DNA from: Bifidobacterium breve
GTDB lineage: Bacteria; Actinomycetota; Actinomycetes; Nanopelagicales; Nanopelagicaceae
NCBI GenBank assembly: GCA_945873335.1
Contig: CAMCCH010000001.1
Span: forward strand, 5,904-69,903
DNA length: 64,000 nt
Direction: 5' to 3'
Below are positions 1-64,000 of the stretch, in pieces (position 1 is the first letter of the stretch; the number at the start of each line of letters is the position of its first letter). The notes beneath the pieces are model-generated. The model was not told where the DNA came from and did no database searches. It saw only the letters and a list, made by a program, of their open reading frames with translations. A program made the translations under genes and the position numbers.

Positions 1-1167
1 TTTTTGGAAGCAGCCCGCCAAATTCGCCAAGAAGTAGGTCGAGACAATGTTTTTTATCTCCACGTTTCCCTTGTTCCATATATCGGTCCATCGGGAGAGC
101 TAAAAACTAAACCAACTCAGCACAGTGTTGCAGCCCTTCGAAGTATCGGTATTGCACCGGATGCAATTGTTCTACGTTCAGATAGACCGATTCCAGATAA
201 TGTGAAGAAAAAGATTTCGCTGATGTGCGACGTTGATGCAGAAGCGGTAGTTGCGGCAGTTGATGCACCATCAATTTATGACATACCTAAGGTTCTCTAC
301 TCTGAAGGTTTAGATTCATATGTCGTAAAGCGCTTATCGCTGCAATGTCACGATGTTGAATGGGGCGAATGGGATGCACTTCTTGAAAAAGTGCATCATC
401 CGAAACATATTGTAAAAGTTGGCTTAGTTGGCAAGTACATTGATTTACCAGATGCGTATCTCTCAGTTGGTGAAGCACTTCGCGCCGGAGGTTTTGCAAA
501 TAATGCGCGAGTTGAAATCAAGTGGATTCCAAGTGATGACTGCGCAACTCCTGAAGGTGCAAAGAGCAATCTCTCCGATGTGGATGCGATCTGTGTTCCA
601 GGTGGTTTTGGAATTAGAGGAATCGAAGGAAAAGTCGGTGCACTCAAATTTGCACGTGAAAATAATATTCCAACTCTCGGTCTGTGCTTAGGCCTGCAGT
701 GCATGGTGATTGAGGCGGCTCGTAATCTCGCTGGAATCAAGGATGCAAACTCAGCCGAATTTTCGCCAGATTCGGGCACTCCAGTCATTGCAACAATGCA
801 AGATCAAAAGAAGATTATTGCCGGAGAAGCAGATATGGGCGGAACAATGCGCCTTGGTCTATACAAGTCAGATTTAGTTCCAGGCTCTGTAGTTGCGCAA
901 ATATATGCTTCAACAGAGATATCTGAACGTCACAGACATCGTTATGAGGTCAACAACAAGTACAGAGATCAGATAAGTGATGCAGGATTAGTCTTCTCTG
1001 GTTTCTATAAAGAGTTAGACCTCGTAGAGTTTGTTGAATTACCTGCCAGTGTTCATCCATTTTCTGTTGGAACGCAGGCACATCCAGAGTTACGTTCACG
1101 CCCAACCAAGCCCCATCCATTATTTGTCGGGTTGATCAAAGCGGCGGTTGCTCGTAAGAATAAGTAG
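1..1167 (+). CDS. pyrG: CTP synthase (5'-truncated by window edge)
   Basis: [11 protein letters not shown] synthase motif; glutaminase motifs [25 protein letters not shown]. Confidence 0.97.
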
Positions 1168-1178
1168 AACAGCGCGCG

Positions 1179-2093
1179 ATGAATCTGGAACTTGCTAAGC
1201 AATCTTTTCTCGATCATCTGCGGATCGAACGAGGATTATCGACAAATACACTAGTTTCTTATCAGAGAGATTTAGAACTTTTCTCCACTTTTGTCAAAGA
1301 GAAGGGAGTGAAATTCGTAGATATTGATTCTGCTTTTGTTGAAGCATTTCACATCGAGATTCGCAAAGATTTAGCATCATCGAGTACGAACAGAGTTGAA
1401 TCAGCACTTCGAACTTTTTACAAATATGTTCTTGCAGAGTTTGGCCTTCCTAATCCAACTCTGAACTTAGAGACTATGAAGATTCCGAGGAAATTACCGA
1501 AGGCTCTAAGTATCGATCAAATAATTTCGATGATTGAAGCAGCTGATCGGCCAGGCATTTCAACATCACTTCGAGATCGCGCTCTTTTGGAACTTCTCTA
1601 TGGAACTGGCGCTCGGGTAAGTGAATTGATTGGAATCAATGTGTTAGATATTTCCTCAACATCAAATGATTCTGGAGAAATAGCTACCGTAAAATTACGC
1701 GGTAAGGGTGGCAAAGAAAGAATCGTTCCACTTGGCTCCTTCGCCACAAAAGCACTCCTCGACTATCAAGTACGAGTTCGTCCGACCCTCATAGTCAAGC
1801 AAAAGAAGGCTGACAGCGCTCTATTTCTCAATACTCGTGGGACTCGATTATCGCGTCAAAGTGCCTGGCAAATTGTTTTAGATGCCGCAACATCAGTTGG
1901 TTTGCAAGAAAAAGTATCACCCCATGTCTTTCGCCATTCATATGCAACTCATCTTTTAGATGGAGGCGCTGATATTCGGGTTGTACAAGAGTTATTGGGG
2001 CACGCCTCAGTTACAACAACGCAGATATATACCTTGGTAACGATAGACAAGATTCGCGAAAGTTATCGTTCAGCGCACCCACGTGCACAATAG
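1179..2093 (+). CDS. xerD: Tyrosine recombinase XerD
   Basis: TGARVSEL, HVFRHSYATH, LLGH..TTQIY catalytic motifs; usual actinobacterial position after pyrG. Confidence 0.92.
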   Translation: MNLELAKQSFLDHLRIERGLSTNTLVSYQRDLELFSTFVKEKGVKFVDIDSAFVEAFHIEIRKDLASSSTNRVESALRTFYKYVLAEFGLPNPTLNLETMKIPRKLPKALSIDQIISMIEAADRPGISTSLRDRALLELLYGTGARVSELIGINVLDISSTSNDSGEIATVKLRGKGGKERIVPLGSFATKALLDYQVRVRPTLIVKQKKADSALFLNTRGTRLSRQSAWQIVLDAATSVGLQEKVSPHVFRHSYATHLLDGGADIRVVQELLGHASVTTTQIYTLVTIDKIRESYRSAHPRAQ

Positions 2094-2096
2094 TTT

Positions 2097-2510
2097 TTAT
2101 AGACCTCGAAGGCGTCGAGCCAAGATTGATTGATCGCCCTTAGCTTCCAAATCTGCAATTATCACTGCGATTGATTCGCGAACAATTCGTCCGCGATCTG
2201 CCGCGAGTCCTAGATCTCCACGAAGTTGTAGACGTGCTTGATCTAGATCGTAGAGTTCGTCGGGAGATAGGTAGACAGTAATTTTCTCATCATGGCGTTC
2301 GCGACCAGATGGTGAACGATCAACAGTGGTTACTCGACGTCGCGCAATAGAGCGAACACCCTTTTTCGATGATGGTGCTTTAGGTGTAGCAATCGCTGGA
2401 GCAACAAGTGGCGCAGCGACTGTCTCGTTTGCAGCAGGAACAGAAGATAGTGCGGGCGCTGTTGAACGAAAAAGTTCGTCAGCTCCTGGCAAATTCGCTC
2501 TACGTGTCAT
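2097..2510 (-). CDS. Conserved actinobacterial ParA-partner protein, predicted C-terminal ribbon-helix-helix-like DNA-binding domain
   Basis: 4-nt overlap with the parA-like stop; Arg-rich N-terminus, Ala/Pro-rich linker, then EKITVYLS strand plus two predicted helices. Confidence 0.65.
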   Translation of the reverse strand: MTRRANLPGADELFRSTAPALSSVPAANETVAAPLVAPAIATPKAPSSKKGVRSIARRRVTTVDRSPSGRERHDEKITVYLSPDELYDLDQARLQLRGDLGLAADRGRIVRESIAVIIADLEAKGDQSILARRLRGL

Positions 2511-3391
2511 CGTGCGCCTCCCTTGGCAATAAGTTCGCGAGCAAGTCGACGATACGAAGCTGCACCACCAGATGATGATGCATAACTTGTAATCGGCTCA
2601 CCTACAACAGTTGTCTCTGCAAAACGAATAGTTTTGGCAATGATTGTTTCGAAAACATCTTCAGGAAATTGCTCAAGGATTCGCTCTAGAACCTGGCGAT
2701 TATGGGAAGTCTTCTTGTCATACATTGTTGCCAGAATTCCAATGAGTCTGAGTTCAGGGTTGAGGAAGCTCTTCACCTTATCTAAATTTCCTTTGAGTTC
2801 GATAAAACCATGTAGTGCAAAGTATTCACATTGCATTGGAACAATGACTTCATCGGATGCAACGAGTGCGTTGATAGTGAGTTGCCCCATTGTTGGCTGG
2901 CAATCAATCAAGATAACGTCGTAATAATCTCGCAACGAATTCAGAGCGCGCTTGAGATATTGCTGTCCACCGATTTCAGCGCCAAGTGTTGTTTCTGCAG
3001 TTCCAAGGTCACGGTTGGCCGGTAAGAAGTCCAAACCAGGAACGGCAGTCTTGAGAACAATCTCATCGATATTTGCAGTCGGCGTCATCAAGGCGTAATA
3101 AACAGTTTGTTCCAATGGAAGAGAGTGCGCGTTCACGCCCAGACCGAGTGAGAGACCACCTTGGGGATCGAAATCGACCAACAGAACACGTCGCCCGAGT
3201 TCTGCAAGGCTTGCACCAAGATTGATTGTCGTCGTTGTCTTACCAACGCCGCCCTTTTGATTGAAGATAGAGATTACTTTCGCTCGCCCATGCTCAGTCA
3301 ACGGGGCAGGAGTGGCGAATGCCTTCGCTTTTTTGCCTAGAAGAGTGGCAGTTGTTGCAACATCGTTCTCATTTGTCGATTTAGCGTTCAA
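2507..3391 (-). CDS. ParA/Soj-family ATPase (Rv1708/PldP-like orphan ParA)
   Basis: NQKGGVGKTT deviant Walker A, VDFDPQG, ILIDCQP; start placed at TTG 3391 after SD-like GAAAGAGG. Confidence 0.9.
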   Translation of the reverse strand: MNAKSTNENDVATTATLLGKKAKAFATPAPLTEHGRAKVISIFNQKGGVGKTTTTINLGASLAELGRRVLLVDFDPQGGLSLGLGVNAHSLPLEQTVYYALMTPTANIDEIVLKTAVPGLDFLPANRDLGTAETTLGAEIGGQQYLKRALNSLRDYYDVILIDCQPTMGQLTINALVASDEVIVPMQCEYFALHGFIELKGNLDKVKSFLNPELRLIGILATMYDKKTSHNRQVLERILEQFPEDVFETIIAKTIRFAETTVVGEPITSYASSSGGAASYRRLARELIAKGGAR

Positions 3392-3472
3392 GCGAGAAAC
3401 CTCTTTCTTTCTAATGCGCCCGAGCCTACGCATTACACAGAGTTCGGGCAAGTGTGAAGTAAGGTTCGCCTC

Positions 3473-4360
3473 GTGGATACGACAATGGATGAGAATGCGA
3501 TAGATAGCGCCTCGGCGCCATTCTCGGTTCACCTCACAAATTTTGATGGGCCTTTTGACCTTCTCCTGCAATTGATTTCGCGCCACAAGATGGAGATCAC
3601 CGAGATCGCCCTGAGCGCGGTAACGGATGAGTTCATCTCATTTATTAGAGCCCTTGAGCTCTCGGGAGAAGGATGGCGCCTCGATCAAGCCACTGAATTT
3701 CTAGTTGTAGCGGCAACCCTGCTCGATCTCAAAGCGGCGAGACTTTTGCCAAGTGGTGAGGTTGAGGATGAGGAAGATCTAGCCTTGCTCGAGGCTCGCG
3801 ACCTCCTCTTCGCCCGCCTGTTGCAGTATCGAGCATTCAAAGAGATCGCCTCGACATTCAATGAACGAATCCTCCTAGCTGATAAATCCTTTGCTCGTGT
3901 GGTCGCCCTACATCCAGCCCTGGCCACCCTCCTTCCTGAGGTGCTTATAGGGGTCGGCGCTCAGCGCTTTGCCGCTATAGCCGAGCGTGTGCTCACGCCT
4001 AAGGTTGCACCCATCGTCGCCCTCGAACACCTGCATATGCCCCTTGTGAGCGTGGCTGAGGAGTCAAAGTTGGTTGTGGAGGCACTTCGACGCTCAAAGA
4101 GTATGAGCTTTCGAAGCCTTATCTCCGATGCCTCCAGCACGCTAGTTGTCGTGGCCCGCTTCTTGGCTCTGCTAGACCTTTATCGCCTGGGAGCGCTGCG
4201 CTTCGATCAGGTTGTTGCCTTAGGCGAACTTCAGATTCGATGGACTGGCTCGGAATCGGGTGAGGTCGAGATTACTGATGAATTTGATATTCCTGTAGAT
4301 ATGAGCCTCCTCGATGGAGAGCCAGTTGTGGATGAGAGCAAGGGGAGTGAAGATGTCTAA
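3473..4360 (+). CDS. scpA: Segregation/condensation protein A
   Basis: FDGPFDLLLQLI motif, ARFLALLDLY; TAAGGT -10 element 7 nt before GTG (alternative start ATG 3485). Confidence 0.93.
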   Translation: MDTTMDENAIDSASAPFSVHLTNFDGPFDLLLQLISRHKMEITEIALSAVTDEFISFIRALELSGEGWRLDQATEFLVVAATLLDLKAARLLPSGEVEDEEDLALLEARDLLFARLLQYRAFKEIASTFNERILLADKSFARVVALHPALATLLPEVLIGVGAQRFAAIAERVLTPKVAPIVALEHLHMPLVSVAEESKLVVEALRRSKSMSFRSLISDASSTLVVVARFLALLDLYRLGALRFDQVVALGELQIRWTGSESGEVEITDEFDIPVDMSLLDGEPVVDESKGSEDV

Positions 4361-4904
4361 TCCTGAGGTTGAGCGTTCGATTGAGGCGATTTTGATGGTC
4401 GTAGATGAGCCTGTTAGCGAAGTTATTCTCGCTCAAGTCTTGGAGAAACCGGTCGAGGAGATTGAATCTGCACTTCTCGCCCTAGAAGCGAGCTATGACG
4501 AGCGTGGATTTGCGCTCAAGAAGATTTCTGGAGGATGGCGCTTCTACAGCGACCCACAATATTCGGCCGTAGTAGAAAAATTCGTACTCGATGGACAGCA
4601 ATCCAGGCTCACACAGGCTGCCCTAGAGACCTTGGCCGTCATCGCGTACCGCCAGCCAGTTTCGCGAGCGCGAACATCGGCTATCCGAGGCGTGAATGTT
4701 GAAGCGGTTATGAAGACTTTGGTTACGCGTGGATTGGTCGAGGAGTCCGGAGTTGAGCACGAAACGGGAGCGATCCTCTACAAGACGACCACCTTCTTTC
4801 TTGAACGTTTAGGCTTGAATTCACTCGAGGATCTTCCAGCCTTGGCTCCTTATCTGCCAAACCTGGATGCCCTCGACGAAGTGCTCGATTCGCTTACTGA
4901 CTAA
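4353..4904 (+). CDS. scpB: SMC-Scp complex subunit ScpB
   Basis: IEAILM, LTQAALETLAVIAYRQP, IRGV, FLERLGL..L.DLP; AGGGGAG SD before ATG 4353. Confidence 0.93.
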   Translation: MSNPEVERSIEAILMVVDEPVSEVILAQVLEKPVEEIESALLALEASYDERGFALKKISGGWRFYSDPQYSAVVEKFVLDGQQSRLTQAALETLAVIAYRQPVSRARTSAIRGVNVEAVMKTLVTRGLVEESGVEHETGAILYKTTTFFLERLGLNSLEDLPALAPYLPNLDALDEVLDSLTD

Positions 4905-4941
4905 GCATCTTCTAGACTCTCCCTTCACTTGACTGTCGGGA

Positions 4942-5667
4942 ATGGATAGCCACATGGCCGAAATGCGCCTCAATAAAATAATCGCTGACGCTGGAATCAC
5001 GAGTCGTCGCGGAGCAGATGAACTGATCTCAGATGGTCGAGTAACCGTCGATGGATATGTCGTACGCGAGCTTGGTAAGAAGGTAGATCCTGAAAAGGTT
5101 CAAGTGATGGTTGATGGTGAGACAATTACACGTTCAACAACTAAGACTTATCTTGCACTTCATAAACCTAAGGGTGTTTTGTCAACGATGTATGACCCCG
5201 AAGGCCGTCCCTCATTGAGTGACTTTATAGACCTTCGCCGCGAGCGCTTGTTCCATGTAGGCCGCCTGGATAAGGATTCCGAGGGGCTCATTTTGCTCAC
5301 CAATGATGGGGATTTGACCTTTAGAGCGACCCATCCATCCTTTGGCCTAGAGAAGACCTACATAATCGAATTCGATGGAATTTTGCCTTCAGGGGTCGAA
5401 AAGACTCTTTTGAAGGGGGTAGAGCTAGAAGATGGAATTGGTCGGGTTCTCTCCTTTCGTGAACTCTCACCTCGATGGATTGAAGTCTCTATCCATGAAG
5501 GTCGCTATCACATCATCCGTCGACTGATGGAGGCGGTAGGAGTCGATGTCTTGAGACTGGTGCGAACCAAGTTCGGTCCGATCTCCCTGGGGGATACGAC
5601 TGAAGGACGCTGGCGTGACCTCCATGACGGGGAATTGCTAAATCTCCGTAACGCTTTAGATATGTAA
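4942..5667 (+). CDS. rluB: RsuA/RluB-family rRNA pseudouridine synthase
   Basis: N-terminal S4 domain (RLNKIIADAGITSRR), HVGRLDKDSEGL catalytic motif; start may be ATG 4954. Confidence 0.88.
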   Translation: MDSHMAEMRLNKIIADAGITSRRGADELISDGRVTVDGYVVRELGKKVDPEKVQVMVDGETITRSTTKTYLALHKPKGVLSTMYDPEGRPSLSDFIDLRRERLFHVGRLDKDSEGLILLTNDGDLTFRATHPSFGLEKTYIIEFDGILPSGVEKTLLKGVELEDGIGRVLSFRELSPRWIEVSIHEGRYHIIRRLMEAVGVDVLRLVRTKFGPISLGDTTEGRWRDLHDGELLNLRNALDM

Positions 5668-5688
5668 CCTTAAAACACTTTAAGGTTA
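5665..5688. repeat. Perfect 10-bp inverted repeat at the rluB stop
   Basis: TAACCTTAAA-acac-TTTAAGGTTA. Confidence 0.8.
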
Positions 5689-5702
5689 ATACCTAAAATA
5701 CC

Positions 5703-5877
5703 GTTATATCGATAAATAGTTATTCGCGATTCTCATAAACGATTTATCGATATTATGCACGCTTGACGGTGCCTCGCAATAACTATATGTCGATATTGAT
5801 GCTTCGATGATGATCACTGCGAAATAGTTCGCTCATTATCGAGTTTGTAGTAAAAAGGTTATATCTATAAATAGCTA
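5703..5877. repeat. Array of 16-bp motif ATATCGATAAATAGTT in an AT-rich intergenic island
   Basis: Copies at 5706-5721 (+, reference), 5738-5753 (-, 15/16), 5781-5796 (-, 14/16), 5861-5876 (+, 14/16), degenerate 5814-5829 (+, 10/16). Confidence 0.75.
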
Positions 5878-5938
5878 AATTACTTAGACATTATTCTATT
5901 CGTCATCGAATTTTTGCTATTCCCAGTACCATTAGCTC

Positions 5939-6301
5939 ATGCCTACACGTGCCATCAGGGGAGCGATTCAAATCGCCGCCGATACCGAAAGTGATATCAA
6001 TTCGGGTGTGGCCCAGCTTTTGAAGGCGATCATGGATGCAAACAAGCTTGAGCTCGATTCGATTATCTCTGTCCTGCTCACCTCAACCCCTGATCTCAGC
6101 GCAGCATTTCCAGCGGCAGGGGCTCGCGCCCTTGGATTTACGGAGATTCCACTGATGTGCGCAGCCGAAATAGATGTCAAAGGCGCTCTTGAGCGTGTAA
6201 TTCGAGTGATGCTCCACGTTGAAAGTGAGCTAAAAGCGAGCGAAATTTCTCATATTTATTTAGGTGGAGCCCAGGCTCTTCGCCGCGATATAGCCCAATA
6301 A
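5939..6301 (+). CDS. aroH: Chorismate mutase, AroH class
   Basis: RAIRGAI, TPDL.AAFPA, PLMCAAEIDV.G.L.RVIR, HIYLGGA..LRRD. Confidence 0.92.
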   Translation: MPTRAIRGAIQIAADTESDINSGVAQLLKAIMDANKLELDSIISVLLTSTPDLSAAFPAAGARALGFTEIPLMCAAEIDVKGALERVIRVMLHVESELKASEISHIYLGGAQALRRDIAQ

Positions 6302-6311
6302 TCGAGCGCTC

Positions 6312-7379
6312 ATGTCATCATTTACTGGAGTTCGAATCGTCGGTTCTGGCCTGATTGGAACATCTATTGCATTAGCCCTTGCGAAGAACTCGATTCGAGT
6401 TGATTTAGTCGATAGTGATGCCCGAAGCGAAAATTTGGCTAATGACCTAGCTATGGGGGAGAAAGTCGTAGATCCAGAACTCGTCATCTTCTCTTTGCCC
6501 ACCCAGCACCTACCCATGGTCATAGACCGCGAATATGCACTAAACCCTAAGTCAACATTTATAGATATTGGTAGCGTTAAGACCAATCCTTTACGGATTG
6601 TTTCGACTTCGAAGCTCCCATTGGCTCAATTCGTAGCCACACACCCCATGGCAGGGCGTGAGATCGGGGGTCCTGAGTCGGCGCGTGGTGACCTCTTCGA
6701 GGGGCGTACTTGGGTTTTGAGCCCGCAAGGCAGTGCAACTGAATCGATAGGGCGTGCGAGAAAACTGATCGAGCTTTTAGGGGCAACGCCCATTGAGATG
6801 GATTCCCTAGAACATGACAAAGCGGTCGCTGCCATTTCTCACCTGCCTCAAATCCTCTCCTCGCTTTTGGCTAAACAGCTCCAGGATTTTCCGGATGAAT
6901 GGTTGGCCTTGGCTGGTCAGGGGCTTCGGGACACGGTTCGCATAGCGGGCTCTGATCCAAAGCTTTGGCAAGAAATTATTTCTATGAATCGTGAGAAAAT
7001 TTCACCCGTTTTACACGCTCTCATTGATGACCTTCAATCATTTGAAAAACTATTGAATAGCGATGGCGATAATTCATCAGCGATTGGCGCTTTGATTGAA
7101 GAGGGTCGTGTTGGTCGAGCAAAGATTCCTGGCAAACATGGAGGCAAAGCTCGCAATTATTCATACTTACCGATTGTGATTCCTGATGCTCCTGGAAATC
7201 TTGCTGCAATATTTAATATTTGTGCGCAGATTGATGTCAACGTTGAAGATCTTTCAATAGAGCATTCACCTGGACAACTCACTGGTCTGATTACATTAGG
7301 ACTCTCAGAACAAGGTGCAGAGAAACTATCAGAGCATTTGATTACTAAAGGATGGAATGTCCATCCAGTGCGCAAATAG
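6312..7379 (+). CDS. tyrA: Prephenate dehydrogenase with C-terminal ACT domain
   Basis: GSGLIGTS Rossmann motif, DIGSVK, HPMAGRE, HD.AVA.ISHLPQ. Confidence 0.9.
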   Translation: MSSFTGVRIVGSGLIGTSIALALAKNSIRVDLVDSDARSENLANDLAMGEKVVDPELVIFSLPTQHLPMVIDREYALNPKSTFIDIGSVKTNPLRIVSTSKLPLAQFVATHPMAGREIGGPESARGDLFEGRTWVLSPQGSATESIGRARKLIELLGATPIEMDSLEHDKAVAAISHLPQILSSLLAKQLQDFPDEWLALAGQGLRDTVRIAGSDPKLWQEIISMNREKISPVLHALIDDLQSFEKLLNSDGDNSSAIGALIEEGRVGRAKIPGKHGGKARNYSYLPIVIPDAPGNLAAIFNICAQIDVNVEDLSIEHSPGQLTGLITLGLSEQGAEKLSEHLITKGWNVHPVRK

Positions 7380-7395
7380 AGAATAGACTGACCTT

Positions 7396-9357
7396 ATGGC
7401 CATAGTCGTAGCAATAGATGGCCCAAGTGGAGCTGGAAAATCAAGTACATCTCGCGCAATTGCACAGCGAGCGGGTTGGAATTATTTAGATACTGGTGCG
7501 CTCTATCGTGGTGTTACATGGTTAGCTCTGGAGAAAAGCGCTGAAAGCGCGCAAGAAATTCTCAAGGAGTTAGGTCGTGCACCACTTCGCTTTGTAGCAA
7601 ATCCAATATCGCCATCTATTTTTGTTGGTGATACAGATGTAACGCAGCAAATTCGAAGTGATGAAATTACAGATGCAGTTAGTCGAATCAGTGCAATGCC
7701 TGAAATTCGTGCAGAGTTACTCATTATTCAACGGTCCATGATTAATGATGCGCAGCGTGGAATTGTTGTTGAAGGTCGCGACATCGGAACAGTTGTTTTT
7801 CCAAAAGCGCCACTAAAGATTTACTTGACTGCCGATTTAGATGCACGTGCAGATCGCAGAGAGAAAGAATTGCCTATCGATAGAGATGTCGCAGAAGTAG
7901 CGCAATCATTGAGCAATCGCGACCATACAGATTCGACTCGAGCGGTATCTCCATTAGCTCTGGCACCCGATGCCGTAGAAGTAGATTCCACATTGCTCTC
8001 ACTAGAGGAAACTGTTGAGCGCATTTGGGAGATTCTCAAAGAGCGTTCGCTTTTAGGCTTGCCAATCATTGCGATACTCGGAAGGCCGAACGTTGGAAAA
8101 TCGACTCTCATCAATCGTTTTATTGGTCGCCGAGAAGCAATTGTTGAAGATACACCCGGTGTGACTCGCGATCGTGTTCAGTACGAATGCGAATGGGGTG
8201 GTCGTCGATTTATTGTTATGGATACAGGTGGATGGGAATCCAAACCTGATGGAATCTCAGTTCAAGTAAGTGCTGGCGCAGAACTTGCGATGCAAGAGGC
8301 TGATGTATTGGCATTCGTCGTAGATGCACAAGTTGGCGCACTCGATGAAGATGATATTTTGGTTCAAGAGTTACGCAAAGCAAAGAAGCCAACTATTCTC
8401 GTGGCAAACAAAGTAGATGGCGAACGTGAAGAATCTGATGCACATGCACTCTGGAATCTTGGACTCGGCGAACCATTTTTTGTTTCGGCACTTCATGGTC
8501 GGGGCAGTGGAGATTTACTAGATCGCCTTATTGAAGTTTTACCTGAAGTTGGTGGCGCGCAATATAACGATGGCTATCGACGCGTTGCACTCATTGGTCG
8601 CCCTAATGTTGGTAAATCAAGTTTGCTCAACGCACTCGCGGGTGAAAATCGCGCAATCGTTGATGATGTTGCAGGAACAACTCGTGACCCAGTTGATGAA
8701 CTGATTGAATTCGGTGGGTCGATCTGGAGATTTGTCGACACAGCAGGACTTCGCAAACGTGCTAATCAAGCATCGGGAACGGATTATTACGCAACGCTTC
8801 GAACACAAGCAGCGCTGGAGCGATGCGAAGTTGCAGTAGTTGTATTAGATGCATCGATTCCAATATCTGAGCAAGATCTTCGCGTCATCACGATGGTTGA
8901 AGAGGCTGGTAAGGCGATGGTTATTGTGATGAACAAGTGGGACTTAGTCGATGAAGATCGCAGAGATCAACTAGATCGCGAAATCGATAGACACCTCGAT
9001 CAGGTTGAATGGGCCCAGCGAGTCAATGTCGCAGCCAAGACTGGTTGGCACCGAGATCGATTGGCCCCAGCGCTTCGTACCGCACTTGATAGTTGGGAGC
9101 GAAGAGTTCCAACCGCCAAACTCAACTCCTTCCTCGGCGCACTCATTGGAGCGACGCCACCACCTGTACGCGGTGGAAAACAGCCAAAGATTTACTATGC
9201 AACTCAAGCCGGAATCGCTCCGCCAAAATTTGTCGTCTTTTCAAGTGGCTGGATTGAGGCCTCCTATCGCCGCTTTATTGAGCGACGTTTGCGCGAAGAG
9301 TTCGGTTTCCCAGGTACTCCTGTCATGGTTGCGATTCGGGTAAAAGAGCGCGATTAG
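7396..9357 (+). CDS. cmk-der: Fused cytidylate kinase / ribosome biogenesis GTPase Der
   Basis: [26 protein letters not shown] (Cmk) in frame with two GRPNVGKS G-domains and a KH-like tail (Der). Confidence 0.93.
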
Positions 9358-9358
9358 T

Positions 9359-9928
9359 ATGAATAGATCTCTGCTCACGATTCCTAACGCTCTCACTTTT
9401 CTGAGAGCCCTCGGAATTCCACTCTTTCTCTACCTTGCGCTTTCGCTAAAGGCTGATGGGTGGGCGATATTTGTACTCGCCATTGGGGGAGCCACAGATT
9501 ATTTTGATGGAAAATTGGCACGCGCGTGGGGTCAAGAATCACGCTTTGGTGAATTAGCGGATCCCGCAATAGATCGTTTCTACATCGTTGCAACACTTGT
9601 TGCACTCGTTTTGCGTGATGCAATTCCTTTATGGATTCTCATCGTGTTACTGGGACGAGATCTCATTCTGGGAATTCTGACCATCGCTTTGAAAACTCGC
9701 GGCCACGGTCCAATGAGCGTTACCTATTTGGGTAAAGCTGCAACCTTCAACCTCATGTACGCCTTTCCTTTTCTACTTTTAGCCCTACAACAGTCATGGG
9801 TCGGAACTTTGGCATTTATTCTCGGATGGTGTTTTGCAATCTGGGGAATCGCCCTCTACATTTCTACCGGTATCGCATATTTTGCTAAAGGCCTTGATCT
9901 TTATCTTCACGGAAAGCGAGTTGGGTAG
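9359..9928 (+). CDS. CDP-alcohol phosphatidyltransferase
   Basis: TIPNALTFLR, D..DG.LAR...S.FG..AD...D motif, transmembrane segments. Confidence 0.9.
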   Translation: MNRSLLTIPNALTFLRALGIPLFLYLALSLKADGWAIFVLAIGGATDYFDGKLARAWGQESRFGELADPAIDRFYIVATLVALVLRDAIPLWILIVLLGRDLILGILTIALKTRGHGPMSVTYLGKAATFNLMYAFPFLLLALQQSWVGTLAFILGWCFAIWGIALYISTGIAYFAKGLDLYLHGKRVG

Positions 9929-10309
9929 ATGTCACAGATTCCTGATGCATTGCATTACACAAAAGAACATGAGTGGGTAGCTGCAACATCGAATGATTCT
10001 GTTCTTCGTGTCGGTATCACAGATTTTGCGCAGAGCGCTTTGGGTGACATTGTGTATGTGCAATTACCGAAGGTAGGAGAGAGCGTCACTGAAGGAAAAG
10101 TTTGTGGTGAAATCGAGTCGACAAAAAGCGTTTCGGAGATTTTTTCACCCGTTACAGGTTCTGTTACTTCTGTCAACGAAGTCTTAGTGGGAAATCCTGA
10201 AATTATCAACTCCGATCCATATGACAAAGGTTGGCTGCTGGAAATCACTGTAAGCGCACCGGCTTCAGAGCTTATGAGTGCGGCGGAATACGCAACTTTC
10301 ACCGCTTGA
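9929..10309 (+). CDS. gcvH: Glycine cleavage system H protein
   Basis: YTKEHEW, GITDFAQ..LGD, lipoyl site IESTKSVSE, NSDPY..GW. Confidence 0.96.
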   Translation: MSQIPDALHYTKEHEWVAATSNDSVLRVGITDFAQSALGDIVYVQLPKVGESVTEGKVCGEIESTKSVSEIFSPVTGSVTSVNEVLVGNPEIINSDPYDKGWLLEITVSAPASELMSAAEYATFTA

Positions 10310-10354
10310 CCTAACGCCATTGACTCTCTAGTGTCACCCTTAAGTTGAAGGTGA
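10306..10354 (+). promoter_or_regulatory. sigma70-type promoter with overlapping imperfect palindrome (candidate FtsR/MerR operator)
   Basis: TTGACC(10306)-17 nt-TAGTGT(10329); TCACCCTTAAGTTGAAGGTGA at 10334-10354. Confidence 0.55.
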
Positions 10355-10369
10355 TGGGGGTGGAGAGCA

Positions 10370-10828
10370 ATGAATGCAGCAGAATCGCAGAGTGAGCTCA
10401 CATCAACAATCCATCTGGGTGTTAGAGGCGTTACGCATAATTCCCCAGCGAAAACACTCGAAGATTTGTTATCTAGTCTTGACGAAAAATCGCAAGAAAT
10501 CGTGCGAGAAATTGCGCAATCAGCAGGTGATAAGGCAATGGTCGTGATTGCACGCGGTCCTCAAAAAGGATCACGTTTCCTCATCACATCTGAAGGCGTG
10601 AGTATCGGAAGATCGACAGAGAGCGCAATCTTTCTCGATGATGTAACGGTCTCTCGTTCACATGCACAGATAAAGAGAGAAGAAAGTGGTTCATTCGTTC
10701 TAATCGATAATTCGAGTCTGAATGGCACTTACCTCAACAATGTATCGATCCAGAATAATGTCTTGAAAAGCGGAGATGAAATTCAAATTGGCAAGTTCCA
10801 CTTTGTTTTCATTGGTAGTACAAAGTAA
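10370..10828 (+). CDS. FHA-domain protein (GarA/OdhI-like)
   Basis: IGR...IFLDDVTVSRSHA, SLNGTYLN, GDEIQIGKF; N-terminal ELTST resembles the GarA phospho-motif. Confidence 0.88.
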   Translation: MNAAESQSELTSTIHLGVRGVTHNSPAKTLEDLLSSLDEKSQEIVREIAQSAGDKAMVVIARGPQKGSRFLITSEGVSIGRSTESAIFLDDVTVSRSHAQIKREESGSFVLIDNSSLNGTYLNNVSIQNNVLKSGDEIQIGKFHFVFIGSTK

Positions 10829-10881
10829 AAAGTAACAAGCACTAATTATTCGTATCCAATTTCTACAGGGGAGAATTAAAG

Positions 10882-11607
10882 ATGGCAGTTCCAGCGAGAG
10901 CCTATTTGAGCATCGGCGAAGTACTCACAAAGTTACGTGGGGATTTTCCAGATATAACAATCTCAAAGATTCGATTTCTCGAATCAGAAGGCTTGATTGA
11001 CCCGCAGAGAACACCATCTGGTTACCGTAAGTTCACAAGTATTGATCTAGAGAGATTGCGCTATGTCCTCCTGGCCCAGCGCGACCAATATCTACCGCTC
11101 AAAGTCATCAAAGAAAATCTTGATGCGATGGATCGCGGGCTGGAGCCAACTTCAACTATTGGGGGAGTGGCAGCTCCGCGTCCAGTTCTAGGCCTTGCCA
11201 CAATTGATGGCGAGATGGCAGCGAGTTCATTTGGTGCGACTAATGAGATGCGTTTATCTCGCGAAGAACTTCTCAAGGCAAGTGGCCTAACTGAGGAACA
11301 ACTAGTTGAACTTGAGTCATATGCCATGATTTCAATTCGTGGTCGCCATTACGACAGTGATGCATTAGCTGTTGCCAAGGCTGTAACCGAGATGGCAAGT
11401 TTTGGAATTGAATCGCGTCACTTGCGTTCATTTAGATCCGCTGCAGATCGCGAAATTGGGTTGATCGAGCAGGTCATCACTCCATTGACTCGTCAGAAGA
11501 GCGCCGAATCAAAAGCTCGCGCCGAAGAAGTACAACGCGAAATCGCTTCCCTTTCTATTCGCCTCCATGCCGCACTAGTTCGTGGTGGTCTCCACCGACT
11601 TCGCTAA
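10882..11607 (+). CDS. MerR-family regulator (FtsR/Rv1828-like)
   Basis: LSIGEVL..L..DFPDITISKIRFLE.EGL..P.RTPSGYRKF; position after FHA gene. Confidence 0.87.
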   Translation: MAVPARAYLSIGEVLTKLRGDFPDITISKIRFLESEGLIDPQRTPSGYRKFTSIDLERLRYVLLAQRDQYLPLKVIKENLDAMDRGLEPTSTIGGVAAPRPVLGLATIDGEMAASSFGATNEMRLSREELLKASGLTEEQLVELESYAMISIRGRHYDSDALAVAKAVTEMASFGIESRHLRSFRSAADREIGLIEQVITPLTRQKSAESKARAEEVQREIASLSIRLHAALVRGGLHRLR

Positions 11608-12113
11608 TGCTTATTCCGATGGAGGTTGTCGGGGTTCGAATTGAGATGCCCTCCAATCAGCCGATAGTTCTGCTCAAAGAAATTGATGGCTCTCGTTTTC
11701 TGCCAATTTGGGTCGGCAGCGTTGAAGCGAGTGCAATCGCTTTTGCTCAGCAGGGCATGAGTCCGCCTCGTCCGATGACCCACGATCTCATTGGAAATAT
11801 TCTCGACCTTCTTGATACGACGTTGACTGCGATCCATTTGACGGAGCTCGTCGATGGAATCTTCTACGCAACCCTGAATTTGCGCGATGCCTCATCAACG
11901 CTGCTGACACTGTCGGCAAGGCCCTCGGATGCGATTGCCTTGGCACTTCGCACCAAGAGCAACATTTTGGCCACCAGTGAACTCTTAGAGCAGGTCGGTA
12001 TAGAGATTCCAGATCAAGGTGGGGCAGAGGGCGCCGCGGGCGAGGAGAGCCAGGAATTAGAGCGGTTCAGAGAGTTCTTGGACCAGATAAACCCTGAGGA
12101 TTTTGCCGGATAA
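11607..12113 (+). CDS. Bifunctional nuclease family protein (DUF151, Rv1829-like)
   Basis: LPIWVG..EA.AI, RPMTHDL, ARPSDAIALA, FREFLD.I.PEDF. Confidence 0.88.
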   Translation: MLIPMEVVGVRIEMPSNQPIVLLKEIDGSRFLPIWVGSVEASAIAFAQQGMSPPRPMTHDLIGNILDLLDTTLTAIHLTELVDGIFYATLNLRDASSTLLTLSARPSDAIALALRTKSNILATSELLEQVGIEIPDQGGAEGAAGEESQELERFREFLDQINPEDFAG

Positions 12114-12117
12114 GTCT

Positions 12118-12180
12118 AAACCTCAAGTAGAGGTTTCGTTCGTGTCGGTGATTGAATAGAGGCCTTGCGACTCCTACATT
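12118..12180 (+). promoter_or_regulatory. Palindrome plus sigma70-type promoter for the second MerR gene
   Basis: AAACCTC-aagta-GAGGTTT (12118-12136); TTGAAT(12152)-17 nt-TACATT(12175). Confidence 0.6.
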
Positions 12181-12213
12181 TGTCTCATTCCCCAAGAGAA
12201 TCGAGCACTTCCC

Positions 12214-12714
12214 GTGACTTCCCAAGATCTCGAAATTGGCTACCGTGGCGCAACTGCATGTTCCGCCGCAGGTATTACATATCGACAACTCGATTACTGG
12301 GCACGCACCGGTTTAGTTGAACCAAGTATTAGAAGTGCGAGTGGTTCTGGAACGCAACGTCTTTATGGCTTCCGAGATATTTTAGTTCTCAAAATTGTAA
12401 AGAGACTTCTCGATGCAGGTGTATCACTTCAAAATATTCGCACCGCAGTTACTTTTCTACGCAGTCGCGGTGTAACAGAGCTAGAACGTATGACACTGAT
12501 GAGTGATGGCGCATCAATTTATGAATGCGCAACACCGGATGAAGTAATCGATTTACTTCAAGGCGGTCAAGGAGTATTCGGTATTGCTGTGAGTAAAGTT
12601 TGGCATGAGGTTGAGGGTTCGCTTTCAACTCTTGTTGGCGAGATCAACGGCCAGCCTGTTGGTGGGGAAAGTAACGACGAACTTTCGCAACGTCGAAAGG
12701 CGAAAGGCGCCTAA
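12214..12714 (+). CDS. MerR-family regulator (Rv1830-like)
   Basis: GYRG..AC.AAGITYRQLDYWARTGLV.PS, GSG.QRLY, GGQGVFGIA. Confidence 0.88.
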   Translation: MTSQDLEIGYRGATACSAAGITYRQLDYWARTGLVEPSIRSASGSGTQRLYGFRDILVLKIVKRLLDAGVSLQNIRTAVTFLRSRGVTELERMTLMSDGASIYECATPDEVIDLLQGGQGVFGIAVSKVWHEVEGSLSTLVGEINGQPVGGESNDELSQRRKAKGA

Positions 12715-12762
12715 AGACAATACTCTTCACCCTTCCCATTGAAACAATGTAGGGGAGTGGTG

Positions 12763-15618
12763 ATGACGTACAACGGTGAGCGCTTTGAAAAGCGCCATAT
12801 CGGGCCTTCTGGTTCGGACGAGCTAGAGATGTTGGCTCTGCTCGGTTACCGCGATATCGAAACTTTCATCAGTGATGTTGTTCCGACAAATATTCAAATT
12901 TCTAAGAAACTCTCGCAAACTTTAGATTCTGCAAAGAGTGAAGTTGAAGTGATTGCCGAACTTCGCAAGATTGCATCCCAGAACCAAGTTTTTACATCTC
13001 TGATTGGCGGCGGTTACTATGGAACTATTACACCGGCTGTCATTAAGCGAAATGTTCTAGAAAATCCTGCCTGGTATACCGCTTACACGCCGTATCAACC
13101 AGAAATCTCACAGGGACGTTTGGAAGCAATTTTCGCTTTCCAAACAGTGATCTGCGATATGACATCGCTCTCGCTATCTAATGCATCGATGTTAGATGAA
13201 GGTACCGCTGCAGCTGAAGCCATGACCGTTGCAAGACGCACTTCAAAAACCAGTGATGATGCAATTTTTTTGATTGAAGAGAACGTGCATCCGCAAACAA
13301 AAGCAGTTGTACAAACTCGCGCAAAACCATTGGGGATCAAGGTTATTGAAGTTGATGCGGGCCACGTTGCACGCGATGGATTTGATCAAGAATTCTTTGG
13401 TCTATTAGTGCAATATCCAGATACCACTGGAGAAATTTGCGACTACACAAAAGTAGCGGAGTATGCACATTCCAAAGGTGCACTCGTCATTGCTGCAACT
13501 GATCTGTTGGCTTTGACGTTGATCAAGGCACCAGGGGAGTGGGGCGCTGATATCGCAGTTGGTTCTGCCCAACGCTTCGGTGTACCAATGGGATTTGGTG
13601 GACCGCATGCAGGTTTTATGGCGGTGCGTGAAGGTTTAGAGAGATCTCTGCCTGGTCGACTAGTTGGACAAAGCATTGATGCACATGGCAATCCAGCATT
13701 TCGTTTAGCTCTGCAAACGCGTGAACAACATATTCGTCGCGATAAGGCAACGAGCAATATCTGTACTGCTCAAGTTCTGCTCGCAAATATCAGCGCCTTC
13801 TATGCAATGTGGCACGGGCCTGTTGGTTTGCGTGCAATTGCAGAGCGCGTTCATGGATATGCGTCGCGCCTTCAGAGTGCATCAAAGTCTCGCAATCAGA
13901 ATATCTTTGATACTGTAACAATCGATGTGACTGATGCTAATGCGATACATCAGCGTGCAAGAGCGAAGAAGTACAATTTTGGCGCAATTTCAGATACTCA
14001 AATTCGAGTTTCTTTTGATGAAACAACGACGGACAGAACGTTCGCAGAAGTTCTCGAGATTCTGGGCTTATCCGATGCTAAGGCTTCTCGGATTTCTCCG
14101 GCATTCGCACGCACTTCAACCTATCTAACACACCCAGTTTTTAATACTTATAAATCAGAGACATCGATGATGCGTTATCTACGCACTTTGGCAGATCGCG
14201 ATTTAGCACTTGATCGAACAATGATTCCATTGGGCTCTTGCACGATGAAACTCAATGCAGCTACCGAAATGGAAGCAGTTACCTGGCCGGAGTTCTCTTC
14301 CCTTCATCCGTTTGCTCCAGCAGATCAATCAAAAGGCTCACGTTTACTTATCGAACAACTTTCTAAATGGTTAGTCGAGATCACTGGATATGACGCAGTT
14401 TCCCTTCAACCCAATGCTGGTAGTCAAGGTGAATTCGCCGGCCTGCTAGCAATTCGAAATTATCATGATTCACGTGGTGATACTGGTCGAAATATTTGTT
14501 TGATTCCATCGAGTGCTCACGGGACAAATGCAGCAAGTGCAGTGATGGCTGGAATGTCAGTTGTTGTGGTTGATTGCGACGATGAAGGAAACGTTAGTTT
14601 AGAAGATTTGAAGTTGAAGATTGCTCTCAATGCCGCTGCACTTGCCGCCCTGATGGTTACATATCCATCGACTCATGGTGTTTTTGAATCTGCGATCTCA
14701 GAAATTTGCGCGATGATTCATGATGCTGGTGGGCAAGTTTATGTAGATGGCGCAAATCTCAACGCACTTGTTGGAACTGCGCAACCAGGAAAATTCGGCG
14801 CTGATGTTTCTCATCTCAATCTTCATAAAACTTTCTGCATTCCACACGGCGGTGGGGGACCAGGTGTCGGTCCAGTTATTTCGAAGGCACATTTAGCGCC
14901 GTTCTTACCTAACCATCCATTAGATGCAACGGCCGGTCCTGCAACAGGTCCAGGACCGATTTCAGCTGCGCCATTTGGTTCTGCAAGTATTTTGCCAATT
15001 TCGTGGGCCTACATTCGCCTTATGGGGGGAGAAGGGCTAACACATGCAACACAGGTTGCAATATTGAACGCCAATTACATGGCAGCGCGACTTAAATCTT
15101 CATATCCGATTTTGTACACAGGAAGTAAAGGTTTGATTGCGCATGAATGCATTCTTGATCTGCGCGAAACAACGAAAATTTCAGGAGTAACGGTCGATGA
15201 CATTGCAAAGCGATTGATGGACTTTGGTTTCCATGCACCGACGATGTCTTTCCCTGTTGCTGGAACGCTCATGATTGAGCCAACTGAATCCGAAGATGTT
15301 CGCGAGATGAATCGCTTTATTGATGCGATGGTTGGCATTCGCTCGGAGATTCAAGAGATCATCGATGGCAAGCAAGATATTGATGGTTCGCCGCTTCGAA
15401 ATGCGCCACACACCATTGGAGCTATTGCAGCGAATACTTGGGAGCGCACATATTCACGCGAAGCAGGGGCATTCCCAGCAACGATTACAGGTCTTATTCC
15501 GGGTGAATTGATTGGCGCTCGTGGAAAGTATTGGCCAGCCGTTGGACGCATCGATGGCGCCTTTGGAGACCGTAATTTGGTCTGTTCCTGCGCACCTATA
15601 GAGGCATATAGCTCGTAA
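12763..15618 (+). CDS. gcvP: Glycine dehydrogenase (decarboxylating), P protein
   Basis: [38 protein letters not shown] site HLNLHKTF; AGGGGAG SD before ATG 12763. Confidence 0.97.
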
Positions 15619-15656
15619 GTGAGCCTGTCGTGAGTGGGGATGGCTGATTCTTCTTT

Positions 15657-15684
15657 ACTTTACATAATGTAACTTATCGGCGTT
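15657..15684 (-). other. dif: dif site (XerCD chromosome dimer resolution site)
   Basis: Minus strand reads AACGCCGATAA-GTTACA-TTATGTAAAGT (11-6-11); XerD arm matches TTATGTnAAnT; lies between convergent genes at the strand switch. Confidence 0.88.
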
Positions 15685-15694
15685 AGACCCAAGC

Positions 15695-17089
15695 TCAGTC
15701 GTACACGCGCCGAGCTATAAATCCAAGGATTCCAAGGCCCATTAAGGTCAGCCAGAAGGTCCAATTCCCTAATTTGCTCGCCAAAGTTTGCTCAGAATAA
15801 AGTTTAGAATCTGCAAACAAATGATCTGGTTGATTACTCGTTGTTGATTTCACAATATTTCCTTGAGAATCGATAACTGCTGAAATTCCTGTTGTTGAAA
15901 CGCTGACGAGATCTCGATGGTTTTCAATCGCCCGGATTCTAGAAATCGACAATTGCTGCGCACTTTGGGCACTTGTTCCAAATGTTGCATTATTCGTTTG
16001 AACAACGAGCAAGTTCGATTGGCGACTTATGCGATTAATGTAGGAATCATCGATGAGTTCATAGCAAATAATTGGCCCCAGGACGGCATTATCGACATTG
16101 TGCACAACATCGCTTGTTCCAGGCGAGAAATCTTTCACATCGTCGACAAATGGTGAGAAATACTTGGCAATACTACGAAGTGGGATGTATTCACCGAAGG
16201 GTGTCAAATGCTGCTTGATATATGTCGATACCGCCCCTTTGTTCCACAGTATTGATGCATTCTCTACCTTATTACCAGTACTTAGAACTGCTCCAATGAC
16301 AATGGGTTTATTAGTCAGATTGTTGATTGAAGCCAGCGATCTTTGGACATCAACGTTCTTATACGGATCCACATCGACACTATTTTCGGGCCAAATGATG
16401 ACGTTGTAATCCTCTTTCTCTTCAACGGCTCGTAGCGTCTCTTTGACATGCATGTTGAAAACAACCTTAGCTCTTGAATTGAAATCTAAGCCAAGTTGGG
16501 GAACATCACCCTGCACAAGTAGTGCTCTAAAATTTCCAATCGATTGCATGGATGGCAATGCAGTTACCGAGAGAATAAGAAGAGCGACAACAGAGCCATA
16601 GATTGCGCTGATTTTGAAATCACGCTTGAGAAAAAAGAGAGCGATTCCAATACAGGTAACGACGGATGTAAGTAGTGAGACTCCCCCCATGGCAACCACT
16701 TCTCGATATGGTGCATCTGCTTGGCCAAATGCTAAACGCCCCCATGCAAAGCCTTCGAATGGAAATATCGATCTGATCTGTTCTAGCAATAGAAATATCG
16801 CTGGAAAGAAAACTATTCGCTTTTTGCGCGCCCATGCAAGAGGTAGGAAAAAGAGTGACTCCCCTAAGCAAAGAATGAGCCATGGGATATTGCCTACATA
16901 GGTCGAGCTCCAATGTAGGAGAAATGCATTGAATGTAAATGCCACGATAAAGGTATTGCGAATCGAACGTTTACCTTTATGAAGAATCCAGATCCATAGA
17001 GAGATAGCAAGTGGTGCTAAGTACCATTGCCCAATGGGTGGAAAACTTGCGGATAAGAGCCATCCAGTAAAGATTGAGAGGAGAAGCAT
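15695..17089 (-). CDS. lnt: Apolipoprotein N-acyltransferase
   Basis: N-terminal TM helices; nitrilase-fold motifs IWPEN, YIKQHLTPFGEYIP, ICYE, RAIE, TTGISA. Confidence 0.92.
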   Translation of the reverse strand: MLLLSIFTGWLLSASFPPIGQWYLAPLAISLWIWILHKGKRSIRNTFIVAFTFNAFLLHWSSTYVGNIPWLILCLGESLFFLPLAWARKKRIVFFPAIFLLLEQIRSIFPFEGFAWGRLAFGQADAPYREVVAMGGVSLLTSVVTCIGIALFFLKRDFKISAIYGSVVALLILSVTALPSMQSIGNFRALLVQGDVPQLGLDFNSRAKVVFNMHVKETLRAVEEKEDYNVIIWPENSVDVDPYKNVDVQRSLASINNLTNKPIVIGAVLSTGNKVENASILWNKGAVSTYIKQHLTPFGEYIPLRSIAKYFSPFVDDVKDFSPGTSDVVHNVDNAVLGPIICYELIDDSYINRISRQSNLLVVQTNNATFGTSAQSAQQLSISRIRAIENHRDLVSVSTTGISAVIDSQGNIVKSTTSNQPDHLFADSKLYSEQTLASKLGNWTFWLTLMGLGILGFIARRVYD

Positions 17090-17988
17090 TACCAGCCCAA
17101 TGCAGCAATCATTTTGTCAACTGATGCACCCAGCCCGTATTTCTCCTGAAACTTATAAATCTCAGAGAGATCTTTTGGCTTAGTAGGCATAGCTATTTCC
17201 ATTGAAGGAATAGAAACGTCTCGTGCACAGTGCACCAGAGTTGGCGCAATTTTCAAATAATCGAGCCCTTCTAGAATCTTTTTACTGAGAGCCGGAGCGA
17301 AAGGTGAATCAACTGCTTTAGCTTTCGCAATTGCTTCATCGACATCTGCTGCATTATTCGCAATTATTGCAGCGCCTTTTTCCCCAATACCTTTGACTCC
17401 GGGTAGTCCATCAGATGGATCTCCGCGAAAAATTGCAAAAAGAGCATATCTATCACCAGGGATCAGATATTTATTCGTAACCCATGCATGGTCAACTAAA
17501 TCATGTTGTGAAACTCCCTTTGCAAGATAGACAACCTTTATATCTTGCTTGTCATCAACTAGTTGGAATAAATCACGATCGCCAGTAACAATGCGTATGG
17601 GTCCCTTTTCACGCACAGCAAATGTAGCCATGACATCATCTGCTTCATAATCATCTACACCCACTAATGGAATGCCGAAAAGATCCAATAGATCTAAAAG
17701 GATTGGAATTTGCGCAGTAAGTGTTTCAGGCTCTTCCTCCTCCCCCTCGACATCGAGGCGATTCGCTTTGTAATCTGGAAATAGATCTACGCGCCACGAA
17801 GGTCGCCAATCTCCTTCGATGCAAGCAACAATTCGATTTGGTTTATACATTCCGATCAAACGAGATGTCATATCCAAATATCCACGTATTGCATGGACGG
17901 GCATTCCATCAGGTGCCGTAAGTGTGTCTGGCATTCCGTAATAAGCGCGATACCAAAGAGATGCGCTATCTAAGAGCATCAAAGTCAT
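17089..17988 (-). CDS. Stand-alone 5'-3' exonuclease (flap endonuclease)
   Basis: LLDSASLWYRAYY, YKANR, EADDV, TGDRDLFQL, GDPSDGLPGVKGIGEK. Confidence 0.92.
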   Translation of the reverse strand: MTLMLLDSASLWYRAYYGMPDTLTAPDGMPVHAIRGYLDMTSRLIGMYKPNRIVACIEGDWRPSWRVDLFPDYKANRLDVEGEEEEPETLTAQIPILLDLLDLFGIPLVGVDDYEADDVMATFAVREKGPIRIVTGDRDLFQLVDDKQDIKVVYLAKGVSQHDLVDHAWVTNKYLIPGDRYALFAIFRGDPSDGLPGVKGIGEKGAAIIANNAADVDEAIAKAKAVDSPFAPALSKKILEGLDYLKIAPTLVHCARDVSIPSMEIAMPTKPKDLSEIYKFQEKYGLGASVDKMIAALGW

Positions 17989-20369
17989 AAATCCCCCATG
18001 AGATATGCAACGACGCCGCGATCCAAGCGCTTCACGCCATCTCTACATTTGTCGCGAAGATTCTCACTTGCTCCACCAATTTGGGTGAGTAAATCTATGA
18101 GTTGTTTGGTCGAGCGAACAAAATCTCCCACGGATAAATCACTACCTTTGAGAACACTTGATAGCGACTGACCATTAGCCCAACGGTATGAAATGGAACA
18201 GAAACCAAAGTCAGGCTCTTTCTGAGTTTTCACACCGAAATCATTTTCCAATTTCTCAAGTTGTGCCCAAAGGGAAGAGATCTCAGAGAGGGCATTTGCA
18301 ACATTGATATGAGGAATTTTGGGAGCGAGATTTTCTTGAGAGCGCGATTGGAAGATCATCGATGAGGCAACAGAAAGCAGCTCGGGTGAGCTCAGGTTAT
18401 CGAGTAGGCCAAGACGAATGGTCTCTGTCAGTAAGAGATCTGATTCAGCGTAAATCTTGGCAAGAATTTTTCCTTGTGGAGAACTCTTCTCTCCATCGAT
18501 GTATTTGAGATGAGTGAGTACATCGCAAATTTGATCGAATGTTTTAGCAATGACATGGGTTCTATTCTCGACGCGTTTCGTCAGTCCATCATTTTCGCGA
18601 CGAAGTCGATCTGCCCTTTCGGCTAAACGAGCATGAGTCTCACGATCACTACAGCCGTGGCAACTATGTTCGCGCATTCCCTTTTTTAGGCCCTGCATCT
18701 CGCTTTCGAGATGTGCTCGCTGCCTGTGATCAAAAGTTTTCTTACCATCGCGCTTTGAAAGCAAAATTTCAATCTCACGGATCTCACGTCGTAGTCGGGC
18801 GTAATCGCTGAAATCGCCGAGATGGCAGGTTGCATCTTTCATTAGATCAGCCATCGCAACGTTATTCTTTTTTATCTGTCGCGTCAGACCAACAACTGCT
18901 CTGTCAGCTTGGAATTGTGCAAAAGATGATTCCAATGAGCCACGTGCTCGTTCGCGACCAAAGCGAGAAATAAGATTTATTGCCATGTTATACGTTGGCG
19001 CAAAAGAAGAACGCAGAGGATAAGTACGCGTTGAGGCAAGTCCAGCAGCAGTTGCTGAATCAACCGTTGGTGACCATTGAATAACTGCGTTACCTTCAAT
19101 GTCAATACCACGTCGTCCTGCTCGACCAGTAAGTTGGGTGTATTCCCCCGGAGTAATTGGAACGTGCGCTTCACCGTTATATTTCACAAGTTTTTCAAGT
19201 ACAACAGTACGAGCCGGCATATTAATACCGAGTGCCAATGTCTCAGTTGCAAATACTGCCTTTACTAATCCTTTTTGAAACAACTCTTCGACTGCTCCCT
19301 TGAAACTTGGCAACAAGCCTGCATGGTGAGCTGCGATGCCTCGTTCTAAAGCAGTAAGCCAATCATCAAAGCCGAGAACTACTAGATCTTCTTCAGCCAA
19401 ATTCAGGGTGTAGCGCAGCGCAGTTTCTCTGATGATTGCTCGCTCTTCGGTATTTGTAAGACGCAAGCCTGCTTGAAGACATTGCTTTACCGCAGCATCA
19501 CAGCCAATACGAGAAAAAATAAAAGTGATTGCAGGTAGGAGATTCTCTCGATTGAGCTTTTCAATAATGTCAGCCCGTGTGAGTCGGCTGCCTTCTTCGC
19601 TAAATCGCTCGCGGCGTTGACGAGGCACTCGTACCTTGCGCATCGCCTCTCGCTCTAACTTCAATATTTCGGCATTTATCTGTCCCGGTTGAGAGAAGAG
19701 ATCAACGAGTCGATTTCCGATAAGGACGTGTTGATAGAGAGGAATAGGGCGAATTTCGCTAACAATGACTTCGGTGCTGCCACGAATCTCGCCTAACCAT
19801 TCACCAAACTCTTCGGCATTTGAAACAGTTGCAGAAAGAGAAATTACCTGCACGCTCTCCATGAGATGAATCAGAACTTCTTCCCAGACCGCGCCGCGAA
19901 ATTTATCTGCGAGGTAATGGACCTCATCCATAACAACACAGCCCAAGTTCTTCAGAGTTGATGAATTTGCATAGAGCATGTTACGAAGCACTTCTGTGGT
20001 CATAACGAGTATCTCGGCTTCGCTATTGATACTTGTATCCCCTGTTAGAAGACCAACGCGATCTTCACCAAAGCGCGAAACAAACTCTTGATATTTCTGA
20101 TTTGAAAGAGCTTTGATAGGAGTCGTATAGAAGCATTTCATGGAGCGACGCAGAGCTATATACGCAGCAAATTCTCCAACGACTGTCTTACCTGCTCCTG
20201 TAGGAGCTGCAACGAGAACACCTTTCCCATCTTCGACAGCATTGCATGCTGCAATCTGGAAGGGATCAAAAGGAAAATCAAACGTCTCGATAAATTCAGC
20301 AGTGATCTGATATTTCTTGCGCGCGGTAGCCGCCGCGAATTTTTGCGCTGGAGAGGCTATGGAATCCAT
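17985..20369 (-). CDS. helY: Ski2-like DEVH RNA helicase HelY
   Basis: APTGAGKT, TPIKALSNQK, DEVH, SAT, QLTGRAGRRG; start trimmed to ATG 20369. Confidence 0.88.
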   Translation of the reverse strand: MDSIASPAQKFAAATARKKYQITAEFIETFDFPFDPFQIAACNAVEDGKGVLVAAPTGAGKTVVGEFAAYIALRRSMKCFYTTPIKALSNQKYQEFVSRFGEDRVGLLTGDTSINSEAEILVMTTEVLRNMLYANSSTLKNLGCVVMDEVHYLADKFRGAVWEEVLIHLMESVQVISLSATVSNAEEFGEWLGEIRGSTEVIVSEIRPIPLYQHVLIGNRLVDLFSQPGQINAEILKLEREAMRKVRVPRQRRERFSEEGSRLTRADIIEKLNRENLLPAITFIFSRIGCDAAVKQCLQAGLRLTNTEERAIIRETALRYTLNLAEEDLVVLGFDDWLTALERGIAAHHAGLLPSFKGAVEELFQKGLVKAVFATETLALGINMPARTVVLEKLVKYNGEAHVPITPGEYTQLTGRAGRRGIDIEGNAVIQWSPTVDSATAAGLASTRTYPLRSSFAPTYNMAINLISRFGRERARGSLESSFAQFQADRAVVGLTRQIKKNNVAMADLMKDATCHLGDFSDYARLRREIREIEILLSKRDGKKTFDHRQRAHLESEMQGLKKGMREHSCHGCSDRETHARLAERADRLRRENDGLTKRVENRTHVIAKTFDQICDVLTHLKYIDGEKSSPQGKILAKIYAESDLLLTETIRLGLLDNLSSPELLSVASSMIFQSRSQENLAPKIPHINVANALSEISSLWAQLEKLENDFGVKTQKEPDFGFCSISYRWANGQSLSSVLKGSDLSVGDFVRSTKQLIDLLTQIGGASENLRDKCRDGVKRLDRGVVAYLMGDL

Positions 20370-21229
20370 GTAGAAAGAGCCCCCATTACGCATTCAGCCG
20401 AAATAGGTAGTTGACCTATTCGCTCACCATCTGCATACGCAACAGTATCGGCTTCAATGCGTACTCTTCTACTTCTATAAACACTGACTTCCGGATGATT
20501 TACATGCTTGCCGCTATAAACCGTTGGGAAGACTCGGATAAATTCCGGAATTGATACTGGCCTAAGAATCATCACATCAAATAATCCATCTTGAATATTC
20601 GCATCGGGACAAACTCTCATGCCACCGCCATATGAAGTGCCATTTCCAATAGCGATGAGCATCGCCTGAGTTGAAATAACCTGATCATCTAATTCAATTT
20701 CATAATGAACTGGCTTGAATTTTGGTAACTCGAGTGCAATTGCCGCGTTATATCTCATGGGCCCTTTAGGCCATTTCAAAATATTGGCTCGCTCATTCAC
20801 TATGGCATCGAAACCAGAGGAGAGTACTGCTGCAAACCATTCGCCATCGACTAGTCCTAAATCAATATTTACAGGTCTAGTTTCAAATACTCGTTGTAGA
20901 TAGCCGGTAATTTCATCCAAAGACCAACCTAGTGTTCTGACAAGATCATTGCCAGTGCCACCTGGGATAAATGCAATTGGGATATGTGCAGGAACAGCGG
21001 ATTGCAATATCAAATGGGCGAGGCCATCTCCCCCTACGGCAATGATTCCATCGATAAGGTCGCGATTTCTAGAAATCTTTTCTTTGAGTGAAGTAGAAAG
21101 AGATTGCGCATTGACCCCAGTGACAATCTCGTAATCGATACCTCTGCTAGAACAATAGCCCGCAACTTTTGTTCCCATGGTGGCGCCGCGACCCTGGCCA
21201 GATGTCGGATTGATTGCTATGAGCCACAT
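20357..21229 (-). CDS. Diacylglycerol/lipid kinase family protein (YegS/Rv2252-like)
   Basis: INPTSG.G, GGDG, PGGTGND, YGGGM, ADGE. Confidence 0.88.
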   Translation of the reverse strand: MWLIAINPTSGQGRGATMGTKVAGYCSSRGIDYEIVTGVNAQSLSTSLKEKISRNRDLIDGIIAVGGDGLAHLILQSAVPAHIPIAFIPGGTGNDLVRTLGWSLDEITGYLQRVFETRPVNIDLGLVDGEWFAAVLSSGFDAIVNERANILKWPKGPMRYNAAIALELPKFKPVHYEIELDDQVISTQAMLIAIGNGTSYGGGMRVCPDANIQDGLFDVMILRPVSIPEFIRVFPTVYSGKHVNHPEVSVYRSRRVRIEADTVAYADGERIGQLPISAECVMGALSTWIP

Positions 21230-21232
21230 TAG

Positions 21233-22042
21233 TTAGATTTCTTGCGCACTCTCAATTGGCATGACTCCATCAAGGGCCTTCAACTTTTTCTTATCTCGTC
21301 GCTTATCGACAAGCGACGCAATGCCGCCAGCCATAAAATAAAGCAAGCACAAGGGAATTGCTAAAAGAAGCATTGTGAATGGATCCGCTGTAGGGGTAAA
21401 TGCGGCGGTAAATAGCACGATTGAAAAAATCCATATTCTCCACGGTTTGAGGATTGTCTCTCCTCGCAAGAATCCGATGAGATTGAAGGTGACTAAAAAG
21501 ACCGGGAGCTCGAAGGCTAATCCGAAGATCAAAATAATACGCATTACAAAATCAAGATAATCATCAAAGCGAATTAGATTTGATAACGAGTTAGGTGTGA
21601 ATCCGAAAAGCACCTTGATGGCGACAGGCAGAACTAGGTACCCAAGAGTTGCACCTGCTGCAAAAAATGGCGTTGCCGAGAGAATGAAAAAGATGGAGTT
21701 ACGTTTCTCTTTGCGATGAAGTCCTGGGGCAATAAATGCCCACAGCTGATAGAGCCACAGTGGTGCAGAAGCAATTACTCCAGTCAGCAGAGATACCTTT
21801 ATTTGTAAATTGAGGGGACCGAGAACTCCATTGATATAGAGCGAACCACAACTGGCATCTCCATTAGCTTGCGCCGCAGATAAATCACATACTGGTGTAG
21901 CGAGTTGGGTAATGATCGGGTTATAGAAAAACCATCCGACCATTGCCCCGACAACGATGACAAAAACGGCGCGGAAGAGTCTTTTTCTAAATTCGCGCAA
22001 ATGATCGAGCAGCGGCATACGACCGCTTGAGGTGGCCGCCAT
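21233..22042 (-). CDS. tatC: Twin-arginine translocase TatC
   Basis: MPLLDHLREFRKR, YQLWAFIAPGL, FELP, TPTADP. Confidence 0.95.
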   Translation of the reverse strand: MAATSSGRMPLLDHLREFRKRLFRAVFVIVVGAMVGWFFYNPIITQLATPVCDLSAAQANGDASCGSLYINGVLGPLNLQIKVSLLTGVIASAPLWLYQLWAFIAPGLHRKEKRNSIFFILSATPFFAAGATLGYLVLPVAIKVLFGFTPNSLSNLIRFDDYLDFVMRIILIFGLAFELPVFLVTFNLIGFLRGETILKPWRIWIFSIVLFTAAFTPTADPFTMLLLAIPLCLLYFMAGGIASLVDKRRDKKKLKALDGVMPIESAQEI

Positions 22043-22047
22043 AGATT

Positions 22048-22233
22048 TTACTTTTCGGTGCTGCCCTCTTCGCCGCTCTTCTTCTCATCTTGATTCATCT
22101 CTTTTATCTCACTCTTAAAGATTCGCATTGAGCGACCGAGTGAGCGAGCAGAATCTGGAAGACGCTTTGCTCCAAAGAGGACAAGAACGACAATAAGAAG
22201 AATCAGAATATGACTTGGCTCGCGTAGAAACAT
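22048..22233 (-). CDS. tatA: Twin-arginine translocase TatA
   Basis: TM helix then [22 protein letters not shown]; adjacent to tatC. Confidence 0.92.
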
Positions 22234-22302
22234 GGATACCCCTTTGTGGTTCGTGCCTTGCGGAAATACTACCCCGAAACCTCTTTCTTATCTAAGGCTC
22301 CC

Positions 22303-23238
22303 CTACTCCTTCTCATAGAGGGCCAAGAGGGCTTTCGCCGAACTCGCAATATCGCCCCTTTCGCTCTCTGGAGAGAGAAGCTCCACTGATGCCGCAGCCG
22401 AGAAGATCATCCTTCTCATCCATTCAGCTGTGAAGGAAGTGATTTCTTTTTCGATACCGGAATGGAGCTCTTTATCTTCTCCTTCAAATTCAAAGAGTTC
22501 TCGAGCCGCACGCAAGTGGCTGTGTATGCGAATTCGATAAGAAATCTGAGGATTCTCTATGCCTTGTGAAAGATGCTCGGGCTTCAATTTCTTTTCGGCG
22601 ATAGAGGCGCTTTGAATACGATCAAGTCGAAAGGTTCGAAAGGATTGAGCCTGATCGCAGTACGCAAATACATATTCGTGGAACGAATCATTTTGCCATT
22701 CGATAGGCAAAATTGTTCGCTCTGAAATTCGATCGGCATAGAGTGAGTGATACTTGATATCTAAAGATGTTCCTGATGAAATTGCGGTAGTGATCGTAGA
22801 ACGTATGGAGCCGTCAATTGCCGGTTCCGCCTTCAACTGAGCTTGCAACCCAATCAGTGTTCGCAAACGTTGCGATAAAACATCGATATTCGATAGTAGA
22901 TCTTTACGATCTAGTGCAAGGGCGCTGCGAACAAGGTCTAGGCCGAGTAAAAGTGCAATCGCCTCTTCCTTATTGAGCGAACGTGGACTCTCTAACGTTT
23001 GTGCATTTCGAATCGTGACGTAGCCAGAATCGAAAGAGAGATCAATCAATTCCAGTGGCGTGTAGCCCGGTAAGCCACACATCCATAGCGTTGTCAGGTC
23101 AGCATTCATTTCACTCTCACTAACGCCAAAATTTTGCGCAAGAGTGGACAGCGCTATTCCTTGATGTGCATGCAAATATGGAACAAGGTCGAGCATACGA
23201 GCTGCTTTATTTAGCGGCGAAGTTGGATTCTTAGCCAT
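22303..23238 (-). CDS. pafC: WYL-domain transcriptional regulator PafC
   Basis: RMLDLVPYL HTH, LWMCGLPGY.P..LIDL, FRTFRLDRI; start trimmed to ATG 23238. Confidence 0.85.
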   Translation of the reverse strand: MAKNPTSPLNKAARMLDLVPYLHAHQGIALSTLAQNFGVSESEMNADLTTLWMCGLPGYTPLELIDLSFDSGYVTIRNAQTLESPRSLNKEEAIALLLGLDLVRSALALDRKDLLSNIDVLSQRLRTLIGLQAQLKAEPAIDGSIRSTITTAISSGTSLDIKYHSLYADRISERTILPIEWQNDSFHEYVFAYCDQAQSFRTFRLDRIQSASIAEKKLKPEHLSQGIENPQISYRIRIHSHLRAARELFEFEGEDKELHSGIEKEITSFTAEWMRRMIFSAAASVELLSPESERGDIASSAKALLALYEKE

Positions 23239-24172
23239 GAAGCACCACCAACTGCCGTAATGCATCTATGACACCCTTACGCAATGAATCGTCGCTAACA
23301 ACTTTCGCATCTGCGCCATGCCAGAGAACTAGTTTTATCATTCGCTCAACATCTGGATAGGAAATCCGAATTCGATCCCACTCCCCCATATCCTCAAGAC
23401 TTATCGCCATATGGCGCAAAACATGGGCTTTACCTTTACGTATATCGAGATCTGATTTCATAAGCGCATCTGCACCACTGAGTTGTGCAGCCAAATCGAA
23501 ATCTTTGGGAATTTCGTAGCTTTTTCCTTTAGATGCTTTAGCAATATCGCCATCGATTCGATCAAATCTGAATATTCGAATGCCTTCGCGCTTGTGATCG
23601 AAACCGACGAGGTACCAATGCCCATTTCGTGTGGCAATTCCATATGGATCTACGATTCTTTCTTCGACACTCAATTCGGCTGCGATGTAACTAAATGTCA
23701 CTGGAATTCGAGAAGTTATAGCCGCGGTCAGAGTTTCAAAACTTATATGCGACGAACTCAATCGAGGTGTCATCGCCGGCAACGCGTCAATATCGGAGAC
23801 AACACCTATTGAAGAGAGTCGAAGTAGTGCGCTTTGCGCGGCACCATCGAGTGCAGCACCTCTCCATGCTTCCGCCGCGAGTGAAAGAAGAGCAAGATCT
23901 TCACCAGAAATATCATCAAGATTGAGCGCATAACTCTCAGGTCTGATTCGATAACCTGCTTCATCATCGAAGAGCGGATCAAAATTTCCAACTTCAATTT
24001 CAATACCTAAATTGCGCAGATCATCTTTATCACGCTCAAACATTCTCTCTTTTGTTTCAGGAGTTCCTTCGTAGCCTTCTACCGTTCTAAATATTTCACT
24101 CTTTGTGATGAATCTCTTTGTTGCTAGCAACGCAATTGTGAGATTGACTAAACGCTCACTCTTCCGCGACAC
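23231..24172 (-). CDS. pafB: WYL-domain transcriptional regulator PafB
   Basis: ERLVNLTIALL, RMFERDKDDLR, GHWYLVG.D..R...R.FRFDRI; start trimmed to GTG 24172. Confidence 0.87.
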   Translation of the reverse strand: MSRKSERLVNLTIALLATKRFITKSEIFRTVEGYEGTPETKERMFERDKDDLRNLGIEIEVGNFDPLFDDEAGYRIRPESYALNLDDISGEDLALLSLAAEAWRGAALDGAAQSALLRLSSIGVVSDIDALPAMTPRLSSSHISFETLTAAITSRIPVTFSYIAAELSVEERIVDPYGIATRNGHWYLVGFDHKREGIRIFRFDRIDGDIAKASKGKSYEIPKDFDLAAQLSGADALMKSDLDIRKGKAHVLRHMAISLEDMGEWDRIRISYPDVERMIKLVLWHGADAKVVSDDSLRKGVIDALRQLVVLHG

Positions 24173-25007
24173 CGTAAGAGCCTTTCGCAGGACGACGTCG
24201 ACGGGCAAGTACCTCAACACCAGGTGCCATACGACGAGATTGAATAAGGAAACCTGTGTGACCAATCATCCGCTGTTGTGGGCGAACTGCTAATCCTTCA
24301 TGGTGCCATCCACGCACAATCGTTTCGCTACTCTCTGGTTCCGTGAAGCGACCATCATCTTTGAGCGCTTCAGCAGTTACTGAAAGCTGCGTTGTTGTTG
24401 CGACATAGGCTAGAAAAACTCCGCCTGGTCGAAGGGCCCGAGCAGCGAGATCAACGCATTCCCACGGAGCCAACATGTCGAGTACAACTCGGTCGTACTC
24501 AGATTCAAAATTTTGGTCTTGCAAATCTCCAACGCTCAGTGACCAATTTGATGGTTTTTCGCCAAAATAATTTGAGACATTCGCGTGCGCATTCTCGGCA
24601 AAATCAGCGCGTCTCTCAATTGAATTTACTTTTCCAGATGTTCCTACGGCTCTCAATAGTGAAATGGTGAGTGCCCCGCTTCCAACACCTGCTTCGAGAA
24701 CTCGAGCACCTGGATAGATATCAGCAAGTCCCACAATCATCGCTGCATCTTTAGGATAAACAATTGTTGCTCCACGAGGCATTGTCAGAACATAATCAGC
24801 GAGCAGCGGTTTGAAAGCGGTAAATTTGAGACCTGCAGTTGTACTTACAACGCTGCCTTCAGGTAATCCAATGAGTTCATCGTGAACGATCCAACCCTTA
24901 TGGGTATGCCACTCTTTTCCCGGTGTGATTGTGAAGCTGTATAATTTGCCTTTTGGATCGGTAAGTTGAATACGATCACCAGCTGAGAAATACCCGAGGT
25001 TAGACAC
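24156..25007 (-). CDS. trmI: tRNA (adenine-58-N1)-methyltransferase
   Basis: MPRGATIVYPKD, LEAGVGSGAL, LDMLAPW, HTGFL. Confidence 0.92.
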   Translation of the reverse strand: MSNLGYFSAGDRIQLTDPKGKLYSFTITPGKEWHTHKGWIVHDELIGLPEGSVVSTTAGLKFTAFKPLLADYVLTMPRGATIVYPKDAAMIVGLADIYPGARVLEAGVGSGALTISLLRAVGTSGKVNSIERRADFAENAHANVSNYFGEKPSNWSLSVGDLQDQNFESEYDRVVLDMLAPWECVDLAARALRPGGVFLAYVATTTQLSVTAEALKDDGRFTEPESSETIVRGWHHEGLAVRPQQRMIGHTGFLIQSRRMAPGVEVLARRRRPAKGSYGVAEE

Positions 25008-25044
25008 CAGAGCATTCTAGGCGTTTGAGGGTATCTTCGCCTCT

Positions 25045-25803
25045 ATGGAACTACCACTTCGACTATCGCCTAGCCGCATCTCTGATTTCAATAATTGCCC
25101 TCAGCATTATAAATATCGAGTCGTAGATAAATTACCCGAACCGCCAAGTATTGATGCTGAACGCGGAACCCTTGTCCATACAGTTTTACATGACCTCTTT
25201 GAATCTCCTGCCGCAGAGCGAACTCCAGAAAAGGCAATTGAATTGCTGCCTTCGCGCTGGATCGAGCAGATGGAAGGCAAACCAGAGTTGGCCTCAATGA
25301 TTACGAACGAGAAAGAATGGCTAGATAGAGCGAGTGCTCTCTTACGAGTCTATTTCGAGTTAGAAGATCCTTCTTCTTTTGATGCGACACATCGTGAATT
25401 ACATTTGGAAAACGACCTAAGTGAAAAACTCTATCTTCATGGCTATGTTGACCGACTCGATGTTGCGCCAACTGGTGAAGTTCGAATTATTGATTACAAG
25501 ACAGGAAAATCCCCAAAACCGGGGTGGGAAGAGAAAGCCCTCTTCCAATTGCGCGTCTACGCGCTCCTGTACTGGAAAAATCATGGAGTTCTGACTCGAT
25601 TATTGCAATTGATTTATCTGGGTGATGGCAAAGTGGTTCGTAGTCAACCAACCATCGCTGATCTTGAATCTACAGAGAAAATCCTCTTGCAGATCGCACG
25701 CGATTTAGAAGCATCATATGAAAAAGATTACTGGCCAACTAAAACAAGTCGCCTATGCGATTGGTGCCACTTTAAATCGATATGTCCTGCACATAACAAG
25801 TAG
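25045..25803 (+). CDS. RecB-family PD-(D/E)XK nuclease with 4-Cys cluster (Rv2119-like)
   Basis: LSPSR..DF..CP, G.VDRLD, IIDYKTG, QL.VY, C.WC.FK..CP. Confidence 0.85.
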   Translation: MELPLRLSPSRISDFNNCPQHYKYRVVDKLPEPPSIDAERGTLVHTVLHDLFESPAAERTPEKAIELLPSRWIEQMEGKPELASMITNEKEWLDRASALLRVYFELEDPSSFDATHRELHLENDLSEKLYLHGYVDRLDVAPTGEVRIIDYKTGKSPKPGWEEKALFQLRVYALLYWKNHGVLTRLLQLIYLGDGKVVRSQPTIADLESTEKILLQIARDLEASYEKDYWPTKTSRLCDWCHFKSICPAHNK

Positions 25804-25805
25804 TA

Positions 25806-26468
25806 CTACTGCGAAACGAATTCTGTGTAGTAGTTAGCCAGTACCTCAATATTTAGTTCTTCCAGAGACTTGATAACACGCACTCGTGGAGATTCGTTTA
25901 CAGTTACAAAATGTGGAACTGCAATAAGGAAAGCTCCTGACGCGGTAGCTGCTGCTACCCCGGTAAGTGAATCTTCAAAAACTAGACAATTAGTAATATC
26001 TACGCCGAAAAACTCTGCTGCTTTGAGGTAACCCTCTGGATCTGGCTTAGTCTTTTTGACATCATCAGATGAAATTGTGGTTGCAAAATCATGATCAACC
26101 CCACTCAGTACAGCGTTGACGATATTTCGTGGACTCGCTGAAACCATCGCAATGGGAACTCCCGATTCCTTCAAAACTCTGGCTAATTTTTGTGCTCCTG
26201 GCATGAGTTGTGTTCCCGCTGCGAGTTTCGCGACGACAATTTCAACAAGTGCTTTAGTGAAAAATTGAGGGCTCTGGGCGGAAACTAACGAAAACATATA
26301 ATCACCGACGCGCGTCAATGGTCCACCAAGGCAATGAACTTGATCTTCATGTGTCCATACATGGCCATATCTAGCCATCAATTCAGTTTCGCCTTCAAGC
26401 CACAAAGGTTCGGAATTTGCGAAAAGTCCATCCATATCAAAGAAGACTGCGCTAAAGAAATTCTCCAT
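25806..26468 (-). CDS. HAD-superfamily phosphatase
   Basis: FDMDG, KPDPEGY, FEDS.TG..AA. Confidence 0.88.
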   Translation of the reverse strand: MENFFSAVFFDMDGLFANSEPLWLEGETELMARYGHVWTHEDQVHCLGGPLTRVGDYMFSLVSAQSPQFFTKALVEIVVAKLAAGTQLMPGAQKLARVLKESGVPIAMVSASPRNIVNAVLSGVDHDFATTISSDDVKKTKPDPEGYLKAAEFFGVDITNCLVFEDSLTGVAAATASGAFLIAVPHFVTVNESPRVRVIKSLEELNIEVLANYYTEFVSQ

Positions 26469-29400
26469 TAGTTAGCGTTGAAGTACTTTGCTTCTGGGTG
26501 ATGCACAATAATTGCAGAAGTCGATTGCTCAGGATGTAATTGGAACTCCTCCGACAATTCAACTCCAATGTGACCGGGTTCTAAAAGTTCACAGAGTTGC
26601 ACTTGTTGCTCTAAATCTGGACATGCAGGATAACCAAATGAATAACGCGAGCCTCTATAGCCTTGATCCAGAATTTCCTGCAAATCAGGAGAGTCAAAAT
26701 TATTGAGAGCTAACTCTTCACGAATTCGAGCATGCCAATGTTCTGCTAAAGCCTCAGTGAGTTGCACAGATAAGCCATGAAGTTCCAAATAATCTCGGTA
26801 AGCATTTGCTTCAAAGAGTTTGGCACTAGCAGCACTGACCGAAGCACCCATCGTTACGATATGGAAAGCGACAACATCTGCTTTTCCTGAATCTTTTGCG
26901 GCAAAGAAATCACTGATACAAAGACGTCGATCTCGGGTTTGTCGCGGAAACTTGAATCGAGTGCGTTCTTTACCTTTATCGGGACCTTCATGATGAAGAA
27001 TCACTAAATCATTTCCATCGCTAACGCATGGGAAATATCCATAAACAACGGCAGCGTTGAGCCAACCCTGTGATTGTGCTTCGTTTATGAGAGCGCGAAG
27101 ACGTGGACGACCTTCGTCTTCAACCATGGTTTCATATTCGCCACGATTACCTTTGAGACCCCATTGACCGACAAAGAGCGCACGTTCGTCGAGCATTCCT
27201 GAATATTGAGCAAGCGGGATTCCTTTGACTACACGTGAACCAAAAAATGGAGCATGAGGAATATCCACATCGATTGCTACATCACTTCGGCGTGTATCGA
27301 TTTCTGCATCAGTTGAAATTTTGCGAGTATTTGCGACTTTGCGTTCGCGAAGCGCTGGAAGAGCAGCACCTTCGTCGCCACGCTTTACCGCCATGATGGA
27401 ATCCATAAGACGCAAGCCTTCAAATGCATCTCGCGCATATCGAACTTCGCCTGGGAAAACTGAAGCTAAATCTTGTTCAACATATGCACGAGTTAGGGCT
27501 GCTCCCCCTAGAACAATTGGCCATTTTTGATCGAGGCCACGTGCAGTTATCTCTTCAAGATTTTCTTTCATGATGACAGTTGATTTCACTAAAAGACCAC
27601 TCATTCCAACTGCATCGACGTTGGATTCCAGAGCGGCATCAATTATTTGATTTATAGTTTGTTTGATACCGATATTGACAACACGATAGCCATTATTTGT
27701 CAGAATAATATCGACCAAGTTCTTCCCGATATCGTGTACATCGCCTTTGACTGTAGCGAGCAACATAGTTCCACGACCTGCTTCATCCGTCTTTTCCATA
27801 TGTGGTTCAAGAAGAGCAACAGCACTCTTCATTACTTCCGCACTTTGAAGAACGAATGGCAATTGCATCTCACCCTTACCGAAAAGTTCTCCTACTACTT
27901 TCATGCCCTCAAGAAGGTAATCGTTGATAATCGCTAAAGGAGCGATTCCTTGCGCTCTTGCCGCGTCAAGGTCATCCTCAAGACCAACTTTTTCACCATC
28001 AATAATGCGACGCTCTAAACGCTTTTCAAGTGGAAGGGCTGCGAGTTCAGCTGCACGTGTATTTCGCGTTGCTGCCAATTCCACGCCTTCAAATAGTTGA
28101 AGGAATTCGGTGAGTGGATCGTAGGTACATTCCTCGCCATTGAAAGTGCGTCGGTCGTAGATGAGATCGAGTGCAACTTCCTTTTGACGCTCTGGAATAC
28201 GCGCCATAGGCATGATTTTAGAAGGGTGCACAATTGCAGAATCCAATCCAGCGTTTACGCATTCATTCAAGAAAACTGAGTTCAAAACAACGCGTGAAGC
28301 AGGATTGAGTCCAAAGGAAACGTTACTAACGCCTAAAGTTGTTTGCACCTGTGGGAATTCACTTTTCAATTGTTTGATAGCAGAGATAGTTTCGATTCCA
28401 TCTCGACGCGTCTCTTCTTGTCCCGTAGCGATTGGAAAAGTAAGACAATCAATCAAAATATCTCCGGTCTGCATGCCCCATGTCTGTGTCAGATCATTGA
28501 TGAGTCGACGCGCTACCTGTAGTTTCCATTCGCAATCACGTGCTTGACCTTTTTCATCGATAGTGAGTGCGACAACTCCTGCGCCATGTTCAACAACCAA
28601 GGGCATAATTTTGGCGAAACGAGAATCGGGTCCATCACCATCTTCGAAGTTCACTGAGTTAATAATGCTTCTGCCGCCGAGGCGCTCTAGTCCCGCTTTG
28701 AGAACTGCAGGTTCGGTTGAATCCAAAACAATAGGAAGTGTCGACGCCGTTGCAAAGCGTGATGCAAGTTCGGACATATCTGAGACGCCATTGCGGCCTA
28801 CATAATCAACTGAGAGATCGAGCATATGTGCGCCGTCGCGAATTTGATCTCGAGCAATCTCAACGCATGTCTGCCAATCCTCAGCAAGTAGAGCATCCCT
28901 AAATGCACGTGAACCATTTGCATTCGTACGCTCACCAATTGCCAAATAAGTTTTATCTTGTCTAAAGGGAACATACTGATAGAGAGATGATGCACCAGGT
29001 TCAATATCTGTCATCCGATTTGAATTTGTCGTTCCCCCGATTTCATCAACTACGGCCTTGAGATGCAACGGAGTTGTCCCACAACACCCACCAATGAGTG
29101 ATACTCCGTAATCTTTTACAAAACCTTTGAGCGCTATCGCTAATTCCGTTGGATTGAGCGGATAGTGCGCGCCGTTAGCACCAAGAATTGGTAAACCAGC
29201 GTTAGGCATAACAGATATGGCGCAATGTGCGCTCTTCGATAAGTAACGTAAATGTTCAGACATTTCAGTCGGACCAGTTGCACAATTGAGACCGATTAGA
29301 TCAATATCGAGTGGCTCTAACGCATTGAGTGCTGCCCCGATTTCAGAGCCCAACAACATTGTCCCCGTTGTTTCTACAGTTACTTGTGCAATGAGCACAA

Positions 29401-29977
29401 CATCGCGCTCACACTTGTTGATTGCATTACGTCCGCCATTGACAGCAGCTTTTGCTTGCAATAAGTCTTGTGTTGTTTCGATGAGTAACGCATCCACACC
29501 ACCATCGATGAGTCCTTGTGACGCTAGCTCATAAGCATCTCGTAATTTTTCATATGTGGTGTGTCCAAGACTTGGTAATTTTGTACCGGGACCAAGCGAA
29601 CCTAAAACAAAACGTGGTTTCTCCGGCGTGGAAAATGAGTCAGCACATGCCCGAGCAATCTTTGCTCCCTCAAATGCCAATTCGTAAATGCGATCTTCAA
29701 TGGAATACTCGGCAAGGTTTGCCCAGTTCGCTCCAAAAGTATTTGTTTCGATTGCATCAACACCTACGCTCAAATACTGGTTATGAACGCTTGTGACAAT
29801 ATCCGGGCGGCTGACATTGAGAATCTCATTACAGCCTTCATGACCTTGAAAATCATCGAGTGTGGGATTGGCCTCTTGGAGCATTGTTCCCATGGCGCCA
29901 TCGGCGATAACCACTCGAGTTGAGAGGGCTCTGCGTAAAAGGCCAGGGGTCGTCGTAGACGATTTCAACTTACTCAC
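26468..29977 (-). CDS. metH: B12-dependent methionine synthase
   Basis: DGAMGT, GLNCATGP, GGCCGT, IGERTN, KGDVHDIGKN, GYPACP; start trimmed to GTG 29977. Confidence 0.95.
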   Translation of the reverse strand: MSKLKSSTTTPGLLRRALSTRVVIADGAMGTMLQEANPTLDDFQGHEGCNEILNVSRPDIVTSVHNQYLSVGVDAIETNTFGANWANLAEYSIEDRIYELAFEGAKIARACADSFSTPEKPRFVLGSLGPGTKLPSLGHTTYEKLRDAYELASQGLIDGGVDALLIETTQDLLQAKAAVNGGRNAINKCERDVVLIAQVTVETTGTMLLGSEIGAALNALEPLDIDLIGLNCATGPTEMSEHLRYLSKSAHCAISVMPNAGLPILGANGAHYPLNPTELAIALKGFVKDYGVSLIGGCCGTTPLHLKAVVDEIGGTTNSNRMTDIEPGASSLYQYVPFRQDKTYLAIGERTNANGSRAFRDALLAEDWQTCVEIARDQIRDGAHMLDLSVDYVGRNGVSDMSELASRFATASTLPIVLDSTEPAVLKAGLERLGGRSIINSVNFEDGDGPDSRFAKIMPLVVEHGAGVVALTIDEKGQARDCEWKLQVARRLINDLTQTWGMQTGDILIDCLTFPIATGQEETRRDGIETISAIKQLKSEFPQVQTTLGVSNVSFGLNPASRVVLNSVFLNECVNAGLDSAIVHPSKIMPMARIPERQKEVALDLIYDRRTFNGEECTYDPLTEFLQLFEGVELAATRNTRAAELAALPLEKRLERRIIDGEKVGLEDDLDAARAQGIAPLAIINDYLLEGMKVVGELFGKGEMQLPFVLQSAEVMKSAVALLEPHMEKTDEAGRGTMLLATVKGDVHDIGKNLVDIILTNNGYRVVNIGIKQTINQIIDAALESNVDAVGMSGLLVKSTVIMKENLEEITARGLDQKWPIVLGGAALTRAYVEQDLASVFPGEVRYARDAFEGLRLMDSIMAVKRGDEGAALPALRERKVANTRKISTDAEIDTRRSDVAIDVDIPHAPFFGSRVVKGIPLAQYSGMLDERALFVGQWGLKGNRGEYETMVEDEGRPRLRALINEAQSQGWLNAAVVYGYFPCVSDGNDLVILHHEGPDKGKERTRFKFPRQTRDRRLCISDFFAAKDSGKADVVAFHIVTMGASVSAASAKLFEANAYRDYLELHGLSVQLTEALAEHWHARIREELALNNFDSPDLQEILDQGYRGSRYSFGYPACPDLEQQVQLCELLEPGHIGVELSEEFQLHPEQSTSAIIVHHPEAKYFNAN

Positions 29978-30005
29978 TTGTCGAAGGTTACCGTAAGGTG
30001 TCGAT
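29978..30005. promoter_or_regulatory. Back-to-back leaderless promoters for metH and the PAC2 gene
   Basis: TAACCT (- strand, 29985-29990) 7 nt before the metH GTG; TAAGGT (+, 29994-29999) 6 nt before GTG 30006. Confidence 0.6.
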
Positions 30006-30869
30006 GTGGACATTCTTAAAATCCCCGCTCTTCGAACCCCGGTGATGGTGATCGCTTTCACTGGGTGGAATGATGCCGGAGAAGCCGCTTCAGGAGCATT
30101 AGCTCATCTCCTTGGTGCTTGGAGAGAAGATGAAACTTCGATTCTTCCAGAACTCATCGCTGATATAGATCCTGAAGAGTTCTATGACTTTCAAGTAAAT
30201 CGTCCAATAATTGATTTAGATGAATCTCAAATCCGTTCAATCACATGGCCTACAACGCGAGTCTTTGGAATTGCGACTCCCCATCTACCAAATGATTTCG
30301 TGATCGTTCAAGGTGCAGAGCCGTCAATGCGATGGAAATATTTCACTCGAGAGATTCTAGATCTCGCAGATGATCTAGATGTTTCTTTAGTGATTACTCT
30401 CGGCTCCCTCCTAGCAGATGCTCCTCATTCACGCTCTATTAGTGTGACTGGCACTGGAGGCCATCCTGATTTAGCACAGAGATTAGGTGTTGAGACATCA
30501 CGTTATGAAGGTCCAACTGGAATATTGGGAATTATTCAAGATAATTGTTTCAAACGCGGTATTGATGCAATCTCGTTATGGGCTGCAGTACCACACTATG
30601 CATCGCAATCTCCTTCACCTAAAGCATCCCTAGCGCTGATCAATGCACTAGAAGATTTCTTAGAAATCGATTTACCACTAGGTGAATTACCAGTTGAATC
30701 CACGCAATGGGAGGCAGCTGTTGATTCGATGGCAAAAGAAGATAGTGATATCGCCGAATATATAAAATCTCTGGAAGAAAGTAAGGATGCAACGGAAATT
30801 CCTGAAGCATCAGGTGAGAGCATCGCTAAAGAATTCGAAAGATATTTACGCAGGCGCAGCCAAGACTAA
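30006..30869 (+). CDS. PAC2 (proteasome assembly chaperone) family protein
   Basis: AF.GWNDAG.AA, DPEEFYDFQV.RP, EP..RW, LGSLLAD.PH, YEGPTGI, WAAVPHY. Confidence 0.85.
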   Translation: MDILKIPALRTPVMVIAFTGWNDAGEAASGALAHLLGAWREDETSILPELIADIDPEEFYDFQVNRPIIDLDESQIRSITWPTTRVFGIATPHLPNDFVIVQGAEPSMRWKYFTREILDLADDLDVSLVITLGSLLADAPHSRSISVTGTGGHPDLAQRLGVETSRYEGPTGILGIIQDNCFKRGIDAISLWAAVPHYASQSPSPKASLALINALEDFLEIDLPLGELPVESTQWEAAVDSMAKEDSDIAEYIKSLEESKDATEIPEASGESIAKEFERYLRRRSQD

Positions 30870-32107
30870 ATAGCTATACCCAAAAGTGCATCGATAGCTC
30901 TTGAGAGTTCTCCTGCTTCTCCCCCAATGCTTCCTTCCAAAGTCTGATTACTCCAAGTTGAAATCGCACTGAGTGCTAAAGATGTATCCAAATTGTTTGA
31001 GAGCGCATTGATTATTTCGACAATCACCGGCTTTGTTGGAGCTACTTCTTCTCGCGAAAGTGCAATCGTAAGCTTTTCAAGTAGTACAACGGCATCATCG
31101 AGTAATGATTGTGTCCACATGCGATCTGCTGAATAGTGGTGCGCGATGAGTGCTAAGCGAATGGCCATTGGACTAATTCCTTCGTTGACCATCTTTGAAA
31201 CAAAAAGTAAATTTCCTTTACTCTTGCTCATCTTTTCGCCATCGAGACCAATCATTCCTGAATGAACGTAGGAACGCGCAAATTCTTTGCCCGTAATTAC
31301 CGCGGATTGAGCTGCGCTCATTTCGTGATGAGGGAAAATCAAATCACTTCCTCCGCCTTGAATATCAATTGAGAATTGCGCATCCGCATCATCGTTCAAA
31401 TAATGCATAGCGATTGCGCTGCATTCAATATGCCAACCAGGACGCCCTTTGCCGAAAGGTGATTCCCATCCCGGTTCGCCATCACGTTGATGCAGCCAGA
31501 GAAGTGCATCAAGTGCATTGCGCTTTCCCTCTCTGGATGGGTCTCCCCCTCGCTGCGCGAATATTTCTAACATCTCTTCTCTGCTGAGGTGTGATCTTTT
31601 TCCAAAATTGGTATCACTGTGAACATCGAAGTAGAGATCTGATCTAACCGAATAAGTGGGAGCGGAATCGCGGATCTTTGAAATTGAATCAATGATGATT
31701 GGAATAGCCTCGACTACACCGATGTAATCTTTAGGAGGAATGATGTGTAAATCAACCATGTCACCTCGGAATAGTTCTATCTGGCTTGTTGCCAGATCGC
31801 TCCAATCGACATTGTCGCGCTTAGCGCGCTCAAAGAGCGGGTCATCAATATCAGTAATGTTTTGAACAAAGTCAACGCCAGCACCACTAGCGCGAAGGAA
31901 TCGATTGATGAGATCAAAGGTTATATACGTTGCTGCATGACCTAAGTGGGTTGCGTCGTAGGGAGTAATGCCACAGACATACATTTGATAGAGATTCTTG
32001 CGAGGTAATTCTTCAATTGATTGGCTAGCGGTGTTGTAGAGCCGTAATTGCGGAAAATCAAATGAACTCTCGATGGGAGGGATATAGACCTGCGGCCACG
32101 ATTTCAT
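30866..32107 (-). CDS. mshC: Cys:GlcN-Ins ligase (mycothiol biosynthesis)
   Basis: YVCGITPYDATHLGH, QNITDIDDPL, GRPGWHIECS, KMSKS; short form lacking an anticodon-binding domain. Confidence 0.93.
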   Translation of the reverse strand: MKSWPQVYIPPIESSFDFPQLRLYNTASQSIEELPRKNLYQMYVCGITPYDATHLGHAATYITFDLINRFLRASGAGVDFVQNITDIDDPLFERAKRDNVDWSDLATSQIELFRGDMVDLHIIPPKDYIGVVEAIPIIIDSISKIRDSAPTYSVRSDLYFDVHSDTNFGKRSHLSREEMLEIFAQRGGDPSREGKRNALDALLWLHQRDGEPGWESPFGKGRPGWHIECSAIAMHYLNDDADAQFSIDIQGGGSDLIFPHHEMSAAQSAVITGKEFARSYVHSGMIGLDGEKMSKSKGNLLFVSKMVNEGISPMAIRLALIAHHYSADRMWTQSLLDDAVVLLEKLTIALSREEVAPTKPVIVEIINALSNNLDTSLALSAISTWSNQTLEGSIGGEAGELSRAIDALLGIAI

Positions 32108-32129
32108 TTAGAAATAGTATTGCATTGGA

Positions 32130-32837
32130 CTAGAAGGCGGGCCAAGGAATACTTGGCCAATCAGGATTAGGTAAAGGAAAAGTTCCATTTTCTAGAAGAT
32201 CTTGTATTCGAATCTTCAAAGCAATGAGTTCGTCCTTAGTTAGATACTCATTCAAAGACTCTTCTATGTGCGCGAAATCCGAAATCGCCTTACGGAGTAT
32301 CTCTATCTCTGTTTCCAATAATGGCTCTCCAGCCCATTGCCACAAGACCGTACGCAATTTGTATTCACTATGGAATGTAACTCCATGATCGCAGCCGAAT
32401 AGACGACCAGATTTATCCGGCAAAAGGTGACCTATTTTGCGATCTGTGTTGTTGATGATTGCATCAAAGAGTGCCATCGTTCGAAGTTGGGGATCGTCTT
32501 GTGAGAAATATTGAGCAAGATCAATCTCTTCATCGATATCAATCCAGAGTTGGACCATTCCTATTCCAAAAGGACCATCTCGCAGAACTGTTGGAGGAAC
32601 GATGTGCAACGCTAAAAGTTCACTAATCAAAAACGCTGCGTACTCCCTGTGAGCGAGTTGGCCATCAGGGAAATCCCATAATGGTCTCTCCCCCGCTATA
32701 GGTTTGTAGATGCATTCTCCTTGAACGTTTTCGTTCTCAATGGAGGCGAATAGCGTTGCATTAGATGCGTCAACTAATCGTCCAGTTACAGTGATGACTC
32801 CTGTCTTGAGGAGTTCTAAATTAGCGTCGGTAACCAT
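32130..32837 (-). CDS. SCO1664-family kinase-like protein
   Basis: ASNAT, YKP..GERPLWDFPDG.LA.RE, NN.DRK.GH, DHG, LRTVLW; start trimmed to ATG 32837. Confidence 0.85.
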   Translation of the reverse strand: MVTDANLELLKTGVITVTGRLVDASNATLFASIENENVQGECIYKPIAGERPLWDFPDGQLAHREYAAFLISELLALHIVPPTVLRDGPFGIGMVQLWIDIDEEIDLAQYFSQDDPQLRTMALFDAIINNTDRKIGHLLPDKSGRLFGCDHGVTFHSEYKLRTVLWQWAGEPLLETEIEILRKAISDFAHIEESLNEYLTKDELIALKIRIQDLLENGTFPLPNPDWPSIPWPAF

Positions 32838-33345
32838 TTGCCCTGGGACAGAGGTGACCTTGTGGATCAATTGGAATTTCACAGAAAGGGCATTGTGTTC
32901 GACCTGCATCTACAACCATCAATGATCGAGTCGCAAAAGCTGACGCCGCACCAGGAGTCAAATACACCTTCAGTAAATCTCCCTCTGCATCAACTTGTTC
33001 TGATTCATCTCCTACTGCTTCGCATTCAATACAGATCAAATTCTTTATTTCATCCCAGGAAAGTGAGATCACACCTACGCGAAACTCCTCGAAAATCGGT
33101 TGCTCGAGAGGCGCCTCGTCGCGGTTCGTAGGGATGAGGGCTATAGAAGGGTTAGTTCGTCGCAGATCTCTAATGAGCATATCCACTCGTTGCGCTAGCG
33201 CAGCAACTTGAGCTTTCTCAAGTGAAACTGAAGTGATTCGGCTTCCCGTACGCGCTTGAAGAAAAAAAGTTCGCTCTCCCGGTTGCCCAACAGTTCCTGC
33301 AACAAAGCGTTCAACTGGATCGTAGATATGCGTTACGCGACTCAT
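32821..33345 (-). CDS. DUF3090-family protein
   Basis: RFVAGTVGQPGERTFFLQA, LEKAQV, C.FC..PIDP.GH.CPR.NG. Confidence 0.85.
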   Translation of the reverse strand: MSRVTHIYDPVERFVAGTVGQPGERTFFLQARTGSRITSVSLEKAQVAALAQRVDMLIRDLRRTNPSIALIPTNRDEAPLEQPIFEEFRVGVISLSWDEIKNLICIECEAVGDESEQVDAEGDLLKVYLTPGAASAFATRSLMVVDAGRTQCPFCEIPIDPQGHLCPRANGYRR

Positions 33346-34028
33346 TTACTCATTTTCTTTATCGATGGACCACTTCCGCCACCAACTAAAAGTCGCTTCT
33401 TTGTCGATGTTCTGCCCATATCCTCAATCTTCGTATGTGAATCATTGAGTAGAAGTAATCGAGGTGTCTTGGAAGAAAAGTCGAAGACTGTTATCGAGGC
33501 AGGATCAATAATAATGCGTTGAAAATCATCGAGTCGCATTCCCAAATTTGCCGCAACTAGCGCCTTTATAACATCGCCATGGCTAACCATTACAACAGCG
33601 CCTGTACCAGTTGACGAGAGCCCCGAATGCATCGATTCGATCGCTCTGGCTTGCATATTGGCCATACCTTCACCATCAGGAAAGAAAACTCGACTCGGAC
33701 TCTCTTGAACAATCTTCCAAAGTTTTTCGCGTGAAAGAGAACGCAGCGTCCGACCACTCCATGTTCCGTAGTCAACTTCGGTAATTCCATGATCTTCGAC
33801 TCTTCGTATCCGTGATTTCGTTGATATCCACGGTTCAATTGTTTCGGAGCAACGTTGCAAAGGACTAATACGTATTTCTTTGACTTTTAATTGTCCTAAT
33901 CGATTGGCCAATTCTTGGGCTTGCGTGCGACCCTTTTCACTCAAGGCAATATTGGGGCGACGCCCAGAAAGAATTCCAGCAGCATTCGCTTGCGAATGTG
34001 CATGACGAATGAAAACAACTAAGGACAC
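33342..34028 (-). CDS. Histidine phosphatase (MSMEG_4193-like phosphomutase)
   Basis: IRHA, SPLQRC.ET, EVDYG.W, SHGDVIK; mshC neighbourhood. Confidence 0.85.
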   Translation of the reverse strand: MSLVVFIRHAHSQANAAGILSGRRPNIALSEKGRTQAQELANRLGQLKVKEIRISPLQRCSETIEPWISTKSRIRRVEDHGITEVDYGTWSGRTLRSLSREKLWKIVQESPSRVFFPDGEGMANMQARAIESMHSGLSSTGTGAVVMVSHGDVIKALVAANLGMRLDDFQRIIIDPASITVFDFSSKTPRLLLLNDSHTKIEDMGRTSTKKRLLVGGGSGPSIKKMSK

Positions 34029-34078
34029 AGAGCAAGGCTATCGCAACGTTGCAGACTCAGTATTGCTAAGGTCGCCAC

Positions 34079-35026
34079 ATGGAATTGCGACGTGCTGGAC
34101 GGACAGGACTAGATATTTCACGTCTTGGCCTCGGCACAATGACGTGGGGCCGAGATACCGATGAACATGAAGCTGCGGATCAATGTCGAGCCTATATAGA
34201 GGCGGGTGGCAATTTTATCGATACGGCTGCTACCTATGGTGATGGAGATAGTGAACGCGTCATTGGTGGGCTAATTGGAACTCTTTTCAATCGTGAACAA
34301 GTTGTACTAGCGACTAAAGCGGGAATTTCATTTGTTGATGGTGAGCGAAAAGTAGACGCATCTCGTCACGGCCTGATTTCGCAATTAGAAAAATCTCTCA
34401 TTCGCTTGGGTACTGATTATGTGGATCTCTGGCAAATACATTCGTGGGATTCAAATATTCCTTTGGAAGATACTCTTTCTGCTCTGGATTTTGCTTACAC
34501 ATCAGGCAAAGCTCGTTATGTTGGAATTTCAAATTACTCCGGATGGCAAAGTGCGAGAGCAATAACTCTCCAAGAATCACATTCGATGAAAGCGCCGATT
34601 GCGACATTGCAGAACGAATACTCACTGCTCAATCGAAGCGTTGAAGAGGAAGTGTTGGAGAGCGCTTCACAACTCGGGGTTGGATTTCTAGCGTGGTCTC
34701 CTCTCGGTCGCGGCGTCTTATCGGGTAAATATCGAAATGGAACACCAAGTGATTCTCGAGGGGCATCTCCGCACTTTGCCCACTTTATAGATCCATATTT
34801 AGATGAACGATCCTCACGCATCGTTGATGCAGTCTGTGTAGCAGCGCAGGGACTTGGCTATTCACCTTTGGAAGTTGCGCTTTCGTGGGTTCGAGATGCA
34901 CCTGGTGTCACTAGTGCAATCATCGGCGCACGAACTGGCGCACAATTACGAGGAGCGCTAACAACTGAGCAAATTACATTGCCCGATATTGTTAGAGAAG
35001 CACTCAACGATATATCAGCGTTCTAG
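34079..35026 (+). CDS. Aldo/keto reductase
   Basis: LGLGTMTWG, IDTA..YG.G.SE, ATK, GKARYVGISN, WSPLG.G.L.GKY. Confidence 0.92.
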   Translation: MELRRAGRTGLDISRLGLGTMTWGRDTDEHEAADQCRAYIEAGGNFIDTAATYGDGDSERVIGGLIGTLFNREQVVLATKAGISFVDGERKVDASRHGLISQLEKSLIRLGTDYVDLWQIHSWDSNIPLEDTLSALDFAYTSGKARYVGISNYSGWQSARAITLQESHSMKAPIATLQNEYSLLNRSVEEEVLESASQLGVGFLAWSPLGRGVLSGKYRNGTPSDSRGASPHFAHFIDPYLDERSSRIVDAVCVAAQGLGYSPLEVALSWVRDAPGVTSAIIGARTGAQLRGALTTEQITLPDIVREALNDISAF

Positions 35027-36345
35027 CAATTCTCCAAGAAGTGCGAAAGAACCCGAACTCCAAAGTGCAGGCCTTCAATCTCTACTCTCTCATCTACGCC
35101 ATGGAATAAAGCCATAAAATCTAAATCAGGTGAAAGCTTGAGTGGCGAGAATCCGTAACCCACAATTCCTAATTCTGAAAGTGCTTTGTTATCGGTTCCC
35201 CCGCTCATCAAATACGGCACTGGCAATCCTTCGGGATCTTCACTCACTAGTGCTGCGCACATTGCATCAACAAGTGGTCCTGAAAAATCACTTTCTAATG
35301 CGATGTCGCGCGTAATTGTCTCCACTTCTATATCTGGACCAACTAGCTCGCGAATAGTTGCGTTGAGTTCATTTTCAAACCCCGGAATAAATCGACCATC
35401 AACGACAGCAGTAGCTGTTTGCGGGATTACATTTGCTTTGTAACCAGCTTGAAGCATTGAGGGATTAGCTGTGTTTTGAAGTGTTGCTCCAATCATGCGA
35501 GCAGTGCTTCCGAGTTCGGTAAGCAAAGGGCGCAAATCTGATTCGTTGTAAGGCTTGCCAGCAACCTTCGCCACTCGGCTAAATAGTTCTTTCACAGTCT
35601 TTGAATAGCGTTGTGGCCATTCAAAGTTTCCAATTTTTGCCACAGCCTCTGACAAACGTGTGAGCGCATTTTCAGGATTTATCATCGAGCCGTGACCTGC
35701 GCGCCCAGATGCGGTCAGGCGCATCCAATGAATTCCTTTTTCTGCTGTCTCCACAAAGTAAAGACGTTTGTTATCGCCCACGGTTACCGAGAATCCACCT
35801 ACTTCTGAAATAGCTTCTGAACATCCCGCAAAAACTTCAGGGTGCTTCGCAACCATCCATCGCGAACCAAAGAGACTTCCCGCCTCTTCGTCAGCAAAGA
35901 AGGCCAAAACAATTCTGCGTGGTGGAACATATCCACGACGTGCCCATGAGCGCACAGTCGCCAACATCATTGCATCCATATTTTTCATATCGACAGCGCC
36001 GCGACCCCAGATCATTCCATCTTTGATAACAGCAGCGAATGGATCTACAGACCAATCTTCTGCATTTGCAGGAACAACATCGAGGTGACCGTGTAGAACA
36101 AGGGCCGGCCTCGAATCATCAACACCCTTAATATTTGCGATTACGTTGCATCGCCCCGGAGCCGACTCATAAATCTTTGATTCAATACCAACTTCAGCTA
36201 AAGATGCGACAACGTAATTAGCAATATCTTTTTCATCGCCCTTACCATCGCCAAAATTGACGCTAGGAAATCGAATCAATTCTTGGCAAATGCGAACTGT
36301 TTCTTCTTGAAGTTCTTCGCGCTCTTGTTGGCTCATCATCTGCAT
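35023..36345 (-). CDS. M20/M25/M40-family metallopeptidase
   Basis: HGHLDVVPA, GRGAVDMK, ADEEAG, GGTD, HGVDER; exact start uncertain (36336-36345). Confidence 0.9.
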   Translation of the reverse strand: MQMMSQQEREELQEETVRICQELIRFPSVNFGDGKGDEKDIANYVVASLAEVGIESKIYESAPGRCNVIANIKGVDDSRPALVLHGHLDVVPANAEDWSVDPFAAVIKDGMIWGRGAVDMKNMDAMMLATVRSWARRGYVPPRRIVLAFFADEEAGSLFGSRWMVAKHPEVFAGCSEAISEVGGFSVTVGDNKRLYFVETAEKGIHWMRLTASGRAGHGSMINPENALTRLSEAVAKIGNFEWPQRYSKTVKELFSRVAKVAGKPYNESDLRPLLTELGSTARMIGATLQNTANPSMLQAGYKANVIPQTATAVVDGRFIPGFENELNATIRELVGPDIEVETITRDIALESDFSGPLVDAMCAALVSEDPEGLPVPYLMSGGTDNKALSELGIVGYGFSPLKLSPDLDFMALFHGVDERVEIEGLHFGVRVLSHFLENC

Positions 36346-36411
36346 ATTCTCTCGCTTTCCTCCCCTCTTTTGCACCTAACGCGCTCTCGTTGCTATCGTT
36401 AGCCCGCACTC

Positions 36412-36495
36412 GTCCGGGTGGCGGAATTGGCAGACGCGCTAGCTTGAGGTGCTAGTTCTCGCAAGGGATTCGGGGTTCAAGTCCCAGTTCGGACA
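36412..36495 (+). tRNA. tRNA-Leu(GAG), CCA not encoded
   Basis: Acceptor GTCCGGG/TTCGGAC, D-arm GCGGAATTGGCAGACGC, anticodon stem CTAGC-TTGAGGT-GCTAG, long variable arm, GGTTCAAGTCC T-loop. Confidence 0.93.
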
Positions 36496-36529
36496 CAAGA
36501 ATTCTTGAGAAAGTTACGGCGGTTGCTTC

Positions 36530-37057
36530 GTGAATGTTGAGAAGGCGCTAGATCTAATCCGCACTATTCCTGACTATCCAAAACCAGGTGTAATTTTCAA
36601 AGATATAACTCCCCTACTCGCAAACGGCAATGCTCTTCATGCAATCACAGATGCTTTATCGGCTTTCGCGACCCCTTCGGCATGTATCGCAGGGATAGAG
36701 GCTCGAGGATTCATCTTCGCGTCAACGGTTGCGGCGAACTTGCATCGAGGCTTTATCCCTATTCGCAAAAGTGGAAAACTTCCTTTTACTACTCATAAGA
36801 AAAGCTATGCACTTGAATATGGCGAAGCATCAATTGAGATTCATATAGATGCGATAGCACCTGGCCAAGAAGTTCTCCTTATAGATGATGTTCTTGCCAC
36901 AGGCGGAACGATGTGTGCAGCTATCGAACTTATTGCACAGTGTGGTGGGGTTGTCACCGGTATTGCTACAGTTATAGAGATACCAATTCTTGAGGGACGC
37001 AATCGCATCTCCTCTCTCTATCCATCAATACCAATACATGCATTGATGATTTCCTGA
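36530..37057 (+). CDS. apt: Adenine phosphoribosyltransferase
   Basis: IPDYPKPGV.FKDITP, EARGF, RKSGKLP, YALEYG, IDDVLATGGT. Confidence 0.95.
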   Translation: MNVEKALDLIRTIPDYPKPGVIFKDITPLLANGNALHAITDALSAFATPSACIAGIEARGFIFASTVAANLHRGFIPIRKSGKLPFTTHKKSYALEYGEASIEIHIDAIAPGQEVLLIDDVLATGGTMCAAIELIAQCGGVVTGIATVIEIPILEGRNRISSLYPSIPIHALMIS

Positions 37058-37058
37058 A

Positions 37059-38909
37059 ATGCGTATCCCCCAGATACAAGGACTTCGCGCACTCGCCGCG
37101 ATACTCGTAACTCTTTTTCACGCTCGCCTTATGCCAGGTGGCTTCATTGGCGTTGATATTTTCTATGTGATTTCAGGCTTTCTCATAACGGGACTCATAC
37201 TTCGAGAAATCGATCGCGATGGAAAACTAGATCTACCCGCCTTCTATCAACGCCGCATCAAGCGTTTGCTCCCCACATCGGCCTTTGTACTTATATGTAC
37301 AGCCATAATTTCGTGGATTGTTCTACCCGCAATAACTCGCAACAACCTGGGCAAGGACCTCATAGCCGCATCGCTCTATGTATCGAATTATCTATTTGCT
37401 TGGTGGCAAAACGATTATCAGAACCTCAATGCCACACCTTCGCCGGTAATTCATTACTGGTCACTCGCAGTTGAGGAACAGTTCTATCTGGTCTGGCCAA
37501 TTTTCATTCTTGCATTAGCAAAGTTTGGCAAACGGATCTATCTCATTGCAGGCATTAGCTTTGTAACAGGCATCTCTCTTCTATTTTCAATTTACCAGAC
37601 ACAAACTGCACCGATTTGGGCATTCTATGGTTTACCAACACGAGCATGGGAATTGGGATTAGGTTCCCTGCTGCTCTTTATCCCTCCTAAATTTTTCCAA
37701 TCTCGTCTCATCCCCTGGATAGCTTTTATAGGAATTATTTTTTCATCAATTCGATATGACGAAAATACCGCCTTTCCGGGATGGAAAGCGCTACTTCCAG
37801 TTCTAGCAACTCTTCTATTCATTGCATCAATAAATTCTTGGCCTCCAATTTTCAATGACTTGAGTAACAATCGAGTCTCGCAATGGCTTGGTGCGATTTC
37901 CTATCCTCTCTACCTGTGGCACTGGCCCGCATTGGTAATTCCGAGCGCTGTTGTGGGTCGCCCCCTTCACCTAAGCGAGCGATTTGCATGTATTGCGCTA
38001 ACAATTGTTCTGGCGGATCTAACTCATCGCTATATCGAACAGCCACTGCGCCATAAAGAATTTTCACCGAGGAAAATATATCAAGGTGCTATATCGGTTA
38101 CCTTGATCTCGGCACTGCTTTCAGCGGGCATAACGCTGACATCCTCGGACGAGATTCAAATTCAAGGCGTCACTACGAAGAAATTTTCATTAGCCGATGT
38201 TATGAAGCGACCAGATATTTATGGTGACACCTGTCATGCAAATTATGGAGAAGTAGAATCAGGTGATTGCACTTACGGGGATACAACGAGTAAGCGAACA
38301 ATCGTTCTATATGGAGACTCACACGCAGCGCAATGGTTTCCCGCACTCAATACATTGGCTAAGGAAAGCAATCTCAAACTTATATCGCTAACTAAATCTG
38401 CGTGCTCTGCAGTTGATTCCAAGCGTAGAGATCAAGGCGCTTTCAAAATGGCGGACTGTAGTAAATGGCGCGAGAATTCAGTCAAGAGAATTGCGAAGAT
38501 CAGACCAGTTGCAGTTATTACTAGCAGTTTCGCACATTTCGAAGCACCTCGTAACTATCCAAGTAGATCCAAATGGTGGAGTGATGGTCAACGACGACTC
38601 CTTGAGGATTTACAAGGGAAGACCCGAAAGATCATCTATATCGCTGATACTCCTCAACCTCAGCGCGATATTCCTTCCTGTTTGGCATCTCGCAAGAGTT
38701 CAACATGTGACTCAACTAAGAAAACACCAGTAAGAATCATCCGAGGCTTCGACATTGTTGATCCAACACCATGGCTATGCACGAGTTACTGTCCAGCAAT
38801 AGTTGATGGCGTGGTTGCCTACAGAGATAATTCACATATCTCAGTAGATATGTCCTTAGCGCTCATACCTCGACTTCGCGGCGAACTAAGCGCACGTGGG
38901 ATTTTCTGA
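37059..38909 (+). CDS. OafA/OatA-type O-acyltransferase (acyltransferase-3 plus SGNH domain)
   Basis: IQGLRALA, GVDIFYVISGFLI, RRIKRL, HYWSLAVEEQFY, SYPLYLWHWP, then GDSHA and D.SH. Confidence 0.88.
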   Translation: MRIPQIQGLRALAAILVTLFHARLMPGGFIGVDIFYVISGFLITGLILREIDRDGKLDLPAFYQRRIKRLLPTSAFVLICTAIISWIVLPAITRNNLGKDLIAASLYVSNYLFAWWQNDYQNLNATPSPVIHYWSLAVEEQFYLVWPIFILALAKFGKRIYLIAGISFVTGISLLFSIYQTQTAPIWAFYGLPTRAWELGLGSLLLFIPPKFFQSRLIPWIAFIGIIFSSIRYDENTAFPGWKALLPVLATLLFIASINSWPPIFNDLSNNRVSQWLGAISYPLYLWHWPALVIPSAVVGRPLHLSERFACIALTIVLADLTHRYIEQPLRHKEFSPRKIYQGAISVTLISALLSAGITLTSSDEIQIQGVTTKKFSLADVMKRPDIYGDTCHANYGEVESGDCTYGDTTSKRTIVLYGDSHAAQWFPALNTLAKESNLKLISLTKSACSAVDSKRRDQGAFKMADCSKWRENSVKRIAKIRPVAVITSSFAHFEAPRNYPSRSKWWSDGQRRLLEDLQGKTRKIIYIADTPQPQRDIPSCLASRKSSTCDSTKKTPVRIIRGFDIVDPTPWLCTSYCPAIVDGVVAYRDNSHISVDMSLALIPRLRGELSARGIF

Positions 38910-38930
38910 TTTTCGTGACAGGATACGCCG

Positions 38931-39575
38931 GTGGCTGAACTCATCTATTACTGCGGCACTATGGACAGTGGAAAATCCACACTGGCTTTGCAAACTGCAC
39001 ACAATCATCAAAGTCGTGGGCGCAGTGGTCTTATTTTCACATCTAAGGACCGAGCAGGTACCGGTGTAATTTCATCTCGACTAGGCCTACAAAGTCCTGC
39101 TATCGAAGTCGCCCCCACGTTAGATATTCATCGATACGTTGTTGACCACCTATCCGTTGGTGAACGTATTGATTACATCATTTGCGATGAGGCACAATTT
39201 TATGAAAGTGCACAAATAGATCAGTTGGCAAAAATTGTGGATGGACTAAGTATTGATGTCTTTGCATTTGGAATTCTAACCGATTTTCGAACATCACTAT
39301 TTCCTGGTTCGGCTCGGCTCGTGGAATTAGCAGATCGCGTAAATACCTTACAAGTTGAAGCTCTCTGCTGGTGCGGCGCACGAGCAACCCATAATGCTCG
39401 AACAGTAGGTGGCGTCATGGTTGTCGAAGGTGAACAAGTTGTTGTTGGTGATGTTGCCACAGGTTCTGAAGTGGCCTATGAAGTTCTTTGCCGTCGCCAT
39501 CATATGAGACAAGTTACGGCACGAGGATCTCGCGCTGCGCACACTTCAACTGAACCGCTACCATTCACACTCTAA
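38931..39575 (+). CDS. tdk: Thymidine kinase
   Basis: GTMDSGKST, DEAQF, TDFR..LFPGS, CWCG, Y.VLCRRH. Confidence 0.92.
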   Translation: MAELIYYCGTMDSGKSTLALQTAHNHQSRGRSGLIFTSKDRAGTGVISSRLGLQSPAIEVAPTLDIHRYVVDHLSVGERIDYIICDEAQFYESAQIDQLAKIVDGLSIDVFAFGILTDFRTSLFPGSARLVELADRVNTLQVEALCWCGARATHNARTVGGVMVVEGEQVVVGDVATGSEVAYEVLCRRHHMRQVTARGSRAAHTSTEPLPFTL

Positions 39576-39588
39576 TGAGGGAGAGAAA

Positions 39589-40629
39589 ATGAAAACTCGT
39601 GGTCTTGCTGTCTTGAAAGCATCTGGAGAATTTACAGAGTTCGAATTTGATCGACGCGAGTTGCGTCCAAACGATATCTCTCTCGATATTACTTACGCGG
39701 GTATTTGCCACTCGGATATTCACCAGGCACGCGAAGAATGGGGTCCTGCAATATTCCCGATGGTTCCTGGTCACGAAATTGTCGGAACCGTTACAGCCCT
39801 TGGTTCAGCTGTAAAAAGCTTCACTGTAGGAGAGACTGTTGGAGTTGGAGTCTTTGTTGACTCATGTCGCACATGCGAAAGCTGTAAAAAAGGTTTACAA
39901 AATTATTGCCTCGAAGGCATGACAGGAACATATAACGGCCTAGAGCGCGATGGAAAAACTGTTGCTATGGGTGGATATTCAAATAAGTTTGTGATCGATG
40001 CTGACTATGCAGTACATGTTCCACCGAATTTGCCTCAAAGTGGAGTTGCTCCACTCTTGTGTGCGGGAATAACTCTCTACTCTCCATTGAAAAATTGGAA
40101 AGCTGGACCTGGCATGAAGGTCGGAGTTATGGGTCTAGGTGGACTTGGACACATGGGTGTTAAGTTCGCCCACGCCATGGGAGCCGATGTAACTGTTTTC
40201 TCGCATTCACCTAGCAAAGAAGCCGATGCGCTAGCGATGGGCGCTGATCACTTCGTTTCGACAAAAGATCTGGCGAACTTGAAACCACATCACAAAAAGT
40301 TTGACTTGATTCTCAATACTGTGAGTGCGCGCCTAGATATCAATGAATATCTAGAGCTACTCAAACTCGATGGAACACTTGTCGTAATCGGTTTGCCCGG
40401 AGAGCCTTACGCCGTGCAACCAGGAGTTCTTCTCAATGGACGGCGCTCAATGGCTGGCTCAATGATTGGTGGCATGCCAGAACTTCAGGAGATGCTGGAC
40501 TTCTGCGGAAAACACAACATTGTCAGTGATGTTGAAGTAATCAAGGCTGACTATGTCGATACTGCTTATAACAGAACAGTTTCAAGCGATGTGAAATATC
40601 GTTTTGTTATTGATGCGGCAACTATCTAA
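39589..40629 (+). CDS. Zn-dependent NADP alcohol dehydrogenase (cinnamyl-ADH/AdhC type)
   Basis: GICHSD, GHEIVG, C..C..C.......C, PLLCAG.T.Y, GLGGLGH, YRFVID. Confidence 0.92.
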   Translation: MKTRGLAVLKASGEFTEFEFDRRELRPNDISLDITYAGICHSDIHQAREEWGPAIFPMVPGHEIVGTVTALGSAVKSFTVGETVGVGVFVDSCRTCESCKKGLQNYCLEGMTGTYNGLERDGKTVAMGGYSNKFVIDADYAVHVPPNLPQSGVAPLLCAGITLYSPLKNWKAGPGMKVGVMGLGGLGHMGVKFAHAMGADVTVFSHSPSKEADALAMGADHFVSTKDLANLKPHHKKFDLILNTVSARLDINEYLELLKLDGTLVVIGLPGEPYAVQPGVLLNGRRSMAGSMIGGMPELQEMLDFCGKHNIVSDVEVIKADYVDTAYNRTVSSDVKYRFVIDAATI

Positions 40630-41360
40630 ATAAACTGATGCATAGCAAGTGCGAGCACCGGTGCAATTGCTAGAGCTGGCAGTAGGTTTCCTACTGCAAC
40701 AGACTTTATTTTCAGCAATCTAAATGCAATACACAAAAGCATGATGCCGCCTACGATGGTCATTGCATCTACTTGATAACCATCTAACACTTTGCCGAGT
40801 GCAAGTCCGATTACCGTCCATATTCCTTGGTAGATGCCAACAGGTAGAGCAGATACTGCGACGCCCCATCCGAGGGATGTGGCAAAGGCCATTGCTGCGA
40901 AAAAGTCGAGTGTGCTCTTGAGTAAAAGTTGATCGATGCCTGTCGACATTCCATCGCTAATACTTCCAAGAATTGCAAGTGGACCAATTGCGAATAGAAG
41001 AGATGCAGATACAAATCCTTCTACGAATGGGCTCTCTTGGGATGCACCAAATCGTTGACGTAACTTCTCCCCTATGCCATCGAGTCGATCTTCAAGATTG
41101 AGAGCAGATCCAATCAGACCACCGATGAGTAATGAACCAAGTACTACGAGTAGGGCCCATCCAGATGGCAAAGCATCGATGTAACGACTCGACCAGAGAG
41201 GAATAAGAGCACTACCCGCTCCCAATAGAGTAACTAACCCGAGAACATCAGTAAGTAAATCTCGAGTCGCAATCTTCATGCGATTGCCTATAAGTACTCC
41301 GATTGCCGCGCCACCGATTATTGTTATCACGTTGATGATTGTGCCTATACCTGGAAACAT
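40626..41360 (-). CDS. DUF554-family membrane protein
   Basis: GTIIN, EGFV.ASLLF..G...ILG, KS.LD, NLLP. Confidence 0.85.
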   Translation of the reverse strand: MFPGIGTIINVITIIGGAAIGVLIGNRMKIATRDLLTDVLGLVTLLGAGSALIPLWSSRYIDALPSGWALLVVLGSLLIGGLIGSALNLEDRLDGIGEKLRQRFGASQESPFVEGFVSASLLFAIGPLAILGSISDGMSTGIDQLLLKSTLDFFAAMAFATSLGWGVAVSALPVGIYQGIWTVIGLALGKVLDGYQVDAMTIVGGIMLLCIAFRLLKIKSVAVGNLLPALAIAPVLALAMHQFI

Positions 41361-41366
41361 TATTTC

Positions 41367-42227
41367 CTACGCAAACCTGATAATTGAGGCTAAACCGAAA
41401 ACCAAACAATAAATTGCAAATGGATAAAGTGTTCTTGTTTTGAACCACTTGACTAAAAATGTCACCGATACATATGTTGCAAAGAATGAGACAATAGAGC
41501 CGGCTGCAATAGGACCTAACAAAGATCGATATTCAGGTGCAAACAATTCAGGCAATTTCAAAAATGCCGCTCCTGCTATAACTGGAAGCGCTAAAAGAAA
41601 AGCAAAATCTGATGCTGTGGCGTGTGAGAGTTTTCTTAGCAATCCAGCACTCATGCTCACGCCAAATCGACTTATCCCAGAGAGCAGCGCTAGCGATTGT
41701 GCGAATCCGACAGTCATGGCTGCGGGAATCGATAAATGTTCAACAATCTGTGCGTTGGAATCTTCGTTCACATGTGATCGATTGCTTTTGCGGGTCAACC
41801 TTTCAGCGGCAAAGAGTAGCAATCCATTGATTGTTAGAAAGGTGCCAGCAGCAAATGGACTCGAGAAGACACTCTGTAAAGACTTCTCGAAAGTAAAACC
41901 TAGAACCGCAACGGGAATTGTTGCTAGAAATACTCTCCAAAAAACACGAGATGCATCATTATGTTTGCCACGTAGAGAGTTGAACGCTCCCCCAATGAGC
42001 GCAATCCATCTTTTGCGAAAGACTAAAAAAAGAGCTATTGCACTTGCTGCATGTAGCGCAACTGTTACTGCCAGATACGGTGAATCTGGATCTGTTGTAA
42101 AACCCGACCATGAACCACCAATCCATCCGGGAATTAAAACAGCATGACCAAGTGATGAAATTGGAAATAGTTCTGTGATTCCTTGTATCAGTCCGATAAG
42201 GATGGCCTGAAAATAGGTGAATTCCAT
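41367..42227 (-). CDS. uppP: Undecaprenyl-diphosphate phosphatase
   Basis: QGITELFPISS.GH, ATIP, AQ.LAL..GISR.G, FA.Y. Confidence 0.9.
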   Translation of the reverse strand: MEFTYFQAILIGLIQGITELFPISSLGHAVLIPGWIGGSWSGFTTDPDSPYLAVTVALHAASAIALFLVFRKRWIALIGGAFNSLRGKHNDASRVFWRVFLATIPVAVLGFTFEKSLQSVFSSPFAAGTFLTINGLLLFAAERLTRKSNRSHVNEDSNAQIVEHLSIPAAMTVGFAQSLALLSGISRFGVSMSAGLLRKLSHATASDFAFLLALPVIAGAAFLKLPELFAPEYRSLLGPIAAGSIVSFFATYVSVTFLVKWFKTRTLYPFAIYCLVFGLASIIRFA

Positions 42228-42260
42228 ATGGAGCAGGTTATCGTGTAGTAGCCTCCCCTA

Positions 42261-42929
42261 ATGTCATTGAATTCGATCATGCATTGGTTGCGTCCGCATA
42301 AAACTATTCCGATAATGCCGTGGACTGGTACAGGTCGCTGGGATCTATCAACTAAGCGTTCTTTCATCTTGATTTTTGGTCTTATTATTTTTGGTCTGGG
42401 AGACTCACTTCTCATTCAGAGTCACATTGGAAATGCTCCATGGTCAGTGCTCGCGCAAGGTGTATCTCAAAATCTCAATATCACTCTTGGTTGGTCTACA
42501 TTTATTTTGAGTTCGCTTGTCTTGTTTTTTTGGATTCCGTTGGGCGAAAGACCTGGTTTTGGAACACTGATGAATATTGTTTTTATCGCAGCGGCAATCG
42601 AATTTGGAGTCACATACTTCCCAGTTGCACCGAACTATTTTGTGGGCATCATCTACTGCTTCATTGGAATTGCTCTCGTGGGATTAGGTTCGACCTTCTA
42701 CATAACCTGTGGCTTAGGACCTGGACCTCGTGATGGCTTGATGACAGCGATACACAATAAATCGGGCATTCGTGTGGGCCGCGTTCGTCTTGCCATTGAA
42801 GCAACGGTCTTGGTTCTGGGAGCTCTCCTAGGTGGGCGCGTTGGTCTAGGAACCGCTTTGTTTGCCCTTTTTATCGGCCAATCTATTGCGATTTCTCTCG
42901 GTGTTGTTTCCCGCTTTACCTCAAAGTAA
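42261..42929 (+). CDS. YczE/YitT-family membrane protein
   Basis: G.APW..L.QG, PG.GT..N, G.GPRDGLM, GG.VG.GT repeated architecture. Confidence 0.82.
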   Translation: MSLNSIMHWLRPHKTIPIMPWTGTGRWDLSTKRSFILIFGLIIFGLGDSLLIQSHIGNAPWSVLAQGVSQNLNITLGWSTFILSSLVLFFWIPLGERPGFGTLMNIVFIAAAIEFGVTYFPVAPNYFVGIIYCFIGIALVGLGSTFYITCGLGPGPRDGLMTAIHNKSGIRVGRVRLAIEATVLVLGALLGGRVGLGTALFALFIGQSIAISLGVVSRFTSK

Positions 42930-42945
42930 CTAATAGTCTTCACAT

Positions 42946-43025
42946 ATCTCCCCCCGGCTTGTGAGCCGTGAAGTCACACGGGGTCGCAACCACCCCCGAC
43001 ACCAAAATGAGAAAGGCTCACCATG
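42946..43025 (+). promoter_or_regulatory. Structured 5' leader of NCS2 permease (candidate cis-regulatory RNA)
   Basis: TAGTCT -10 at 42934; stems CGGC/GCCG, CCGTG/CACGG, GGGGT/ACCCC; GTGAGCC (42961-42967) complementary to GGCTCAC (43015-43021) at the RBS. Confidence 0.5.
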
Positions 43026-44459
43026 CTGGATAGCTATTTTAAAATATCGGAACGTGGTTCCACAGTAGGACGTGAAATTCGTGGCGGTTTCGTCACATTT
43101 TTCACTATGGCATATATCGTCGCACTCAATCCATTGATCATCGGCCTATCAAAAGATGCCGAAGGTAAATTCCTAGGTGGCGGAGATGCCCCTAACCTCG
43201 CAGCGATCGCTGCAATGACTGCACTCATTGCGGGAATTCTTACAATCCTTATGGGTGTTGTTGGAAATTATCCACTCGCACTTGCAACAGGACTTGGTCT
43301 CAATACATTCGTTGCAGTTGGTATCGCATCACAAATGTCATGGGCCGATGCAATGGGTCTTGTAGTTCTTGAAGGATTGATTATCACAGTGCTTGTTCTC
43401 ACTGGCTTTAGAACTGCAGTCTTTCGCGCAGTACCAGCCCAACTCAAGATCGCGATCTCAGTTGGTATCGGTCTCTTCATTGCTCTCATCGGATTAGTTG
43501 ATGCGGGCTTCGTTCGCCGTACAGGGTCAGGTCCAGTACCAGTAACACTGGGTGATAGCGGAACTTTGGTTGGCTGGCCAATCGTTGTATTTGCACTTGG
43601 TCTATTCTTGATGATTGGTCTAATGGTCAAGAAAGTAAAGGGTGCTCTTTTGATCGGTATAGCAGTGGCGACAGTTGCAGCTATTGCAATTGAGTCGGCT
43701 TTCAAAATTGGTCCACTCTTCAATGGTGCAACAGGTGCTGTCAATCCAAAGGGCTGGAACCTCAATGTCCCTGCTGTTCCTTCAAAGATTGTTGATACAC
43801 CAGACTTCGGTCTCTTCGGCCAATTCAACTTATTTGGTTCATTCGGTCAAGTTTCGGCAATCACTGCAATCCTTTTGGTCTTCACCCTCTTGCTCTCTGA
43901 CTTCTTCGACACCGTTGGAACAGTTACAGCAATCGGTCATGAAGCTAAACTTGCTGATAAAGATGGAAATGTTCCAAACAATGACCGCATTCTTCTTGTT
44001 GACTCGTTAGCAGCTGTTGCCGGTGGTGCAGGAAGCATCTCCTCTAACACAAGCTATATCGAATCAGCATCAGGTGTTGGTGAAGGAGCTCGAACAGGGT
44101 TGGCCTCAGTTGTTACAGGCTTGCTCTTCTTGCTTACAACATTCTTTGCACCGCTCGTAGCCGTTATTCCTTACGAGGCTGCAACTCCTGCTTTGATCAT
44201 TGTCGGTTTCTTGATGATGACACAAGTAAAGAATATTGACTGGGAAGATTATGGAATTGCAATTCCTGCATTCCTTACAATCATCTTGATGCCATTTACA
44301 TACAACATCTCTGTTGGAATTGGTGCAGGATTCGTTTCATTCGTAGTTATTCGCTTGATTCAAGGACGTCGCAAAGATATTCATCCTTTGCTATTCCTTG
44401 TAGCGGGTCTATTTATGATCTACTTCTTATCTTCACCAATCAATACTTGGATAGGCTAG
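43023..44459 (+). CDS. NCS2/AzgA-family purine (adenine/guanine/hypoxanthine) permease
   Basis: EIRGG.VTF.TMAYI, G.GLN.F, DFFDT.GT, TSYIES.SG...GARTG; GAAAGG SD. Confidence 0.9.
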   Translation: MLDSYFKISERGSTVGREIRGGFVTFFTMAYIVALNPLIIGLSKDAEGKFLGGGDAPNLAAIAAMTALIAGILTILMGVVGNYPLALATGLGLNTFVAVGIASQMSWADAMGLVVLEGLIITVLVLTGFRTAVFRAVPAQLKIAISVGIGLFIALIGLVDAGFVRRTGSGPVPVTLGDSGTLVGWPIVVFALGLFLMIGLMVKKVKGALLIGIAVATVAAIAIESAFKIGPLFNGATGAVNPKGWNLNVPAVPSKIVDTPDFGLFGQFNLFGSFGQVSAITAILLVFTLLLSDFFDTVGTVTAIGHEAKLADKDGNVPNNDRILLVDSLAAVAGGAGSISSNTSYIESASGVGEGARTGLASVVTGLLFLLTTFFAPLVAVIPYEAATPALIIVGFLMMTQVKNIDWEDYGIAIPAFLTIILMPFTYNISVGIGAGFVSFVVIRLIQGRRKDIHPLLFLVAGLFMIYFLSSPINTWIG

Positions 44460-44479
44460 TTGTAGAAAACTTGCTAGTG

Positions 44480-44514
44480 GAGGGCTCAGGGAAACCTGGG
44501 CCCTCTTTCCTTTT
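44480..44514 (+). terminator. Rho-independent terminator after the permease
   Basis: GAGGGCTCAGG-gaaa-CCTGGGCCCTC followed by TTTCCTTTT. Confidence 0.85.
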
Positions 44515-45149
44515 TACCAACTAACGGTTGGAAGTGAGTTCCTATTGAGGATTTCGTTTGATTTCGTAAATGGCTTAGAGCCAAAAAATCCTCGGTAGGC
44601 CGATAGTGGACTCGGGTGCGCACTTTCAATAACCCAATCACTTCGAAAATATTGCTTCACACTCTTGGCATCGTTGCCCCAAAGAATCGCCACAACATCG
44701 CGCTTGCCTAATTCGCTAGCAATTGCATTAGTTATTGGAGCCCACTGTTTCATTGAAATGTGGCCATCCGGTGAATACGTCAGTGCTCGATTGAGAAGTA
44801 GTACACCTTGATTACTCCATGCGGATAGATCCGATGATGGCGTATCTCTGCGACCTACATCCTCTTGATATTCCTTGAAGATATTTTGTAGCGATGCTGG
44901 AATCTTTTTCTCATTGGGCACCGCAAAAGCAAAACCTGTTGCATTACCCGGTGTTGGATAAGGATCTTGACCAAAAATTACGACTCGAACACTTTCAAGC
45001 GGAAGAGTGAGAGCACGAAAGGCACAATCGAATGGTGGATATGTAATCTTTCCTTCAAGAGATCTTTCAATGCTTTCTATTTCCGATGAAAACGGAGCTA
45101 GTACCGTTGCCCAACTCTCATCAAATTGCACGGGCAAAGAATCGTCCAT
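44514..45149 (-). CDS. ung: Uracil-DNA glycosylase, family 1
   Basis: GQDPYP, PASL.NI, QGVLLLN, ILWG, HPSPLSA; start uncertain (45131-45164). Confidence 0.92.
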   Translation of the reverse strand: MDDSLPVQFDESWATVLAPFSSEIESIERSLEGKITYPPFDCAFRALTLPLESVRVVIFGQDPYPTPGNATGFAFAVPNEKKIPASLQNIFKEYQEDVGRRDTPSSDLSAWSNQGVLLLNRALTYSPDGHISMKQWAPITNAIASELGKRDVVAILWGNDAKSVKQYFRSDWVIESAHPSPLSAYRGFFGSKPFTKSNEILNRNSLPTVSW

Positions 45150-45909
45150 TTTCATGTAGCACACTCATTGAAATCCCAAAGACCGCACTCAAGTGTTCCT
45201 GAGTAATTACCTGCGCAATTGGACCCGAGACGGCAATGACTCCTTTGTGGAGAAGTAATGCATGCGTGGTGCCAGCAGGAATTTCTTCTATATGGTGCGT
45301 CACCAAAATCGTGGCTGGAGCGCTGGGATCTTGCGAAAAGGCGGAGAAGCGACGCAACAAATCTTCTCTGCCGCCTAAATCAAGTCCCGCTGTTGGTTCA
45401 TCTAAAAGTAGCAATTCCGGATCTGCCATGAGCGCCCGCGATATTTGAACACGCTTCTTCTCTCCATCACTGAGTGAACCGTAGAGTCGATCTCCGAGAT
45501 CTCGTACTCCAAAGTTTGTTAGTAGTGCGATTGCCCGTGATTCATCCCATAAGTCGTAATCTTCATTCCATCTTCCAAGAATTGCATATGCTGCAGTAAG
45601 TACTACGTCACGCACTACTTCGTCATATGGAATATCTTCAGCAACTATTGAGGCGCACGTTCCAATACGAGTTCTCAGTTCGAATAAATCGACCTTGCCC
45701 ATCTCTTCTCCCAGCAAAAAAGCTTTTCCATGTGTTGGAAAGATGCGAGTAGCCAAGATATTGAGAAGCGTTGATTTACCAGCGCCATTGGGACCTAGAA
45801 TCACCCATCGCTCCCCCGGAGAGATTGAGAAATCTATGGGACCAAGAATCGTCGACTCACCGCGACGAACACTGACATCGCGTAGCTCCAATATCGATTC
45901 ATTGCCCAT
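45121..45909 (-). CDS. ABC transporter ATP-binding protein (ModF-like, no permease adjacent)
   Basis: GPNGAGKST, LSDGEKKR, LLLDEP, VTHH.EE; start trimmed to ATG 45909. Confidence 0.87.
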   Translation of the reverse strand: MGNESILELRDVSVRRGESTILGPIDFSISPGERWVILGPNGAGKSTLLNILATRIFPTHGKAFLLGEEMGKVDLFELRTRIGTCASIVAEDIPYDEVVRDVVLTAAYAILGRWNEDYDLWDESRAIALLTNFGVRDLGDRLYGSLSDGEKKRVQISRALMADPELLLLDEPTAGLDLGGREDLLRRFSAFSQDPSAPATILVTHHIEEIPAGTTHALLLHKGVIAVSGPIAQVITQEHLSAVFGISMSVLHENGRFFARAI

Positions 45910-45994
45910 AGGCGAAAAAGATAGTCGCAATCACCTCGTAAGGTGGCGAAATTGCGCATATTCTGGGAGTGATTCGCGATAACCTCGACTCCTT

Positions 45995-47200
45995 ATGAGC
46001 GCTACAGAGGAAAAAGATCAATTTACGGGACTCATTCTCCTCACTGGAATTGATAAACCGGGAATCACTGCAACTCTTTTTGAGACTCTTGCTCCATTCT
46101 CACTCACGGTGCTAGATATCGAACAAGTAGTCATTCGTGAACGACTCATTCTCACACTTCTTATTGCATGTAATCCGGCGCATAGCGAAGCTATCGACAC
46201 AGATCTCGAAGAACTCTCAAAGACTCTCGATGTTGATATCGCGACATCTTTTTCAAGTGCTCCCATTTCATCCATTGCAGCTAAGACAGGATTGGTTCAC
46301 GCCGTAATCCTTTCTCCAAAACTCTTGCCATCTGCCGTTGCAAAAGTTGCGCAGACTATCAGCAGACTTGGAGGCAATATTGAGTCAATCTCTCGAACCG
46401 CCTCATATCCAGTCACTGCAATTGAATTCGTCATCTCTCATGCAGATCAAAAAGTATTGAAATCCTCTTTAGCGCGCGTTGCGATAGAGCAAGGCGTAGA
46501 TATTGCAGTCCAGCCAGGTGGTCTCATGCGACATGCGAGAAAACTCGTTCTTCTCGATGTGGATTCGACTCTTATTCAACAAGAGGTTATCGAGCTGCTC
46601 GCCTCTAAGGCTGGCGTCAATGCCGAAGTTGTGAAAATAACCGATGCAGCAATGCGCGGGGAGATTGATTTTGAAGAAGCACTCACTGCTCGCGTCGCCT
46701 TACTCGCCGGCTTAGGAGGCGATGCTATTAGTCAGGTACAGAGCGAGATCGTGCTCACTCAAGGAGCTCGAACATTGATTAGAACTCTCCAGCGCCTTGG
46801 TCACACTGTGTGCGTGGTCTCTGGTGGCTTCCACAATGTTATTGACCCGCTCCTCAAAGAACTCAATATCATTCACTATCGCGCTAACACATTAGAAATT
46901 GTTGATGGCAAACTCACTGGCAAAGTAATAGGTCCCATCATCGATCGCGCTGCAAAAGCACAAGCTCTCAAAGACTTTTCAGCATTAGAGAAGATTCATA
47001 TTGATCAGACAATAGCTATCGGCGATGGTGCAAATGATCTCGACATGATTGCAATGGCTGGACTTGGTATCGCATTCAACGCAAAGCCAGCAGTCAAAGC
47101 GGCAGCAGATAGTTCTGTCAGCGCACCGTATTTAGATTCAGTTCTATATTTGCTAGGTATTGGCCGTGAAGAGATAGAAGAAGCAGACTCACATAATTAG
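45995..47200 (+). CDS. serB: Phosphoserine phosphatase with ACT domains
   Basis: G.DKPGIT ACT domain, DVDST, VSGGF, GDGAND. Confidence 0.92.
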   Translation: MSATEEKDQFTGLILLTGIDKPGITATLFETLAPFSLTVLDIEQVVIRERLILTLLIACNPAHSEAIDTDLEELSKTLDVDIATSFSSAPISSIAAKTGLVHAVILSPKLLPSAVAKVAQTISRLGGNIESISRTASYPVTAIEFVISHADQKVLKSSLARVAIEQGVDIAVQPGGLMRHARKLVLLDVDSTLIQQEVIELLASKAGVNAEVVKITDAAMRGEIDFEEALTARVALLAGLGGDAISQVQSEIVLTQGARTLIRTLQRLGHTVCVVSGGFHNVIDPLLKELNIIHYRANTLEIVDGKLTGKVIGPIIDRAAKAQALKDFSALEKIHIDQTIAIGDGANDLDMIAMAGLGIAFNAKPAVKAAADSSVSAPYLDSVLYLLGIGREEIEEADSHN

Positions 47201-48042
47201 AGACGACAAGCGTGGATATCTGTTACTAAAATTCCACGCGCACCAATAGCCCAAAGCTCATCCATAACTCTATTCGTCTCCTTGCGCAAAACCATTGCCC
47301 TCACAGCGACCCATTCATTATTTTGCAAGGGTGAAATAGTTGGCGATTCCAAGCCTGGCGTAATCGCACAAGCGGCCTCTGAATCAACCTTTTTCACATC
47401 GTAATCAAGGAGTACATACTTTCGGGCTGTCACAACACCTTGTAATCGACGAATTAGGATTTCCAAATCGTTCGGAATAGAAACACCAGATCGAGTGATC
47501 AGAACTGCCTCGCTCACAAGAATTGGTTCTGCAAATATCTTGAGACCAGCCTGTCGCAACGTGTTACCTGTACTGACAACATCGGCAATGAGATCAGCAA
47601 CACCAAGTCGAACACTGCTTTCAACTGCTCCATCGAGTCGGACTACCTCCGCCTTGATACCAAGTGAATTCAAATGCTTTTCCACTAACCCTGGATAGGC
47701 CGTTGCAACTCTCTTGCCAGAAATCTTCTGAATATCCCAATCAATATCAGCGCTTCCTGCAAATCTGAAAGTTGAGCCACCGAAATTGAGCTCTAGAACT
47801 TCATCTGCTTTTGCGCCAGAATCGATCAATAAATCACGCCCTGTAATGCCTGCTTCGAGTTCGCCGCTGCCAACATAGAGCGCGATATCGCGTGGGCGAA
47901 GATAGTAAAACTCAACACCATTTTCATTATCTAAAAGGACTAAGTCGCGACTATCGCTTCGCTGGCGATAACCCGCTTCCTTCAAGATCGCAATCGATTC
48001 ATCTGCTAAAGATCCCTTATTAGGAATTGCAATACGTAACAT
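47197..48042 (-). CDS. hisG: ATP phosphoribosyltransferase (long form)
   Basis: IAIPNKGSL, RPRDI, GITG.D, GAVE, DVVSTG.TL. Confidence 0.95.
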   Translation of the reverse strand: MLRIAIPNKGSLADESIAILKEAGYRQRSDSRDLVLLDNENGVEFYYLRPRDIALYVGSGELEAGITGRDLLIDSGAKADEVLELNFGGSTFRFAGSADIDWDIQKISGKRVATAYPGLVEKHLNSLGIKAEVVRLDGAVESSVRLGVADLIADVVSTGNTLRQAGLKIFAEPILVSEAVLITRSGVSIPNDLEILIRRLQGVVTARKYVLLDYDVKKVDSEAACAITPGLESPTISPLQNNEWVAVRAMVLRKETNRVMDELWAIGARGILVTDIHACRL

Positions 48043-48050
48043 CAGATCTC

Positions 48051-48314
48051 CTAGAGGTGTTTGTAGATGTCATCGAGGGTAAGTCCTCGCGCAATCATCA
48101 GAGTTTGAAGGTGATAGAGCAGTTGGCTTATCTCTTGCGCTAACGCTTCATTACTCTCATGCTCAGCTGCGAGCCACACTTCGCCTGCCTCTTCAATAAT
48201 CTTCTTGCCGATTGCGTGTATGCCTGCATCCAAGGCAGCAACAGTTCCTGAACCGTTGGGGCGAGTCAGCGCTATCTCGGATAACTCAGACCAGAGCGCC
48301 TCAAATGTTTTCAT
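48051..48314 (-). CDS. hisE: Phosphoribosyl-ATP diphosphatase
   Basis: [22 protein letters not shown]; upstream of hisG. Confidence 0.93.
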
Positions 48315-48382
48315 AGCCAGAGTTTACTAGAGGTGAAGCCGCTTGCATTGACCATTATTGAGTCAGAATCGACTTTGGTTCA

Positions 48383-49042
48383 TCAGGATTTAGATGCGAG
48401 TTCACGTAGTGCGGTCACCATCGCTGCAGGATCTTGAGCATTGAAAACAGCACTGCCGGCAACGAAGGTGTCTGCGCCAGCATCTGCAGCGATTTCAATA
48501 GTTTCGAGTGAGACTCCACCATCGACCTGTAGCCAAATAGGTCTGGAACCAATTATTGCGCGAGTGCGCGAAACTTTACTCATCATATCGGTCATAAATT
48601 TTTGACCTCCAAAGCCTGGTTCAACAGTCATAATCAAGAACATATCTACATCATCAATAAAATCAACGTAATCCTCTATTTGCGTAGCAGGCTTGAGGGC
48701 TAAACCGGAGCGAGCACCAATCTTTCTAATAGCACGCAAGGTTCCAGAAACATCTTTCGTGGCTTCAGCATGAATGGTCACACTTGCGCAGCCGGCTTGC
48801 GCATATTCTGGAGCAATGTGATCTACGTCAGCAACCATCAAATGTGCATCAACAGGTAGTGGGCTCTCTTTGATAATTTTTGATGCTCTCTCAAAATTGA
48901 ATGTGAAGTTTGGGACGAAAACATTGTCCATAACATCTAGATGCAGAAGGTCTGAGACTTTGGCAATCTTTGCTATCTCTGACTGCAGATTACTAAAGTC
49001 AGCGTTGAGTATGGATGGCGTAATTCGGATATCGGAGGCCAT
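48383..49042 (-). CDS. rpe: Ribulose-phosphate 3-epimerase
   Basis: PSIL.ADF, HLDVMD, DAHLM, MTVEPGFGGQ, VDGG, VAGS. Confidence 0.95.
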   Translation of the reverse strand: MASDIRITPSILNADFSNLQSEIAKIAKVSDLLHLDVMDNVFVPNFTFNFERASKIIKESPLPVDAHLMVADVDHIAPEYAQAGCASVTIHAEATKDVSGTLRAIRKIGARSGLALKPATQIEDYVDFIDDVDMFLIMTVEPGFGGQKFMTDMMSKVSRTRAIIGSRPIWLQVDGGVSLETIEIAADAGADTFVAGSAVFNAQDPAAMVTALRELASKS

Positions 49043-49054
49043 GAAATAACCTTA

Positions 49055-50419
49055 CTATTTCACTTCACTCTTTTTACGAAAGAGTGCTAAAAACATCGCA
49101 TCAGTTCCGTGAATATGTGTCCATAAGGTCATAGATTCTGAGCGAGTTGCCCCTTCTAAGTTCTTTGGCATAAAAGCATCTACTGGAATTTGCTCTAAGT
49201 CAGGATGGGCTTTGAGTAAACCCATTACCTGAACTTGCGTTTCAGCTACATGCGGAGAACAAGTTGCATAGCCCAAAATTCCATCTGACTCTAGAACTTC
49301 ATATGCTCCCTCTAAAAGCTCTCTTTGCAATTGGGTAAGTTCGCGTAAATCCTGAACGGTTCTACGCCAGCGAACTTCGGGACGACGGCGAAGTGCGCCG
49401 AGTCCAGTACACGGTGCATCAATGAGAATTGCATCGAAAGTTTCGCCATGAGTAGATATCTCTCGTCCGTCTCCTACCCATACGCGTGCACCCGCTACAA
49501 CTTGTTTCACTAATTGCGCTCTAGGTGTAGATATTTCGTTCGCTGTGAATTGCGCACCATCGACGGTGGCGATACTAGATAGAAGCGCAGCTTTCCCACC
49601 TGGGCCTGCACAAAGATCTAACCAATTCTTTTTCCCCGACACTGCCGCTGCAAAGACTGTGGTTACTAATTGGGAGCCTTCATCTTGCACGCCAGCATTT
49701 CGATGTCGAATGACTTCAAGCGTTCCTGGAGCTCCATCAAATTGCGCACCATAGCTAGAGAATTTCGTTGCTACTCCCCCGAGCTCCACTAACTCTTTCT
49801 GTGTGGAGCGACCCGGCCATGAAACGAGAGTTGGCTTAGCCGCCACATTGTTTATCGAAAGGAGTGATTCAACTGCCTCCCAATCTTTGAGCAGATCAAA
49901 ATATGCAGAGACGATCCATTGAGGATGCGAATACGCAATAGAGAATCTTTCAACTGGATCACTAATCGATGCAAGTGGAGCAAACCAATCTTCTATCGAT
50001 GTACGAGTCACATTCCTTAGCAAGGCATTGACGAAACTCGCTTTTGATTCACCAATTCGTTTGCGCGCAACTTCTACTGTCGCACCTACGGCGGCGTGAT
50101 CGGGGACACGCATCTCGTGAATTTGATGCACGCCCATACGGGCAATATCTACGATTCCTGCATCTACTTCACTCCATGGGCGATCACTAATCTGAGCTAA
50201 AACCCAATCGTGCTTACCCTGCATACGTAAAGTTCCATAGAGTAATTCTGTTACGAATGAGCGATCGCGTTCATCCAATGAACTTGCAGAAAGCGCTTGA
50301 GGCAGAAGAAGATTTGAGAAGCCACCATTTCTATTGACTTCGGTGAGAAGATCAAATGCTAGAAGACGCGATGCATCTGGTTTAGGAGACTTGAATGTGT
50401 TGCGACGGGCCTCAACCAA
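49055..50419 (-). CDS. rsmB: 16S rRNA m5C methyltransferase RsmB (NusB-like domain plus MTase)
   Basis: FVNALLR, VQDEGSQ, DLCAGPGGK, DAPCTG.G..RRRPE, YATCS; start uncertain (TTG 50419 or GTG 50428). Confidence 0.88.
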   Translation of the reverse strand: MVEARRNTFKSPKPDASRLLAFDLLTEVNRNGGFSNLLLPQALSASSLDERDRSFVTELLYGTLRMQGKHDWVLAQISDRPWSEVDAGIVDIARMGVHQIHEMRVPDHAAVGATVEVARKRIGESKASFVNALLRNVTRTSIEDWFAPLASISDPVERFSIAYSHPQWIVSAYFDLLKDWEAVESLLSINNVAAKPTLVSWPGRSTQKELVELGGVATKFSSYGAQFDGAPGTLEVIRHRNAGVQDEGSQLVTTVFAAAVSGKKNWLDLCAGPGGKAALLSSIATVDGAQFTANEISTPRAQLVKQVVAGARVWVGDGREISTHGETFDAILIDAPCTGLGALRRRPEVRWRRTVQDLRELTQLQRELLEGAYEVLESDGILGYATCSPHVAETQVQVMGLLKAHPDLEQIPVDAFMPKNLEGATRSESMTLWTHIHGTDAMFLALFRKKSEVK

Positions 50420-51323
50420 AGAGTTCACCTGGAAGTATGCGCGCTCCTCTAGCCCAATCACTCGCTCTCATTTCATTTTTCCCTGCTGGAGTGAGTTCCA
50501 ATATCTCAATGCCTTCATTCTTGGCACATCCGATTGTTACAGTATTCGCATCGACTCTGATCTCACCGATATTTATCCCTGAAGAAGTCACAATATTTCC
50601 TGTTCGAGAGATCTTCATTTTCTCACCACGAAAGAGTGTCCATGCACTAGGAGATGGGTAAAAAGCGCGGACCTTATTAGATATTGCGAGAGCAGAACCA
50701 TTGAAATCTAACTTAGCTTCCTCTACCGAAATCTTCGGTGCAAGACTCAACTCACCACTTTGAATCCTCGGACTCTCATTTTGCGCAATCATTTCGCAGG
50801 TTCGAGCAAGTGCTTTGGGCCCCATGTGAGCAAGTGCCTCTAGTAACTCACTCGCTCTCCATTTTGGATCTATAGAAACACTCTCCGAAACATAAATGGG
50901 TCCAGTGTCCATTCCTTTATCCAGGGCAAAAACAGTTACACCCGTGATTACCTCGCCATTTGCTAGGGCACGTTGGACAGGTGCAGCTCCACGATACTTG
51001 GGAAGAAGTGAGAAGTGCAGGTTGATGAAACCATGTTTAGGTAGTGAAAGAATTTTCTCCGGCAAGATAACGCCATAGCCAATCGTTATCACTAGATCTA
51101 GATCCTCAAGGTGACCAATCAATTCATCGCTGTGAATTGGCTTCAGACACATAATTGCGTGCTCTTGCGACCATTGCGCAACAATTGACGGTGTTAGAAC
51201 TCTTCCTCGCCCTGATGGTTTATCAGGCACAGAGATTGTCCTGACTAACTGGTGATCGCTCGCTAAGAGCCAATTCAATGATGGAAGTGCAACTGCTGGC
51301 GTTGCCGCCACGCCTATGCGCAC
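50412..51323 (-). CDS. fmt: Methionyl-tRNA formyltransferase
   Basis: PDKPSGRG, INLHFSLLPKYRGAAPVQ, MDTGP, APKI. Confidence 0.94.
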   Translation of the reverse strand: MRIGVAATPAVALPSLNWLLASDHQLVRTISVPDKPSGRGRVLTPSIVAQWSQEHAIMCLKPIHSDELIGHLEDLDLVITIGYGVILPEKILSLPKHGFINLHFSLLPKYRGAAPVQRALANGEVITGVTVFALDKGMDTGPIYVSESVSIDPKWRASELLEALAHMGPKALARTCEMIAQNESPRIQSGELSLAPKISVEEAKLDFNGSALAISNKVRAFYPSPSAWTLFRGEKMKISRTGNIVTSSGINIGEIRVDANTVTIGCAKNEGIEILELTPAGKNEMRASDWARGARILPGELFG

Positions 51324-51877
51324 TAAGTATTCCGTCCGAATAGGGAATGAGGAGATTCCTTGATAATCGGAATAGCACCATTATTCTCATTGAACCATTC
51401 GGATTCCCGGATCTCTTTCATTGCTAATTTTCTATCTTCAGCGCTAAGTCGATCGATGAAAAGAATTCCATCTAAATGATCGGTTTCGTGTTGAATCGCG
51501 CGCGCTAAAAGTTCAGATCCTTCAACGCTAATCGGCTCACCATACATATTCCAACCTTTTGCGACAACTCTCATTGCGCGCGGCGCTGGGTAGCGAAGAT
51601 CAGGAAACGAGAGACATCCTTCTTCACCTTCTTGCAATTCATCACTCAAATCCAAGGATGGATTGATTAGATGTCCCAACGTTTCATCAACATCCCAGAC
51701 AAATACACGAAGTGGAACACCTATTTGAGGCGCTGCCAATCCAGCACCAGGGGCATCAATCATGGTCTCAGTTAGATCTTGCACCAGCGTACGTAACTCT
51801 TTATCAAAATCAATAACTGGCGCTGTCTTCGTCACCAATACTGGATCACCAAAGAGACGAATTGGTTGAATTGACAT
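51323..51877 (-). CDS. def: Peptide deformylase
   Basis: GAGLAAPQIG, EGCLS, QHETDHLDG. Confidence 0.96.
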   Translation of the reverse strand: MSIQPIRLFGDPVLVTKTAPVIDFDKELRTLVQDLTETMIDAPGAGLAAPQIGVPLRVFVWDVDETLGHLINPSLDLSDELQEGEEGCLSFPDLRYPAPRAMRVVAKGWNMYGEPISVEGSELLARAIQHETDHLDGILFIDRLSAEDRKLAMKEIRESEWFNENNGAIPIIKESPHSLFGRNT

Positions 51878-51913
51878 GTGCGAAGTCTACCAAGGCGTGC
51901 AGAAACTTTCACA

Positions 51914-53803
51914 TTACGCGAGTGAGTATGGAGTTATTCGAATATATAGAAGTGGTTTTTTGGCGATTCCGCGTTTGCGTTGGAGTTCACGTAAGAAATT
52001 TGCGGTACTTTCATGATCTTCTTCATTGAAACGCAGGATGATCTTCGATTCCGAATTGCCTAGCTCAACAGGTCCCAAAATAGAGACCGTTGAATTCAAG
52101 CGCCCAGAAGTAATCGAGCTTCGAAGACCAGAAACAAGTTGAGTTGCTTCCTGGCTTGCAACGCGAAGGTATGCACTCCTTTCAAAGGGTGGAAGTCCGA
52201 GTTCTAAACGTTCACGTAACTCTCTCTGAATCATTGTTGCTGGATTCCATTGAGTGACCGCGGCGATTATTGGATGCGCATCATCTATTGCCATAAGAAT
52301 CTGGCCATCTTTTCTCACTAGTGCACACGTTTCGAAAAGCATTTCAAGAGCACGCTCCCCCGCACAGAGATCGTCATGAGAGAAGAATGCTAAGGCGTTC
52401 AAAATCACAACAGCGCTATAGCCATTTTTTGTAATCGGCTGAGCTCCCGGAGTCGCAATAACGATAGATTTATCGTCAGCAACTTCATTCTTAATCGATT
52501 CTCCAGATGAAGAAATGATTGAGACATTGGGGAATGCGCGACCAATCTCCTCGCTCGCGCGATCTATACCTCGTCCACCTGCATACTGCTTATCGCTCTT
52601 GCACCACGCACAACGCCATAACGGAAACTCTTGAGCACAATGCGAGCATTGAGGTGGCTTATTGCCTGCGACGATTTTTACGCGTCCACCGCACGCACAA
52701 AGGGCAAAATTTCTGCACTGTCCGCAAATCAACGCGCTTGCATAGCCTTTTCGCGAGACTAAGAATAAGACTGGTCCCTTTTTGATTGCATCTCGGACAG
52801 GTTGAAAGATTCGATCAGGTAGTAATTGAGCAGGTAACGGAGTAAATGCTCGTACGCTCAAGCGGTGCGATTCATGAATGTACTTGATGCGCCGTTGATC
52901 AATCTCACGAGCAATATTGAGTGAAGGAACATAAGAAACGAAAAGTAGATCTACGGATTCATCAGAGGCGCGCATCCGTGCGACATCTCCTACATTCCAT
53001 CCGGGAGATCGAGGATCAAAATAGTCAGGTGATGACTCTTTGTACACAATAATCGAAGAGAGGTTCGCAACTGGTGCAAAGATGGCACTTCGAGTTCCTA
53101 TGACTAATCTTTTCGACTGCGAGAGTGCATCCAAATAGTTTTCATATCTTTCGCTTCGACTCAGTGAACTACCAAGAATTATTGCCTCATTACCTGGATT
53201 ATCCTCGCCCCACAACAACGCTAATGAGAATAGGTCTCGTTCATCGGGAACAATAACGAGTGATGAACCATGAGTTAGGTCAATGAGTGCTAGAAGCTCT
53301 TTCAATGGCGAGATGTGGGGTGCTAAAGCTAAAAACTCAACTCTCTGCTTACCTCTCTTTTTTTCATGTGGCTTTACCTCATAAGAATTCCTGCCCTTTT
53401 CTACACTCGCCACGCGTGGAGGTATTGCACTACGTAATACATCACTTGTCGACGCTGAGAAATAATTGGCAACGCGTTCATAGAGTTTGAGTGACGATGG
53501 CGTCGCAACGGGAAAATTTGAGAGAACCTTGGTAATACTCTTGAGTTTTGCGCCGGTTTGGGAACTGGAATGTCTTGATATGACAATGCCTTCTACTTCA
53601 TGATGTGAAAATGGAATCTGAACTCGAATACCAACACTGACTCGAGAAGACATCTCCTGCGGGACTAGGTAGTCATACGGTTGGTCTAGATGATCCACAC
53701 CGGTTTCCACCCAGATACGAGCAATAGGTGCATCATGAGCTGCTTCACCGGCTGGTTTAGCAATTACCTCAGACTTCAGACGAAAAAGACGAGGCGTTGC
53801 CAT
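51914..53803 (-). CDS. priA: Primosomal protein N' (degenerate helicase motifs)
   Basis: HLD..YDY N-terminus, GTRSAIFAP, C..C/C..C/C..C Zn cluster, LPPF; position between metK and def. Confidence 0.82.
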   Translation of the reverse strand: MATPRLFRLKSEVIAKPAGEAAHDAPIARIWVETGVDHLDQPYDYLVPQEMSSRVSVGIRVQIPFSHHEVEGIVISRHSSSQTGAKLKSITKVLSNFPVATPSSLKLYERVANYFSASTSDVLRSAIPPRVASVEKGRNSYEVKPHEKKRGKQRVEFLALAPHISPLKELLALIDLTHGSSLVIVPDERDLFSLALLWGEDNPGNEAIILGSSLSRSERYENYLDALSQSKRLVIGTRSAIFAPVANLSSIIVYKESSPDYFDPRSPGWNVGDVARMRASDESVDLLFVSYVPSLNIAREIDQRRIKYIHESHRLSVRAFTPLPAQLLPDRIFQPVRDAIKKGPVLFLVSRKGYASALICGQCRNFALCACGGRVKIVAGNKPPQCSHCAQEFPLWRCAWCKSDKQYAGGRGIDRASEEIGRAFPNVSIISSSGESIKNEVADDKSIVIATPGAQPITKNGYSAVVILNALAFFSHDDLCAGERALEMLFETCALVRKDGQILMAIDDAHPIIAAVTQWNPATMIQRELRERLELGLPPFERSAYLRVASQEATQLVSGLRSSITSGRLNSTVSILGPVELGNSESKIILRFNEEDHESTANFLRELQRKRGIAKKPLLYIRITPYSLA

Positions 53804-53821
53804 TTCAGATCATTGTCAGAA

Positions 53822-55009
53822 CTAGAGCGCTGATTGCAAAGCGCTAACACGATCTGTCTTCTCCCAGGAAAATTCAGGAAGTTCGCGACCAAAGTGACCG
53901 TATGCACTTGTCTTCGAATAAATTGGTCGCAATAAGTCAAGGTCACGAATAATCGCTGCTGGGCGAAGATCGAAAGTTGCAAGTACGGCATCTTGAATGC
54001 GCGACACTGGAACCGTTTCAGTTCCAAAAGTCTCAACAAAGAGACCCACTGGTTGAGCCTTACCAATTGCATATGCAATCTGTACTTCGCAACGCCTCGC
54101 TAAGCCCGCTGCAACAACATTCTTTGCAACCCAACGCATTGCATAAGCCGCCGAGCGATCAACTTTCGATGGATCCTTGCCGCTAAATGCGCCACCGCCA
54201 TGTCGTGCCATGCCGCCATATGTATCAACAATAATCTTGCGACCAGTAAGGCCTGCATCTCCCATTGGTCCACCAATAACAAAGCGACCAGTTGGATTGA
54301 TCAGAATGCGCAGATCATTTTTGGGAAGATCAATCTTTGCCAAGATTGGGTCAATGACTGAGGCAATAATTTCGGGTGTGAGTTTCTTCGCAACATCTAC
54401 TTCTTCTGCGTGCTGACTAGAAATTACGACAGTATTGAGAGCAATCGCTTTATCGCCGTCGTACTCAATCGTTACTTGTGTTTTTCCATCGGGGCGCAAA
54501 TATGGAAGTGAGCCATCTTTGCGAACCTTAGATAGTTGTTGGGCTAATTCGTGCGCCAACCAGATAGGAAGTGGCATCAGTTCTTTCGTATCATCGCAGG
54601 CATAACCAAACATAAGTCCTTGATCGCCGGCACCTTGTAGGTCCAAAGGATCAACTGATGATGAAACGCGATTTTCGTAGGCATCATCGACACCTTGGGC
54701 AATATCTTGTGACTGTTGTCCAATTGAAACAGATACACCACATGAATTTCCGTCAAAGCCTTTATCTGATGAGTCGTATCCGATATTCAATACAGTTTCG
54801 CGAACGATGCCCATGACATCGGCATAAGCATCAGTTGTAACTTCACCAGCTACGTGTACTTGACCAGTTGTGATCAGTGTTTCAACAGCGACGCGGCTCT
54901 TCTTGTCCTGACCGATCAATGAATCCAAAATTGCATCAGAGATTTGGTCAGCAATCTTATCTGGATGACCTTCGGTAACTGATTCAGATGTAAATAGACG
55001 TTTCGACAT
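53822..55009 (-). CDS. metK: S-adenosylmethionine synthetase
   Basis: [28 protein letters not shown]. Confidence 0.98.
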
Positions 55010-55013
55010 TGTC

Positions 55014-56201
55014 CTAACCTAACTTGTGTAGTGCTTGATCTAGCAGAAGGTGTGAGAGCGTGTCCTTGCTCATCTCATCTACTGGTATTACCGCGCCATT
55101 GCGGTCGAGAATTGAACCGTTCGTTGAGTCACTTCCGAAGATGGCTCCCCCACTAACATCATTGAGATAGAGCAAGTCAAGATCTTTACTCTCCAACTTC
55201 TTCTTAGCAGAAATCATATGCTCCGAAGTCTCGGCAGCAAAACCAACAATGACTTGACCCTTGTGACGTCTCTTGGTCAACGTAGCAATGAGATCAGGAT
55301 TAGCTTCTAATTCAATGGAGCCAAAGAAAGCCTTCTTAATCTTCTCAAGTGATATCTGCTTTGGTTTTGCATCTGCAACTGCGGCGCTCATAATTACTAC
55401 ATCACTTGCATCAAAGAGTTCTTCTAGTTGAGAGAGCATCTCATCTGCGCGTTCAACGCGATAGATATCGACTCCAGGAATATCGTCAATCTCGCAATTC
55501 GCTGCGACTAATGACACCTGCGCGCCTCGAGATAGGGCAGCGTGCGCTAATGCAAAACCTTGCTTTCCAGAAGAACGATTGCCAATAAATCGAACAGGGT
55601 CGATAGGTTCGCGCGTTCCTCCTGCTGAGATAAGAACTCGTTTGCCTAGATAATCACGTTTAGCGCCAGTTACTTTAGAAAACTCATCGATTATTTCTGC
55701 TGTATCGGGAAATCTTCCTTGACCGGAATCTGCACCGGTAAGGCGACCCACAGCTGGTTCCATCACTATGTAGCCACGACTTCGAAGTGTTGCGACATTA
55801 GATTTCGTAGCTGGGTCATTCCACATGCTTGTATGCATTGCAGGAACGATCATGATTGGAACAGTTGTTGCGAGAACAAGATTAGTGAGCAGATCATCAG
55901 CCCTACCTGCTGCCATGCGAGCAATGAGATCTGCAGTTGCAGGTGCAATCAGAAAATAGTCTGCCTTTTCGGCCAGTTGAATATGGGTAATGCCAGCAAC
56001 GTTCTCCCACACTTGCGTGTAAACGCTACGACCAGAGAGTGCTTCCCATGTTGCGCTACCAACAAAGTTCAGAGATGAGGGTGTGGGAACAACACTGACT
56101 AGATACCCTTCGTCTTGGAGACGTCGCAAAAGATCACAAGCTTTGTATGCTGCAATACCAGCCCCAACACCGAGAACAATCTCTCTTCCGCTTTTCTTCA
56201 T
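55014..56201 (-). CDS. coaBC: Phosphopantothenoylcysteine decarboxylase/ligase
   Basis: [42 protein letters not shown]. Confidence 0.95.
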
Positions 56202-56222
56202 TGCGGTTGGTGACGCGCGAAA

Positions 56223-56471
56223 TTACGCGGTTGGTTCGAGATTCTCGATTGTCAATAAACCTTCGTTAATTTCACGTAGGGCTATTGAAAGTGGCTTCTC
56301 GTGGACATGAGTTTCAACTAGCGGTCCAACATACTCAAGAAGACCCTCGCCTAGTTGTGAATAATATGCATTGATCTGACGTGCACGCTTTGCTGCGTAG
56401 AGAACGAGACCATACTTTGAACCGCTCTTATCCAAGAGTTCATCAATTGGTGGATTTGTAATGCCGTCCAT
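56223..56471 (-). CDS. rpoZ: RNA polymerase omega subunit
   Basis: PPID.LL...SKY.LV...[18 protein letters not shown]. Confidence 0.95.
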
Positions 56472-56515
56472 GTAATTCCCCTAACAATGCGCTCTGTTGA
56501 CAGCTAGCTCAGCGG

Positions 56516-57391
56516 CTATGCAGAGACCAAGGATACCAGTTGCTCGACAACCTCATTGACCGAGGTATTGACGATAACTAGGTCGAAAGAAGGTGCTGCT
56601 GCCAATTCCTCTTGGGCTAATGCCAGGCGTTCTGTGCGTCTTTCAGGGCTATCTGTGCCACGGCCTTCAAGTCTTGATACTAAATCTTCCCAACTTGGTG
56701 GCGATAGGAATACCAACATGGCCTCTGGCATATGTGATTTCACTTGCTTTGCACCATCTATTTCAATCTCCAACAAAACATTGTGGCCATCAAGTAGTGC
56801 TTGTTCTACGCCTTCTCGCGGAGTTCCGTATTTTGCTCCAGCAAACTGTGCCCATTCTAAGAAATATGATTCGCGAACTCTCTTTTCGAATTCAACGCTA
56901 TTTATAAAATGGTAATCGACTCCATCGATCTCGTTGGCTCTTGGTGCTCGAGTTGTTGCAGAGATACTGACCCAGTAATCACCCGTTGCTCGTAGTTGCG
57001 CTGCAACTGTGCTTTTGCCGACTCCGCCCGGCCCTGAAAGAACTATCAGTTTACCGCGCTTAGTTTTACCTAATGTTGAAGAAAATTCAGCGAGTAGGTT
57101 TTTCAACTGTTGCGTTCCCAAACCTTTTATGCGCCTGGTGGGAGAGATATTCAACCTATCCATAATCGCCAGTGCTCTTATCTTGCCAACTCCCGTAACA
57201 GATTCAAGCATTTCGGCTACGCGCATCTTTGAGACCGCTTCATCACTTTGTGAGAGTTGGTAGACGCTTTGAATATCTAAATAGCCAGACTTAATCTGTG
57301 CTTTTATCTCCGCACGACGCTTTCGAGCAATTGATGCTTTAGCAAGAGCAGCCGCTCGCTCTTGAGGTGTGAGCGTGGGAGGAGTGGGCAT
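56516..57391 (-). CDS. gmk: Fused actinobacterial integration host factor (mIHF) / guanylate kinase
   Basis: First ~105 aa mIHF-like (P.LTPQERAAALAKA..AR..RAE.K, KMRV..MLE...GVGK.RA, RR..GLG..Q), then Gmk motifs SGPGGVGKST, SATTR.PR..E.DGVDYHF, FLEWA, YGT. Confidence 0.9.
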   Translation of the reverse strand: MPTPPTLTPQERAAALAKASIARKRRAEIKAQIKSGYLDIQSVYQLSQSDEAVSKMRVAEMLESVTGVGKIRALAIMDRLNISPTRRIKGLGTQQLKNLLAEFSSTLGKTKRGKLIVLSGPGGVGKSTVAAQLRATGDYWVSISATTRAPRANEIDGVDYHFINSVEFEKRVRESYFLEWAQFAGAKYGTPREGVEQALLDGHNVLLEIEIDGAKQVKSHMPEAMLVFLSPPSWEDLVSRLEGRGTDSPERRTERLALAQEELAAAPSFDLVIVNTSVNEVVEQLVSLVSA

Positions 57392-57413
57392 AGGCTAAAT
57401 CTATCGGTAAATA

Positions 57414-58118
57414 CTAAATACTTTCCGCAAGAATCTGCGCTGCTTTTTCTTTCATTGCTTGCGGCCCTTGCGACCAGAGCGAAGTTATAGGGCGACCAAT
57501 CACGACGAAATTTGCTCCACGTGAGAGTGCTTGCGCAGGAGTCATAACTCTGACTTGATCATCGCCACCATGTGAATCGGGCGGACGAACTCCAGGCGTG
57601 ATAATTATTGGTTGATCTCCAACGGAACTACGTATCGCTTCGATTTCAAAGGGTGAGCAGACGATTGCTCGCGCGCCAGCTCCCACCGCAAGAGCAGCCA
57701 ATTGAGCGGCAGTAAGTAAAGCATTATTGGCATATCCAACAGCCTTTACATCATCATCTGATAGCGACGTAAGAATAGTTACGGCTGTTATATCTGTATG
57801 AGGAACCGATTCGACCGCACTTGCAATCATCGCCGCTCCACCAGATGCGTGCACTGTTAGGAACCGTGGTTTGAGATGTGCAACTGCTCGTGTAGCACCA
57901 GCAACAGTGTGCGGAATATCGTGCAGTTTCAAATCCAGAAAGATATCGACATCGTGTTGGGCAACAATTTCTGCAACACCTTTGCTGCCGAACATGCAAA
58001 AAAACTCAAGTCCCAATTTATAGACACCAATTGATTCTCGAGTATTCTCAATCCATTCGTGAGCAGTCTTCAGATCCGATGTATCAAGGGCCAAAATAAG
58101 AGGCGATGAATTACTCAT
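57414..58118 (-). CDS. pyrF: Orotidine-5'-phosphate decarboxylase
   Basis: LALD, FLDLKLHDIP.T, TPGVR, DQ.R, IGRPIT; start trimmed to ATG 58118. Confidence 0.94.
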   Translation of the reverse strand: MSNSSPLILALDTSDLKTAHEWIENTRESIGVYKLGLEFFCMFGSKGVAEIVAQHDVDIFLDLKLHDIPHTVAGATRAVAHLKPRFLTVHASGGAAMIASAVESVPHTDITAVTILTSLSDDDVKAVGYANNALLTAAQLAALAVGAGARAIVCSPFEIEAIRSSVGDQPIIITPGVRPPDSHGGDDQVRVMTPAQALSRGANFVVIGRPITSLWSQGPQAMKEKAAQILAESI

Positions 58119-59055
58119 GGTGCTCGTCAGTTCTATGAGCGTAACCAATTGCATCTTTAATCTGTTTGAAACCCTTCTCTTCCAAGAGAGACTTGAGCTC
58201 TTCTTGAATATGAGGAATCGCCATTGGATTTCCAAAACTTGCAGTGCCTACAGAGACTGCACTAGCACCGGCAAGAATCATCTCAAATGCATCCCGGCCA
58301 CTTGTAACTCCACCCATTCCTAAAATTGGAATATTTGGAATAGCAGCATGAACTTGATAAATCGCACGCACCGCAATTGGTCGGATTGCTGGTCCTGATA
58401 AACCACCAGTTTTTCCTCCAAGGTGAGGTCGCATTGTTGAGAGATTGATGACCATTCCTAAAACAGTGTTGATCAGAGCAATACCATCTGCACCAGCATC
58501 AACTACGCCTTTTGCTATTGTGACAATATCTGTTACATCTGGTGAAAGCTTGGCAATAATTGGTAGCTCTCCCCCAATTGTGCGCCTCACTCCATCGATA
58601 ACTTTTCTAGAGGCTTCAGGATCGCATGCAAATACAAGACCACGATTTTCAACGTTCGGACATGAAATATTAACTTCAATGGCACTAATCCCAGAGACGG
58701 ATCGCAATTTTCGAGCCAGAGTTGAATATTCTTCTATCGTCTCCCCCGCAATTGAAACGATGATGCGTGCCTTTTGCTCAACTAACCACGGAATATCCTT
58801 TTCGATAAATGTATCTATGCCTGGTCCTTGAAGACCAATCGAATTGAGCATCCCACTTGGTGTCTCAGCCATTCGCGGAGTAGCTCTACCTAAGCGCGCC
58901 TTATTCATTATCGACTTAGTAACGACTGCGCCAATATCTTTGAGAGGAAAGAACTGTGCCAATTCCTTACCAGAGCTTGCACAACCACTTGCGGTAAAGA
59001 CAGGTGTTGGAAACCATGCATTACTAAAGGTGGTTGAGAAATCAACGGCAGTCAC
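58111..59055 (-). CDS. pyrD: Dihydroorotate dehydrogenase, class 1B catalytic subunit
   Basis: ASGC, MLNSIGL, NISCPN, KLSP, GGLSG; GTGA overlap with the upstream gene. Confidence 0.92.
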   Translation of the reverse strand: MTAVDFSTTFSNAWFPTPVFTASGCASSGKELAQFFPLKDIGAVVTKSIMNKARLGRATPRMAETPSGMLNSIGLQGPGIDTFIEKDIPWLVEQKARIIVSIAGETIEEYSTLARKLRSVSGISAIEVNISCPNVENRGLVFACDPEASRKVIDGVRRTIGGELPIIAKLSPDVTDIVTIAKGVVDAGADGIALINTVLGMVINLSTMRPHLGGKTGGLSGPAIRPIAVRAIYQVHAAIPNIPILGMGGVTSGRDAFEMILAGASAVSVGTASFGNPMAIPHIQEELKSLLEEKGFKQIKDAIGYAHRTDEHHE

Positions 59056-59900
59056 TGTGTCACCGTGGGATTCTTGCCGACGAGATCCCACATTACGTTA
59101 GAACCATCCATAACAGGGCCATCAATACAGCTACGCAACATTGAAATTGAATTATCTTCATTGCGAACAGGTAGGACACAGGTCATGCATATTCCAATCC
59201 CACACGCCATCGACTCTTCTACAGCGCACTGATGAACGACATCCTTGTCGGCGGTGATCGCTGAAATCGCAGCAAGCATTCCCATTGGTCCGCATGAATA
59301 AATAACGGCAACATCGAGATCAGAAATCAATTCAGGAATAGGGTCGGTAACTTTTCCAGCGATTCCCATCGAACCATCTTCTGTATATATGCGTAGAGAA
59401 TTCACAGAGCGCTTGCCCTCCATGGGCGCATAGATTTTGCCTGCAGTGCTTGCGCCAAGGAGCATATCTACCTTGCATCCGCGATCTTTCAAAACCTCTG
59501 CGAGTCCAAATAATGGTGCGGATCCATAACCGCCTCCGACCAAAAGAACTTGCACAGGCTCTGTTGGAATTCCAAAGGCGCTTCCGAGCGGTGCAACTAA
59601 ATCAATGACTGCACCTTCAGGTTGCGCACATAGCCATTTACTTCCTTGGCCATGAGGAGCAACGATGAGCTCCATAGTTCCACCAAATGAATTACTGTGC
59701 GTCACACGTGAAATCGCGAAGGCGCGCCTAAGAATCATTTTTGAAGAATCGCCACCAACGCTAATCGCTACAAAATTACCTGGCTTGCATTTATCTACTA
59801 AATCTCCGACGCTAATGAGAATCTGATGGTACTGACCTACAAGCTTATTGCCGACAATCGTTGCACGTAATTGCGCGGCGCTCCTATTTATTGTTGCCAT
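59052..59900 (-). CDS. pyrK: Dihydroorotate dehydrogenase electron-transfer subunit
   Basis: LRR.F.I, GGG.G.APL, CGP, MACGIGIC..C...C.DGP 2Fe-2S motif; start trimmed to ATG 59900. Confidence 0.9.
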   Translation of the reverse strand: MATINRSAAQLRATIVGNKLVGQYHQILISVGDLVDKCKPGNFVAISVGGDSSKMILRRAFAISRVTHSNSFGGTMELIVAPHGQGSKWLCAQPEGAVIDLVAPLGSAFGIPTEPVQVLLVGGGYGSAPLFGLAEVLKDRGCKVDMLLGASTAGKIYAPMEGKRSVNSLRIYTEDGSMGIAGKVTDPIPELISDLDVAVIYSCGPMGMLAAISAITADKDVVHQCAVEESMACGIGICMTCVLPVRNEDNSISMLRSCIDGPVMDGSNVMWDLVGKNPTVTQ

Positions 59901-62900
59901 CAGCTTTGCAACCAACTCTGAATTGGTTTGACCGAAAGATTTTCGCGTTGAAGTGCGCGGATACCTTGAACGGCTGCTGCAAAGCCAGCAGTGGTTGTTA
60001 TACATGGCACTGAACGTTGAATAGCAGCGGTACGGATTGCCCAACCATCCTGGCGCGTTCCTCGTCCAACAGGTGTATTAATCACAAGAGAAATATCTCC
60101 AGAATTGAGAATTTCTACAATAGTTGGCTCACCCAGTGGTCCACTTCCTTGAGAATTCTTACGCACATGCGTAGATGAGATCCCATGGCCGGCTAAAAAT
60201 TGTGACGTTCCAACGGTAGCTAAAATTGTAAAACCTAAAGCCGCGAGTTCGCGCGCTGGCGCGATTCCTGAATTCTTATCCTTATCAGCAAGTGATACGA
60301 AGACTTTGCCGTTCTTAGGTAGCGGGCCGAATGCACTGATCTGACTCTTTGCATAACTTTCACCGAAAGTATTAGCGATTCCCATTACCTCACCAGTAGA
60401 GCGCATCTCCGGTCCAAGTACTGCATCGACTCCACGGCCATCACTTCTGCGAAATCTGTTCCACGGCAATACTGCCTCTTTGACAGAAACTCCATGTGCA
60501 ATTCCGTCGCCTTCGCTGGGTAAGACCCCTTCAGTTCGAAGTTGGGCGATAGTAGAACCGACTGAAATTCTTGCGGCCGCTTTGGCAAGTGGAACTCCCG
60601 TTGCTTTACTAACAAATGGAACCGTTCGCGAGGCGCGAGGATTGGCTTCTAGGACATAGAGAACATCCTGAGCGACAGCGAATTGAATATTGATCAGTCC
60701 GCGAACCCCTACACCCGTTGCAATCTTGAGAGTCGCTCGGCGGATCTCCACTAACTGCTCTTTCGACATTGTCATTGAAGGTAGCACGCAAGCACTATCT
60801 CCTGAGTGAATACCCGCCTCTTCAATATGCTCCATTACGCCACCTAAAAATAACTCTTCACCGTCGTAAAGCGCATCAACATCTATTTCAATTGCGCTAT
60901 CGAGAAAACGGTCAACGAGTACAGGTCGGTCTGGTGTTATATCTGTTGCACGAGAAATAAAACCAGCAAGAGATTCATCGTCGTAAACGATTTCCATTCC
61001 TCGACCACCCAAAACAAATGATGGTCTAACAAGTACGGGGTAACCAATGCGTGTAGCAATAGATATCGCCTCTAATTGCGAGGCGGCCATGCCATATTCT
61101 GGTGCAGTCAATCCCTGTTCTTTGAGAACATCACCGAAAGCGCCACGCTCTTCAGCTAAATTGATCGCATCTGGACTAGTACCAAGAATTGTTACTCCAG
61201 CATTTTTAAGTCCGGCTGCAAGTCCCAGTGGAGTCTGTCCACCTAATTGCGTAATGACGCCGAGTACTGGACCGGCCAGAGTTTCTGCGTGGACAACCTC
61301 TAATACATCTTCGAGTGTAAGTGGTTCGAAATAGAGTCGACTACTTGTGTCGTAATCGGTAGAAACTGTCTCGGGATTGCAGTTAATTATAATTGTGTCG
61401 TAGTCAGCATCGCGCAGAGCAAAGGAGGCGTGCACGCAAGAATAATCAAATTCAATACCTTGCCCAATACGGTTTGGCCCACTACCTAAAATAATGACAG
61501 CGGGTTTTGCGCGAGGTCGAACTTCGCTCTCTTCTTCATAACTCGAGTAGTGATAGGGCGTAAATGCTTCAAATTCAGCGGCGCATGTATCAACCGTTTT
61601 ATAAACCGGCCTGATTCCGAAGTGGTGTCGTGCTTTACGTACATCTTCCTCTGTTGCGCCTCGAAGTAATGCAATTTGAGCATCTGAGAATGAAAACTCT
61701 TTGGCAATCTTTATCAATTCAGGCGTCAATTCACCGGGTTGAGCGATTATTTTTGCTCTCTCATTGATCAAAACAATCTGATTCAAATACCACTTATCGA
61801 TCTTTGTCGCTTCATATACTGCATCAATTGATGCTCCAAACCAGAGCGCTTTCTGTACCTGTTGCAACCTATATTCAGTCGGAATCTTTGAGGCGGTAAG
61901 GAGAGCATCGCGTTCTTGAACACTTACTTGTTCTGGCCACGTGAAAATGGCTTCTTTTCTTTCAAGTGAGCGAAGTGCTTTCATCAGCGCTTCTGGGAAA
62001 GAGCGACCGATAGCCATCGCTTCGCCAACACTCTTCATAGTTGTTGTGAGGCGAGGATCTGCATCTGGGAATTTTTCAAATGCGAAACGTGGAACTTTAA
62101 CGACAACGTAATCAAGAGTAGGTTCAAATGACGCGGGGGTAACCTTCGTAATATCATTTTGAATCTCATCGAGGGTATAACCAATTGCTAACTTCGTAGC
62201 AATCTTCGCAATCGGAAATCCTGTTGCTTTAGATGCCAGGGCGCTTGAGCGAGAGACTCGCGGATTCATTTCGATCACAATGATTCGCCCAGTATCAGGA
62301 TTTACGGCGAATTGGATATTACATCCACCTGTATCAACACCAACCTCACGGATAATATCCATTGAGAGATTGCGAAGTTTTTGGAACTCGACATCCGTTA
62401 GCGTCATTGCAGGTGCGACAGTAATTGAATCACCTGTATGAACACCCATCGGGTCTAGATTTTCAATACTGCACACAATTACAACGTTATCTAGCCGATC
62501 ACGCATGACCTCAAGTTCGTACTCTTTCCATCCAATAATTGATTCTTCCAAAAGAACTTCGGAGGTCGGACTATGGCGAAGCCCTGCTCCGGCAATTTGA
62601 TGAAGTTCTTCTTCTGTAAATGCAATACCTGAGCCAAGTCCGCCCATTGTAAAAGATGGACGCACGACGACTGGATAATGTAAAACTTTTACGGCTTCGA
62701 GTATCTCCTCCATAGTGTGGCAAATCGCGGAACGAGCAGATTCTCCGCCAACTTTTTCAACTATTCCTCGGAAGAGCTCGCGATTTTCTCCGCGTTCAAT
62801 CGCATCAACATCAGCGCCTATTAGTTTCACGCCATACTTAGCAAGAGTTCCTCGCTTGAATAGACCAATGGCGGCATTGAGAGCGGTCTGTCCTCCCAGT

Positions 62901-63166
62901 GTTGCCAGGACTGCATCCGGCTTCTCGTTAGCAATAATTTTCTCAATAAACTCAGGAGTAATTGGTTCTATGTACGTTGCATCTGCGAATTCAGGATCAG
63001 TCATAATCGTTGCTGGATTCGAATTTACAAGAATTACTCGAATTCCTTCAGATCTCAGAACGCGGCACGCTTGAGTTCCTGAATAATCAAATTCACACGC
63101 CTGACCAATAACAATCGGACCACTTCCGATAACTAAAACACTTTTGATTGAACTATCTAGTGGCAT
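59900..63166 (-). CDS. carB: Carbamoyl-phosphate synthase large subunit
   Basis: [51 protein letters not shown]. Confidence 0.98.
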
Positions 63167-64000
63167 TAGACACGAACCCCGCTGGGATCAAGGTTGCGAT
63201 ACTTACTCATCAGATCTACAAAGCGATCAAAGAGATATGAAGCATCATGTGGACCTGCCGCTGCCTCAGGGTGGTATTGCACACTAAAGGCTGAACGTTC
63301 AAGTAATTGCAAACCTTCAACCACTCCGTCATTGAGACATACGTGAGTAACTTCTCCTGGACCATAAACTGTAGTAAATATTGAATCGGTTGGCGCTTTC
63401 AGAGCAAAGCCGTGATTGTGGGCCGTTATCTCGACGCGCTTTGTATTCTTATCCATAACTGGCTGATTGATTCCTCGATGACCGAACTGCAATTTATAGG
63501 TTTCGAATCCAAGCGCGCGACCCAAAATTTGATGGCCAAAACAAATTCCAAAGATAGGTATCTCTGCATTGAGGATTTCACGAACGGTTTCAACCACATC
63601 TTGCATCGTTGAGGGATCGCCCGGGCCATTTGATAAGAAAACACCATCAGGGCTTAGCGCTTTTATTGTTTCAATAGTTGAGTTATAGGGAACCACATGT
63701 ACTTCAACTCCGCGCTGCGCCAGAGCCCGCGGAGTAGCAGCTTTGATTCCCAAATCAATGGCTACTACCTTGAACTTCTTTTCACCAACTGATTTGACAA
63801 CATAAGGCTTATCGGTTGAAACATCTTCACAAAGATATGCACCCGTCATAGCTGGAACTTTGCGAACTTCAACGACCATCTCCTCCCGAGATAGATCCAA
63901 TCCAGAGAAAATACCAACGCGCATGGCACCTCGATCGCGCAAGTGGCGTGTGATTGCTCGAGTATCTACCCCTGCAATACCGATGATTCCTTGCGAGATC
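63166..64000 (-). CDS. carA: Carbamoyl-phosphate synthase small subunit (5' end outside window)
   Basis: SNGPGDP, GICFGHQ, HNHGF, QYHPE. Confidence 0.96.

Follow-up and report, generated by a model that had tools for sequence, protein, structure and literature searches.

A conserved leader RNA, very probably a riboswitch, occupies the 93-nt gap between a yczE-family membrane protein gene and the ATG (43023) of an AzgA-like nucleobase permease gene in the window, the 64,000-nt stretch of DNA analyzed here, whose genome belongs to the acI lineage of freshwater Actinobacteria. The reading we favor, with moderate confidence, is that of a translational OFF riboswitch built on the preQ1-I fold and likely repurposed to sense guanine, shutting down a purine-base importer. 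To the wider proposal, in which a preQ1-I pseudoknot repurposed as guanine sensor has been fused to a second pseudoknot, giving an acI purine-salvage regulator that moves between unrelated importers, we give even chances. A cis-regulatory RNA had been proposed from the sequence alone and is supported, its conservation being shown by P1 and PK1 helices that covary across 73 distinct sequences. The translational, purine-sensing riboswitch of this sequence-only reading stays likely as the overall interpretation, whereas the GUGAGCC/GGCUCAC switch by which it was thought to act does not stand. The acI bacteria are the most abundant freshwater bacteria, and the RNA, one of the few regulatory elements retained in their streamlined genomes, precedes purine-base transporters and not queuosine genes.

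Leader architecture, transcription and conservation

All elements of the locus lie on the forward strand. The yczE-family gene (42261-42929; NF052291, 212 bits over the cut-off) is followed by a predicted -10 element, TAGTCT (42934-42939), an inferred transcription start at A42946 with a conserved 5' pyrimidine tract (42946-42954), a 5' module predicted to form an H-type pseudoknot (PK1, 42955-42978) and a preQ1-I-like aptamer core (42979-43011); from the inferred start through the core the RNA measures 66 nt. PK1 comprises two covarying helices, S1 (42955-42958/42965-42968) and S2 (42960-42964/42974-42978), of which S2 abuts helix P1 of the core. The Shine-Dalgarno sequence (SD) AGAAAGG (43010-43016) is followed by the presumed regulated gene (43023-44459), encoding a 478-aa NCS2 permease of COG2252 whose homology to AzgA/AZG purine permeases is supported by PF00860 and by its closest solved structures, the adenine/guanine permeases AZG1 (E 1.5e-48) and AZG2. 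An intrinsic-terminator-like hairpin lies 3' of the permease gene (44479-44516). In genus g32, yczE is not linked to the NCS2 gene, which sits elsewhere there.

The earlier assignment of TAGTCT as a -10 element proved plausible, as in 168 of 202 instances a TANNNT begins 41-48 nt 5' of P1, whereas the ten control bins placed farther 5' gave 1-20 of 202. A sigma-70 two-hexamer scan returned no match. Among transcript contigs from four RNA runs, one covers 42761-43916, and two others have 42963 and 42974 as their first positions; such contigs give neither start site nor strand, and the start at 42946 is a prediction from the TANNNT box at its fixed distance. The leader may also be transcribed by read-through from yczE.

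The upstream regions of permease orthologues were searched with a regular expression in which a stem of 5 bp encloses a UC...AC loop and is followed by an A-rich tail. It matched 82 of the 85 family loci with upstream sequence (three loci with less than 60 nt upstream were left out of the count) and none of the 12 orthologue loci taken from other families, three of them from unpublished genomes (G042, G050 and G059). P1 was paired in all 73 distinct sequences, with compensatory changes at four of its five pairs, and two-sided changes in paired columns numbered 73, whereas shuffles gave 13.8 and slid controls 6-21; such sequence counts overstate the number of independent events because the sequences are related. 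S1 and S2 were paired in 87.6% and 89.7% of cells, respectively, and two-sided changes affected seven of eight PK1 pairs. The H-type knot, whose three loops measure 1, 0 and about 5 nt, could be drawn in 68/73 sequences, being missing in four and weak in one. S2 usually lies flush against P1, and PK1 keeps its sequence as well as its pairing. S1 and S2 could instead form alternative hairpins. A comparison of NCS2 upstream regions had been proposed in the sequence-only reading, and covarying helices are what it yielded.

Of 151 family genomes, 127 carry the RNA according to the covariance model R1. The model also detected it in 141 of 151 genomes drawn from the order, a set that overlaps with the first, and in none of 145 genomes from other families of class Actinomycetes, unpublished genomes included. 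Five genera have neither the RNA nor the orthologous permease (0/19 genomes). The core model R2 gave a single marginal partial match in 151 genomes from the order to which G592 belongs, and viral contigs gave one match, at chance level. Individual loci depart from the pattern: L019 has unrelated sequence in place of the NCS2 leader, and L014 and L085 have lost parts of the loop, which would damage the pocket. The acI locus is also present in five lake metagenome-assembled records titled Bifidobacterium breve (L119, L127, L143, L185 and L207), a label that is probably wrong.

Aptamer core, competing helices and proposed mechanism

Numbered so that C42979 is position 1, the core can be aligned base by base to the preQ1-I aptamer of T. 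tengcongensis (Tte), and the Tte pocket residues named in the portions of PMC7641330 and PMC11625349 considered here match the acI core bases. P1 (CGGGG/CCCCG, 42979-42983/42994-42998) is closed by a G5-C16 floor pair that is GC in 73/73 sequences, the remaining four pairs covarying. In Tte numbering, the pocket bases U6 (42984) and A14-C15 (42992-42993) fall in invariant columns, and the tail holds A26-A29 (43004-43007) and A32-G33 (43010-43011), the last two being the first bases of the SD. Also present is a further preQ1-I feature, an A-rich L3 whose last base is the adenine that reads the ligand, A29. Since the search pattern fixed several positions in a larger, 182-sequence set, invariance was taken only from the 73-sequence set, where G5, A10, A11 and C13 are invariant although free in the selecting expression; U6 and C15 were fixed by that expression, yet 82 of 85 family loci that had not been selected matched it. 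Position by position, the unpaired bases that are invariant fall on those of the preQ1-I pocket. The SD is complementary to the 16S tail of a genome of the same genus (G007), and the best SD match begins at A32 in 154/202 instances, the layout with which Tte hides two of its SD bases. For P2, C9 was found in 150/182 and U30 in 141/182 sequences next to the invariant A11, with no covariation, and the helix was 71% paired in an alignment that misregisters short-tail forms. Two loci of genus g42 (L063 and L069) carry a hairpin of ~20 nt between aptamer and SD, and regulation there therefore cannot be direct SD burial.

Relatives scored up to 28.1 bits against RF00522 (E 0.00055, 261-nt query) with a cut-off of 39, a gathering score reached by none of 15 loci. 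In the window's genome, RF00522 gave six matches at E<=10, none of them the window's own copy, and Rfam models run on the window region returned four chance-level matches and only a tRNA at the cut-off. The expected absence of the leader from Rfam was confirmed in that the window's copy had no relevant match at cut-off, but the statement that it is not a PreQ1 element was wrong at the level of the fold, given the 28.1 bits of a relative's copy.

The strings on which the earlier helices were built are all in place: CGGC/GCCG (42955-42968), CCGTG/CACGG (42966-42981), and GTGAGCC (42961-42967) complementary to GGCTCAC (43015-43021), which ends just before the ATG. Their fates differed. The first hairpin corresponds to S1, with its 87.6% of cells paired and two-sided changes at three of its four pairs. 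The second (CCGUG/CACGG) is not conserved, being fully pairable in 20/73 distinct sequences with no compensatory change among those, and GGGGU/ACCCC was drawn in the wrong register, as the covarying helix CGGGG/CCCCG leaves U6 and the AC motif unpaired. The 7-bp helix between GUGAGCC and GGCUCAC (42961-42967/43015-43021), which competes with PK1, was found in 3/73 sequences, all from the window's own clade. It dominates the pseudoknot-free ensemble of the window sequence (p 0.91-0.96) and may tune regulation in that clade. That this helix is predicted, in a pseudoknot-free model, to outcompete PK1 counts against the guanine reading. The leader on its own folds no better than chance (z -1.51, 17/200 shuffles as good).

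By analogy with solved preQ1-I structures, the ligand would stack on G5-C16 and pair with C15, while U6 and A29 would read its minor-groove edge; the A-rich tail would then dock and a P2 helix would bury the first two SD bases. More speculatively, PK1 might stack on P1 and stabilize the fold, and it might remove single-stranded landing space for the ribosome, leaving the tail as the only entry. The genomic setting described below suggests guanine rather than preQ1 as the ligand, because guanine keeps the face read by the pocket bases, because it is among the kinds of substrate that both permease families carry, and because these cells have no route to make preQ1. Among adenine, guanine and hypoxanthine, only guanine is expected to show the face that C15, U6 and A29 read. 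All bases of the alpha site are unchanged, and the pocket therefore gives no reason of its own to postulate a new ligand.

The 5' pyrimidine tract bears on two other explanations. It is kept even in sequences without PK1, and a duplex between it and the SD region can form (about -6 kcal/mol on average), which, together with a ceiling unlike that of Tte (A11 for G11, C13 for A13) and the conservation of PK1 in sequence as well as pairing, could point to another ligand or logic: hypoxanthine, xanthine, a two-ligand device whose PK1 takes up a second molecule, or an ON switch in which the tract holds the SD until the ligand is bound. We consider this improbable, as tract and SD do not covary (24/30 shuffles were as good). 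Hypoxanthine and xanthine lack guanine's 2-amino group. According to passages of PMC11625349, C15, U6 and A29 read a guanine-like face that includes this group. An anti-SD role of the tract likewise has no covariation in its favor, and a role as anti-P1 is ruled out because the tract stays constant where P1 becomes ACAUG/CAUGU.

The second explanation does without a ligand and takes the leader as a protein-binding or constitutive structure, or as pyrC-like start-site selection combined with the anti-SD helix. The pyrimidine-rich start is indeed conserved and the anti-SD helix prevails in the window's nested ensemble, but this helix is confined to the three sequences mentioned above and a ligand-free RNA has to contend with the position-by-position match of its invariant unpaired bases to the preQ1-I pocket. 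NTP-dependent start-site selection, which the sequence-only reading had offered as a second mechanism, found no covariation support, the 5'-tract/SD duplex reaching -6.08 kcal/mol in cognate and -6.23 kcal/mol in non-cognate combinations. We regard a ligand-free role as very unlikely.

Regulated permeases and queuosine genes

A pattern scan of 16 of the 64 parts of the genome collection gave 120 matches, 107 of them with a full P1. These 107 comprised 96 before an NCS2 gene, five before an NCS1 permease (PF02133), one in an NCS1-type context at a contig end, two cut by contig ends and three that were chance-like. Among 80 metagenome NCS1 loci, the RNA also preceded the gene in 16, which are the closest of the set, so that only two kinds of gene were seen behind it: AzgA-like NCS2 permeases and unrelated NCS1 purine/cytosine permeases. 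NCS1 purine-cytosine permeases overlap in substrates with AzgA-like ones. The latter (COG2252) commonly carry adenine, guanine and hypoxanthine, as described in part of PMC6308229, and on this family-level annotation the window's NCS2 permease would carry one of these bases. The NCS1 gene adjoins a yeast-type cytosine deaminase gene, which could point to cytosine uptake. One genome (G599) has near-identical copies of the RNA on both permeases, and in three (G195, G208 and G274; 99, 97 and 93% complete), which have no NCS2 orthologue, the RNA precedes NCS1. At one locus (L232, 2426-4409), the RNA, NCS1 and cytosine deaminase genes lie between crtB and crtI, and in six g32 genomes (L383-L388) the same slot holds the RNA with NCS2, so that the transporter following the RNA has apparently been exchanged.

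Other leaders were seen in this setting. Four NCS1 genes (L254, L255, L256 and L259) are preceded by a different conserved leader with a pyrimidine-loop hairpin, an A run and AAGG, which recalls the layout of type III preQ1-I riboswitches and had no Rfam match in the two scanned; five more (L250, L251, L252, L258 and L261) share another motif, without an Rfam match in the three scanned. TPP-like matches below the Rfam cut-off were found at L232:1316-1419 (39 bits), before a pnuC-like gene, and at L241:568-671 (35 bits).

The intact pocket bases are also what would be expected of a functional preQ1-I variant sensing imported queuine or preQ1, with the AzgA-like and NCS1 permeases acting as unrecognized queuosine-precursor importers of bacteria that have tgt only. 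The gene tgt was present in 140/151 family genomes; its loss in the window's clade was ruled out, as it is missing from the window's genome because of an assembly gap in which the whole neighborhood is unassembled. QueF over cut-off was found in 0/151 family genomes and QueA in 0/14 distinct genomes, so that any preQ1 or queuine would be imported. Two weak partial QueC matches in five genomes were not accepted as queC, and hpt was found in 5/5 genomes. QPTR/YhhQ scored over cut-off in 42/151 genomes, adjoining tgt; most genera, including the window's, are without it (none in g1, g26, g29, g30, g32 and g41), and since QueT was likewise absent (0/5 genomes), genera with tgt should need some queuosine-precursor importer. 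The pocket loop of TGT reads GGAL or GGAI in acI, not the E. coli-type GGLAVG given in part of PMC11570991, and new families of queuosine-precursor transporters keep emerging, as an excerpt of PMC11130926 states. It is because of these points (an unchanged pocket, tgt without a known importer, new transporter families and a TGT pocket that is not of the E. coli type) that we keep queuine or preQ1 sensing as the main alternative, if a rather unlikely one. In five acI genera (L355-L364), yhhQ/QPTR is convergent with tgt and seven of ten TGTs have Leu for the pocket Cys.

The placement of the RNA argues against queuine or preQ1 sensing. In the 42 genomes with QPTR beside tgt, the RNA stays on the purine permease, lying directly before NCS2 in 40, at a contig end in one and being missing in one, and it precedes QPTR in none of them; ten QPTR loci scanned directly with R1, R2 and RF00522 were without a match in all cases. 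Nor was the RNA seen before tgt or any que gene in the pattern scan or at the tgt/QPTR loci. Conversely, the two best RF00522 matches among 151 phylum genomes (L349 and L350), canonical-looking, just under the cut-off and from other Actinomycetota, lie before a yhhQ-like gene and queD. In genera g28 and g31, tgt is kept (9/9 and 6/6) without the RNA, the orthologous permease or QPTR, and two unrelated, generic nucleobase permeases would both need to carry queuine. Were queuine or preQ1 sensing nevertheless true, two new families of queuosine-precursor transporters would be named by the RNA, and we know of no earlier queuine-responsive riboswitch, so that this would be the first. If instead the guanine reading holds, the RNA would be a ligand-switched natural variant on one of the smallest and best-studied aptamer scaffolds and would add a second fold for guanine sensing.

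Comparison with known regulatory RNAs

Start-site control at pyrC and codBA involves a pyrimidine-rich start region, which the acI leader shares, but a 5' hairpin over the SD, though it could form in the leader, shows no covariation and is probably not conserved, and there is no U run. A literature search found no description of this RNA, although the type II alignment of McCown 2014 could include some acI sequences; the part of the acI genome paper considered here (PMC5301498) names scans with the TPP, FMN and cobalamin Rfam models only.

Likeness is closest to the preQ1-I riboswitches. With type II the acI RNA has in common a 5-bp P1 closed by G5-C16, the bases U6, C7, G8, C9 and A10, an A-rich L3, A32-G33 as first SD bases, an equal core length and AC directly before the P1 3' strand, the last being the type II rule in the portion of PMC11625349 considered here. 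The Tte aptamer has a G11-C30 ceiling and A13, whereas the acI RNA has A11 and C13 in 73/73 sequences and U (141/182) or C at position 30. It also adds the 5' pseudoknot module, scores below the Rfam cut-off, and is associated with nucleobase permeases where type II members serve que, queT or yhhQ genes. We set the acI RNA apart from preQ1-I members because it fails both the Rfam cut-off and the gene association and because its ceiling and 5' knot differ.

The acI loop core, A11 and C13 included, resembles the Rfam consensus line and the loop of type I (C. antarcticum), and an A-U pair could make up the acI ceiling as it does in the C8-A12-U32 of type I, described in part of PMC8752633. Type I carries UU after the P1 5' strand, UC before the 3' strand and a tail C, whereas the acI RNA has a single U and AC; since it is without the UU and UC second-site signatures, one ligand is predicted. 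Type III differs more, having a short pyrimidine-rich loop whose UU pairs with AAGG in place of the 10-nt A/C-rich loop of the acI RNA. All three described types bind preQ1, and the Bsu type II pocket prefers preQ1 over preQ0 over guanine, the last being bound weakly, according to sections of PMC11625349.

The acI RNA had no Rfam match to the Guanine-I purine riboswitch (RF00167). Guanine-I riboswitches adopt a three-way-junction fold and read guanine through a C. They most often precede COG2252 permeases (22%, as reported in part of PMC5737381). If the acI RNA is a guanine sensor, it would represent a convergent solution to that of Guanine-I, reached on another scaffold.
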